Assembly (NCBI GenBank): GCA_963514005.1
Contig: OY740816.1
Location: forward strand, 22,630,001-22,694,000
From: Raja brachyura
Taxonomy: Eukaryota
Reading direction: 5' to 3'
DNA: 64,000 nt
Below the pieces are notes generated by a model. That model was given only the letters and a program-made list of their open reading frames with translations, had not been told where the DNA came from and did no database searches. This document shows, piece by piece, positions 1 to 64,000 of the stretch; within the stretch, counting starts at the first letter, position 1; each line of letters opens with the position of its first letter. The position numbers were made by a program, and so were the translations under genes.

Positions 1-428
1 GGATCTAAAAATGTGACAAAGGGTTGATTGAAGTGGAGGATAAGATTCTTGTGGTTTGTGTTTATATTCATTATTGGAATTTGGGCATCAGTGGCAAGGC
101 CTGTATTTATTGCCACCCATACTGTGAAGATTTATACACAAATTGATAGTGATTTAGTCCAATCTGATACTCGAGCCTCAAATCCGAATAAAGCTAAATT
201 ACAAAGGCATGGTGTGATTTGGCTATAATCGATGGGGAAGCTACATTAAAATGACAACAAGCAATGGCTAACAATTTAGGATTAATACATAATTTTTGAT
301 TAACATATTTTTAAGCAAAGAAAGCCAACAGTATTAGTGGATCAAATGAAAAGGTTTATAATGTTGCAAAATTAGCTATTTTACAATAACCAACAAACCA
401 ATTAATTTCCTTAATATATAAAGATTAC

Positions 429-533
429 ATTGTTACAGAAAGAACTGGAAGAGCTTGAGAAGTCTGAAAAAGAAATGTCTAAATTGGAAGAGGAGGTAGA
501 TGAAGATACTACAGTCGTTATTCCATCAACTAA
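429..533 (+). CDS. SPC24: SPC24 (NDC80 kinetochore complex) internal coding exon; upstream exons lie outside the window
   Basis: Translates xLLQKELEELEKSEKEMSKLEEEVDEDTTVVIPST, matching the vertebrate SPC24 motif ELEEL...EVDEDTTVTIPS. Donor AA|GTAAGT at 534. The 5' boundary is placed at the AC of 427-428, after a U12-type branch site TTCCTTAAT (407-415). An alternative AG acceptor at 437-438 would start the exon at 439. Confidence 0.85.
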
Positions 534-1075
534 GTAAGTTAAAATACTTAAAATTACATTGAAAAGCCACTTCTACCTTCACTGTCTTTAGTATTATATC
601 TGGATATGGATTGACTAATGGATTAAATGATGTGTGGAGGGAGATCAACCAGCTTCTTTGCTCAGCGAGGATAAATAATTCAGTCTTCATGACAGCCTGG
701 GTGCAGTTTGAAGGATTGGGAACTGTTGTAATGGTAAGTTGTGGTTATAGATTGCAGTAGAATTGTGCAGTACTTAAAACGAGTACCTGACCTCCAGATG
801 CACTAGCAACCTGCTTACAAAGCATGGAGCATTCTGCAATAATCAAGCAAGAAAGTTAAGATTACTTAAACAATTCCAAACAAATAAGAAATTTCAAGGT
901 AAACTTGTTTCTCTGACCAGCACACTGATGAAATGTCTTGCCAGATTTTTGACTGAGATATGGTATAGCACACAGTATGTAAGAGAATGTTTCTGCCTCA
1001 ACTTGAAGTCTTGCTGTCTGTTGGCAACATGTGTTATTTTTGTGGAGTACTTAAATTTAAATATGGTTTGCATAG

Positions 1076-1152
1076 GTACTTGGCCCACATCTTCCACAAG
1101 GTTACTAAGATCATTTGGGACTATGACTGCGACCCTTCACTTGTAAGAGGCG
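1076..1152 (+). CDS. SPC24: SPC24 penultimate coding exon (77 nt)
   Basis: Acceptor ttgcatAG. Translates (K)[25 protein letters not shown], like the SPC24 segment YVAQLYHQVSKIEWDYECEPGMVKG. Splice phase is compatible with both flanking exons. Donor GTATCCTTT. Confidence 0.93.
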
Positions 1153-2919
1153 GTATCCTTTCATGTGCGACTACAAAGGTGAATTCTGCTGATGAATTGA
1201 AGATATGTTTGGGGCAGATATCTTCAAAATAAAAGGGGGTAAATTGAGCAGTGGTGGCACAGATTTTCAACATTTTCCAGAGAAAAAGGCTTGGTGTTTC
1301 AAGGGGAACAAATGAATTGGAGTACAAGATGGTATTATGGTTCTTGGTATCAAAAAATTCTTCAATAGATCCTTCCACTTGCTTTGTCTTTTTTAATCCC
1401 ATTAGAACACATCCATTAATTGCGAATTTAACATGTTTAAAGCAATAGACGGGAGATTAGTTCATCCTTAATTATGCTTAATTTCCAGTATTTTTTTAGG
1501 TTATAAGGTGATAAGTAATAGGAGTAGAATCAGGCTACACAGCCCATCAAGTCTATTCCACCATTCAATCATGGCTGATCTATTTTTCCCTCTTAACCCC
1601 ATTCTCCTGCCTTCTCCCCAGAACTGCTGACACCGTATATCCATTTGTCCCACACACCAGCTCACCCCATTTATCCTATTCATTATATTTGAAATCCTAA
1701 AAATGCCTTTCATGTACCACTCAAAAATTGCGATCTCAAAGATTTATTTCCAGTCTGAAGAGGGGTCTCGACCTGAAACGTCACCTATCTCCTTCGCTCC
1801 TAAGATGCTGCTGCACCCGCTGAGTTTCTCCAGCTTTTTGTGTAACCCTTTATGATAAAGGGTTACATAAAGGGTTATGATTCTCTGCCACAGAAGGTAG
1901 TTGAGGCCAGTTCATTGGCTATATTTAAGAGGGCGTTAGATGTGGCACTTGTGGCTAAAGGGATCAGGGGGTATGGAGAGAAGGCAGGTACGGGATACTG
2001 AGTTGGATGATCAGCCATGATCACATTGAATGGCGGTGCAGGCTCGAAGGGCCGAATGGCCTACTCCTGCACCTATTTTTTTTTCTATGATGAACCACTC
2101 AATTTTTAATTATAGTTTCTAATAACTTGCCTGCCATAAAATAGATCGGTAGGTTTACATGTTTTCCTTCACTTACATAGATATGGGTATTTAATATGAA
2201 TTAATTATAAAAGGCAGTGTGAAGAAAGCTAGTTTAAAAATAATTGGTGGAGACCTGGACAGATTGGGCAGACTGGCTACTTTCCAAGCTGCAAACTATT
2301 TTGGTTCTAATTGGATTGATCAGTTGAAATACAATTGGATCATTTTGAAAGATCACATGCTCTACTGACATGTTAAAATTCATAAACTACTGTCAGATAA
2401 CTGAAACATTGCAATAATGGTTGTAATCTAAGGTAAATTGATGGAAAATTACCATATCATAAAGGTTGGAAGAGATAAGAAGAAATGCATTTCAGGCAAG
2501 CCAGAATTATCAGAGAAACAGTTTATGACAGTTAATAACAGCTAATATTTAAAGTAATTTTATTAATGAATAGCACAGAAAACTGATTAACGATTTTTTA
2601 ATAGAAAATTGCTTAAGTTGTGTTTTAATAAGTTCTGTTTTGGGCCTTTAAGTTTCATTTCTCATCTGACATGCTGGTTAAATTTGAGAATATTGGTAAT
2701 TATTATGTTCCATACTGCCATTTTCATACGTTGCGTGCACAAGTATAACAACTGATCAATGTGCTTTTTATTAAAAAAATTACATTATTTTTGGTCAAAA
2801 CAGGCCAGTAGATTCTTATATTTTAACTTTACATTCAATCCTCTTTAATTATTCAAGTGTTAGAAAGTGGTCTTTTGGATTGATGAGAATGCAGTGATTT
2901 CCTTAACTATACTTTCCAG
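1153..2919 (+). other. SPC24: U12-type (minor spliceosome) GT-AG intron of SPC24
   Basis: 5' splice site GTATCCTTT. Branch site TTCCTTAAC at 2899-2907, 10 nt before the AG at 2918-2919. No long pyrimidine tract. Confidence 0.92.
1500..2090. mobile_element. Intronic cluster: CR1/HER1-like 3' fragments and a Penelope pLTR fragment with a hammerhead motif (1755-1782)
   Basis: Recurrent CR1 tail (ggggtatggagagaaggcagg...ggccgaatggcctactcctgcacc) and ctgaagaggggtctcgacctgaaacgtc. Confidence 0.8.
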
Positions 2920-3026
2920 TTCACTTTGGAGTGGGTTTGGCACAACCCATTAACATTGATTCTACTAAGCACTCCGACAGTTTCATCTGCGATTACCTGT
3001 GGAGTCTGGTGAGCACAGATTGGTAA
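2920..3026 (+). CDS. SPC24: SPC24 last coding exon
   Basis: Translates (V)[34 protein letters not shown], matching the SPC24 C-terminus (AQPI.LDS...FI.DYLWSLV..W). Preceded by TTCCTTAAC...CAG. Confidence 0.95.
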
Positions 3027-3291
3027 ATTCTTTTCTGGGCCTGGAACTATAAGTGAATTACATATTTTGGGTGTCCACGTTTGGAATGAAATCTTTCCAG
3101 TCATATGGCTTCGATCTTGGAAAATATAGCTTTCATGAGTGAAAAGTTGATTCAACAGATTCTTTGGATGTGGTATTTTTGTAAGGCCGTATTTAAAAGA
3201 TGACTTATTGTACAACAAAGTAAGTTGGACAATGTGTTTTCCCTAATGGAGTGGTGGTGATTGAAAATCTTCTCAACTACAAACATGCAGG

Positions 3292-3297
3292 AATAAA
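3292..3297 (+). terminator. Candidate SPC24 polyadenylation signal
   Basis: First AATAAA after the stop codon, about 265 nt downstream, followed by GT-rich sequence. Confidence 0.5.
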
Positions 3298-3355
3298 TCT
3301 GTTTACTACCACTCTGTGTCAAAATACTAGAATGTTGTAAAATACTATTAATCAC

Positions 3356-3418
<63 letters not shown>
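3356..3418. repeat. Compound (TG)n(TA)n microsatellite
   Basis: Directly visible. Confidence 0.95.
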
Positions 3419-3421
<3 letters not shown>

Positions 3422-3564
3422 ATGTAAACTTTTACAGAAATGATAGATCTATTTGCTTTGGCACATGTAAATTAAAAAAAAAAATTGCTGCCATGGGCAT
3501 GAGAACCGTCGAGTTATTAGATGAAAATTGCCCATATCTTCTACGTAACTAGATCTGTGTTGGA

Positions 3565-4125
3565 ACACTTAGTGCTGGAGTAACTCAGCAGGTCAGACAG
3601 CATCTCTGGAGGGCATGGATATGATATTTTGGGTCGAGTCTGTTCTTCAGGCTGATTGAAATAGGGAGAAGAAAGCTGGAAAAGAGGTGGGGACGGGACA
3701 AAGCCTGGCAAGTGATGGCTAAACACAAAATGCTGGAGCAACTCAGTGGGTGAGGCAACATCTCTGGAGAGAAGGAATGGACGACATTTCGGGTCGAGTC
3801 CCTTCTTAAGACTGATGTCGGGAGGGGGCGGGACAAAGATAGAATGTGATGTGTGCATGCAGGTGTGGGGTTTTGATTGGCTGACGGGTGGTCAAAGGCA
3901 GATATGAAAAAGAGACAAGGGTGAGAGTCAAATAAGGGGAGAAGAGGAGTAATATTTCCACCCCCCAGTTTTTTTAAAAAACCCCCTTTCCTCCTGTGTC
4001 GCCCACCCGTCTGAAAAAAGGTACCGACCCAAAACATTGTCTATTCCTGCCCTCCAGAGATGCTGACCCATTGGGTTACTCCAGCAGTTTGTGTTTTGCC
4101 CAAGATTCCTTGTGCTTCCATAGTT
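3565..4125. mobile_element. Penelope-derived pLTR fragments in inverted orientations
   Basis: Repeated module tgctggagtaactcagc...cagcatctctggag...tttcgggtcgag, the same module that follows the GIY-YIG ORF at 63480-63578. Confidence 0.7.
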
Positions 4126-7009
4126 CTGTAGTACGGTCATAGAATTGACATGAATTGACAATACCGGTTCTGGTCCATTCTTAGTCATGTATGTGACCAA
4201 AAGGATGAAAAATTGTGGAATACATCTCTTCTAATTCTGGAAGCTTTACAGGTATGTTGTTTTCTGCTGCATATATGACTAATTTTTTTCGGTTTATCAT
4301 AAAAAAAATTTGCTGACAATATTTAGGGTAAGAGGTCAAATGTGACTGGTCACGTGTGACATCACACGGAAGCATTTTACAAACTGAATTTTAAAAAGCT
4401 GGAATGTTCATATATTTAGCTGACATGCATTGTAGTTCTGTAGGTAGGAAAAATAACAATGAATAAGATTAATCTCTTACAAGAACTTTTCGATGTATCA
4501 CTTTGTGATGACATATGGTAATGTGTGTGACAAATTTTGTTCACTTTCCAAAGAATGGGCCTTCTGGATTCCTCAGATTCTAATTACTGCCTTCCATATG
4601 CATGACTTGTCTTTCCAAGTTAGTCAAGAGTAGCATTGGTGGGGAATATGTGGCTATGGTAAATTAACATATAACAGTGAAAAAACAAGAAGCTTTGGCA
4701 TGAAAAATGTTGGGTTTTAGTAAGAGCCATGAGTATTGAAACCCGAGTTTATAATAAGGTTTTTGTGGGTTTTCATACAATATATTGCGAAATAAGCTGT
4801 ATTTTGAGCTTGCACTGAAAATCTGCTGTAATAAAGTGTTTTTGCTTCCACTTCCATTATGGGAATAATCTTTTGCTTTCTTAATTTCTATATTATGTAT
4901 TAAAATTTGTTTTACAGAGGAGTTGTGATCATTTATTAAATAGTATCTGAAACTGGTGGTGTTATATGCAACTTATGCACCCATGATTTTTCTGTCCCTT
5001 ACTCTTTTCACGTGCAGTTTGGACTGCATTTAGGCAACTGTAACTTCAGGAGGCTCTGGAAGAGCAAACATGGATTCTATAGTAAATAACTTTTAAAACT
5101 TCAGTTGCAAGAATAGCTGTGTATTATGACTTCCATGTGCAGATAATTGAATTCATTTTGACTCGTTTTCACAAACTGATGCTAGTTGGCAGCTATGTTG
5201 CGATGGAATCTTAGTTATCTCTCAGAAGAAGTCGGGAACGGATAGAATCAAATTTTTTGTTGAGGATTTTGAGATGTGATTGCAGATTATTTTTTTTGTG
5301 GAGTTTTGGTGAGAAACTCCTCAGGCTATTGTGATTAGCAGCAGGCTGGGATGCCCCCAACAAGCAGGCCCGGCTAGCCTGCCGCGGTCTCCGGACCTCG
5401 CCCTAAGGGACCTCGTCTGCGGGACCTTGCCAAAGGCTTGTTGGTCAGCGGGATCAGGAACTCACCCGAAGGCTTGGCAGACAGCGTAACCAGGATGAGC
5501 TGGTGAAGTCGGACGCGAAGAAGGTTGCACCGGGGTAATGCCTCCAGCATCTTCAGGAGGTGCCCCGGGACATAAAGATGGAGAGGAAAGGGACATCTGT
5601 TTGCGGGAACTGCTCCAGTGTATTGAGCGCGCGAGCAGTCTGGACTTTCGACTTTGAATAATGGTGACACCTGCATGTGTAATATGAAAAAAATAATTTC
5701 ACTGTGCAGTTGCATATGTGACAACTAAACCACTATTGACTATTCAACTAACCACATTAATAAAATTGAAATACCGGTATCTAATTCTGGCTTTGTGAGA
5801 TGTGGGTGGCTGGTTTGCACTGCTCTGCATTTGTCTATTTGTATCTGTTTAATTAACATTTCAAAGACTTATAATGTTAAACCATTTTTAATCACCTTTA
5901 TATGTGATTGGTTAGGTGCAGCTAAGTACTCCAAGCAGAGTGCACCGTTTCCTTTTATCCCCAGTTGAAATTGTTATAATTTTGCACAGGGTTGTGTAAT
6001 TTGTTGCATATTTACCTTGAGGCACATCAACCCCACTGCCATCTGACCTCTGTATTGGTCAGAGATGGCATTCAACATCTTTGAGAAACTGGCTGCACTA
6101 TTCTCTGGAATATATTATACTTATGATGCAAAGTTAATTTTGCCAGTTGCCACTGCAGCAATTAGCATCGGATTCTCAAGTAATTGTTCCATGTATAAGT
6201 GAAGCCAAGTGAAAATGGCACTACCCAACAGCGGAAGTCCTGGAAGCAACTGGCTCTGTTAAGTAGCAAGAACATACATTTTCCTGCTTTGTTCTTTTAG
6301 TTTACTGATAGTGCAAGTTGGAGTATGTTGTGAACCATTATTAAGTTCAACAATTGAGCGAATGTACGGGATACACAAATTAATTGAAAGAAAATGTTGG
6401 GCCAGTGATACATATACATCACCGAAGCTTGCATGTTTGATCCGCATCATAAGACAGCTAAGGAAGGTAAATAAAATAGTAAGTATATAAATTTATAATG
6501 CACATACTTTTTCTCCCAGATATGAGAGTCAAATAATAGTCAAATTCTTAATCATGGCAGTGTTCCATGTAATATAATAATTACAGATACACATGACATT
6601 CTGCAGCAAATGTGCTACATATAACATAATCCTTTGTAGTTACAACAGTGCTTGCTCTTTAGAAATATTCCATTCAGCATCAAAGGATAAAAAGGGGCTG
6701 TATATATACAAAGCTTTCTTTAGAGTTCTTGCATTCAATCATTTTGGATATGTATTCCTTTCGCCATTGGACTGCCACTGCATCTGAGTAGCACCGCCAT
6801 TAATTGGGGAATCAAATAGTGCTGGTATCTCCATAGCTTGAATTTACTAGTTTTACTGTACAGTTTTATCTAATTTATTGAAAAGGGGAAAGTCAACATA
6901 TTTATTGTTTATAGTTTTATTTAATAATAGTTAATGGCCTAAAGCAAGCTGTTCTTTAACATAATCCACAGTTCCTTAGTCCTACGTGTTCTGAACCAAT
7001 TAATAAAAG

Positions 7010-7345
7010 GCATAGATAGAATGGATGTGGAAAGGATTTTTACACTGGTGGGAGAGTCTAGGACCAGAGGTAATAGCCTTAAAATTAAAGGGCGCTCTTT
7101 TAGAAGAGATGAGGAGGAACTTTGGTCAGAGGGTTGTTAATCTGGAACTCATTGCCACAGAGGGCTGTGGAGGCCAAGTCAGTGGATATTTTTACGGTAG
7201 AGGTAGACAAATTCTTGATTGGAACAGTGTCAAGGGTTATGGGGAGAAGGCAGGAAAATGTGATAAGGAGGCAGAGATCAGCCAAGATTGAATGGCTCAG
7301 ATCCGATGGACCGAATGGCCTAATTCTATTCCTATAACCTGTAAA
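7010..7345 (+). mobile_element. CR1 (HER1-like) LINE 3' fragment
   Basis: Broken C-terminal ORF2 motifs (GESRTRG.SL, WNSLPQRAVEA) and the CR1 3' tail. Confidence 0.85.
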
Positions 7346-8636
7346 TTAACTTGATGTAGCTACTAATTATCTACTTGTTCATCACTTTACATTATAAGTT
7401 CGCCACTGTGAATGAAAATAATAAGGTTAAACAAATGTAATAGTTAAATTGCATTCGACAAATGCATTCTAAACTTAGTTATCTCCATAGTATTTACTGT
7501 ACTCACTGCATATCTTGTTAAAACAAAATATACGTAGGCAGAACCCACAAACTTGAACTCGACATAAACTAAAGTCCAGTTGGGAAACTACTGTTGCCTT
7601 GCCAGGAATTTTAGTTTTTATTCCACTTGCCTAGTTAATAATTTGCTGAATTACACACTGAGTTTCAGTGCTTCATGTACAAGACACCATTTCTCTCCAT
7701 TCAAACTACATTCTGCTTTTCTATTTCTCCAACCAAAGCTGCTACTAGAACATTTTACTCCAACTGTTGCACTTCCTTCACTTGTTCTAGCCCAGCTGCA
7801 TTCTTTGTAAACAATTTGCCTTGATTTTTCAACGTTAACATCTTTTGGGCTGAAAATATTACAATTGATAAAACTGCATAATTGCTGACTTTAATTTGCC
7901 TGCATTGAGCGATGCTCTGATTTGTAATGGACATGAATGATAATAAGATACACACACTCCATGCATGTAGCACCCATGGTCAGTATTGAACCCATATTTC
8001 TCAAAAATTGTGGCTGGCAGTGACTGCTGTGCCATACCTGCTGCATAATACTACAGTCCAATAACATCAAAAACCAAAGAGAAAATGGCTAACTTCCCAT
8101 AACTTGGGAGATATCTCTGTCAAGATAGTCATCGATGATAAAGTTCACTACCACTTCAATATGCTAACATACTCTTTGGTTGATTGAGGAAAAGTGTATT
8201 TGAAGATCAAGACCTCACAGAGCACAAATGCGTAGTCTACCAGACATTAGTGACCCACCTAACTGCAACAACCTGGATTCTGCAGTGCAGATATCGCAAG
8301 CCATTGGAAAAATACCACCGATATTGTGCAGGATGTGGTGTCACCTATTTTCACTAGTTAAGTTCTGTGTCAAGAGGTTGAGAATCCAGTTGCTGAGAAG
8401 TTCTGACCCCTAGGACCAGGAGTTTAGAGATGTTTGGTTGTGATTATGATATTGAAGGCAGAGATATATTTAATAAACTACACTAAGTGGGACCCGTTGG
8501 GTCCAAGCATCACACGGGAGGGCTGGTCACCAATGCAATATTGCTTGCCATTGAGGGGGTGGGGGGCCTTTCTGTTGTGCGCCGATGGTACTGGTTTCCA
8601 GAGGGCTAGTATAGACATTGTGGGCCAAATGGATTC

Positions 8637-9145
8637 TTGGGCTGCAGCCACCCGACAACCAAAATTCATTTTGTGAACACAAACTCTTTAAAAAGACGAG
8701 GCAAACAATTGGGCTGCAGCCACCCGACAACCAAAATCCATTTTGTGAACACAAACTCTTTAAAAAGGAGAGGCAAACAATTGGGTTGCTGCCACCCGAC
8801 AACTAAAATTCATTTTGTTAACACAAACTCTTTTAAAAGGAGAGGCAAACAATTTTGCTGCAGCCACCCGCCAACCAAAATCCATTGTGTGAACACAAAC
8901 TCTTTAAAAAGGCGAGGCAAACAATTGGACTGCAGCCACCCGACAATCAAAATTCATTTTGTGAACACAACTCTTTAAAAAGGCGAGGCAAACAATTGGG
9001 CTGCAGCCACCCGACAACCAAAATCCATTTTGTGAACACAAACTCTTTAAAAAGGCGAGGCAAACAACTGGGCTGAGCCACCGACAACCAAAATCATTTT
9101 GTGAACACAAACTTTTTAAAAAGAAACAATTTGGCAGCAGCCAAT
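8637..9145. repeat. 72-bp tandem minisatellite, about 7 units, inside the Helitron
   Basis: Unit ttgggctgcagccacccgacaaccaaaatccattttgtgaacacaaactctttaaaaaggcgaggcaaacaa; units start at 8637, 8709, 8781 and onward. Confidence 0.95.
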
Positions 9146-9299
9146 TCAAGGGGACTCACCGTGGAGTAGACGTACGTTCAGTGTTATTCACAGCTCAGAG
9201 AGCTGTGACCCTCTCGCTTCCTGGGTCTGGCAGAGGCTTCTTCTTTCGTGTGGCGTGCACAGCCTAAAGTTGTTGGACAACTTGTTCTATTTGATCTTA

Positions 9300-9850
9300 G
9301 AAACATAGAAAATAGGTGCAGGAGTAGGCCATTCGGCCCTTCGAGCCTGCACCGCCATTCAATATGATCATGGCTGATCACCCAACTCAGTATCCCTTAC
9401 CTGCCTTCTCTCCATACCCCCTGATCCCTTTAGCCACAAAGGCCACATCTAGCTCCCTCTTAAATATAGCCAATGAACTGGCCTCAACTACCTTCTGTGG
9501 CAGAGAATTCCAGAGATTCACCACTCTCTGTGTGAAAAATGTTTTTTCTCATCTCCGTCCTAAAACATTTCCCCCTTATCCTTAAGCTGTAACCCCTTGT
9601 CCTGGACTTCCCCAACATCGGGAACAATCTTCCTGCATCTAGGCTGTCCAACCCCTTAAGAATTTTGTACGTTTCTATAAGATTCCCCCTCAATCTTCTA
9701 AATTCTAGCGAGTACAAGCCGAGTCTATCCAGTCTTTCTTCATATGAAAGTCCTGACATCCCAGGAATCAGTCTCTGGTGAACCTTCTCTGTACTCCCTC
9801 TATGGCAAGAATGTTTTTCCTCAGATTTGGAATGTCTTTCCTCAGATTAC
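9300..9850 (-). mobile_element. CR1 (HER1-like) LINE 3' fragment
   Basis: ORF 9484-9759 (LSYEERLDRLGLYSLEFRRLRG...KSRTRG.SL) and a (TTTCTATG)-type tail at 9300. Confidence 0.9.
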
Positions 9851-9895
9851 TCAGAGCTGAACATATTGAAACAGATGGACCTCTTGAAATAGATT

Positions 9896-10224
9896 ATGCA
9901 TAACCCTATGCAGGAAGACACTGACTCAGACCAGGTGGGTAATCAGTGTGATGACAATCAGGACATTGATGAGGATGGCAATGATGGCGTTTCTGATGAG
10001 AAGGACAATTGCCGTTTTGTTCCCAACCCTGACCAGATCGATGCTGATGGTGACAACAGAGGAGACACGTGCAAGAACGACTTTGACAACAACATCCCAG
10101 ATATCTATGACATGTGCCCCGAGAACTGCGCCATCAGTGAAACTGACCTGAGGAAGTTCCAACGGGGACAATGCAGATCGTTCCTAACTGGGTAGTGCAC
10201 AACAAGGTCAGGGAGTTACCGCAG
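9896..10224 (+). pseudogene. Processed thrombospondin-1/2-type cDNA fragment (type 3 calcium repeats to the start of the C-terminal domain), internally deleted and frameshifted
   Basis: [87 protein letters not shown], then QIVPNWVV in another frame. Matches THBS1/2 CPEN..ISETDFR.FQ...DPNWVV with no introns. Confidence 0.88.
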
Positions 10225-10248
10225 TCTTACGTTTGTGCACGTCGAGTT

Positions 10249-10302
10249 GATTGCATTAGTCGAAACAGGGCGGACCACGTGAAGGTTGCAATCTTCCACC
10301 CC
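10249..10302 (-). ncRNA. Minimal HDV-like self-cleaving ribozyme (predicted)
   Basis: GGGGUGG aa GAUUGCA ACC UUCACGU GGU CCGCCCU GUUUCGA CUAA UGCAAUC: P1 7 bp with G1-U wobble, P2 7 bp perfect, P3 3 bp, 7-nt L3, J4/2 CUAA. Confidence 0.85.
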
Positions 10303-11234
10303 TGGCAGAGGCTGAGTGAAGCACGACACTTCCGGGTTTTATAGTCCCTCCCCCCTGCCCCCTGCCACCAGCGGGGGCAGTAGAGAGAATGGGGAATTTA
10401 AAAAAAACATTAATATCTCTCATTTTTTATCGATGGGAAAAATCCTCTGGTCCAGGAAAGCGGGGGGGGGCTCTAAGCGAGGTGGTCAAAAATGGCAGCC
10501 GTAGGTGGCGCCGTTCTCTGGGAAATCGCAGCACAGTAGGCCAAAAGCGGTCAAGATCAGACTTTTAGTAATATAGATAGGTGTCTGATGTAGTGTTGAC
10601 ATTCCCATATTGGCTTCATTTGCCACCTCAGAATCCACAAAACCAGAGAAAAAACAACATCGTCAAACCTATAGGACTGGTAAATAAGGAAAAGTGACAT
10701 AATGACTGGAATTAAAATATAATAAAATATACATATATGTATGTGTATATATGAATATATATATATATATATATATATTTGGATGAGAATCTTGGTGGAT
10801 GATTGGTTAGTTTGAAGACAACATGAAAATGGGTGTAGTCGTACGTAGCAAAGATAGTTGTTTAAAGATAGAGCAGGACACAGATTAACTGAACATTTTA
10901 ACTGAGTGGTGGCAGTTGGAATTTATGCAGTGTGAGGTGTTTTGGGGGGTCAATTTCTCTTGGGACATATAGCAGAGATCTTAGTGCTGGTACACAGAAT
11001 GACCTTGGGATGCAAGTCTATATATAGCTCAGCTCCAGAAAACCATTTTGGTGTTTATAAATATATTTTTATATATACCTTTTTTTTGAGATGTGGTCAG
11101 TGGCCAGTATTTATTGCCCACCCCTAATTTTTCTTTGTGTAGCAAGGAACTGCAGATGCTGGTTTACACCAAAGATAAACACAAAAAGTTGGAGTAACTC
11201 AGCGGTTTAAGCAGCATCTCTGAAGAAAAGGAAT

Positions 11235-11775
11235 AGACAATAGGTGCAAGAGTAGGCCATTCGGCCCTTTGAACCAGTACCGCCATTCAATGTGATCATG
11301 GCTGATCATCCCCAATCAGTATCCCGTTCCTGCCTTTTCCCCATATCCCCTGGCTGCTATTTTTAAGAGCCCTGTCTAGGTCTCTCTTGAAACCATCCAG
11401 AGAACCTGCCTCCACCGCCCTCTGAGGCAGAAAATTCCACAGACTCACCACTCTCTGTGAGAAAAAGTGTTTTCTCGTCTCTGTTCTAAATGGCTTACTC
11501 CTTATTCTTAAACTGTGGCCCCTGGTTCTGGACTCCCCCAACATCGGGAACATGTTTCCTGCCTCTAGCGTGTCAAACCCTTAACAATCTTATATGTTTC
11601 AATGAGATCCCCTCTCATCCTTCTAAACTCCAGAGTGTACAAGCACAGCTGCTCCATTCTCTCAGCATATGACAGTCGCGCCATCCCGGGAATTAACGTT
11701 GTAAACCTAAGCTGCACTCCCTCAATAGCAAGAGTGTCCTTCCTCAAATTAGGGGACTGAAACTGCGCACAATAG
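11235..11775 (-). mobile_element. CR1 LINE 3' fragment inside a Penelope pLTR fragment
   Basis: ORFs 11296-11553 and 11565-11747 carry CR1 C-terminal motifs. Confidence 0.85.
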
Positions 11776-14700
11776 GTGAAGTTTCGGATCGAGTTCAGTT
11801 ACTCAGTCTTTTGTGCCTGATTATTCTTTAACAGATCGTGGTGGGCTGCCTTTTTTAACATCTGTCCTGATGGATTTATCGCCACAGGGTTGGCGGTTTG
11901 AGAATTTGAGCAATACATTTCCAAATCATGTGATACAGAGAAGAACCTGTAGGTGGTGATATTCTCATTAACCAGCTGCCATTATCCCTGGTGAGGAATT
12001 GGAGCTTCGGTCAGAGTAGCCTATATGAGTAGCTGCAGTATATTTTGTAGGTAGTCCACCAGCAGTCGAGACAATCAGTGTGGTTAAAGGATGTCCATTA
12101 GTCTGATGAAGGATCCCAGCCCAAATCCATGTTCTCCAGAGAGGCTGTCTGACCCGCCGAGTTACTCCAGCCCGTTGTGTCTTTTTCTGTCTACCAAGAA
12201 TGCTGCTTTGCATGCCTAGGATATTGTCGAGCTTCATGGGTGTTGCTGGATCTATGCCCATCTGGGCAAAGGAAGAGCACTCATTCATGCTCTTAATTTA
12301 TGCTTTGTAGATGGTAGAATAGCTTTAGACCTCCAATTTAGACATACTATGGTTCATTGAACTGCACCGTAGAATGATTGTTGCAGATGAGTATGTAAGA
12401 TGCCTCACAACGCAAGAGAAGCATGGTACTTCAGTTTCAAATGGAGTTAAAATCAGATGCGTTGACTTACAGTAACTGGTTGTAGAATAGTATAGATAGA
12501 GAACAGGGAGTGGGTAGTCCATGTTCCCTCCAGTTTCTACACTAACAGTAGAGAAACAAAATAATGCAGTAGGACTGGACATCATTTTAATCATCTTCAT
12601 GTGTACAGTCTGTATCAGCCATTTACTCATTCTTTGTGTTATGGGAAGTACTTCAATTATGGGTTGTGGATCATTTTTTTCCTTCCACCGGCCAACCTTT
12701 CAGAGATCCAGAATTGTCATTGTATATGGCATTTGAGGTTACATTTTCAACAAATTCATTTTTTTTTCCTTCTCAACTTACATGGTGTGGGTGAAGTCTG
12801 TCCGCTGTTGAAATGCATAGCTGCAGAACAACTTTACTCTTGCAAGGTAGTACCATGTACACAATTCTCGAAATGTACATGTAGAACAGGAACTATATGT
12901 ATTGCTGCAGTGTTTCCAACCACACTGAAAGTGTTGCCCCACTGTGGTCACACCACCAAGTGCATTGCTGCATTACCCAACCCATATGTGTTATTCACAC
13001 TGTATAAACTGCTGCACCAAGCTAAACCCACTTTATATATATTTATCTGTGCCAGCCACATTGTGCAATGCCCACTCCACTGTGCATACATTGCTGCATA
13101 ACAGCTGTACCATTGTAGGGGTCCCCACTAAGTTGCGACGGTTCTGTTACTGAGAAATGCTCATCACCCAAACAGTTTGCAGGTCAGATTTGTAGCAGCT
13201 CAGCAATGTATTTAAATGAAAACATAGACCATGTAAGGGCATGCGTAGTTAAACCAGGCATTTAACTCAACCACTAAAGGACACAAAGTATTGGAGTAAC
13301 TCGGCGTTCAGGCAGCAACCCTGGAGAACATCGATAGGTGACGTTTCAGGTTGAGACCCTTCATTCAGATCATGCTGAGAACTGAACATCCTAAGTTATA
13401 GAAGCAGAAGTAGGCCATTTGGCTCATCAAGTCTACTCCGCCATTCAATCATGGCTGATCTAGCTTACCCTCTCAACCCCATTCTCCAGCTTTCTCCCCA
13501 TAACGCCTGACATCAGTATTAATCAAGATTTTGATTTTGGGCTCTCGTCATTCACTATCTCAGCCTATTCCATTCAATGGAAATTTGAGTAATTTGGGGG
13601 AAAAATGAGTTATCCATCATTGGATCTGTCTGGGTTAGACCTCACTTAACTGCAAAAGCCGCTGGACATTAGGATTACCTAGAATAAATCCTGGCTTGTT
13701 TCTGCTGCTACCAGTGACATATTTTGCCCCTCTAGTTTTAAGTGATGGGACATAGGGAATTACAGTATAAGATGGCAAAAAGGGACATGAAATTGGCAAG
13801 TTGGGCTGAAGGGCCAGTTTCCACGCTGGATGACTCAAAATGGTCCTGCTCAGCAGATTTTAGGAGAATTCCAAAAGCTTTTATAAATGTATTAGAAACA
13901 AGAAAGAGTAGGCCTCCTCAATCTCCTTTCCCTTCTGAAAGGGAAGTCTGTGTGTGGAGCCAGAAACATGTGTGATGTCCTGAATGAATAATTTGTATCT
14001 GGAAGGAGGGTGGAGAGGTAGGGAAAGTTGTACACTGACAGACTGGAACACGTGTGTCAGTAAAGAGGAAGTGTTCGAGATATTGGTACACATTAAAGTG
14101 GACTAATCCCCTGGGCATGACGAAATCTATCCCGCCGTGTCATAGGAAGCGAGTGAGAAGATTGTTGGGGCCCCGATGGAGATTTTTGTAACATGATGTC
14201 CAAATTTGACAAGGTTTCCGCCTTTGTGTGTGGTTGCACCGTTGTGCAAAGACCCTCTGTATTTTCACTCCCTAGTGTTGAAAAGGGTGGGTCTGTCATG
14301 TTGCAAACAAAATAGTCCCTTTCAGTGACCATGCCATTCCATTTACCTGTCATAGAATACTATCCAGAAGATTACCTTTGGCCACAAGGCAACGATTTGT
14401 ACAAAATGTCATTAAGGCTCACTGGGAAATGGTGCCAATGGTCCTTGTCACATGATTTACTGATAAGACTAACAGATATTTCGCAGAATGTTTTAATCAG
14501 AAATCCCCATTACATTCTTCTTGTACAGCTGGAGTGTTGCCATAGAGGTGGCTACTCTGGGAATAAGTCATTTTTTTGATGAATGCTTGTTTGCCATGAA
14601 AGTCTGCAAAGAGATTCATTTGTCTTGGTCGAAATTCATCCAAGGTGCACAGTGCAAAACTCTGTTCTATGGATTGATATGAGAGACTCACAAGGAGGGC

Positions 14701-14814
14701 AAATATCAACTGTTATCGGAAGGACATCAACTCTGTGATTGATGTCCTCTGGTCGGCCTGTATCCTAGTGATCTTTCAGTGACACGAGCTGTCCCCAAAT
14801 GCCTCACTTTCAGG

Positions 14815-15140
14815 TATAGGAAGGGACTGCAGATGCTGGTTTACACTGAAGATAGACACAATATGCGGGAGTAACTCAGCGGGACAGGCAACATGTTTAA
14901 GAAGGAACTGCAGATGCTGGAAAATCGAAGGTAGACAAAAGTGCTGGAGAAACTCAGCGGGTGCAACAGCATCTATGGAGCGAAGGAAATAGGCAATGTT
15001 TTGGGCCAAAACCCTTCTTCAGGCAACATCTCTGGATAGAAGGAATGGGTGAAGTTTTGGAAAAGTCTCGACCCGAAACGTCACCCATTCCTTCTATCCA
15101 GAGATGCTTCCTGTCCCGCTGAGTTATTCCAGCATTTTGT
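14815..15140. mobile_element. Nested or inverted Penelope pLTR fragments
   Basis: gaactgcagatgctgg...gaaactcagcggg modules with partial hammerhead motifs on both strands. Confidence 0.7.
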
Positions 15141-15295
15141 GGCTTGCCTCACTTTAAGGTTCAGGGCTGCATACAGAGGGATATGCTGAAGCTTGGTGTA
15201 AGCATTCCACAGGCTTTGTAGATAATGGTCACAGTTTACAGCTTTCTTGCCATTGCAAATTGGGGTTAGGACCTGTATCAAGAAAAACCTTGAAA

Positions 15296-16498
15296 AGCCA
15301 TAACAGATCAACGGTGGATGTGATCTCACTGGCTCTCCACTCCGCTCTGGACCACTTGGACAACAAAAACTCATATGTCAGGCTGTTATTCATTGACTAC
15401 AGCTCGGCATTTAATACAATCATCTCCTCCAAGCTGGTTACCAAGCTCTCAGATCTGGGTCTCTGCGCATCCCTCTGCAATTGGGTCCTCGACTTCCTCA
15501 TCCACAGACGTCCGTATTGGTGGAAATGTGTCATCCTCGATACCAATCAGCACCGGAGCACATCAAGGCTGCGTGCTCAGCCCTCTGCTTTACTCACTTT
15601 ATACTCATGACTGTGTAGCCGGACATAGTGCGAACCCCATCATCAAGTTCGTCGACCACACCACTGTTGTGGGACGAATCACTGATGGGGACAAATCGGA
15701 GTATAGAAGTGAGATCGACCGATTGACCAAATGGTGCCCACACAATAAACTGACTCTCAACACCAGCAAAACCAAGGAACTGATTGTGGACTTTGGAAGG
15801 GGTAGGATAGGGACCCACAATCCCGTTTATATCCCGTTTATGGTGGAAAGAGTCAAGAACTTCAAATTCCTGGGCGTGCGCATTTCTGAAGATCTTTCCT
15901 GGTCCCTGCACAATGACGCAATTATAAAGAAAGCACATCAGTACCTATACTTCCTAAGAAGATTACGGAGAGTCGGTATGTCAAAGAGGACTCTCTCGAA
16001 CCTCTACAGGTGCACAGTAGAGAGCATGCTGGCTGGTAGCATTGTGGCTTGGTTCGGCAACTTGGACGTCCAGGAGCGGAAAATAATGCAGAAAGTTGTG
16101 ACCACTGCCCAGTCCATCATCGGCTCTGACCTCGAAGGGATCTATCGCAGTCGCTGCCTCAAAAAGGCTGCCAACATCATCAAGGACCCACACCATCCTG
16201 GCCATGCACTCATCTATCGGCTTCCATTGGGTAGAAGGTACAGGAGCCTGACGTCTGGTACATCCAGGTCCAAGAACAGCTTTTTCCCCACTGCTATTAA
16301 ACTCGCCAACAAACAGACTCTGAACTATAACAGCCTATTGCACCGTATCTGTTTATTTATGTGTATATGTGTGGTCTATGCTATATAGACACACTGAACT
16401 GTTCTGTATTAATGCTTACAATATTCTGTTGTGCTGCAGCAAGCAAGAATTTCATTGTCCTATCTGGGACACATGACAATAAACTCTTGACTTGACTA
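15296..16498 (+). mobile_element. 5'-truncated Rex1/Babar-type LINE (RT C-terminal half plus 3' UTR)
   Basis: [35 protein letters not shown] (degenerate FADD), [21 protein letters not shown]; tail aataaactc(ttgac)n. Confidence 0.9.
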
Positions 16499-16693
16499 TT
16501 TGCTCAAGTAATGTATGCAACATAAAATTTATGTCATCCTGACAGAATGTAAATAGACTGATGGGGCCTGATATGAAGAAAAAGTGACAAATGAATATGC
16601 TGCATAATATCTGTTTGCAAATTGTAAGATTTAAGTCACACTTTAAAAATTAAAAATAAAGAACTAAGTGACATAGCAGTAGAGCTACTGCCT

Positions 16694-16745
16694 GGGGTTA
16701 AGGAAAGAGCGTTCACGTCGCGGCCCTGTTTTCACCAATCTTTCC
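16694..16745 (+). ncRNA. Minimal HDV-like self-cleaving ribozyme (predicted)
   Basis: GGGGUU aa GGAAAGA GCG UUCACGU CGC GGCCCU GUUUUCA CCAA UCUUUCC: P1 6 bp with G1-U, P2 7 bp perfect, P3 3 bp, same L3 as the 10249-10302 copy, J4/2 CCAA. Confidence 0.85.
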
Positions 16746-16862
16746 ACCACCACGTACAAGAAGCGCAAGACAGACACCATTGTATGCAGATGACGAGAAG
16801 TGTGTTCAACTCTGGCTGAACGACTTCTAATCTTGTGTGTGGACTCGATAAGAAGAAGAAGA
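16694..16862 (+). mobile_element. Short (169 bp) non-autonomous retroposon with a 5' HDV-like ribozyme and (AAG)n tail
   Basis: 11-bp TSD AGCTACTGCCT at 16683-16693 and 16863-16873. Tail aagaagaagaag. No tRNA A/B boxes. Confidence 0.85.
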
Positions 16863-19324
16863 AGCTACTGCCTTACAATGCCAAAGACCCAGGTTCGATC
16901 CTGACTGTATGGAGTTTGTACGTTCTCACAGTGACCTGCGGGATTTTCTCAGAGATCTTCAGATTCTTCCCGCTCTCCAAAGACGTACGGGTTTGTAGGT
17001 TAATTGGCTGGATATGAATGTATAAATGTAAAATTGTCACTAATGTGTGTAGGGTAGTGTTAATGCACGAGGACACTGGTCAGTGTGGACTCGGTGGGCC
17101 GAAGAGCCTGTTTCCATGCTGTATCTCCAAACTAAACTAAACACTTAACAACTGTTGACAAGAAACCATAACAGTGAAGGAATGATAACTCTTTAAAGTA
17201 TGTTAGTTGGTTACCATCACTTAAACATGAAATACTATTTCACTCCATTTTTTACGTTGTTTACTTAGCAATCACTCCAGCAGCTTTAAGCGGTTTGACT
17301 TTTCCAGAAACTGTAATAGTTTATTGCAGGACTAAAATTAGCTTTAATATAACTTGCATGGTGCAACGCCCAAACCACTTTCATTAACATGCTGTTTTTC
17401 AAAAATTGTGATAAAAATCAATCTTTGAATCTTAACATAAACTCATAGTCAACAACCCTATACCACAGCAATGTAAGAATTAGATTTTATATTTCCTCAG
17501 ACAAAATGAAAATGCAGTTGTGGGTATGCTTTGATATTAACAAGGTAAAGGATGTATGTTTGGGAGGCTGAAATGTTTTCTATTCTTTGCCTCAATTTCT
17601 TGATTCTAGGTCATCCACACGAATAGTCTAGTTTAGCATCTAATTTTATTATTACCACTCAGTTAAACACCTCTGGTCAGATAGAGCATAGGTACTGGGC
17701 AAAGACGGCTTTACTTAGCACCAGCACTATGTCTTAACCTCCAGTTTCAGAAGCGCACCCACATCCTTCAGTCCAACATTCCCATCTTCAACACAAATCA
17801 TCCTTTCAGATGTTTCTGGCTAGATATTGTGCTTAATTGTTTAATGCTAAAAAGTTAATTATGCCTTGTCTCGTTAAGTGGTAGAAAAGCACAGAACCAA
17901 ATGTTGAAACGCAGATGAAATAGGATGGGCGTTGGTTCATTTGGTGCAGAAGCAACCACAAAATCTATCTACTCTGCACTATAATTACTTGTATATGTAA
18001 TTCAAAGAAACTTCAAAACTTTCCAGTCAGCAGAGAGTGAAGAGTTGTACTATATATCAAAGATGATTCAAATTAGGATCCCAGGGATTAAATGAGTGAA
18101 TTAATTAGAATTATTAAACTAAATTATTTGCAGGGAATTGTTCAGTTACATTATGGACTCATAAGTTTGGCTTTTATGGAGACCTATCCTCAAAACTCAA
18201 GACTGTACATGTCTACTACCTTTGTGCTGCAGGAATTTTTAGATGCGAATAGTCAATGTGCATGACCCCTAATTATTTCTTAAGAGAATTGTAAAGCTTT
18301 GATCTGGCTGTGACTTTAATTGAAATATTCATCTCTTATTGCACCAGGCCCTACAACTGGCTTAGGAGTGTTAAATGATTGTAATATCTAACAACCATAT
18401 CACATCCTTTGTTATAGTCCAGTTACATCTAACTGTTTAGTTTTTTGATTGAGCTTTATTGATATTGTTCATTAGTAGTTCATAGGAACCACTAAGAAGA
18501 TGAATGGAAGATAAATAAACTTCTTGTTTATCTTGTACAAAAATACCGTCCATATTTCTGTAATCTTTCCCTTTGAAGATAGCACTAAAGAAATGTAGCT
18601 TGTGGATGCAGAAGAACACAAGACAATCGGAGTAGGAATAGGCTCTGGCTCATCAAACCTGCACTGCCATTTACAAGGATCATGATTGAGATATGGAGTT
18701 TACTTTATGGTTAATCTGCTCCAGGCTACAACTACTCTTCTGTACCTGTTCCCCATTGCCCTTGATTCTATTATCTTTCAAAGATAAACACTACCTCTAA
18801 TACATCCAATAACCCAGACTCCACAACCCCTGTATGTGAAAAGAAATTTCTACATACTGTAGCTCAATTTCAAATGCTCACCACCCCATTAGAACTGTGT
18901 CCCCTAATTTGAAACATTTCCGCGAGTTAAGTCATCTCAACATCTACCCTGGTTATGGCTTGGATAATATAACATAATCTGATAGTTTGGCAGGTACATC
19001 CTCTTCTCCAACTTGCAGATGCGATACCCAATAAGCATTCCACCAGAATAGCTTTGTACACATGTCACTTCTCCCCTAATACGATAGAACTTTATTTATC
19101 CCAGGAGGGAAATTGATCTGCCAATAGTCATTAAAACACAAATACGTGAAACATGAAATTTTCAAAACGCATGCGCGACATATCGTCGAACGCATTGCGA
19201 AGCGACAGGCAGGCGGAGCGTCGCTCCTCCAACATAAGTTTAAAAACGGCCCGCAGGTAAGTATTTACCATTCCCGAGGTCGTTGTCGGCTCTGTTAAGT
19301 ATTTTCCTTACAGAGCACACCAAG

Positions 19325-20567
19325 ATGGAATCGAGGACGAAGTCTAAACGCGCCGCTGCCAAACTAGCTGCCGAGGACCACGAAGCGGGCAGCCAGCAAC
19401 GGTCGAGATCTCCAGAGCTGCTGATTCAAACCGCATCCCCCGACTTCACACTGTTACAGCCCGCAGGTGCTCTTCGGACTGGCGGCAAAACCACCCCGGA
19501 GGTCGGGCAGGTCCGTTGACTCGGCTGGGTCCGGACTGGAGGACACCCCACTGGCGGGAAGCGACAGCGGTCGATTATCCCGCATGGAGCACATGGTGGA
19601 ACAGTTGCTCCAACGTGACCTGCTACAGCAGGGGTATGGTCACAGTGGGTCTCCTTGCAGACCCACGGCAGCACCCTTTACAGGGCTGCCAAATGTCTCA
19701 CCCTCTTCACAGGGGAGCATAAGGAGTCAGAACTGGGCTGACGCTGAAGAGGGGAGTGTAGCTGAAGAAACACCAATGCCAGGGGTGCCAGAAGAGGAGC
19801 TACAGGGCATGGTATCAAAATTTGCGATGCCTACCCAAAAAGGACTGCCGTTGTAGCCGAAGTTGGCAGCCAGTATAAACTACATGGCAACGAATCAACT
19901 TCAGGAACATGTCATTAATAACACCGCAGCCAAATACCTAGCTCCTGAGAATTATGTCTCCCTCAACGTGCCTGCAGTCAAGAACCCCATCTGGGGTAAC
20001 ATGAGCCCTGGCATCAGAAGCCAGGGAATAAAACTCCAAAAAATCCTAAAACTACTGGCTTCTGGGATTACGGCCATTGCCAGGTCAGTGGATGGAGTGG
20101 AGATGTCGGAAGAGCTACAGGATGCTGTGGCACTCCTCTGTAACACTCAGTTTGCGATCAACTGTTACAGAAAGAGCGTCATCCGACCTGCACTGAACCC
20201 CAAGTTCGCGGGGTTGTGCAGACCCAGCAGTGCACAGCCGCCTACACTACTATTCGAAGACAAACTGCCTAAGCAGGTAAATGACCTCAATGAAGAGGCA
20301 AAGGCAATAGGCATGATAAAAGTGCCGGCTGCCACCAAGTCCTCATACCTGCAGCGACAGCACCCCTATGCATCCACCAGCAGACCACGCTACCACAACG
20401 ACAGAACACCTGCTGGTGAAAGCTCGAAGGCCGTACAACCTGCCCAACGGTCTTTTTTAGACCATGCCCCAGCACGGCCTTCCTGGAAGATGCGCCACCC
20501 CCACACCACAGCGCCTCCACCTCCCAGGAAACAAGGACAGAGGAAACCAACGCAGCACCGCCGGTAA
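19325..20567 (+). pseudogene. DIRS gag-like ORF1 (frameshift and stop)
   Basis: ATG in Kozak context at 19325; ORF pieces 19283-19519, 19467-19856 and 19863-20567; position immediately before the RT. Confidence 0.7.
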
Positions 20568-20569
20568 CC

Positions 20570-22477
20570 ATGGAGGTAGGTGGGTCTGGTTGCCTCAGGA
20601 ACATTGCATGTTTAACTTTTTCACGGATTGGGGGACGGTTGCACTTGTTTCGGGATGCATGGAGTTCTATAACTTCTAATCCTTTCATACTGCGAAGTAT
20701 TCAGGGATACAAAATTGAATTTGGTCACAAGCTTTCCCTACCTGTTCAGCATGCACCTAATCGAAAGTTTGTACTTTCACAGAAAGAAAAGATAGAAGGT
20801 CATGCTGAACTCTTAAGACTACATACGAAAGGGGTCATTGAGAAAACCAAAAATGAATCTCATGAGTTTGTATCGAACATCTTTACCAAAAATAAAAAAG
20901 ACGGCGGATGCCGTATCATTATTGATTTGACACAACTGAATACTTTCGTGCAGTACGCCCACTTCAAAATGGAAACTTTTGTTACTACCAAACAACTAGT
21001 TTCCAAGAGGTACTTCAAGGCTTGCATCGATCTAAAAGATGCATACTATTCAGTACCAATAGAGAAAGGTCATCGCAGATATTTGAAATTTGCCTGGATG
21101 CGGCAGCTCTGGCAGTATAAAGCGCTGCCTAATGGATTAACATCAGCACCCAGACTGTTTACCAAATTATTGAAACCAGCTTTAGCGTGTCTCAGAAAAC
21201 AAAAACATATTGTTATGGCATACCTCAATGACATTTTTAATCGTGGGGAAAACCTTGGAGTTGGCCAAGTTGGCTGTCTCAGCCACTGAGCACTTATTTC
21301 AAAAACTGGGGTTTATCATCCGTCCAGACAAATCCACATTAATGCATTCTACCACTATGGACTATTTGGGATTCACGATTGACTTTGTTCATATGTCTGT
21401 CACTTTGCCACTGAACAAAGCGTCAGACTTGATAGAAGCATGTAACAGCCTTGCTGGCATCAGTAAATCATCTATTCAGCAAGTAGCCAGGGTAATTGGG
21501 AAGCTTGTGGCTGCCTTTCCAGCCACACAATTTGGGCTCTTGCATTACCAAAACCTACAAAGAGCAAAAATTGCAGCAGTCAAACACCATGCTGGCCATT
21601 TTGACAGGCCAACGCAATTACCAGCAAAAGCAAAATTGGAATTACAATGGTGGATAGACAATGCTCGACATTGCTCTAATCCCATTACAATCACAAACCC
21701 CTCAGTTATATTACAAACTGACGCCAGCGCTCAAGGCTGTGGAGCAACTAATACCACCTCCAGTTGCGGTGGTAGATGGAATGTACATGAATTAACCTTA
21801 CTCCCGGCACTGGGAATTAATCATCTAGAAATGCTGGGAGCATTTCATGGACTCCGGGCTTACTGTTCGGACATGCACCATCTGCATGTACGCCTACAAA
21901 TTGATAATACCACTGTGGTGGCTTACATCAATCATATGGGTGGAATTAAGTCGATATCTTGTAATGAATTGGTCAATACAATCTGGCTCTGGTGCTTAGA
22001 AAGGAACATTTGGATATCAGCCACTTACCTTCCGGGTAAACGCAGGTTTAATGACAACACCGAATGGATGTTGGACCATAAAGTGTTTGCCGATATCGTA
22101 GCTCGGTATGGAACACCAGATATCGACCTTTTGCATCCAGACTCAATCACCAAATACCAACATATGTTCCATGGGAACCAGACCCTGGGGCAGTAGCGAT
22201 GGACACTTTCTCGCTACACTGGGGGGATTTGTTTTTCTATGCATTTCCCCCCTTCTGCCTCATCAGTCGGGTCTTGCAGAAAATTCATCAAGACTCCACA
22301 TCGGGTATTCTGGTTGTACACGGCTGGCCTACTCGGCCATGGTTCCCTGTGGTACGGGACATGGCCTCAGAACCATGCATTCCAATACCCAAACGTCCGG
22401 GTTTACTGGTACATCCTGTGACAGGGGAGAGTCACCCGTGCCATGACCGGATTAACCTATTGGTTTGCAGGGTTTGA
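20570..22477 (+). pseudogene. DIRS RT / RNase H / adenine-methyltransferase-like ORF (frameshifted)
   Basis: GGRL..F...W, KKDGGCRIIIDL, HFKMET, IDLKDAYYSVP, LPNGLTSAPRLFTK, YLND (YLDD), TDAS, INHLEM, DNTTVVAYINHMGG, YAFPPF. Confidence 0.92.
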
Positions 22478-23457
22478 AAAGGCCACTCCTGGAATTTGGA
22501 CTTTCGGACCGAACAATGAATATCATCACGGCATCGTGCAGGGAGTCCACCAGGAAACAATACCTCACTTACGTCAAGAACTGGGAGGTGTTTTGTACCA
22601 AGACAAACACCACATAGGACACAGCCACCATTACGGAAGTGCTGGAGTTCCTGGCGAGCCTTCATTTTGATTAAGGTTTAAGCTACAGTGCCATCAACTG
22701 TGCCAGGAGTGCCCTATCCTCATATCTCGGACTAGGTTTATATCATCTTGCAGTTGGGTCTCACCCCTTGGTGTCTAAACTTATGACGGGTATTTTCAAC
22801 TCAAATCCCCCCAGGCATAGATATTCCCAGACCTGGGATATTGGCATTGTGTTAACCATGCCCCGAGGGTGGGCACCAGTAACGTCTCTTTCCTTAGCCA
22901 AATTGACATATAAAATGGTAATGCTGATGGCACTTGTGACGGCGCAACGGGTCCAGTCCCTACACAAGCTAAGTATGGACGCCGTGGTTATAACCAACAA
23001 TAAGGTAACTTTCTTCATTCAGGGGTTACTCAAACAAAACAGACCTGGATCATCTGGCCGCAAGTTGGATTTCCTGGCTTACCCCACAGACAGCCGCCTA
23101 TGCATAGCGACCCACCTTTTACACTACCTGGAGGTCACCAAGTGTCCCAGGGGCACGGAAAGGACTCTGCTTATAAGTCACAAACGTCCTCATCACAGAG
23201 TCACCGTGCAAACTATTTCAAGATGGCTTAGGGTGGTATTGGGTGCAGCGGGGGTGGACACTGATGTTTTTAAATCTCACTCCACCAGGACTGCATCTAC
23301 ATCGGCGGCAAGGATGATGGAAGTTCCTATGGACCACATCTTTGCAACGGCGGGTTGGTCTAATGAGAAAACCTTTCAGCGGTTCTATTATTATTGTTAT
23401 TTGTTAAATAAATACCCTCTTGTTTTTCAGCACAGTTTCATGTCTGAAATATGTTAA
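22478..23457 (+). pseudogene. DIRS tyrosine recombinase ORF (premature stop near 22672)
   Basis: LVTAQR, TISRWL, HSTR, AGWS...FQRFY catalytic motifs. Confidence 0.9.
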
Positions 23458-23865
23458 CATACTTCCTCCATTTATCATTATGGCAGTGTGTGAGCATGGA
23501 CTCGTTCCAGGGCATGAAATCACAGAACTTTGAAATCTTCACATAGTCACTCACGTGACTCCGAAGTAAAATAGTAAAATTAAATGAGAACTTACCAGTT
23601 TGAAGTTTGATCTTTATTTTATTTGGAGATACGATGAGGGATTACGTGCTCTCCGCTCCCAAACCCTCTATTATAAAGGTCAACTGGTATGCTGGTTCTC
23701 TTATCTTACTATCTTAGTTAACTTTATTATCTGTGATTTCAACCGCTGCTTTGAAGAATGTCGCACATGTGTGCTGGCGAGTTCTTCACATAATCCCTCA
23801 TTGTAACTCCTCATAAAATAAAGATCAAACTTCAAACTGGTAAGTTCTCATTTAATCTTACTATT

Positions 23866-24095
23866 AAAGTGACGAGTGGAAAGGCTTGGGGGATGTGCAA
23901 AGATCGGGGAGAGGAATCAGTCTCAGTCTATCCCACGACAGAAGGGGGAGGAGTTGCACAGTTTGATAACCACAGGGAAGAAGGATCTCCTGTGGCATTT
24001 TGTCCTGCATCTCAGTGGAACCAGTCTGTTGCTGAAGGTACTCCTTAGGTTGACCAGTGCGTCATGGATGGGATGAGATGTATTGTCCAGGATGT
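23866..24095 (-). mobile_element. Rex/RTE-type LINE 3' fragment split by the DIRS (other part at 19081-19160)
   Basis: Minus-strand remnant ...STFSNRLVPLRCRTKCHRRSFFPVVIKL. The 3' UTR appears to continue on the left side of the DIRS. Confidence 0.7.
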
Positions 24096-24729
24096 AGCAC
24101 TATATATTGTTCAGGACTACAGCAGTACCTTACAGTCATACACTTACAAAATAGGTTACAGATGTACAACATCCTATGGGATATTATTACTTTCATTCTT
24201 CAGTTACTCCTCATGCAGTGAAGATTGTTACCCAACACTGTGTGGTATTTGCAACACTCTGGTTATCTACCAAATTGGTCAAACTATTGGAATCACTCTA
24301 TGATGACTAGGAGTAACATGACTCTTTGACTTTAATTCTTAGACCTGGCAATGGAGATTAATGTTGTTCAGCTTAGATTTACAAAGCACAGGCAAGGATT
24401 TACACTATTATAGATAGTCTTGGTTTGGATGATTTGGACTTGCATTTAGGGTGCATTAACCAATTTTGGCAATTGGGAGGAGTCCTGGGAGAAATATACA
24501 GCTCTGTGGCAATGTTAATTTGAGGTTGGGCATAATTTTTAAATTACTATTTCCTTGTTGTTGATACATTTTAAATTATATTTAAGGAAGCAAAAATCTA
24601 AATGGATGGTTACGCTTTCTTGGCAATGAAAATATATTTGATATAGAACAAAAGCATTCTATTGATAATGCCAGTTGTCCAATGTCCAAGGTGAAACAGA
24701 CACAACAAGAGTTAAAAGAGTATGTATAG

Positions 24730-25995
24730 AAAAGAACTGCAGATGCTGGTTTACACCACAGGCAGACACAAAATGCTGGAATAACTCAGCGGGTTATGCA
24801 ACATCTCTGGAGAGAAGGAATGGGTGACGTTTTGGGCTATAGAAAAATCTCGACCCAAAACATCATCCAAATGAAAATGGAAAGGGATTGGGATGGGAAG
24901 ATGTGAACGGTGGTGGAATAATATTGAAAGTGGCAAAGGTGTTGGAGAATGATGTGTTGGATGCGGAGGCTGGTGGGCTGACAGTTGAGGATCAGGGCAA
25001 CTCTAACCTTCTTCCATCTGGGAAGCGGGGAAGTGAGAGCAGAACTCTGGGACACAGAGAAGGTGCGGGTGAAGGATCCATCTACGACAGCCACGTTTCC
25101 CAAAAAAAAGGACATCTCGGATGTCGTAGAATGGAAGTCCTAATTTTGGGAGTAGATGTGATGGAGATGGAGAAATTGAGATTCGGAGATGGCATATTTG
25201 CAAGAGACAGGATGGGAGGCCAGATAACTGTGGGAGTTTGCTGTAGACGTTAGTCAATAGTCTGTCTGTACCCTGTGATGGAGACAGAGAGACTAGGAAG
25301 GGGGGGGGGGGGAAAGAGGTGACATAGATAGTCCAAGTGAATGTGAGGCACGGTAGGTTAGTAGTAAAGTTAATGAAATCAACAAGTTGTGCAAGTGTGC
25401 AGGAGGCAGTCCCGATGCAGTCGTCGATGTAGTGGAAGAAGAGTTGGAGGATGATGCCAGTGTACATTTAGAACAAGAACTGTTTGACGTAATCAACAAA
25501 AATGCAGGGCATAGCTGTGGCCCTTGAAAGTGTCCTTCAAATTAACTTGAAGGAAAACAAATGCAATTTGTTTGGTTCAGTGCTTCCTTTGTGCTGTAAG
25601 ACAGGAAATGTTTGCAGCACCCAAATGTATTTTAATTTGTTTAAGAAGGAATTGCAGATGCTGGAAAATTGAAGGTAGACAAAAATGCTGGAGAAACTCA
25701 GTGGGTGAGGCAGCATCCAATGAGTGAAGGAAATAGACAACGTTTCGGGTGGAAACACTTCTTCAGACTGATCTGAGAGTGGGGGGGGCAGGAAAAAAAA
25801 GGAAGAGGTGGAGCCAGAGGGCTGAGTGAGAGCTGAGGAGAAAGTAAGGGCTACCTGAAATTAGAGAAGTCAATGTTCATACCGTATGAACATTGACTTC
25901 TCTAATTTCAGGTAGTCCTTACTTTCTCCTTCCCTTCTCAGCTCTCCCTCAGGCCTCTGGCCACCTCTTCCTTTCTTCTTCCTGCCCCCCCACCC
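24730..25995 (-). mobile_element. Penelope-like element fragments (RT remnant plus pLTR fold-back)
   Basis: ORF 25003-25467 contains HYIDDCIG (RYIDD motif). pLTR modules on both sides. Palindrome at 25779-25995. Confidence 0.8.
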
Positions 25996-26719
25996 TCTAT
26001 GTTGAAATTGTGCATTACTAATGCCTAACAAAATTCTAGAGATGGCAGGAGTCTGCCAATAATTCTTTCAAGTGATTGTCTTGGGTTCTCTCTCTTTCTC
26101 TTTTTTATCGCCACACAACCAATGCAGTTTATCTAGTTATTATCACGTTGTCCTTTTTGGAATCTTGCAAATGTATAATCACAGTTGCTCTTTGCAGGAC
26201 GGTATTAGTGGCCACAGAGTGCTTTGACACATTCTTAAGGTTATGTGAAATACACAATAGAAAAGTTTTTAATGTCACAAAATCACCGCAACCAACCTTG
26301 CTCTTGTCACCACCTGCCTTGATCACTCGATATGTAACTGGAGCAGAAATGTAGAATTCTTCTTTTGTTGACGTGGGTCGTAAAAATTAATTATAGAATG
26401 TAGCTATTTCCTGCCTAAAATTAGCATTGACTGAGAAGCTTACTCTTGAGACCTTTCGTCTGTATATCTCAGTTCATGACTGCATGAACTTTCTAATCCA
26501 TTTCACAATTTTCACGAATTGCCTAGCGAGTGCATTGGACATTTTAGTTTACTAAATTGCGTCATTATTGATCCACCTGCTGCCTCTCCAGCCCCACTCT
26601 GTGTAGAAAACTGCTGATTTCAACTTGCAACTAGAGTCTTGGATGATATTCTAAATAAGCTACATATGTAAGTTTTACAACCACAAAGTGTTTGCAAAGT
26701 GTTAAGTTCATAAGTGATA

Positions 26720-27295
26720 GGACTTTTTCCTCACAGAGAGTGGCAAGTCTAGAATTCTTTGCTTCAGAGGGTGGTGGAGGCAGGTTCTCTGGATGCTTTC
26801 TAGAGAGAGCTAGATAGGGCTCTTAAAAATAACGGAGTCAGGGGATATGGGGAGAAGGCAGGTACTGAACGGGGTACTGATTGGGGATGATCAGCCATGA
26901 TCACATTGAATGGCGGTGCTGGCTCGAAGGGCCAAATGGCCTACTCCTGCACCTATTGGCCATTGAGCAGAATTGAGCATTCGGCCCATCAAGTCTAATC
27001 CCCCATTCAATAATGGCTAATCTATCTCTCGCTCTTAACCCTATTCTCCTGCCTACCCCACCCCCCCTCCCCCCCAACACCTGTACTAATCAAGAATCTA
27101 TCTATCGCTGCCTTTAAAATATCAATTGACTTGGCCTCCACAGCCTTCTGTGGCAATGAATTCCACAGATTCACCACCCTCTGAATAAATAAATTCCTCC
27201 TCATCTCCTTCGTAAAGGAACGTCCTTTTATTCTGAGGCTATGACCTCTGGTCCTAGACTCTCCCACTAGTGGAAACATTCTCTCCACATCCATC
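26720..27295. mobile_element. Two CR1 3' fragments, tail to tail
   Basis: CR1 tail on + (26720-26960) and ORF 27022-27426 on - (GESRTRGHSLRIKG...WNSLPQKAVEA). Confidence 0.85.
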
Positions 27296-28479
27296 ATAAC
27301 ATACAGATAAACTGTTAAGATAAACATGCAACTGCTGATTGATAACATTTTATTAAAAATTGGAACATAATTAAGTTCTTCACATCCACAATTATCACAG
27401 TTGAAATAATGGTTAGAATTATACATTTACTTCAACATATATAGGTCATTCATAGTCTGGGATAATCTGAAATTTGATTCATTCCTAGGCAGAGTCATAG
27501 CCTGAGCTGAAGCAGAATTTACAGCATTGCATTTCAAAGCTGCTACCAATTCCATGCCACATTGAGAATCTGCAGTGCAATAGTGGCAGCATCTACATAT
27601 AAACAGTGACAGGTAGGATCAATCCCACTCATCCCTCTCTAACCTCATACATTGCCACCAGGAATGATTTGTAAGTTAAAGTGCTGCCAGTACAGACAAC
27701 CGACATAACCTTAATTCTCAATGTTATATAATACTATATTCTCACTTACAGATTTGCTGTGGTTATTGACTGAACAATATTGTGTCACTGAGAATATTGT
27801 CTTTCTATTGAGCAGGAAAATGAATTGTTCAGTCCTGAACCACGGTTAACAGTGTTAACTGTACGTGCTTCCCTCTCAAAGGATTTTGCTGGTGAACTAA
27901 GATGAAGTGGGAGGTGGAGTGGTGGCGGGGATGGAGGACGAAGACTAACATTTGCCAGAGGGAAGCAGGAGCAGCTTGGTTGCTCTCCATGCAACCCTGC
28001 TGCAAATTGCAAATGTGGATGATAGTTAGTCATTCTCAGTTGCAAGTCATTGCCCATGCTCATACGGAAAAGTGAAGTCTGGTAGAAATACTAAAAGGTG
28101 TTTCATCCAAATGAACAAAGATTGGAACTCCAAGTATGTAAATGGATTGAATAAAGGGAATTATGAGCCACGATGAAAAAAAAACAGTATTATTATAAGG
28201 TAGGAAGTCTTTTTAAAATAATTTAATAATGAATATCAGGCTTTTGTTTCATTTTCACACCTCTAATAGTTAGCGTAGCCTGGCAAAAAATTCAAAGGGC
28301 ATCATCTTTTCCTGAAATACAAAATGGTACTTTTATAAATTCAATGCTTTAATATGTGAAATATTTGGAAGACAATTTGTACAGTTATGGTCTACTCAAT
28401 AGAGCGGAGTTTAAAATATGTGCTCGGATTTTCATGGGTGAGCCAAGGTTTGGTTAATTTACTCATCAGTGCAAGTAAA

Positions 28480-28860
28480 ACTGGAAGTAACCCAGACAGC
28501 ATCTCTGGGGAAAAGGAATAGGTGACGTTTCAGGTCGAGACCCTTCTTCAGATTGAGAGTCAGGGGAAAGAGATACGAGAGATAAAGCCAGTGACGAAGA
28601 GAGATATAGAACACATGAATGAAAGATATGCAAAAAAAGGAACGATGATGAAGGAAACGGTCCATTGTTGGCTGTGCGCTAGGTGTTAACAGGATAAAAA
28701 AGACAATTAAACTAAACAGGACCACAATGAAATGCGTACAATGCCCAGGGGAGGGACGGAGAGAGTGGGGATGCAAGGGTTATTTGAAGTTAGAGTAAGT
28801 TAGAGTAAGCAATATTTATACCATTGGGTTGTAAGCTGCCCAAGCGAAATATTAGATGCT
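28480..28860 (-). mobile_element. Penelope 3' region with a hammerhead motif (28523-28551)
   Basis: Reverse complement reads ctgaagaagggtctcgacctgaaacgtc, downstream of a degenerate GIY-YIG C-terminal remnant (FRLGSLQP). Confidence 0.75.
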
Positions 28861-30872
28861 GATGCTGTCTGGACAAACTTATCCTCTAGGGTATCAAAGC
28901 ACTATGAGCATAGCTGCCATAGTCCAACCAGACTGAACCAAACCGTGGTATGTTAGAGCACAGGAAAACGAAGAGCTTTGCAGTAAAAGTGTTCAACATT
29001 TATGATACTAATTGAGCAACTTTACCTGTTACAAAATCAGGACAGAATTGCAAAGCTTCCTGTTTGATGTAAAACAGCATAAGTTGGAATGTTATGTTGC
29101 TATTTTATCTAATTTGCAGCTTGGGTTGGTAGAGATACACAGCCAGTCTTTGTGTTGATGTTACCTTTAAAATAATTTGACTGAAAATTGGAATATGAAT
29201 TAGGAGCAGGAACAGGCCATTTGACCCGCCAGCTTGTTCCACCATTTAGTAACACCAAATTGTGGCATTAACTCCACAGTCTTATCTACTCATGGTAATA
29301 TTTCACCTCCCTCCTTATCAATAAACTATCACATTATTCCCATTATCATGTATCTGTAAATGGCTTGATTGGAATCATGTAATATTTTTCCGCTAACTGG
29401 TTACGCTCAAAATCTTTTCACTGAATCTCAGTACATGTGACAATAAACTAAACTCAGTCTATATTTCAATATAAATATTCAAACAGTTTATTCTAGTGAC
29501 CTCTGAAGAACAATTCCAAAGACTCAAAATACTTTGAAGAAAATAAATGACAACATTAACATATTTGTGTCGTAAGTGGGTGACCCTTTCTTTTTAACTG
29601 GTTACACCCAATGCTCCAGCAGCAGCAAACATCCTCACCACATCCTACATAGCCTTCAAGATCTGATGTTTCAATGGAGTCCATTCTCACTCTCTTAAAC
29701 TTAAACATTATGAGTTCAGTCAGTCTTAACCATCCCTCATAGGAAGGACTGTCTATTTCAGGTCATTAGTCAAGTAAACTTTCTCCAAATTGCTTCCAAT
29801 AAATGAATTTCCTTCTGTAAAGAGCTATACTCTACAGTTGATGTCTCCCTAATGCCCTGATATCTGTATACTTTGTTCTTTTGTATAAATTCCCATTGCA
29901 ATAAACCATAATTTTTGTTTGTTTTCCTAATGAATTGCATGCTATCAGGTACACTAGCTGTTTGGAAATCACAACTGATGGACATCACGATCTTTCTGTA
30001 TCTTAGGCACTCGCGCCATTCAGATTATAAAAAATGTTTCCAACCAAATGGACAGTTTTGTATTTCCCACTTTATACCCCATTTGCCAAGCATGTATCTA
30101 TCTCTACACTGTAAATGTCTCTATTGTATTCATGTATTGTCTTTCTGCTGACTGGTTAGCAGGCAACAAAAGCTTTTCACTGTACCTCGGTACACGTGAC
30201 AACATTAATAAACTAAACTAATCTTTGCCCACTTGTTTAACCTTCATATCCTTTGGGAGTTTCCTCATGTCCTCATCACAGATTACTTTCCTGTCGATCT
30301 TTGTGGCATCAGCAAAATTAGCAACTGTTTTTCTCTCTGCAATCACAAGTCGTGTATATGGATTGAAAACATTAAGACCCAGTATCAGTCCATGCAGTAC
30401 TCGACTGTTCGATTAAATACATCTTCGCACCGTTTTGATTTTAAGAGATTAAAAAAAATGCACGCGCATGTTTAGTAATTTCTCATCACTTTCCATATAC
30501 ATTCCACGGGAAATGTCCCTCCAGGCGCGGAACACCGTCCATTCACTTAATTGTAATCAGTGCAGTTTTGCATTCGCGGAGTCCTGTCCCGTGCGTTTGA
30601 GAAGACCGTGCGCAGACTGAACGTGTAGGAAGGAACTGCAGATGCTGGTTTTCCGAATAATGATCTCATAAGGTCATAAGTGATGGGAGCAGAATTGGGC
30701 CATTCGGCCCATCAGGTTTACTCCGCTATTCAATCATGGCTGGTCGATTTATCTCTCCCTCCTCGCCCCATCTCGACCCGAAACGTCACCCATCCCTTCT
30801 CTCTAGAGATGCTGCCTGTCCCGCTGAGTTACTCCAGCATTTGTGTAAGATGTAGACTAGAGCGTGTTGGTG

Positions 30873-31997
30873 TCAGACCAGCGAGATCCTGGTGGGAGAC
30901 TGCGGTCCGTTACCGGAGCTGAGGGTGGTGTGGAGTAGCTCGTTTCTGTGCATGGAGGACCTGTCCTGCTGCGTGCTGCTACACTCGGAGATGATCACCC
31001 CGCAACAGCGAGGCTGCTCCCCGACTTTGGTCAGGCATAGCAAGCGCACAATGGTCTGGCGCATGTCCCTGTTGGTCAGGGTGTAAATGACGGGATTCAA
31101 GGCGGAATTGGACATGGCCAGTCCTAGGCAATAATCGGCCATGTTACTAACCCAATCGCTCCTCGTCGTTGAGGCGACGTCCAGTAGCAGCACGATAAAG
31201 AGCGGTAGCCAGCAGCCGATAAAAGTACCGACCACGATGGTGAGAGTCTTCAGCAACGCCTGAGATTTCTGGCACTTCTTGGACATGGTCGTTCTGGAAG
31301 TGCCTATGGGGAGGCTGTTAGTCTTGACCTTAAGGTAGATGCGGACGTACAGTATCACGATGGCACATAGGACAAAGATAAAGATCAGGATGCACACCAG
31401 GATGTATTTCTTAGAGTACAGCGGCATCATGGTGGAGCAAACGCGCAGGTTCCCAATGCAGTTCCAGCCCAAGATTGGGAGGCTCCCGAGGAAGAGCGAG
31501 AAGATCCAGTCGGCGCCCACAAAGAGCCGAGTGCGCCACTTCTTGTCCGTGCTGTGCAGTTGCATCCTCACCATCGTGACATGCCTCTCCACCGCGATGG
31601 CCAACAGGCTGAAGACCGAAGCGGTGAGTGTGATGAAAACGCCGCCCTCCCTCAGGAACCACCACAGCGGCGTTAGCTTCACCGTGTTGGCACCGGACAG
31701 CAGGATGTTGATCAAGTAAGCCACCCCCGCCAGCAAGTCGGACATGGTCAGGTTGGCGAGCAAGTCAAACATGGGCGTGTGGAACTTGCTGTTCTTCCGG
31801 ATGGCGATGAAGACCAGCAGGTTCTCCAAGATTATAAACACACAGACGATCAAAAATATCACCGCGTGGACCCTCAGACCTGCTTTGTACCTGCCGGGGG
31901 TCAGCTTCCCGGTGAAATTATAATGCAGGCTCACAGTCTCATTGTTGTAATAGTCCCCGAAGTTCAGTCTCAATCTTTCACCCAACCCCACGTTCAT
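30873..31997 (-). CDS. S1PR5: Sphingosine-1-phosphate receptor, S1PR5-like (class A GPCR), 374 aa, single coding exon
   Basis: LHYNFTGKL, LENL, LSDLLAG-like, WFLREGGVF (R3.28/E3.29; REGGVF is typical of S1P5), ERH, CWLP, NPVIY; seven hydrophobic segments; good Kozak context. SPC24 and S1PR5 both lie in the human 19p13.2 region. Confidence 0.9.
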   Translation of the reverse strand: MNVGLGERLRLNFGDYYNNETVSLHYNFTGKLTPGRYKAGLRVHAVIFLIVCVFIILENLLVFIAIRKNSKFHTPMFDLLANLTMSDLLAGVAYLINILLSGANTVKLTPLWWFLREGGVFITLTASVFSLLAIAVERHVTMVRMQLHSTDKKWRTRLFVGADWIFSLFLGSLPILGWNCIGNLRVCSTMMPLYSKKYILVCILIFIFVLCAIVILYVRIYLKVKTNSLPIGTSRTTMSKKCQKSQALLKTLTIVVGTFIGCWLPLFIVLLLDVASTTRSDWVSNMADYCLGLAMSNSALNPVIYTLTNRDMRQTIVRLLCLTKVGEQPRCCGVIISECSSTQQDRSSMHRNELLHTTLSSGNGPQSPTRISLV

Positions 31998-32230
31998 CCT
32001 CCCCGGTCTTTGTGACCGATGTTCCCCTCTAGCCTTTTTTTTAAATCGCTGCCCAGCTCGGTATCGGCGAGAAATTAATGCATGAAGTCGACGTTGGCAA
32101 TTCAGTGGCTGCCGCCTAGCAAGTCGATATCACAGTTTTGTAATCAATTAAGTTCTGGGAGAGAGACTGGCGTGACAGAAGCTCCGGTTAGGATCCAAAC
32201 AAGGCGAAGGATTCGCAGCCAGCCGGGAGA

Positions 32231-33123
32231 TCTACAAACAAACGCCCATGCACTCGACACCAATATTGTAGTCCACTTTCAGGGAGCCCACAAAATTCAG
32301 CAGTGGTCTCCGGTTCCAAATTCACCAGAGATCATAGATGGCGCAATTCTAATGGAGAAAGGAAAACAATAACCCTCATTTAGTTCCTTAAATACACGTT
32401 TTCACTCTTTGAAAGTAGAGAAAAATGCTGGAGAAACTCAGCGGGCGAGGCAGCATCTTTGAAGGCGTTTTCATTTTAAATGCATGTGTTGCCACTTGCC
32501 AGTAAATATTTTGACTTAAAACATCTTAGGAGGAAAAGTGGGTGAAAGGGTTGAGAAGTGACTGCACTAAGTCTGAAGAAGGGTCTCGACCCGAAACGTC
32601 ACCCATTCCTTCTATCCAGAGATGCTGCCTGTCCCGCTGAGTTACTCCAGCATTTTGTGTCTATATTGAGGTGCATGTTGTTGTGGTAGGAATGAAATAT
32701 AGGGGACTTGTGGGCTCACTATTATAAAAGAGAAAATCAGACGGTGAACCCTGGTGAAAAAAGCTGGAGTAACTCAGCGGGCCAGGCACCGTCTCTGATT
32801 CTGGATAGGCGACGTTTTGGATCGGAACGTTTATGGGTCTATCTTCGGTGTAAACCAGCTGCATATGCGGTTCCTTCGTACACATTAAAGTGAGAGGCAG
32901 TACGGCACTGTGTGAAGTATGAATCGGCGCACACTTACTGTTGGGGATGGGCTAGCAATGGGCTGCGGCAGTCGGGACGCTGGGTGGGCGGCAGCTCAAT
33001 CTCGGATGCCCTCTGGAGATGTTACTAAACACAGCTGGCGAAGGTTAAGTATGCCGATCACAATCAGATCATATTATGGCGGGGCGGGCCAGTGGGAGTG
33101 TTCAAAACTTTTCTCGTGATTGG
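32231..33123 (-). promoter_or_regulatory. Predicted S1PR5 5' structure: promoter, non-coding exon 1 and intron
   Basis: Minus-strand acceptor ttgtttgtAG (32232-32233), donor CA|GTAAGT (32933-32938), GC box ggcggggcggg (33078-33088), CCAAT (33119-33123), CpG-enriched. Vertebrate S1PR genes typically have a non-coding first exon. Confidence 0.5.
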
Positions 33124-33166
33124 CAGTAAACACAGGCGGCAGCTCAGTCAGCAAAAAAGACAAGTC

Positions 33167-33371
33167 GTTAAAGAAGGAACTGCAGATGCTGGAGAATCGA
33201 GGGTTACACAAAAAACTGGAGAAACTCAGCGGGTGCAGCAGCATCTAAGGAGCGAAGGAGATAGGCGACGTTTCGAGTCTGAAGAAGGGTCTCGACCCGA
33301 AACGTCGCCTATCTCCTTCGCTCCTTAGATGCTGCTGCACCCGCTGAGTTTCTCCAGCTTTTTGTGTAACC
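33167..33371. mobile_element. Young fold-back Penelope pLTR insertion with a central hammerhead motif
   Basis: 15-bp TSD CAAAAAAGACAAGTC (33152-33166, 33372-33386). Arms of about 74 bp, near-perfectly inverted. Core ctgaagaagggtctcgacccgaaacgtc at 33279-33306. Confidence 0.9.
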
Positions 33372-33395
33372 CAAAAAAGACAAGTCAACTGGAGA

Positions 33396-33622
33396 GAGAC
33401 ACAAAATGCTGGATTAACTCAGCGGGACAGGCAGCATCTCTGAAGAGAAGGAATGGGTGACATTTCGGGTCGAGACCCTTCTTCGGCTGGTCAGTGGAGA
33501 GTGAGACTAGAGATATGGAAGGAGGCAAAGAACCTGAAGAAGGGTCTCGACCGGAAACGTCACCCATTCCTTCTCTCCAGAGATGCTGTCTGTCCCGCTG
33601 AGTTAGACTTTTTGTGCCTATC
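33396..33622. mobile_element. Second fold-back Penelope pLTR element
   Basis: Inverted arms with hammerhead-like cores on both strands (33458-33486 -, 33534-33561 +). Confidence 0.8.
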
Positions 33623-33629
33623 TTTTCAA

Positions 33630-35560
33630 TTAAATTCAATTCATTTTAATCTTTAATTGTAATTGTGCAGTGCACAGTCCAGAGACAACGAAATGCAGTT
33701 AGCATCTCCCCAGAAGAGCGAACTTAGAATAATGAACGGTAAAAAAAATGCACAAACAGTATCAGGAATGCAATTATACTGGGGGAAGGAGTGTGTGTGT
33801 GTGTGTGGGGGGGGGGTGACTGGTGAACCTTCTTGACCAGTGTAGAGGTATTGTGGATCCAGGAGAGGTGTTGACCCCCAGAAACCTGAAGCTGGAAACA
33901 TGTTCCACCTCCGTCCCATTAATATGGATGGGGGTGTGCGTGCAACCCCTAGACCTTCTCTAGTCCACAATGAGCTCCTTGGTCTTCTTGGAGTTAAGGA
34001 CCAGGCTGTTGTCGGCGCACCATGCTGTTAGGAGCTGAACCACCTCCCTATAGGCCGACTCATCGTTGTTGCTGATGAGGCCAATCACCGTTGTGTCATC
34101 TGCATACTTGATGATGGTGTTAGAACCATGTTCAGGTGTGCAGTCGTAGGTGAAGAGGGAGAAGAGGAGGGGGCTCAGTACACAGCCCTGTGTAACGCCG
34201 GTGTTCAGGGTGAGGGTTGAAGAGGTGTGGTTGTCCAACCTAACAGACTGTGGTCTGTTAGGAAGTCCAGTATCCAGTTGCAGAGGGAGGGGTTGATGCC
34301 CAGGCCGCCGAGTTTGGTGATCAATTTTGAGGGGATAATGGTGCTAAATGCTGAGCTAAAGTCAATGTACAGCATTCTCACGTAGGTGTCTCTGTTATCG
34401 AGGTGGGAGAGGGCGGAGTGGAGTGCCGTTGAGATGGCATCCTCCGTAGTCCTATTCTTGCAATAGGCAAACTGATAGGGCTCCAGTGTGGGAGGTAGGC
34501 AGCCTTTGAGGTGTGCCAGGACCAGCCTCTCGAAGCACTTGGTGATGATGGATGTAATTGCAACTGGGCAGAAGTCGTTGAGGCTCACCGCAGTGGAGTG
34601 TTTTGGCACCAGCACGATGGAGGTGGTTTTAAGCCACGTGGGGACAGCTGCTTGGGCAAGTGACAGATTGAAGATGTCAGTCCAGACGTCCGTCAGCTGT
34701 GCAGCACAGATCCTGAGGACGCGTCCGGGGATGCCGTCAGGGCCGGCAGCCTTACGTGCATTAATCCTACTCAGTGCTAGAAACACGTCGTAGGGGGTGA
34801 ATGTGACGGGCTGGTGATCAGCAGGGAGCATAGCCTTGATGGCCATTTCTTGGTTGTCCCTGTCAAAGTGGCCATAAAAGTGGTTGAGCTCCTCAAGGAA
34901 GGATGAGTCGCTGGATGTGGGGGTGGTGTTGGTGGGTCTGAGGTTTGTGATGGCCTGGATGCCTTGCCACATGCGTCGGGGTCGGAGTTGTTGTTGAAGT
35001 GCTCCTCAATCCTAAGGTTGTATCTATGCTTGGCCATCTTGATGCCCCTCTTCAGGTTAGCCCTGGATGAACTGTAGGCTTGAGCATCGCCTGACCTGAA
35101 AGCGGTGTCCCGTGCTTTCAGCAGTAGCCTGACCTTGCTTTTCATCCATGGCTTCTGATTCGGGAATGTGGTAATCCGTTTGACGGTGGTGACACTGTTG
35201 ATGGTGGAGTTGATAAACTCCAGAACAGAGGATGTATAAGTGTCTATGTCCTTGTGGGAGTCGAAGGTGGCCTGGGCTGCAAACACATTCCAGTCAGTTT
35301 TTCCAAAACGCTGCTGAAGTGTGGAGTCAGCCTCCTCTGACCAAACTTTAGCTGTTCTCACTGTGGGTTTTACCTGTCTGATGAGTGGTGAGTACTTAGG
35401 GAGCAGGAACAATGAGAGGTGATCAGGCTGACCAAGGTGGGGGAGGGGAAAGGCTTTGTAAGCTTCAGCCATATTTGTGTAAACTTTGTCCAGTGTCTTG
35501 TCTTCTCTAGTGGCAAAGGAGACATGTTGGTGGAATTTTGGGAGTACAGTCTTCAGGTGC
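33630..35560 (-). mobile_element. Rex1/Babar-type LINE fragment (end of endonuclease plus RT, frameshifted)
   Basis: [62 protein letters not shown]. Confidence 0.9.
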
Positions 35561-37169
35561 AACCCAGCATCTGCAGTTCCTTCCTACACAAGTAGAGGAA
35601 GTCTCTTATTAAATAATAATTAGAACTAGGAGGGGGAAAGGCAGAGAAAACTGAGAGATGTAACAGTTGAAGAAGGAATGAACAAACTCCAAATTTGGAA
35701 TTCTTTCAGTAACAGATCATGGACTGGACAAAAGTCACCCGAAGTACCAAGACCCACGAATGGCGTATAAATATAGACAGATAATAAATATCACACGGTG
35801 GTGGCACTTGGTCACCAGGGTAATGTGCAAAAGCGTACTTGGTATTTTTTTAAATCTTAACCGCACATAATCTAGTTACTGATGTTTCTCGGTGCTTTAA
35901 GAAAGTTACGAATACTATTAACAGTCTATTTTTTATGTTCAGGTTGTCACCAAACAATAAACCAATTCCATTTCAAACATAATACAATGAACCACGACAT
36001 GTTTTTATGCATTTGTCAGCATACATTTTCTTTAAAACACTTTAGAAGTCTCGAGAGACAGAAGTTTTTGATCATCATCTGTGGTGAGAGTTTAAATAAG
36101 CTGTTATTTTACGTTAAACAAACAAAAGCCTTTGGTTTCTACATTTTAACTTTTTTTCAAATTGTGTTGACCTACTTGGATCTACTATACTCAAAATAAA
36201 CGCAAAAACCTAGCTGTTCATTTGAGATAGAATTAACTTCCTTTAATGGAAAGAGTTTGTCACAGAAATAGGTTCCTTCTGCCCAACTCATCCATATCAA
36301 CAGTGGTATCTATCTGAGCTTGTTCCCTTTGGCTGTGTTTAGACATATCCCCCAAAACCTTTCCTATCCATGTACCTATCCAAGTGTATATTAAAAGTCA
36401 TAATTGTACCTCTCCCTAAAAACTTTCTCTGGTAACTCATTCTACATCCCCACCAGCGTCTTGTGACAATGTTGTCCCTTTCCCTTTAAATTGCCCCCCT
36501 CTCACTTTAGCCCAGAATGCCAATTTGGCTGGCATGGACAAGGCAGGCAGAAGAGTGTTTCTCTGCTGTATTTGGACTCTATAACTTTAAATTCAAAATC
36601 AGTTGTTCTAGGTAATTTGAAGTAAAATCAAAATGTTGATAAAGATAAGGTCCAGCAAAATTTTCAGAGAAGGAAACAGTTAATAGAATTGACACGTATT
36701 GCTTAATTTGCCAAATGTTTTGAAATCTTTTCTGTTTTTATTTTTGTTTAAGTAGTTATACAGTATCTAAATGCTTGCCAATGCAAAGTCTTTGGCCAAA
36801 GTACACAAGTGACTTAGAATTTACTCAGCCATCACTTCAATGACACAGCATGCAAAGCTACCTACACACATGTTCACACATGCTTATTGCTACATGATTG
36901 AACTGTTAGTTGTTGCTGAAATAAACTATTGTCACACAGTGTCTGTACAAGTTGCACCAACAGAAGAAATAGTTACAAATCCTGACAAAACTTAAAGAAC
37001 AAATAAACATGCACTCATTTACCTCTACAGTTAGTTTAGTTTGTTGTCACCTGTTCTGAGGTACAGTGAAAAGCTTTTGTTGCGTGCTATCCAGTCAGCA
37101 GGAAGACAACACATGATTATATTCGAGACATTTACAGTGCATAGATACATGATCAGGGAATAAAGTTTA

Positions 37170-39850
37170 GAAACAAGGAGAAACATAGAAATTAGGTGCA
37201 GGAGTAGGCCATTCAGCCCTTTGAGCCTGCACCGCCATTCAATATGATCATGGCTGATCATCCAACTCATTATCCCGTACCTGCCTTCTCTCCATACCCT
37301 CTGATCCCCTTAGCCACAAGGGCCACACCTAACTCCCTCTTAAATATAGCCAATGAACTGGCCTCAACTACCCTCTGTGGCAGAGAGTTCCAGAGACTCA
37401 CCACTCTCTGTGTGAAAAAAGTCTTTCTCATCTCGGTCTTAAAGGATTTCCCCCTTATCCTTAAGCTATGACCCCTTGTTCTGGACTTCCCCAACATCGG
37501 GAACAATCTTCCTGCATCTAGCCTGTCCAATCCCTTAAGAATTTTGTAAGTTTCTATAAGATCCCCTCTCAATCTCCTAAATTCTAGAGAGTATAATCTG
37601 AGTCTATCCAGTCTTTCTTCATAAGACAGTCCTGACATCCCAGGAATCAGTCTGGTGAAGTCAACCTTCTCTGCACTCTCTCTATGGCAATAATATCCTT
37701 CCTCAGATTTGGAGACCAAAACTGTACATAATACTCCAGGTGTGGTCTCACCAAGACCCTGTATAACTGAAGTAGAACCTCCCTGCTCCTATACTCAAAT
37801 CCTTTTGCTATGAAAGCTAACATACCATTTGCTTTCTTCACTGCCTGCTGCACCTGCAAGCCTACTTTCAATGACTGGTGTACCATGACACCCAGGTCTC
37901 GCTGCATCTCCCATTTTCCTAATCGGCCACCATTTAGATAATAGTCTGCTTTCCTGTTTTTGCCACCAAAGTGGATAACCTCACATTTATTCACATTATA
38001 CTGCATCTGCCAAACATTTGCCCACTCACCCAGCCTATCCAAGTCACCTTGCAGTCTCCTAGCATCCTCCTCACAGCTAACACTGCCTCCCAGCTTAGTG
38101 TCATCCGCAAACTTGGAGATATTGCCTACAATTCCCTCATCCAGATTATTAATATATATTGCAAATAGCTGGGGTCCCAGCACTGAGCCTTGCGGTACCC
38201 TACTAGTCACGGCCTGCCTTTGTGAAAAGGACCCGTTTACTCCTACTCTTTGCTTCTTGTTTGCCAGCCAGTTCTCTATCCACATCAATACTGAACCCCC
38301 AATACCGTGTGCTTTAAGTTTGTATACAAATCTCTTATGTGGAACCTTGTCGAAAGCCTTCTGGAAGTCCAGATACACCACATCCACTGGTTCTCCCTTA
38401 TCCACGCTACTAGTTACATCCTCAAAAAATTCCACAAGATTCGTCAGACATGATTTACCTTTTGTAAATCCAAGCTGACTTTGTCCAATGATTTTACCAC
38501 TTTCCAAATGTGCTGCCATCCCATCTTTAATAAGTAAGTCTAGCAGATTTCCCACTATCGATGTTAGACTAACTGGTCTGTAATTCCCCGTTTTCTCTCT
38601 TCCTCCCTTCTTAAAAAGAGGGGCTACGTTTGCTACCCGCCAATCCTCAGGAACTACTCCAGAATCTAAAGAGTTTTGAAGATTATCACTAATGTATCCA
38701 CTATTTCCGGAGCTACTTCCTTAAGTACTCTGGGATGCAGCCTATCTGGTCCTGGGGATTTATCGGCCTTTAATCCATTCAATTTACCCAACACCACTTC
38801 CCAATTAACCTGGATTTCACTCAATTCCTCCTTTGACCCGCGGTCCCCTGTTATTTCCGGCAGATTATTTATGTCTTCCTTAGTGAAGACGGAACCAAAG
38901 TAGTTATTCAATTGGTCCGCCATATCCTTGTTCCCCATGATCAACCCACCTGTTTCTAACTGCAAGGGACCTACATTTGTTTTAACTAATCTCTTTCTCT
39001 TCACATATCTATAAAAACATTTGCAGTCAGTTTTTATGTTCCCTGCCAGTTTTCTTTCATAATCTATTTTTCCTATCCTTTTTCCCCCCCTCATGTGCCG
39101 CAGAGCCACCCATGGTGCCATGAACTTGGCTGCTGCTGCATTCCCCTGATGAGCCATCTCCCTCAACAGTATCTAAAATGGTATACCTGTTTAGGAGGGA
39201 GATTTTTTTTTTTTTTTTTTTTTTTTTAATTTCAAAATAGACTTTATTCAAGTAATAAATATTTACAATACATCAACCGTGCGAAATTAGGAGGGAGGAG
39301 GGAGATGACCGCAGGGGACTCCTGCACTTCCTGCCTAATGCTTTTCTGGCTATTGGCCACCCGTTCCCTTTCTGTCCTCTTACCTTTTACCTGTGGTGTG
39401 ACCACAGGTCACTGTACGTGCTATCCACGACTTTCGTGGATGCTCCAGTATGAATCCAGCCGCAGTTCCAATCGTTCAATGCGATCTTCCAGGAGCTGCA
39501 GCTGGACACACTTCCTGCAAACGTACTCACCAGGGACACCGACAATATCCCTGATCTCCCACATGTTGCAGGCTGAGCAAACCATGGGGCCAATCTCTAC
39601 TGACTCTTACTCCCAAATTACTCTGTATTAAATATTAAAAAACACAAAAACTTATCCTTTAACTTCTAACACAAAAACGTATCCTTTCAACTTTACTAAT
39701 AAATACTGAATCCTTAACTCCCAGAATCCTTAAACCTGAAGGCAGAAATGTAACAATTGTAAACCCGGGGTTGCACCCAATCAGCTGCTTCCTCTGGTCC
39801 TCTTCCACCAATCAGAGGCTTCACCAGATTCCTTCTCTGGAAGTGAGATT
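37170..39850 (-). mobile_element. CR1 (HER1-like) LINE with ORF1 remnant and ORF2 RT, internally deleted
   Basis: KSPGPD, GFTKGKSCLTNL, YLDFQKAFDKVPH, PQGSVLGPQLF, KFADDTK, RPHLEY; Cys-rich ORF1 start near 39400-39600. Confidence 0.93.
39202..39286 (-). mobile_element. Very short poly(A)-tailed L1/Tx1-type 3' end inserted in the CR1
   Basis: Long A tail, AATAAA, 11-bp TSD TTAGGAGGGAG (39191-39201, 39287-39297). Confidence 0.8.
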
Positions 39851-41350
39851 CACCAGATTCCTTCTCTGGAAGTGAGATTTAATGCAAGGTAAAGCCAGTA
39901 AAGTTCGATCAAAGATAGTATTGAACCCCCTGACACACACATTTATTGTATTTTATTGTATTGTCCTCCATATGACATTGCCCAGGCTTGCATCCGACCA
40001 CACATCAGCTGCAAACTTGGATGCATCACCCATGATCATTTATTGTACACATTGTGGCAAACACATTTTAATAGTTCAAATCCTGATATGTTTGACAGAC
40101 TAATCTGGACAAACAAATTTAGCAGAGTAAATTCCAAAACACACATTTAACGATTCAGAACAGATTTAAGTGACATGTGGCCCATTATGGCTTAATTCTA
40201 CTCCAAATTGTTTCAACATTTTTTAGAATGGAACATATAATAGAATGGTATTCTCCCTAAATTGCAAAAATAAGTGGAATCATTTTATTGGACCTAGAGC
40301 CCATTTCTTCCCTCTTTTTCCCAGCGATTTAAACTTCCTGATGGGAAAAGTGTCATGTGCTCTTCCTTTCAACCAATTCAGCTGAGGTTAGCATGTTGAT
40401 ATGTGACGAATGGATGGTTTAAATCTGCAGATAGACACAAAATGCTGGAGTAAATCAGTGAGACAGGCAGCATCTCTGAAGAGGAGGAATGGGTGACGTT
40501 TCAGGTCGAGACAACAATAATCTCAACTAATCAGTAATGTTTATAGATTATTGATTTCGGCAGCAAACAGTCGCAATACTATTTTCTCGGATGGTTATAT
40601 GTGGGCAGGTGCTATAGACCTGCATGGGAAGGTAGACGCTCCAGCCCCCTTGAGTCTCCTGCGACGGCGCTGGTGCCAAACTGTAACGGCCCTGCTGTTC
40701 CTTTGGATCAATCAGCGACGTGGAGAGGGTGGAACGTGCTGCATGGGCAACAGCCTGTCCTCCATATGACATTGCCCAGGCTTGCATCCGACCACACATC
40801 ACTTGCAAACTTGGATGCATCACCCATGGTCAATCATGACCGAAGGGGGCCTACATTAATATCAATCTCCACTCAGCATTGAACAGGGATGTATCCCTCC
40901 ACGACTGTCAGGTTTGTTCTTCCATCTCATCCAACTAATCCCATTTCTCTTCACTTTCTCATGCAACTGTAAGTGCATTGACTGGGCCTCTTCATCTCTT
41001 TCTAGATCCAGGGTCCCAAAAGGTCCCTGAAGCTGAAGAAGCAATTACTTTGGGTTTCTTCCCGTTTTAGGGTACTTTGTTCATTACTCACCATGTGGTT
41101 TCTTTGACTTTGAAGAAGTGAAGCCTATGATCGACACAAAAGTCTGGAGTAACTCAGTGAGTCAGACAGCATCTCTGGAGAAAAGGAATAGGTGACATTT
41201 TGGGTCGAGACCTTTCTTCAGACGGAGAAGTCATGGGGGAAAGTGAAACGAGAGATATAGATGGTAATATAGAGAGAAATAGAAAAAATGAATGAAAGAT
41301 ATGCAAAAAAGTAATGATGATAAAGGAAAGAGGCCATTGTTACCTGTGTG

Positions 41351-42401
41351 TAGCAATGTTACAAAATTTTGAGATTTAAAAAATCAAGTCTGCAATTTAT
41401 CCCATCAGATAAAGCATAAAAATAAGTTTAATTTGACACCTAATTCACTTTCATATCTTCAGTATTAAAAAAGTTAGGGCCATTTTCGTACTCGGAAATT
41501 AGCAACTTGCTTCCTATTGCTTTTCTATTGACTTGTCACAAAAGTTGTGATCGAGGACAGTCAAAAGCCCATAACTTCCTTAAAATTTAAGAGAACTGAA
41601 AGAAATTTTCAGTTATTATAGATTGAAGTATTCTGAAACAAATATGAAACAATCTCACTTGGATGACCTGAAATTAAAGCATATAATTAGTTAGTTACCC
41701 AATTGTAGCCAATTACAAAATTCAATTACTAGATCTAAACATTTATCAATTTCTTAAGAAAAAATTAAAAAAAAATTTAAAGCCTAAGTGTCCAATTAAC
41801 AGTCACACAATAATTCACAATAAAACATGATTTTTAAATCTAATTGTCATTAATTTATAGGCCAAATTGAAGGAATTCAGTGTTTAATGCCTGTAAATTA
41901 ATGGGCATTTTAAACAGCTTGCGAGTGGGATTTTCTGGAACGCGCTGTTTGGAACGTTGCAGTTGCGGTGAATTTAAACCCCATATCAGCAGGAAATTTT
42001 CTGACAGTTCATATGGGGGCTAAATCACCGTTTCGCAACATGAAATATTGATTAAAGTCCCCTAAAAAAGCAAGTTTATATGTAAAAATAAACAGCTTTC
42101 ACTTATCTGTCCCCTACGTAAAATCGGTCCCCGTTGTCGGCGTTCACGGCATTGGGAGCTAATTTTTATTTTACTGCAGCAATTAAATAGTCGGACGATT
42201 TATTTAAAAAACGGACTTACCGGCAGTCGGAACGAATCTCCAAAAATAGCTCGCACTCCGAGAAAATAAAGCTCCGGATTGCAAGGGCAAAACCGCATTT
42301 CAACCCCGCCCCCCCCCCCCCCCCTTAAAGGCGCCAAAGTCGCGCACACAGCCAGCGGCAGAACTCCAGTACTGCTAAAGGTAAGTTTTGTAACATACCT
42401 A
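41351..42401. mobile_element. Non-autonomous TIR DNA transposon, superfamily unresolved; related truncated copy at 46411-47300
   Basis: Termini TAGCAATGTTACAAAA and TTTTGTAACATACCTA. 7-bp direct repeat CTGTGTG on both sides. Interrupts Penelope sequence. Confidence 0.8.
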
Positions 42402-42404
42402 CTG

Positions 42405-42640
42405 TGTGTTCTATTGGGTTATCACTTTGCAGAACACATCCAATCAGTTTACAAAGGTTACCCCATGCTTGCAGTTACCTGTCACTTTAATTCTCTATCC
42501 AAAGCCACCATTGGCCTCTCTGTCTTGCTCTTCTACATGTTCAGTGAAGCTGAACTTAAGTTCAAGGAACAGTGTCTCATCTTCTGTCTTGGCATAATGC
42601 AGGTCTTGTGACTTAATAACAAATTCATCAATTTTAGATG
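42405..42640 (+). mobile_element. Degenerate Penelope GIY-YIG endonuclease fragment
   Basis: LGYHFAEHIQSV...VTCHFNS...EQCLIFCLG parallels the ORF at 62962-63234. Confidence 0.75.
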
Positions 42641-44999
42641 AACCAGCTTTTCCTGTTTATTCAACACTAGCCAGTTCTTTCACTACTGCATCCACATTAA
42701 CTCAGTTTCTCTCTTTCTGCAGATGGTACCTGATTTGGAGTATTTCTAGCATTCTCTTTTATTTCAGATTCCCAGCAACTGCTGTGTTTGCATTTCAAAG
42801 TTCAATTATTCCTTTACTTTCTTTCCACTGTCTTTCTCTTTCATCTTTCTCTTTCTAGACAGATCAACGATGATTAATAAGCATACATTAATTTCTCTTT
42901 CATGGCATCAACAGTGTCTGTATCACCTGGGCAACCTTGATCTCCACCCTATTATAGACATTCCCTTTGTTTTCTCCATGTCTTCTCTGCTCTGCAACTT
43001 AGAACTCGTTTTTTCCCCCTCATTTTCTCCAGTGCTACTAAAAGATCATCGAACTGAAATGTTTATGGGTTCCAGAGATGCTGCCTGACTTGCTGAGTAA
43101 ATCCATCATTTCCTGTTTTATTAAGATAACGCAGTACCAGAAAACCACTGAGACCTCTCTCACTCATGGGGATTTATTGTTCAACCTTTCCCAGATTAGA
43201 TTCATCAACATTGATTTCAGTCATAAGGGTCCTTTGAATAGAGTACGAGGGGTGGTTACAGGAATTGACTTTGGGCTCCTGACTGATGCCTGGAGCCAAA
43301 TACCTGTATTCACCTATCACTTGCCAGGTGTTTATTCCACCCCACCTATTTAGCAGCTTTCTCTCCCTTACTACAATGAGTCTGATGAAGGGTCCCAACC
43401 CAAAATGACGTTGATCCATGTCTTCCAGAGATGCTACCTGACCCGCAAAGTTACTCCTGCACATTGTGTCTCTTATTGTAAACCAGCATCCACAGATGTT
43501 TGTGTTTCTATGGCATCTTCAGCTCAATGTGCTGACATTGCACCAGATAGTTTGGATTAATTGTAAACTCTGTAAACTCTTGAACTATTTGATACCAAGA
43601 CTGATCTTGAGTTGCAGATTGGTTGCCTTGGTGCAATTGTTTGAGAAAAAGTAAAATATGAGACAGCCTCTCGAAATCCAAATGCTGATTTAGGTCACAT
43701 TTAAACTATACTTGTACAAGCTTAGATTCATTTAGATTAGTTTAGTTTATTGTCACGTGTACTGAGATGCAGTGAAAAGCTTTTGTGCGTGCTAACGAGT
43801 CAACGGAAAGACTATACATGATTACAATTGAGCCATCTGTAGAGATACATGGTAAAGGGAATAGCGTTCAGCGCAAGATAATGTCCAGTGAAGTTCAACT
43901 TAAAGATAATCTGAGGGTCTCAAGTGAGGTAGATAGTAGCTCAGGACTGCTCTCTAGTTGTTGACAGGATGGTTCTATTGCAGCGTATCTCCTTTGCAAG
44001 TAACTGACTACAAGCTTACATTTCACAGTTCTTTTGATTTTTCTGACTTCCTACCTGTTTTTACTTGTCTTTTACCAAATTCTTTCCCCTATCAGATTTT
44101 AGCATTTTTTTAAAAGCCTCTGCATATTCTCAATGCTTCTATTTATAAACGGACAGAGTAATAACAAAGAGTGTTTGATTTTATGAGGAGAAATGTTTTT
44201 TCATTCACTTTAAACAGAATTCCAATAAAGGAAAAGATACAATCAATAAACCACCCTATCAATATGTCTCTATACCAAATATCTGGTCATTTTTTTAAAC
44301 AGTAAAATTATTAAAATATTTTGTTGAATTTTGTGTTGCCATTTATCTAAAATGTTGTACACAATCTAATCAGATCTTTCTTAGTGAACCTAAAGCAAAT
44401 ATATTAACAGAAATATATATTTTACAGTGTGGAGCTAATATCATATGCGTGTATTCTTGAAGCCTCAAGTAATGTCTATAATTTACACAGAAAACATTTA
44501 TGAATAGTGTTGTTCTACAATTAATACAGAACAATGGCCCTGACCCTGCAGAGACTGGCACATAACATATGGTCTTATTGTTAATACAAATCAATTTAGA
44601 ATGAAACTCCATTAGTCTATTTCAATTTGTCATTCTTTGAGCTGCCGGTGAATTAGAATGACACCTTAATGCAGGGCCGGCCTTAGGAGGTGTGGGGCCC
44701 AATTGAGAACAATTTTCACAGAAATATAAAATAAATATCACAACAGTTACGTGTCATGAGTAATATGATAGTCAGTCAGCTTTAAAAAAATCTTAAACCG
44801 CGCATGCGCATATTGTTCTCTCCGTAAAAATAAAAATAAAAATAAAGTAACAATTCAATTTGCCCAAGGCTTCCAAACCTCCTTCTTTCTGAATTACTGA
44901 ATGGGTGGGGGGTGGAGGGTGACGGCAGGTGGAAAGATGGTTGGAAAAACGGGAGCACACCGGGACAACATGAATCAGGTGTCATCTTATTGAATATCA

Positions 45000-45597
45000 A
45001 ACTTAGAAAGGGATCAATTACTCACGACAGCACAAAGAACTTTCATAGATTATAGTTTAATAATTGGTAAAAAATTAATTTTACAATTTTGGAAAGGCCC
45101 CATACCCCCTACAATCAAATTGTGGATTTCAGGAATGGCGGAGACTTTACACTTGGAAAGAATAAGACTTGCACTTTTAGGCAAGTTAGACCAATTTAAT
45201 GTGATTTGGTCTCCATTCCTTGAATATCTTAAGGGATCAATATGACTCGGTTTGTGGACCTGATCGAGACCTGAACGAAGGATTGGACGAAGAATAATAC
45301 ATTATTGATCACGGATATATTATTATATAAATATTGTTTGTATAATATACCACTGTCATTTTATTTACTTTTTTCTTTTGGTTATTTTATAACTATCTTT
45401 ATGTTAATCATTTTTCACACTTTCCTACTTTTCACTATATAAAAAAACTACAATAAAATGTTTAGAAGTATATATAAGAAAACATGGTAATTATTACCTA
45501 TCTCTTTATCAAGAACGTTGTTTTTATATGTACTTATACTTGTACTTATACCTGTACTTATACTTCTAATAAAAAATATTCAACAAAAAAAAAAGAA
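45000..45597 (+). mobile_element. L1/Tx1-type LINE 3' end
   Basis: WISGMAETLHLERIRL...WSPFLEYL C-terminal remnant, AT-rich UTR, AATAAA and A-rich tail. Confidence 0.7.
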
Positions 45598-48500
45598 TAT
45601 CAAAACTAGTTCTAGGGACCAATTGGTGGGAGAGTTCCTTTCACAGCGTGTGGGGAGTCTAGCCAAGGGGTAAAGTTGCGGGGAGGGCGGGAGCGTTGAG
45701 AAGGAGGGGGTCGGATTCATGCCAGTAACCCACTCACTCACCGCTGCCGCGGGGCTCCGGGCGCGGAGCCACCGCATTGTGGCCGGGTAGAGAAACAGCT
45801 CGTGTGGCTACAAGCGGCCGCCATTACTGGACAGCGGAAATGACTGCCTACTCAGCGCCTTCTGCCGGCCCGCTCACCTCTGGCAGTGCTCTCCGTCTGA
45901 ACAGTGAGGGGACCAGCTCAAGAGCAAAGATCATAGAGCGGAGTGGGTCAGCGGGTGATGGATAACATCACGGCGGGAGATGGAGCTTACTCCTGTGTCA
46001 GCGCGTATAAGGGATCAATTAAGGTTAATCGCCCTGACATATGGAGTAAGCTCCACCGCCCGCTGTCCTGTTATCCATCGCCCGCTGACCCGCTCTTGAG
46101 CTGGATGCTGGCATGATCTCTGACCGCCTCCTTCTCAATGCTCCTGCCCTCCCCGCAACTTTACCCCTAGACAGACTACCCACACGCTGTGAAAGGAAAT
46201 CCTCCCCCCCCGTCCAGCAGCGCTGTCCCCTTTTACAGCCACTTCCCACTTTACAGCCGCTTCCCATCAACTGCTAGCAATGAGGGATAGACTTGGCTAT
46301 CCCTCAGAACAGCAACATCGTTCTTGATGTTGCTGTACTGAGGGATAACGAAGTCTATCTTTCTTGACTAACAACCTAACCTTCGGCCTCCAAGATGCTG
46401 GTACATTTTCTAGCAATGTTACAAAATTTTGAGATTTAAAAAATCAAGTCGGCAATTTATCCCATCAGATAAAGCATAAATAGACGTTCAATTTGACACC
46501 TGATTCACTTTCATATCTTCAGTATTAAAAAAGTTATGGTCATTTTCATACTCGGAAATTAGCACATTGTTCCCTATTGCTATTCCCTATTTTCATACTC
46601 GGAAATGAGCTAATTTCGGAGTATGAAAATGGTGTGATCGAGGGCAGTCAAAAGCCCATAACGTTCTTAAAAATTAAGAGAACTGAATGAAATTTTCAGT
46701 TATTATAGATTGAGGCATTCTGAAACAAATATACATTCTACTTGGATGACCTGAAATTAAAGCATATAATTAGTTAATTACCTAATTGTAGCTAATTACA
46801 AAATTGACCGTTGTGACGGAAATAGTAATAAACACCCAGACTGCCTTGAAAATTCAAAAATGTGATATTCTCAAGATCAGAACTTTAATATTATTGTATT
46901 ATATGTTGTAAGTCTGTAACAGATAGGTAAATAAATTTCAATTTCTAGCAATAGATCAAGTCTTTATGGAGAAGATCAGTTGCTAGCTGGAACATTGCCA
47001 TATCATAATCAGTAGCATCATCATACTCCTTAGATTATAACCAATAAACAACTCTGCACACCTTGTTTTTCCTCAACTTTTCAATTTTGGCATTGTAAAC
47101 TACAAGTTTTTGCTCTTCAAACCACGTATGACATGCCTTTCTGACCACTACTTTCCCATTAAGCATGTCCTGTAGATTCCATTTCTTAAGAAACGGATAA
47201 TTTTTAAAAATAGCCTAAGTATCCAAATAACAAACTAATCCCATTCACACAAGAAAATAACATGATTTTTAAATCTCACTGTCATGAATTTATATGCCAG
47301 ATCAGTGATGTAAGTGGGTTTTCGTAAGTGGGAACTCGGGGTACGCTAAGGTCCGTGAGGCTGAGGTTGGGAAGGAAAGGGGTGGGGGGGGGGGGGGGGG
47401 TGGTAAACTCTATAAGCCCCCCCATGAGAAATTTTATCTAACTCTGAAATTGAAGATAGACAAAAGCTGGAGTAGCTCAGCAGGACAGGCAGCTACTCCA
47501 GGGTATTTTCTCCAGAGCGACTCTGGAGAGAAGACCCTTCTTCAGACTGAACTGAACACTCATCGGTGAGAGTACTTGTGATTGTCTGAAGAAGGCTCTG
47601 GACCAGAAACGCAACCCTCTCCCCAGAGCCCCTGCCCGTCCCGCTGAGTCACCACAGACAGGGAGTTGAAGGTAGACACAGGGGGATCCACCTTCAACTT
47701 CAGAGCCAAACAAAAAATACAGAGTGCTGGAGGAACTCAGAGGGCAAGGCAGCACCCCCGGAGGGAATATATCACTTATCAGGAGCCGCCACGGGCCAGG
47801 ACTCTTCCCCCCCCACCCCAACAGAAAGGAACCGCAGATGCAGCCATCACCGCAAAAACGTCTAAGGAACTGCAGATGCTGGAAAATCGAAGGTAGACAA
47901 AAATGCTGGAGAAACCCAGTGGGTGTGAAGCCCTGTTCCATTGTGCAAGTTCTCCCAAGAGTTTTCCCGAGTTAAAAAAAAATCAAAACTCGTGATAAGC
48001 ACGTAGATTGAACATAGCGGGTACGTTGGAGCTCAGGACGTTTCTTAGCGCTAACGGCAGGTACTCGGGAAATGTGGTAACTCGTGAAGATTTTTCAACA
48101 TGTTGAAAAATGTCCACGAGTAAAATATATTCGGAATGTAAAAAGTAGATACTTTTTAACGTTGTCATACCGTAGCAGCTCGCGCGTTTACCATAGTAGG
48201 ACCTGGTGTCCTATACCACTATTGTATGTTCATGATGGAAATAAGAATACTCAGTATATTCATTACCTTGAATTGTAGTTTCATGTAATCCTCCCATAAT
48301 TTCTGAGTTCCATTTCACAATATCTATCAGACATATAGATTGTTGCAAGGTAATATTTCGCCCAAACTCAGTTGTATCTTTCTATCTCAATAAATATCAC
48401 AAAATATGCCATTGTTTCATCCACATTATGACAAAATATAGAATGTAGGTTATTTGTAATCAGTCACCCCATCCCAGAAACAACAGTACTTAAAGAAGAA

Positions 48501-49074
48501 CATTTGTTTTACCAATTTACAAGCATGTATCATACATAGTCCGTTGATCCATCTCCAACAAAATGTTGTGTTAATTGCATAAAAGGCATTATTGTCTTTT
48601 GATGTGGAATGATAATCCATCTCAGTACTCATTTAGGCAAGTGCCAAGCTATTGATACTTTTCCCCCACCCCCAATCCCCCTCGCCCGATCTTCATTGAA
48701 CCTACCATTTGACTAATCTTTTACTCCGCTGCTGTAACATTTCCGTCCTATCAAAATCTCTGTGTAGCATCTCTGTCCCTATCTTCATATTCCTACTTTG
48801 AAATAAAATACAACTTTCGACTTAAAAATGTTGCAGCAGGATCGCTATATAAATGCAAATATATGGTATTTTATCCTAATCCCCCCCCCCCCCCCCCCCC
48901 CACACTCCCTTACCACCACACAAGAAGCGTAACTTGAAGCATTTGCATTAGGTGAAGCTCGATGCAGGACCAGGAATGAAAATTAATAGCTATGAATCGA
49001 TTAACAGGGAGCTACGAGGTTAGATTGAAACACCTGTCAGAGGGTTAAGAAACAATCATGAGTTGACGGCATAA

Positions 49075-52000
49075 TGTTTTTTAAAATAATTAATTAATTT
49101 ATTTTAAAATTTTCTTTATTAGAAGTAATGTACATTACAATGATATGCCAAAAATAACATAATACATTTCCTGTACCACTTCTTATTTTATACTTTAAGA
49201 AGAAGAAGTATAAGAAGAAGAATTAGAGAGAGTTAGATAGGAAGAGTAAGTGCGTGAAGAGCCGGAAAAGACCGTAGAAACGTTAAACACAAGAAAGACT
49301 AAAAAAAACAGGAAAAGAAAAAAGAAAATAGAAGACAGAAAATATGAGAAAGTAAAATAAGCTAAGATAAAAGGGATGTACCTCCTTTGTATGTTTACAC
49401 ACCCCCTCACCAGGTCCTGATAACATTTATTGCCAGAGTTCTGTTGCACCCTATGCTTGTAATAAGTCGATAAATGGAGACCAAATCTTTTGGAAATGGT
49501 CTGATTTGCTTGCTAGGAGGAAGCTCATATCTTCTAGGTTTAATGTTTCGGACATATTTGAAATCCACATTTTTATCGTTGGTGTGGGAGCGTTTTTCCA
49601 GAATTTAAGTATATGTTTTCTTGCCATTGTTAAGCCATAATTAACAAAAGCTCTTTTGGAATGAAGTCAACTCCAAGCTGGCTTCCATTGTTCCAAAAAT
49701 AATCAATTCTACATTCGGTTTCAATTTTATTTTGAATAATTTTATAACCATTTCAAAGATTTCATTCCAGAATTTTTGAATTTTTATGCAACAATCAAAG
49801 GAATGTGCTATGGTTGCTTCTTGGGATAGACATTTATCACACATTGGGGAGACATTTGGGAAAAAATTACTTATTTTAATTTTTGAATAATATAGTCTAT
49901 GTAAAGTTTTAAATTGGATTAAAATATGTCTTACATTGATCGCGCATTTGTGCACATATAGCAAGTGTTTACCCCAACTCTCTTTTTTCGATTTTTATGG
50001 CTAGTTCTTGTTCCCAATCTCTTCTAATTCTATCAGATGCCATATTTCTATATGTAGGATAATATTATACAAGTATGATATTAAATTAGTTGAGTCTGCC
50101 TAAATATTAATTGCTTCGTCTAATATGTCTGGAGACAAATTTTGATATCCTTGTGTATATGTTTTCAAATAATCACGGATTTGAAAATATTTAAAATATT
50201 GATTATTTCTCAGATTGTATTTAAGTTGTAGTTGTTGAAATGATAAGAAATGTCCATTTTCATACATGTTTCCGAACGTTTGAATTCGTATTCTTTCCCA
50301 ATATGTAAATGATTTATCAATACTAGAAGGTTTAAACAACAGATTATTGACTACAGCTCGGCATTTAACACAATCATCCCCTCCAAGCTGGTTACCAAAC
50401 TTGCAGAACTGGGTCTTTGCGCATCCCTCTGCAATTGGATCCTCGACTTCCAGATCCACAGACCACAGTCTGTTCATATTGGTGGAAATGTGTCAGACTC
50501 GATAACAATCAGCACGGGAGCACCTCAGGGCTGCATGCTCAGCCCCCTGCTGTACTCACTCTATACTCATGACTGCGTAGCCGGTCATAGCGCGAACTCC
50601 ATCATCAAGTTCGCCGATGACACCACTGTTGTGGGACATATCACTGATGGGGATGAGTCCGAGGATAGAAGAGAGATCGAGCGACTGTCCATATGGTGCC
50701 AGCACAACAACCTGGCCCTCAACACCAGCAAAACCAAGGAACTGATTGTGGACTTTGGAAAGAGTAGGATGGGGACCCACATTCCTGTTTATATCAACGG
50801 GTCGATGGTTGAAAGGGTCAAGAGCTTCAAATTCCTGGGTGTGCACATCTGTGAAGATCTTTCCTGGTCCAAGAACATAGATGCAATTATTAAGAAGCTC
50901 ATCAGCGCCTCTACTTCCTGAGAAGATTACGGAGAGTTGGTCTGTCAAGGAGGACTCTCTCTAACTTCTACAGGTGTACAGTAGAGAGCTTGCTGACTGG
51001 TTGCATCGTGGCTTGGTTCGGCAACTTGAGCGCCTTGGAGAGGAAAAGACTCCAAAAAGTAGTAAACACTGCCCAGTCCATCATCGGCTCTGACCTTCCT
51101 TCCATCGAGGGGATTTATCACAGTCGCTGCCTCAAAAAGGCTGGCAGCATCATCAAGGACCCACACCACCCTAGCCACACACTCATCTCCCTGCTACCTT
51201 CGGGTAGAAGGTACAGGAGCCTGAAGACTGCAACAACCCGGTTCAGGAATAGCTACTTCCCCACAGCCATCAGGCTATTAAACCTGGCTCGGAACTCTGA
51301 ACATTAATATCCCTCCATCTGTTATTTGCACTTTATTAATTTATTAAGTCATGGGTGTATTTATGTATAGAATTGTAGTCAATGCCTTCTATGTTCTGTT
51401 GTGCTATGCAAAGAAAGATTTTCATTGTCCTGTCAGGGACACATGACAATAAACTCTTTTGACTTTGACTTTGACTTTGATTAACTATAGGGGTGAGAAG
51501 TGATAAATTTTGTAATTTAAGGGTTAATTTTATTTGTTTCCAAATTCTAATAGTACTATGAATAATTGGATTTTTACTATATATTGTATTATTCAATTTT
51601 GTTGGTGAGAGAAGGATCGCTCTTATATTAAAAGGGGCACAATCCTCTCTCTCCATTACTATCCAATCCACCCGCTGGGCAGAGTTGTCCAACAGGTGAA
51701 TCACATTTTTAACGTTTACTGCCCAATAATAATACAAAAAATTAGGGAGTGTTAATCCACCAAATTCTTTGGGTTTGCACAAATGTCTTCTTTGAATTCT
51801 ATGTGATTTATAGTCCTATATGAAATTTATAATATCAGAATCTAGTTTTTTCTTAAACTTTTTAGGTAAGTATATTGGTATTGATTGGAATAGACATAAA
51901 ATTTGTGGTAAAAAGATCATTTTTGTAGCATTTGTTCATCCTATTAAAAACATCGGAAGAGTTTTCCAAAAATTAATCAGGACGTTTGCATTAAATAAAG

Positions 52001-52600
52001 ATTTATATTTTCTGGTAATTTCGATTCCCAATTTTTTCCTTTTTGTCTGTAGCAATTTTAAAAGGGAGTTTTAGCAGATGTGTTGCGGCTTGAGGTTTTA
52101 TCGTCATAATTTCACTTTTATTCCAGTTTATTCTATATCCTGAAAAGGATCCAAATACGTCTATTAGATTTAATATATTTGGTATGCTAATTTCTGATTT
52201 TCTAATGTACAGTAGTACATCATCTGCGTATAATGATATTTTGTTATTTGAGCATTTTGTATTTTAACCATGGATGTTCGGATGTGTTCTAATGCTTTCA
52301 GCTAGCGTTTCTATTACAAGAGCAAATAGCAGGGGTGATATTGAGCATCCTTGTCTATTGCCCATGGTTAATTGCAATTTCTGAGACAACATGTTATTAG
52401 TTAATATTCCAGCAGTGGGCCTGTCATATAATACTTTTACCCATGAAATAAAATTCTCTCCCATTTGAAATTTTTGCAATACTTTAACCATGTAGTCCCA
52501 TTCCACTTGATCGAAAGCTTTTTCTGCGTCCAATGAGATAATTGATAAGTCTTGTTCTTCAGTTTTATATGAATGCATTATATTAAACAGACATCTCAGA
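49075..52600 (-). mobile_element. 5'-truncated L1-clade LINE ORF2, interrupted by Rex1
   Basis: ISLDAEKAFDQVEW, RQGCSISPLLFAL, YADD (near 52220), GGLTLPN..YYWA, CDKC...HSFDCC zinc knuckle. Confidence 0.9.
50347..51478 (+). mobile_element. Rex1/Babar-type LINE fragment nested in L1
   Basis: [31 protein letters not shown]; (gacttt)n tail; same family as 15296-16498. Confidence 0.9.
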
Positions 52601-54012
52601 ACGGCGTAATGTTTTAAGTGAGCATTTTGCAGCGACCTCACCTTATATTCTGGTTAAATATTCTTTCCACAGAAATCTCCTATTTCACTTTGAAATTATA
52701 TTCATTTATAACGGTTTGTAACACCTTAATGTTCGTGCGTTTAGTACCGGGTATGCTTGAAACATTTTATTGTAATGTACAGTATCTTTAAAAAAAAACT
52801 ACATCAGCCAGGTGTGAAAATTACACTGAATCGAACGATGATTGAAAATGCATGGGAATCGACTAATCGCTACCCTGCTGCAAATTTTTTAAGTCGAAAG
52901 TTGTATTTTATTTCAAAGTGGGAATTTGAAGATAGGGACAGAGATGCTACACAAAGATTTTAAACTCAGGAGAGTTCTTGGGTGAACTCGCACAGTGGGA
53001 CAGGACTTGAGGCAGCATCTATGGAGCGAAGGAAATAGCCAACGTTTTGGGCCGGATCTGAAGAAGGGTTTCGACCCGAAAAGTTGCATATTCCTTTGCT
53101 CCATAGATGCTGCCTCACCCGCTGAGTTTCTCCAGCATTTTTGACTACCGCAAAATGTCAATGATTCCGGGAATGCCAAGAGAGCTAGAGATAGACGAGA
53201 TGGGGAGCGGGAGAGAGAGAGTGTGTGCAAGAGAGAGGGAAGGAGACAGGGAAAGACAGAGAGACACAATGTGGGTTGATAGGTAAATTGAATGACTAAC
53301 CTGCTGCACACCAAGAAGCTCACCAAGAGGAAACCCACAATCATGATGGCGAGTTTTAAGAAACTCTCAATGTGTCATCAATGCATCGATCTACATTCCT
53401 CAGCAAATGTAATTGTGTATTAATGAAGCCGCGTGAATTGTATTCAAAGGAACGCGGCGTCATTAATACTTGTTCAAAATACAATTACATTTACTGAGGA
53501 ATGTGGATCGATGCATTGATGACACATTGTCTAACTACTTGTTAACTACTGGCTGTTAACAAGTGCTACAGTAGTAGTTAACAAATCATTTGTGTCTGAT
53601 GGCCGTGCAGTGGTTAATATCCATGTTCGTTTTGTAAAAAAATCCGTATGGCAAATGTTTTTTTAAAAATCTTTATTTAACAAATTGAATTTGTATTTCC
53701 ATATGAAATACGGAAAATTAATGCGGGGGCCCCCCTTAGGCGCGGGGCCCAATTGGGGGAAATCGGTTCAATCGGCTTAAGGCCGGCCCTGCCTTAATGT
53801 TTTATTCAGATTGCGAGAAGATTTTGATGTAAAGTAATCTGTATAATTAGTAATGTATTCATTGACAGGTCCTGGTACTGTTCAATATGCTAACATATAG
53901 ACTGATCATCCCTCATAGTGAGTTCTAAACCTTCCCTATTTTTGTGGGTGGCATCACCTAGTTCATTGTGAGCATTTGGCTGCAACAATGGAGCACAGGC
54001 AGGAAGTGACTG

Positions 54013-54243
54013 TGAAACTGGATGGCAATACGTTCGGAGGGGGAGAGATTGGAGTGAGACAGGGGAGTGGAGAAGTCGAGGCGTTTGATGTCCCGACGGC
54101 AGTTCTGAATAGATGGCTGAAGAAGGGTCTCGACCCGAAACGTCGCCAGTCTGAAGAAGGGTCTCGACCCGAAACGTCGCCTATCTCCTTCGCTCCTTAG
54201 ATGCTGCTGCACCCGCTGAGTTTCTCCAGCCTTTTGTGTAACC
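54013..54243 (+). mobile_element. 5'-inverted Penelope insertion with two tandem hammerhead motifs
   Basis: 13-bp TSD CAGGAAGTGACTG (54000-54012, 54244-54256). Inverted ORF piece NCRRDIKRLDFSTPLSHSNLSPSERIA. Cores at 54117-54144 and 54151-54178. Confidence 0.88.
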
Positions 54244-57200
54244 CAGGAAGTGACTGCATCTCTTAAGCATTTGTAGCAGTAAGAAAACAGCACTGCTAGT
54301 GTGGGAACACTTCAACTGTGTTTTCTGGGCTGGTCAGCAACTGAAATTTTGTGATAAGAGTGAAAAATAACCATCGACCGAAAAATCTTCTTTTGTAATG
54401 AATTGAATATTGAATTTCCTTATACTTTGCTGCTGATGTGATATTTTAGACTCAGTCGCGAATTCAACTTGTGGTCCGTCTATATTGTACGTTCTCTTGG
54501 CTGAGGATAGTAAGGGGCAGGGGGAAAACAATGAAACTTGCAAGATTAATTGGTAAAATTAAAATTACAATTTTTGAAAGATTAAGAAAGATAATGCAAA
54601 ATGAATTCAGAATGAGTGTAGAATGCTAATATAGCAACTTGAATTTGCACTGAACATGTAGAATGTGTACATATTGGAGTATTATGCCAACAAAACTATT
54701 GGTTGTGAGTATATTTACCCTGAATTTCTTCTTGTTCTTCATTTTAATTTCTATTGTTTAGAATAAAACTTTTAACCACTGTGAATAACTTGTTGGATTG
54801 CTTTGAGGTTCAGGGTTAAAGGAGAAACCAAGTAAAAACAAATCTAACTTCCCCAATTTAGATTCATGGACCAACATATAACATTTTAATTAAATTATAT
54901 TCTTAGGTTGCAAAGGCTGGCATGCCAGTATACTTTGAAAGGGAATTATTAATTCACTGTGTACTTACAGACTATGCACTCCTTCATTATTTTTTTCAAA
55001 TTACAGTAAAGTTCATACCTTGTGCGGACTTGCCTAAATCACACCTGCTTTATACTGAAGACAGAATGAATGCTATTGAATTCTATATGAATGCGGTGCA
55101 GGCTTGAAGGGCCAAATGGCCTCCTCCTGCACCTTTTTTCTATGTTAATTGTTTGGTGGTAATAATAGTATGTCTTGCAATCCCAAACAGATTGCTTTCA
55201 CTGCTCAAGCTATCTGCTTAATAAAATGGTGACTGCAATGTTTTGGTTCATATTGCAAATTTATCAGTTAGTGCTGTGAAATAATGAAAATAACTTGCAT
55301 GAATATATCATCTTCGAAAACCATAGGATTTCTCAAAGTGCTTCATGGTGTTTGGGCTATTGAATTATACACGAGCAGTGTATTGCAAGATACAACAAAC
55401 AGCAATGAACCAAATATCTGAGATCAATTCTTCTCATGATGTATTTTGAAAGGTTGAGCTTGGACTGGCATTTTTAATGTAGCCCAATGGCATGGTATAT
55501 TTATGCCCATCGAGAGGATAGTTGCAGTCTCATTTTAATGTCAAAATTGAACTAACATTTCTCAATATTGCTTTAAAATGTCAGCCTACATTGGATGGTC
55601 AAGTCTCTGCAACATGGCTGAAATCATGAATCTCTTAGCTAATGGGATGGGAATGCTATTCTAAGCTAAGACAGAAATTTATTTTTAATAATTCATCAGC
55701 AATTGATTGCACAGCCCGTTATTACCTGTTACGTTTGCACTTTCATAGCCATGCTTGATCAACAAAGGTCCCTAAAACCAGAAGGGTCTTGACCCGAAAC
55801 GTCACCTATTCCTTCGCTCCATAGATGCTGCCTCACCCGCTGAGTTTCTCCAGCATTTTAGTCTACCTTCTGAAGAACAAGTTGGCTAAAGGTGGAAACT
55901 TGCCAAGCTATCATGGTAAGCAGCTGGAGCATGCATAAAAGTTTGCAGAATCTTTAATACTTATTAGGAGTTCAAGTTAGCCAGTCCGGAATAATCCTCA
56001 TAGTGTTAAATTTTCTGTTGATTTATTTCACAATACAAATGTCACACAACAATTCGACAATATAGATCATGGGGTCCTGGGAAAGAGCCTGATGTTGTTA
56101 TTGCAGCTGTGCAGAGTGGTGCAGGCTGCAAGAAGAGGAATGCATGATGATTGATTGAAAGGATGTATTTCTTAAATTAAAATAATTAGAGGTAATATCC
56201 TGCTAACAGTTCAGTTTCTACCATTAAGCAATATATCATTGTCAATGTAAGTCATTTATTAGGATACATTCATCATGGTGCTTACATAGTGAGAAGTTGA
56301 TAAGTATGTTCAAAACAATGCACACCATCAATTACCCAATACATGGGCGGCATGGTGGCTGCTGCCTTACTACGCTAGAGATCCGTGTTCGATCCTGACT
56401 ATGGATGCTTGGCTGGTTTAAACTGAAGATAGACACAAGAAGCTGGAGCAACTCAGCTGGTGTCGGACAGCATCTCTGGAGAAAAGGAATAGGTGACATT
56501 TCGAGTTGAGTTCAGATTCTGAAGAAGGGTCTCGAACCGAAACATCACCTATTCCTTTTCTCCGCTGAGTTACTCCAGCTTTTTGTGTCTCTCTTCATAC
56601 TTACACTAGGATTCTATAAAGCACTGGTTAGGCCATAGGTGGAATATGGTGTTCAGTTCTGGGGTTACGGTGCCTTAGGAAGAAGGTCAGGCCTTGTTGA
56701 AGCTATACAATATATTTATTAATAATTTCAGGGGTGAGATACTTTTTTTAATTAATTATACGGAGAGAAGGAAAAACAGGTTATATTCCTTGCATCAGAA
56801 AAAAATAAGGACATATGATAAAGGATGGCTAATCCAGGATAATTGTGGATTGATTTGAAGGGATAAGCAAAAATAAATAATTCCAGTTATACATTAGTAA
56901 TTCAAAGATACCTAACTAAGAAAAAATTCAAATCAACCAGAACAGATGAGGAAGTATATTTTTATTGAACAATCTGTTGTGATCAGGAATGGAATGTGCA
57001 AGCTGATTGTATAGTGATTGTGTAGGAAGGATCTGCAGATGCTGGTTTACATTGAAGCTGGACATGAAGTGCTGGAGTGACTCAGCGGATCAGACAGCAT
57101 CTCTGGAGAAAAGGAGTAGGTGGGCTGGAAGAAGGGTCTCGACCCGAAACGTCACCTATTCCATTTCTCCAGAGATGTTGCTTGACCCGCTGAGTTACTC

Positions 57201-58149
57201 CAGCACTTTGTGCTTATCGCAGTCGAAGGAGATATCGTTGTAGGGAGCTGTGGGGGGAAAACATTATTAATTGACAAGCAAAGAATGCCCGCACAGGCTC
57301 AATCAGCTGAATAGATTCCTATACTGTGTCATTCTATGTTTCAAAATCCTTTGTTTCATATAGTTTATGGGCTTCTAAACTGGTGTAATATATCTAACAT
57401 ATATCTAAATGACAGATCTTACCACATGTGTAACTAACATTAAATAAGAAAGAACTATAACCTTGCATGTCAGGATCATGTGTTAAAAACAAAGTACTAC
57501 ACAGGAATTTGATGCAAGAGTGCATACACTTCTAGGTTTAGAATGCAATGCCATAAGTTAATTAGGTCGTAAGTAATAGGAGTAGAAGTAGGCCATAAGA
57601 CCCATCAAGTCTACTCCATCATTCAATCATGGCTGATCTATCTCTCCCTCCTAACCCCATTCTACTGCCTTCTCCCCATAGCCACTGACACCTGACACAA
57701 TGAGCATAGCTATAGAACTGGCATATACATATAGTATTAAAGGGGAACTATAATTTTATAATTGATTCGTTAAAGTGGAATTAATTTCTAGTTTTTGTCG
57801 TCAGAATTAATCTAGCTTAATTTCAATGAAACATATGTCTTCCCACCAGCTTTAAGTATGGACTCCAGAGTAACGTGCAAAGGCCCTACTTATTTGCATA
57901 ACTAACTCTAGTCCCCATGTCCCTTAAAGGAGATTTTGTTTTACAGAGCTGTGGGAAACTCAGGCACAAGCAGGAGAAGTAGCCTCCTATACCACGTCAT
58001 TCTATGCTTCATACTCTGTGGCATTTCCTATCTGGTGAATGGACGAGTTAATTCTTGTTGTGTTGTCTGAAACTGTGTAGAATAAATCTAGTAATTGACA
58101 GTTTGTTTGTTAGTTCAGTTCCAGAGTTTCCGTTTGATGTAATCGTTAT

Positions 58150-58810
58150 CATAACCGTCGCAGTCATACAGCCTGGGGGAAACAGGCTCTTTGGCCCATT
58201 ATGTCCATACTGTCCAAGTGAACTTGACCCATATACCTCAAACCTTTCCTATCCATGTATCTGCTCAAGTGTATTTTAAATGTCATAATTTTACCCACTT
58301 CCTTTGACTGGTAACTCCATATACGTATCATCTTGTGTGTGAAAAAAGTTGCCCCTCAGGTACCTTTTCAATCTTTCCCCTGTTCTCTTAAACCTATGCC
58401 CTCTCATTTTAGACTTCCCTACCCTCGGTATAGTTACTGCACTTAAAATTGATTGTGTTTATTCACCTTATCTATGCCTCTCATTTTTTTATATCACTCT
58501 ACACGTGCATTCCTCGACTTCCTGCACTTTAGTGAGAAAAAACTCAACCTACACAGCCTCTCCTTACAACTTAAACCTTCCAGACTCAGTAACATCCTCA
58601 GAAATCTCTTTAGGCCCCTTTCCAGTTTAATGCCATCCTTCCTATAGCAGGGAGAACAGAATTGTACATCGTTGTCCAAATGTGGCTTTATCAACATCTT
58701 GCACAACTGTAACATGACCTCTCGACTCCTGTACCCAATGTCATGACCAACGCAGGCTAGCATGTCAAATGCCTTCTTATCACCCTGTCTACTTATGTTG
58801 CTACTTTACT
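58150..58810 (-). mobile_element. Old CR1 3' fragment
   Basis: ORF 58494-58763 (YRSREVMLQL..LIKPHL...VQF.SPCYRKD). Confidence 0.8.
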
Positions 58811-60194
58811 ATAATTTCCAAACTTAATATTTATCAATTTTACAAACCAAGCCATCAGCATTCACATCTAAATTATTAATATAATAAAGAACAACAATCA
58901 ACTTGAAAATGTATTTTTTATCAACGTGGATATGCTGGGCCGAGTGTCATTAATGTTCTATAGTTTCTTGATCCTCTGCTTAGGAAAGGAAAAATAGTTA
59001 GAGTTAAAGTCTATATTCTCGGTAAGATACATACACCACAATTATAAAATTCCAAGTGGGAAGACTTGCAAATTCAGTAGTGTTTTTTCAAGTACATGCT
59101 CAGTATTGATCAGTGTTTTTACTGTTAGTCTGTGCACTGTTAATTCAAACAAGCAGAATTGTAATATATCTTAAAAAAAGATTTGATTGTTGTTTTGGCT
59201 CTGCCAGGACTCAACCTGTGTCCTGTTCCCATTCCCAAAATACCATTTTACAGTTGTGTTTATCGTTTCGCTCTTGACCTTCTGACCCTAAAGTTGGGTG
59301 GTGAAGTATTAGTGAGGCCTCAGTCATAACTGGGCCTCAGGCAGCTTCCCATTAGGCCCCACCCTCCTGAATATTTAGTTAACTTTGACAGAAGGCATGT
59401 CTCGGCTTGAATCCTGCCATGATCTGTGAGACTTTTGTAAGAGTGAAAAGTCTACAATATACATGCATTTTCCAAAATCATTAAAATTGTCTATAGAAAC
59501 TTAGAAATTTAAACTGAGCTAAAATTGCTAAAAAGCTAAATTGCATTTAAACACGAATAAATATCTAAACATATAAAATGAAGTAAAAATATAAATTAAC
59601 ACATTTTAGTTTTCACCATCTTAATCTTCAGGATCAGATCAATTAGGAACCAGGTCCTACATAACATCAGATCAGTTTATGTTCAGAGGGAGAAATTCCC
59701 TGGCGTAATGCAAAACAGTCTGATTGGGCTCCGCCACTGGACTCTATGTTTATTCAGGCAATTGAGCCAAGTGACAGATATGTTGATATCTTAGTTTGTT
59801 TTGGAATTAAGGTGGAGTTACATTTTTCAGGAAGTACTTATTTGAATAGCTGAAAGTTAGCATTTCCTTTACATCTGTGTTAGCAACCACTCGAATGTGC
59901 CTGTTAATTTTAATGCTCCTGCCTTGACTCCTGGTCTGTTTCTTGCCTCCATGGTCAAAGTCTAACTATGTCACATATATGGAGGTACAGTGAAAATCTT
60001 TTGTTGCATGCTATCCAGTCAGCAGAAAGACAATACATGATTACAATCGAGATATTCTTTGATTCTTTCTCAACACTTTTACTCTTGTACATTCTCTGCA
60101 AATGCCATTCTCAATTGATCTTTTCAAAGGGCTTGGAACCTCAGTCATGAGAAGCCTGCAAAGGGAGAATAAGCTCCAGCAGGGTTACTTTTAG

Positions 60195-60675
60195 CTTAGT
60201 TTAGTTATGCAGTGCAGAAACTAGCCCTTCAGTCCACCGAGTCCGCACCGACCAGCGATCCCAGCACACTAAAGGATCTGTCCCACTTGCCGATTTTTTT
60301 CGGCAACTCCCGGCGTCATATCAGTGTCGCCAAAAGATTTTTAACATCTCAAAATCCAGTGGCAACAAAAAAAATTTTGCGATTCTTGAAAAAACACCGC
60401 ACGTCGTCACGCCGCAAATGTTTCGGTGACCTGATATATCAGTCAATGATGCCGGCAGTCTCCTACACACACTAGGGACAATTTACAATTATACCAAGCC
60501 AATTAACCTACAAACCTGCATGTCTTTGGAGTGTGGGAGGAAACCGGAAACCGGAGCACCCGTAGGTCACGGGCAGAATGTACAAACTCCGTACAGACAG
60601 CACCCGCAGTCAGGATCGAACCTGGGTCTCTGTCGCTGTGAGGCAGTAACTCTACCGCTGCGCCAGGGTGCCGCC
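60195..60675 (-). mobile_element. HE1-like V-SINE interrupted by a MITE-like fragment (about 60270-60462)
   Basis: tRNA-like head ggcgcagcggtagag...ggttcgatcc, V-domain and (ctaaa)-type tail on the minus strand. Confidence 0.8.
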
Positions 60676-62267
60676 CAGGTTTTGGCAGATCATGTTGACA
60701 ACAAACAATTTGACGCAATTGTTCATTCTTTCAAAGTGAAAAGAAAACATATAAGAAATAGCAGCAGGAATAATGCATAAAACCTTTAAGCCTGGGCAAA
60801 TAATTAAGATGATGACATTGTCCTCAACATCACTACCTTGCTGTTTGACCCCCATTTCTCTTGATTCTTTTTGTCTATTGACCTCAGTGTGGGTATACTC
60901 AAAGAATGAACTGTTGGCGTGGAATATTCTATAAACCTGCAATTCTCTAAATGAAGAAATTTCTCTTCACTTCAGTCTAAAGACCCACAAACATATACTG
61001 TGACTCACTCCTAAGTCAAAACTATTCATTTAGAGAAGAAAGCCTCTTAATATCAATTCCTCTTAAATGCTATCTCTTATTTTTCTAAACACAAACAAAT
61101 ATTGGCATGTAATGCGTTCTTCCAAATTTGCACAATCATCTCATCCTAGAAATTAATCTGGTAAAAAATGATTGTAAGCGTGCCCAAAATGGCACACCAA
61201 ATTCCATCTGTGGTTTACCATATTTCTGCAAAAATGCAGTATTTGCTTACGGCTGTATCAAACCCAATTGAATCAATCACCAACACGCAATTTGCCTTCT
61301 TTGTTCAATATTGCACTGAGAATCATGAAACAATAGACTACTTGAAGCACATTGGCATATTTGGCTCATAAACCCATAATTATGTTTGGAAGATTAATTC
61401 TGCTAGCCCCATTCTCTGTAATTTGACGTTTTTTTCCTTGACGTTCTCAATCAGTACCTGTTGAAAGGCACGATTTAATCTTCTTCCATTAAGAACTAAG
61501 TGTTACATAAAGATTTTCTCATGCCACCTTTTGGTAAAGGGATATTTATAAGTGCAGTGTCCAGAAATAATGTGACACCAGTGTTACTGCAACATCAATT
61601 TTTTTAATGGAAGGTTCAGCACAACCTAATTGTTTTTACATTCTATTCCTCAATGCCCATGACCCAGTATCGTTTTTAAATGTTTTCTAATACATTCAAA
61701 GATTTGTACAGATATGCCCCCAAGCCTCTTTGTTCCTGCATTTACTGCAGCATTGCACTCTTTAATAATATATTGCCTCCCATTTACCCATGGAAAAGTA
61801 TCACTTCATTCTGTGTTCAATGTCACCCACCCATTCAACTACCTATCCTTTCCTGAAATCTATCGCAATGCTCCTTATTGTTTATGAAACTTCAAATTTT
61901 GAAATTTTGCTCTGTGTACTAATTCACTAATTCTCATTTCACTAATATGTATTAAGAATGACAAGGGGGTTTCAGAACTTGATTTCATGGAACACCACTG
62001 CATAACTTTCTGCATTTAGCTAAACTATCCATCATGGGTGCCTTTCTTTCACACCATAGACGCCATTTTTGCTGAGACGTATGTTTGGCACATATCAAAG
62101 AGATCTGAAGGAGGTTCTATCTCAAAAAGGCAGAAAATATTATCAACCTGGCCATGCTCTCATTTCACCAATACCACTGGAGCCTGAAAACCGCAACCAC
62201 CAGGGTCCATGAACAGATTCTTCCCAACAACCATCAAGATCTGTAACACTACACAATGCTAATGAGT

Positions 62268-62560
62268 GGCAAGGTGGCGCAACGGTAGAGCTACTGCCTT
62301 ACAGCGCAAGAGATCCTGGTTCGATTCAGACTCTGGATGATTGCATGGAGTTTGTAAGTTCTCCCTGTGACCTGCGTGGGTTTTCTTCAAGATGTTCAGT
62401 TTCCTTCCACACTCCAAAGGTTTGTAGGTTAATTGGCTTGGTATAAATGTAAATTGTCCAGAGTGTGTGTAGGATAGTGTTAATGTGCGGGGATCGTTGT
62501 CGGCGCGGACTTGGTGGGCGCAAGGGCCTGTTTCCATGGTGTATCTCTAAACTAAACTTA
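62268..62560 (+). mobile_element. HE1-like V-SINE
   Basis: ggtggcgcaacggtagag (A box), ggttcgatt (B box), V-domain, CR1-like tail. Confidence 0.85.
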
Positions 62561-62981
62561 GTTAACCTCAGCAACTATGGTCTTCTTTGGACTGTGCCCT
62601 TGGTTGCACAACGGACTTTGGTTTTTGCACTATTATGTTACCTAGTATGGTTATTATTGTTTTATTGATTATTATTATATATAATTACATAGATAAATAT
62701 AATAATCAAAGATGCAATACATTAATAACCATAATACTTGTAACATAATAACAAATGTTATTGCATTTAAGGGCTTGTTAAACTGCAGCAAGTAAGAATC
62801 TCATTTTTAAGTTGTTGGTACATTTGACAATTAAACACTCTTGACTAACTAAAGATTGTAATTCCTAGACATTACAGTGCCTATTTGCAAACATTAAAAT
62901 GCTAATCCCACATTTGGAACACTGAAGATAGTCACAAACTCTAGCTATTCCAAGAGTCTCTTTGCCTACAAGTCAAATTCA

Positions 62982-63578
62982 AATTGGTGAGACCAAGCGG
63001 AGGCTAGGCGATCGTTTCGCCGAACACCTCCGCTCGGTCCGCAATAACCAACCCGACCTCCCGGTGGCTCAGCACTTCAACTCCCCCTCCCACTCCGTAT
63101 CCGACCTCTCGGTCCTGGGCCTCCTCCATGGCCAGAGTGAACAACACCGCAAGTTTGAGGAACAACATCTCATATTCCGCTTGGGGAGTCTGCATCCTCT
63201 GGGCTTAAACATTGAATTTTCTCAATTCTGTTAACCCAGACTGCTCCCTTCCCCCCCCCCCCCCCCCCACCTCTCCCTCAGCCCTCGGGCCCTGACATTC
63301 CTTCTCCATCTCCCCCCCCCCCCCCCCAAGTCGCACTAGCTTCTCATTTTCGCACCAGAAACAGCTTACAATGGCTTGCTTCCCTTATCACCAATACTTT
63401 TTTGCATATCTTTCACTCATTGTTCTTGCTTTATCTCTCCATATCACTGTTTATATCTCTCGTTTCCCTGATCCCTGACCAGTCTGAAGAAGGGTCTCGA
63501 CCCGAAACGTCGCCTATCTCCTTCGCTCCTTAGGTGCTGCTGCACCCGCTGAGTTTCTCCAGCTTTTTGTGTAACCCC
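62982..63578 (+). mobile_element. 5'-truncated Penelope element: GIY-YIG C-terminus, 3' UTR and hammerhead motif (63484-63511)
   Basis: IGETKRRLGDRFAEH...VAQHFNSPSH...EQHLIFRLGSLHPLGLN; 13-bp TSD CAAGTCAAATTCA (62969-62981, 63579-63591). Confidence 0.92.
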
Positions 63579-64000
63579 CAAGTCAAATTCATATTGCTTG
63601 CAACTTTGGTGTCATTGAACATAAAGTACAGCACAGGATCAGGACCTTCAGTCCGCAATGTCTATGCCGAATGTGATGTCTTATCTTTCTGCACGTAATC
63701 CATATCCCTCATTTCCTACATATCCCTGTGACTATCTAAACGTCTCCTAAATGACACCATCGTACCTGCCTTCACCATCAACCATGGCAGCATATTCCAG
63801 GCACCCACCATCTTGTGTGTAAAATAATTTGCCCAGCAAATTTCAAGAGTCAAGAGTCAAGAGAGTTTTATTGTCATGTGTCCCAGATAGGACAATGAAA
63901 TACTTGCTTGCTGCTGCACAACAGAGTATGTAAACATAATACAAAATGCAAGATAAAAGTTCAGTGTGTCTATAGACCATAGACCATATATAAACAATAA

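What the first reader, a model, noticed from the sequence alone, without database searches (positions are those of the whole stretch)
16694..16862. Ribozyme-headed SINE-like element: a 169-bp retroposon whose first base is G1 of a minimal HDV-like ribozyme
Seen: the element lies between 11-bp TSDs (AGCTACTGCCT), ends in (AAG)n and has no tRNA, 5S or 7SL head. Its first 52 nt fold into the HDV nested double pseudoknot: P1 GGGGUU/GGCCCU (G1-U wobble), P2 GGAAAGA/UCUUUCC, P3 GCG/CGC, L3 UUCACGU, an almost absent P4 (GUUUUCA) and J4/2 CCAA with the catalytic-position C. The predicted cleavage site is exactly the TSD boundary. Established: HDV-like ribozymes process the 5' ends of R2, RTE and Ingi/L1Tc-type retrotransposons. 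Inference: a promoter-less element that cuts itself out of host or read-through transcripts and is copied by a partner LINE. The 3' part reads DDEKCVQLWLNDF*, possibly the end of the partner ORF (Ingi/Vingi or RTE clade). I am not aware of this being described in cartilaginous fish.
Basis: partly seen in the sequence, partly recalled or inferred. Interest (0 to 1): 0.92.

Follow-up and report, generated by a model that had tools for sequence, protein, structure and literature searches.

The report
Ribozyme-headed mini-retroposon of skate Vingi elements
This 169-base repeat is a shrunken copy of a larger jumping gene whose front end folds like a very small self-cutting RNA, and front ends of this type closely resemble the self-cutting RNA in the mammalian CPEB3 gene.

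Summary
The element is one of about 3,400 copies in a skate genome (22-mer counts: head 3,378, tail 3,464; controls 0). It is not a classical SINE. It is an internally deleted Vingi-type LINE: nt 1-95 match the 5' end and nt 92-164 the 3' end of a decayed LINE found on another contig.

The HDV-like double pseudoknot is supported by compensatory changes in P1, P2, P3 and P1.1 across separate families. One of these is a second P4-less family (about 20,000 heads) with a copy in this same window. Target-site duplications end at G1.

Cleavage is not shown. The 6-bp P1 and 2-nt J1/2 are atypical, copies drift neutrally, and 'promoter-less' is untested.

The kind is known (NARTc/RIME, R2 SIDEs, Vingi deletion derivatives). 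Two things were not found in nine literature searches. One is P4-less HDV-like motifs in bulk in a vertebrate. The other is that Vingi 5' ends are CPEB3-type ribozymes: the gharial Vingi-2_Gav head matches the Rfam CPEB3 consensus at 52 of 54 positions, suggesting the mammalian CPEB3 ribozyme is an exapted Vingi head. Three key papers and Dfam/Repbase could not be checked.

The parts
16683..16693 (+). 5' target-site duplication (11 bp)
   Evidence: identical to 16863-16873
16694..16745 (+). P4-less HDV-like ribozyme motif: P1 16694-16699/16722-16727, J1/2 16700-16701, P2 16702-16708/16739-16745, P3 16709-16711/16719-16721, L3 16712-16718, P1.1 C16714-G16728 (+U16713.U16729), J4/2 16735-16738 with catalytic-position C16735
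   Evidence: covariation across families; activity inferred
16694..16788 (+). 5' part, from the 5' UTR of the partner LINE, ending just after an ATG (16784-16786) that is probably the LINE start codon (inferred)
   Evidence: 79/97 identical to L091:4328-4424
16785..16857 (+). 3' part, from the LINE 3' end: last 13 codons and stop (16789-16830), 19-nt 3' UTR (16831-16849), start of tail
   Evidence: 64/74 identical to L091:6790-6863; LINE frame there ends ...EDAEKCVQLRLNNI*
16850..16862 (+). (AAG)n tail
   Evidence: same tail on partner and on several relatives
16863..16873 (+). 3' target-site duplication
16670..17143 (+). host tRNA-type SINE into whose head the element inserted (limits approximate)
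   Evidence: loose-end consensus of a tRNA-like head at 16868 in all 4 runs, and empty-site joints 16692/16693 to 16880-16888 in DNA contigs
10225..10302 (-). 3'-cut copy of a second, separate P4-less ribozyme-headed family (family B); motif at 10302-10249

Best explanation
A bipartite non-autonomous (SIDE-type) derivative of a Vingi LINE. (1) Shown: it consists of the LINE's first ~95 nt joined to its last ~75 nt over a 4-nt overlap, and it spread to about 3,400 sites with 11-12-bp TSDs and an (AAG)n tail. (2) Shown by comparison: its first 52 nt have the HDV nested double pseudoknot without P4, and the LINE already had this head. (3) Inferred: a copy transcribed inside a host or read-through RNA (or from an internal promoter) cleaves itself 5' of G1, leaving a compact RNA with a defined, structured 5' end. 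(4) Inferred from known target-primed reverse transcription: the Vingi APE-RT protein binds the LINE-derived 3' end, nicks DNA 11-12 bp apart with a preference for T at the TSD 3' edge, primes on the tail and copies to G1, so nearly all copies are full length and none carries a shared upstream flank. The family is probably extinct now: copies are 3-6% from consensus and every partner copy examined is broken.
For: Partner: (81% and 86% matches 2.4 kb apart in L091); RT domain PF00078; APE remnant in L093, residues 160-291 of homolog P0006 at 64%; full-length homologs of ~990 aa carry APE+RT and no RNase H. 5' ends: 26 of 29 copies chosen on the 3' 66 nt alone reach G1 or within 3 nt of it (by eye); head/tail counts 3,378/3,464; a TSD ending exactly at -1 in 31 of 51 copies versus 0 of 51 in a shifted control; depth starts at ~16694 in 4 of 4 runs, and loose 5' flanks in the DNA-type run share no consensus (agreement 0.37). 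Covariation: P3 GCG/CGC, ACC/GGU, GCC/GGC; P2 differs among the heads yet stays paired in all 9 rows; P1.1 UC/GU (A, B), CC/GG (L158, L111), GC/GC (L102), CU/AG (L109). Rfam CPEB3 model: L111 55.6 bits and L102 43.3 bits, above gathering. The named Vingi-2_Gav 5' end has the same P3-L3 core. A U:U second pair in P1.1 is compatible with fast cleavage (PMC13635239 passages); P4-less ribozymes cleave in vitro (PMC10879173 passages).
Against: No cleavage data. P1 is 6 bp; the design descriptor uses 7 bp and a CRRA J4/2, whereas this one is CCAA. In Agam-2-1 a 1-nt J1/2 gave little activity and longer linkers more; ours is 2 nt. No purifying selection within the family: non-CpG substitutions are 116/2328 in the head versus 186/5481 elsewhere, and only 3 of the 29 3'-chosen copies still match my mismatch-free descriptor. 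The window head is below Rfam gathering. The RNA run showed no place where many molecules begin (a poly(A) library read at about 6%, a weak test). A short 169-nt RNA would show little 5' truncation anyway. No intact partner ORF was found, and L091 has lost its APE region. L104/L100 need a bulged P1, and my script's P1 setting for L105 and L104 was wrong, so they are not counted as clean P1 support.
Confidence: 0.78

Rival explanations
1. Same origin (Vingi internal deletion), but the shrunken head is a slow or dead ribozyme. The precise 5' end comes from an internal Pol II promoter starting at G1, as Pr77 does in L1Tc/NARTc, and the fold serves RNA stability or protein binding.
For: 6-bp P1, 2-nt J1/2, no P4; the L1Tc head doubles as a promoter; Kojima expects bipartite LINEs to be Pol II transcripts; no start pile-up in RNA.
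Against: The catalytic-position C, the J4/2 A and the L3 U/C/G are kept while stems are replaced in separate families, which points to selection on chemistry. Two different P4-less heads each spread to thousands of copies. The two readings are not exclusive.
Confidence: 0.17
2. The partner belongs to another APE clade (Ingi proper or RTE) rather than Vingi.
For: No tree with named references was built; RTE and Ingi also make bipartite elements and carry HDV-like heads.
Against: No RNase H in any of 81 homologs, and Vingi differs from Ingi by lacking it; several full-length relatives fill contigs of ~3.1-3.3 kb like Vingi-2_Gav's 3,128 bp; the head core matches a named Vingi 5' end.
Confidence: 0.04
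3. An ordinary Pol III SINE or a chance fold.
For: MFE z-score unremarkable; no gathering-level Rfam hit.
Against: No tRNA, 5S or 7SL similarity; the head is the LINE's own 5' end; 0 strict descriptor hits in 19.2 Mb of shuffles; four-helix covariation.
Confidence: 0.01

Closest known systems
NARTc / RIME / SIDER (non-autonomous L1Tc/ingi derivatives of trypanosomatids)
   Same: 5' and 3' ends of an Ingi-group LINE joined; HDV-like ribozyme as the extreme 5' end, cleaving before +1 (PMC4035085 passages)
   Different: Vertebrate host; Vingi rather than Ingi partner; 52-nt motif without P4 versus 77-96-nt motifs with P4; activity and promoter function not shown here
R2 SIDEs of Drosophila (Eickbush and Eickbush 2012, PMC3414825)
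   Same: 5' ribozyme plus 3' recognition end left by internal deletion, mobilised in trans (abstract)
   Different: Not rDNA site-specific; APE-type partner; thousands of dispersed copies
Vingi-1_EE non-autonomous derivatives (hedgehog) and Vingi-derived SINE2-1_ACar / SINE2-1_AMi
   Same: Same LINE clade and internal-deletion origin (PMC5786205 passages)
   Different: [quoted passage not shown]
Mammalian CPEB3 ribozyme (Rfam RF00622)
   Same: 19 contiguous identical nt (16708-16726), same L3, single G-C plus U.U in P1.1; relatives' heads pass the family threshold
   Different: CPEB3 has a 7-bp P1 and a P4 stem and is a single conserved intronic locus (established knowledge)
Minimal HDV-like ribozymes (drz-Mtgn-1, theta ribozymes)
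   Same: No P4; catalytic C first in J4/2 (PMC10879173 passages)
   Different: Those are ~99% phage-borne and tRNA-linked, and that study reports hits only in phages plus 12 in bacteria although it also searched human, mouse and protist genomes; here the motif heads retroposons in a vertebrate

Membership tests
HDV-like ribozymes | Nested double pseudoknot P1, P2, P3, P1.1 | tested here: met
   descriptor plus covariation across families; shuffle null
HDV-like ribozymes | G1 paired with a pyrimidine at the cleavage site | tested here: met
   G16694-U16727; G in 50 of 51 rows with a letter at position 1
HDV-like ribozymes | L3 with conserved U..CG (reverse wobble) and catalytic C in J4/2 followed by A before P2 | tested here: met
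   L3 UUCACGU, J4/2 CCAA; C in 55 of 57 rows, 2 gaps; features
HDV-like ribozymes | 7-bp P1 and a P4 stem (standard form) | tested here: not met
   6-bp P1, no P4; family B has a 7-bp P1 and no P4; P4-less forms are a known active subclass
HDV-like ribozymes | Mg2+-dependent self-scission 5' of G1, lost with C-to-U | not testable with these tools
   RNA lay inconclusive
Rfam CPEB3_ribozyme RF00622 | Score at or above gathering (35 bits) | tested here: not met
   24.9 bits; relatives L111 and L102 do pass
Bipartite non-autonomous LINE (SIDE) | Only the 5' and 3' ends of one autonomous LINE | tested here: met
Bipartite non-autonomous LINE (SIDE) | Own amplification with a fixed junction, TSDs and the partner's tail | tested here: met
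Bipartite non-autonomous LINE (SIDE) | Mobilisation in trans by the partner protein | not testable with these tools
   inferred from the shared 3' end
Vingi clade (partner) | Single ORF with APE + RT | tested here: inconclusive
   RT in L091, APE remnant in L093, intact only in homologs; no intact copy of this family seen
Vingi clade (partner) | No RNase H domain | tested here: met
   none in 81 homologs' Pfam lists or in L091's six longest frames; P0006 maps across L091 to the stop
Vingi clade (partner) | 5' end like named Vingi elements | tested here: met
   by-eye comparison with Vingi-2_Gav nt 2-74 in the supplement of PMC5786205
Vingi clade (partner) | RT phylogeny as sister of Ingi | not tested
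   no named reference proteins were available
Classical SINE | tRNA/5S/7SL-derived head with Pol III promoter | tested here: not met

The most novel reading that the evidence does not exclude
Vingi retrotransposons as a clade are headed by CPEB3-type ribozymes. Skates carry over 23,000 P4-less versions in at least two separately amplified mini-retroposon families, giving minimal HDV-like ribozymes a biological role in a vertebrate. The mammalian CPEB3 ribozyme, whose origin the papers I could read do not address, is the exapted 5' end of an amniote Vingi element or Vingi-derived SINE.
Probability: 0.6. Interest if true: 0.82.

Novelty: new variant of a known kind. Interest (0 to 1): 0.64.

Why it matters
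The architecture has precedent, so the element alone is a modest addition. Three points raise it. First, minimal (P4-less) HDV-like ribozymes were described as almost entirely phage-borne and of unclear function; here two families of them head retroposons with thousands of copies each in a vertebrate, a natural mutational series for a 52-54-nt catalytic RNA. Second, the comparison ties Vingi 5' ends to the mammalian CPEB3 ribozyme and makes its origin directly testable. Third, Vingi proteins and UTRs are being developed as gene-insertion tools (PMC13708176 passages); a 135-170-nt natural template shows the minimal cis-acting ends, and suggests the 5' UTR processes itself.

Tried and rejected
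MFE folding: uninformative for a pseudoknot. Rfam at gathering level: 0 hits in the window. Within-family covariation or conservation: no signal, neutral drift. DNA searches with the element or its 3' 66 nt returned only short copies; the partner came from a pattern excluding the short element's upstream letters (2 of 30 matches were LINE 3' ends, the rest short copies with indels or 5' cuts). One search was swamped by an unrelated 140-bp insert in L065. Viral contigs: 70 pattern matches, none a relative. Earlier findings: nothing. Sequencing runs: no RNA holder listed; the lay gave no start or end pile-up, and the excess of + first mates over - on the element rests on few reads, so I draw nothing from it. 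The apparent CA before G1 in family B (13 of 13) is a selection artefact of my query; four copies taken without that bias have C, C, C, T at -1. The three 3' ends of other Vingi-type copies that I fetched (L160-L162) did not match family B beyond a short tail-like motif, so its partner is not identified. L103, L106, L098 and L114 have different 5' ends that neither my descriptor nor Rfam matched. Not held: Kojima 2011, Ruminski 2011, Webb 2009; these and their supplements may already show a Vingi or fish example. No Dfam/Repbase search was available, so the families may already have names. The whole genome could not be scanned with the descriptor.

Full report
1. Observation. The 169-bp element lies at 16694-16862 between identical 11-bp duplications and ends in (AAG)n. 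It is single in the window but a large family in the 2.7-Gb genome: 2,848 candidates, with the 40 scored at 91-100% identity. Exact counts with 22-mers and up to 2 mismatches gave 3,378 heads and 3,464 3' cores, with reversed controls at 0. A receptor gene in the window is 95% identical to a little-skate protein and 74-82% to those of rays and sharks, so the host is a skate. The copy sits in the tRNA-type head of another SINE, and DNA contigs show joints that skip it.

2. Ends. Of 29 other copies chosen only on the 3' 66 nt, 26 reach G1 or within 3 nt of it, some with internal deletions; 3 are 5'-cut (L043, L053, L054); none shares sequence upstream except where two sit in the same host repeat (by eye). 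Among 51 copies reaching the head, 31 have a duplication ending exactly at -1 (24 of them 11-12 bp) against 0 in a control shifted 60 nt; T stands at -1 in 34 of 51 (background 0.28, p about 1e-8). Thirty of those 51 were chosen as full-length hits, so that tally tests the position of the TSD, not the truncation rate. Mean distance from consensus is 3.3% (30 best hits) and 5.6% (27 3'-chosen copies).

3. Partner. A pattern that excluded the short element's upstream letters gave 30 matches, 2 of which were LINE 3' ends. Around L065, locus L091 holds a 2.5-kb decayed LINE that begins with the same head and ends with the same tail: element nt 1-95 match L091:4328-4424 (79/97) and nt 92-164 match 6790-6863 (64/74), overlapping by 4 nt. 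The RT stretch hits PF00078 and 81 database proteins; the full-length ones are about 900-1,000 aa with APE and RT domains and no RNase H, the named ones from teleosts and invertebrates. L091's endonuclease region is replaced by an insertion, but L093 keeps APE residues 160-291. Other copies are 74-96% identical fragments; no intact one was seen. The LINE's own head lacks P4, so the loss predates the short element.

4. Fold. A descriptor found two motifs in the window, against 0.04 relaxed and 0 strict per shuffled window. The second, at 10302-10249 on the minus strand, belongs to family B: about 135 nt, 20,030 head matches (control 1), best 40 hits 98-100% identical, with TSDs ending at -1 in 4 of 4 full copies examined. 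It has the same L3 and the same 11-nt P4-less linker length, but different letters in P1, P2 and P3, all paired. A third head (L158), about 140 nt upstream of the ATG of another Vingi-type family in this genome, has a long P4. Among 50 metagenome loci of relatives I examined the 5' regions of 20. L102, L105, L109, L111 (with near-duplicates L112, L113) and L100/L104 have recognisable heads; L099, L101, L116, L117, L119 and L120 have cut or deleted ones; the rest have other or missing 5' ends. P3 varies as GCG/CGC, ACC/GGU, GCC/GGC, and the pseudoknot P1.1 as UC/GU, CC/GG, GC/GC, CU/AG. The segmentation was fitted to the model, but P1.1 was not used to choose these heads except for the G after P1 required by the descriptor. 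Rfam's CPEB3 model scores L111 at 55.6 bits and L102 at 43.3 (gathering 35), L104 31, L100 30.5, the window head 24.9 and L158 24.1; L109 scores 39.9 on HDV-F-prausnitzii (gathering 44).

5. Against activity. P1 is 6 bp and J1/2 is 2 nt; J4/2 is CCAA rather than CRRA. This copy has lost the C6-G pair. Substitutions are not rarer in the head than elsewhere, and only 3 of 29 3'-chosen copies still fit the mismatch-free descriptor. In one poly(A) RNA run (about 6% read; organism coded; most reads under 95% alike) the family appears on both strands, 98% of laid reads run on into unlike sequence, and no start pile-up was found. This fits passive transcription inside host RNAs and does not test cleavage.

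6. Mechanism. See Best explanation. Structure, origin and end precision are shown; self-cleavage, mode of transcription and trans-mobilisation are inferred from R2, L1Tc and RTE precedent.

7. What is known. [quoted passage not shown] R2 SIDEs (PMC3414825, abstract) and NARTc/SIDER ribozymes (PMC4035085, passages) are direct precedents. A review says some LINEs and SINEs of diverse metazoans use such ribozymes (PMC6765202, passages), and lamprey examples are known (PMC8256844, PMC13635239; passages). So the kind is known. The theta-ribozyme paper (PMC10879173, passages) places about 99% of P4-less motifs in phages. Other papers seen: PMC13708176, PMC7761336, PMC5753468, PMC10919898, PMC6326823, PMC3277949 (passages) and PMC4908430 (first quarter of the text).

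8. The CPEB3 link. The supplement of PMC5786205 prints nt 2-74 of gharial Vingi-2_Gav. Compared by eye with the Rfam consensus printed, it agrees at 38 of 40 positions up to the base of P4 and 14 of 14 after it. The alligator SINE2-1_AMi printed beside it also shares the 7-bp P4 stem. That paper never names CPEB3, and a study of ancestral CPEB3 ribozymes has no hit for 'origin', 'retrotranspos' or 'transpos' (PMC8233481, term search only). PMC7761336 suggests in general terms that conserved vertebrate ribozymes were domesticated. Identity in P1, P2 and P4, which vary freely among other heads, argues for descent rather than convergence, but I could not examine the mammalian locus.

9. Novelty. 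Nine searches showed no paper on a Vingi ribozyme, on such elements in cartilaginous fish, or on a Vingi origin of CPEB3. Only the top 20-25 were listed for the broad searches, and only 6 papers hold both 'Vingi' and 'ribozyme'. Kojima 2011, Ruminski 2011 and Webb 2009 were not held, and patents, Dfam and Repbase were not searchable, so priority is uncertain.

Noticed in passing
window 10225-10302 (-); L049, L145-L156, L163-L165: Second P4-less ribozyme-headed retroposon family (B), about 135 nt, about 20,000 heads, best hits less diverged than family A's; the window copy is cut after nt 78. Partner not identified; -1 base was C in 3 of 4 unbiased copies, unlike family A's T.
   Followed up: partly
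PMC5786205 supplement versus RF00622: The 5' end of Vingi-2_Gav and the body of SINE2-1_AMi are near-identical to the mammalian CPEB3 ribozyme consensus.
   Followed up: partly
L158:77-170; G000 C8, C14, C3, C4 hits: At least one further, less decayed Vingi-type family in this genome (about 50% identity to P0006), with a long-P4 HDV-like head whose P1 and P1.1 are fully Watson-Crick.
   Followed up: partly
L100 and L104, 5' ends: Heads in which a hairpin appears to interrupt the 5' strand of P1, an unusual topology.
   Followed up: no
L103, L106, L098, L114, 5' regions: Relatives with the same protein type but different structured 5' UTRs that match neither my descriptor nor Rfam; possibly swapped ribozyme modules.
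   Followed up: no
G000:C1:14.79-14.95 Mb: Cluster of family B heads in inverted pairs 1.4-1.6 kb apart, repeated many times, probably a segmental array.
   Followed up: no
window 30873-32129 (-): Intact sphingosine-1-phosphate receptor gene (S1PR1-like/S1PR5a), used to place the host.
   Followed up: yes
window 19348-23457 (+): Decayed DIRS-type element: gag-like, RT/RNase H and tyrosine-recombinase frames (family label from recall of motifs).
   Followed up: no
window about 9870-10224: Sequence next to the cut family B copy reads on the + strand like thrombospondin type-3 repeats with stops, possibly a processed pseudogene fragment (by eye; label recalled).
   Followed up: no
window 8637-9143: 72-bp tandem repeat array.
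   Followed up: no
family A target sites: TSDs tend to start with A and end with T, suggesting both nicks leave a 3' T; a symmetric endonuclease preference.
   Followed up: partly
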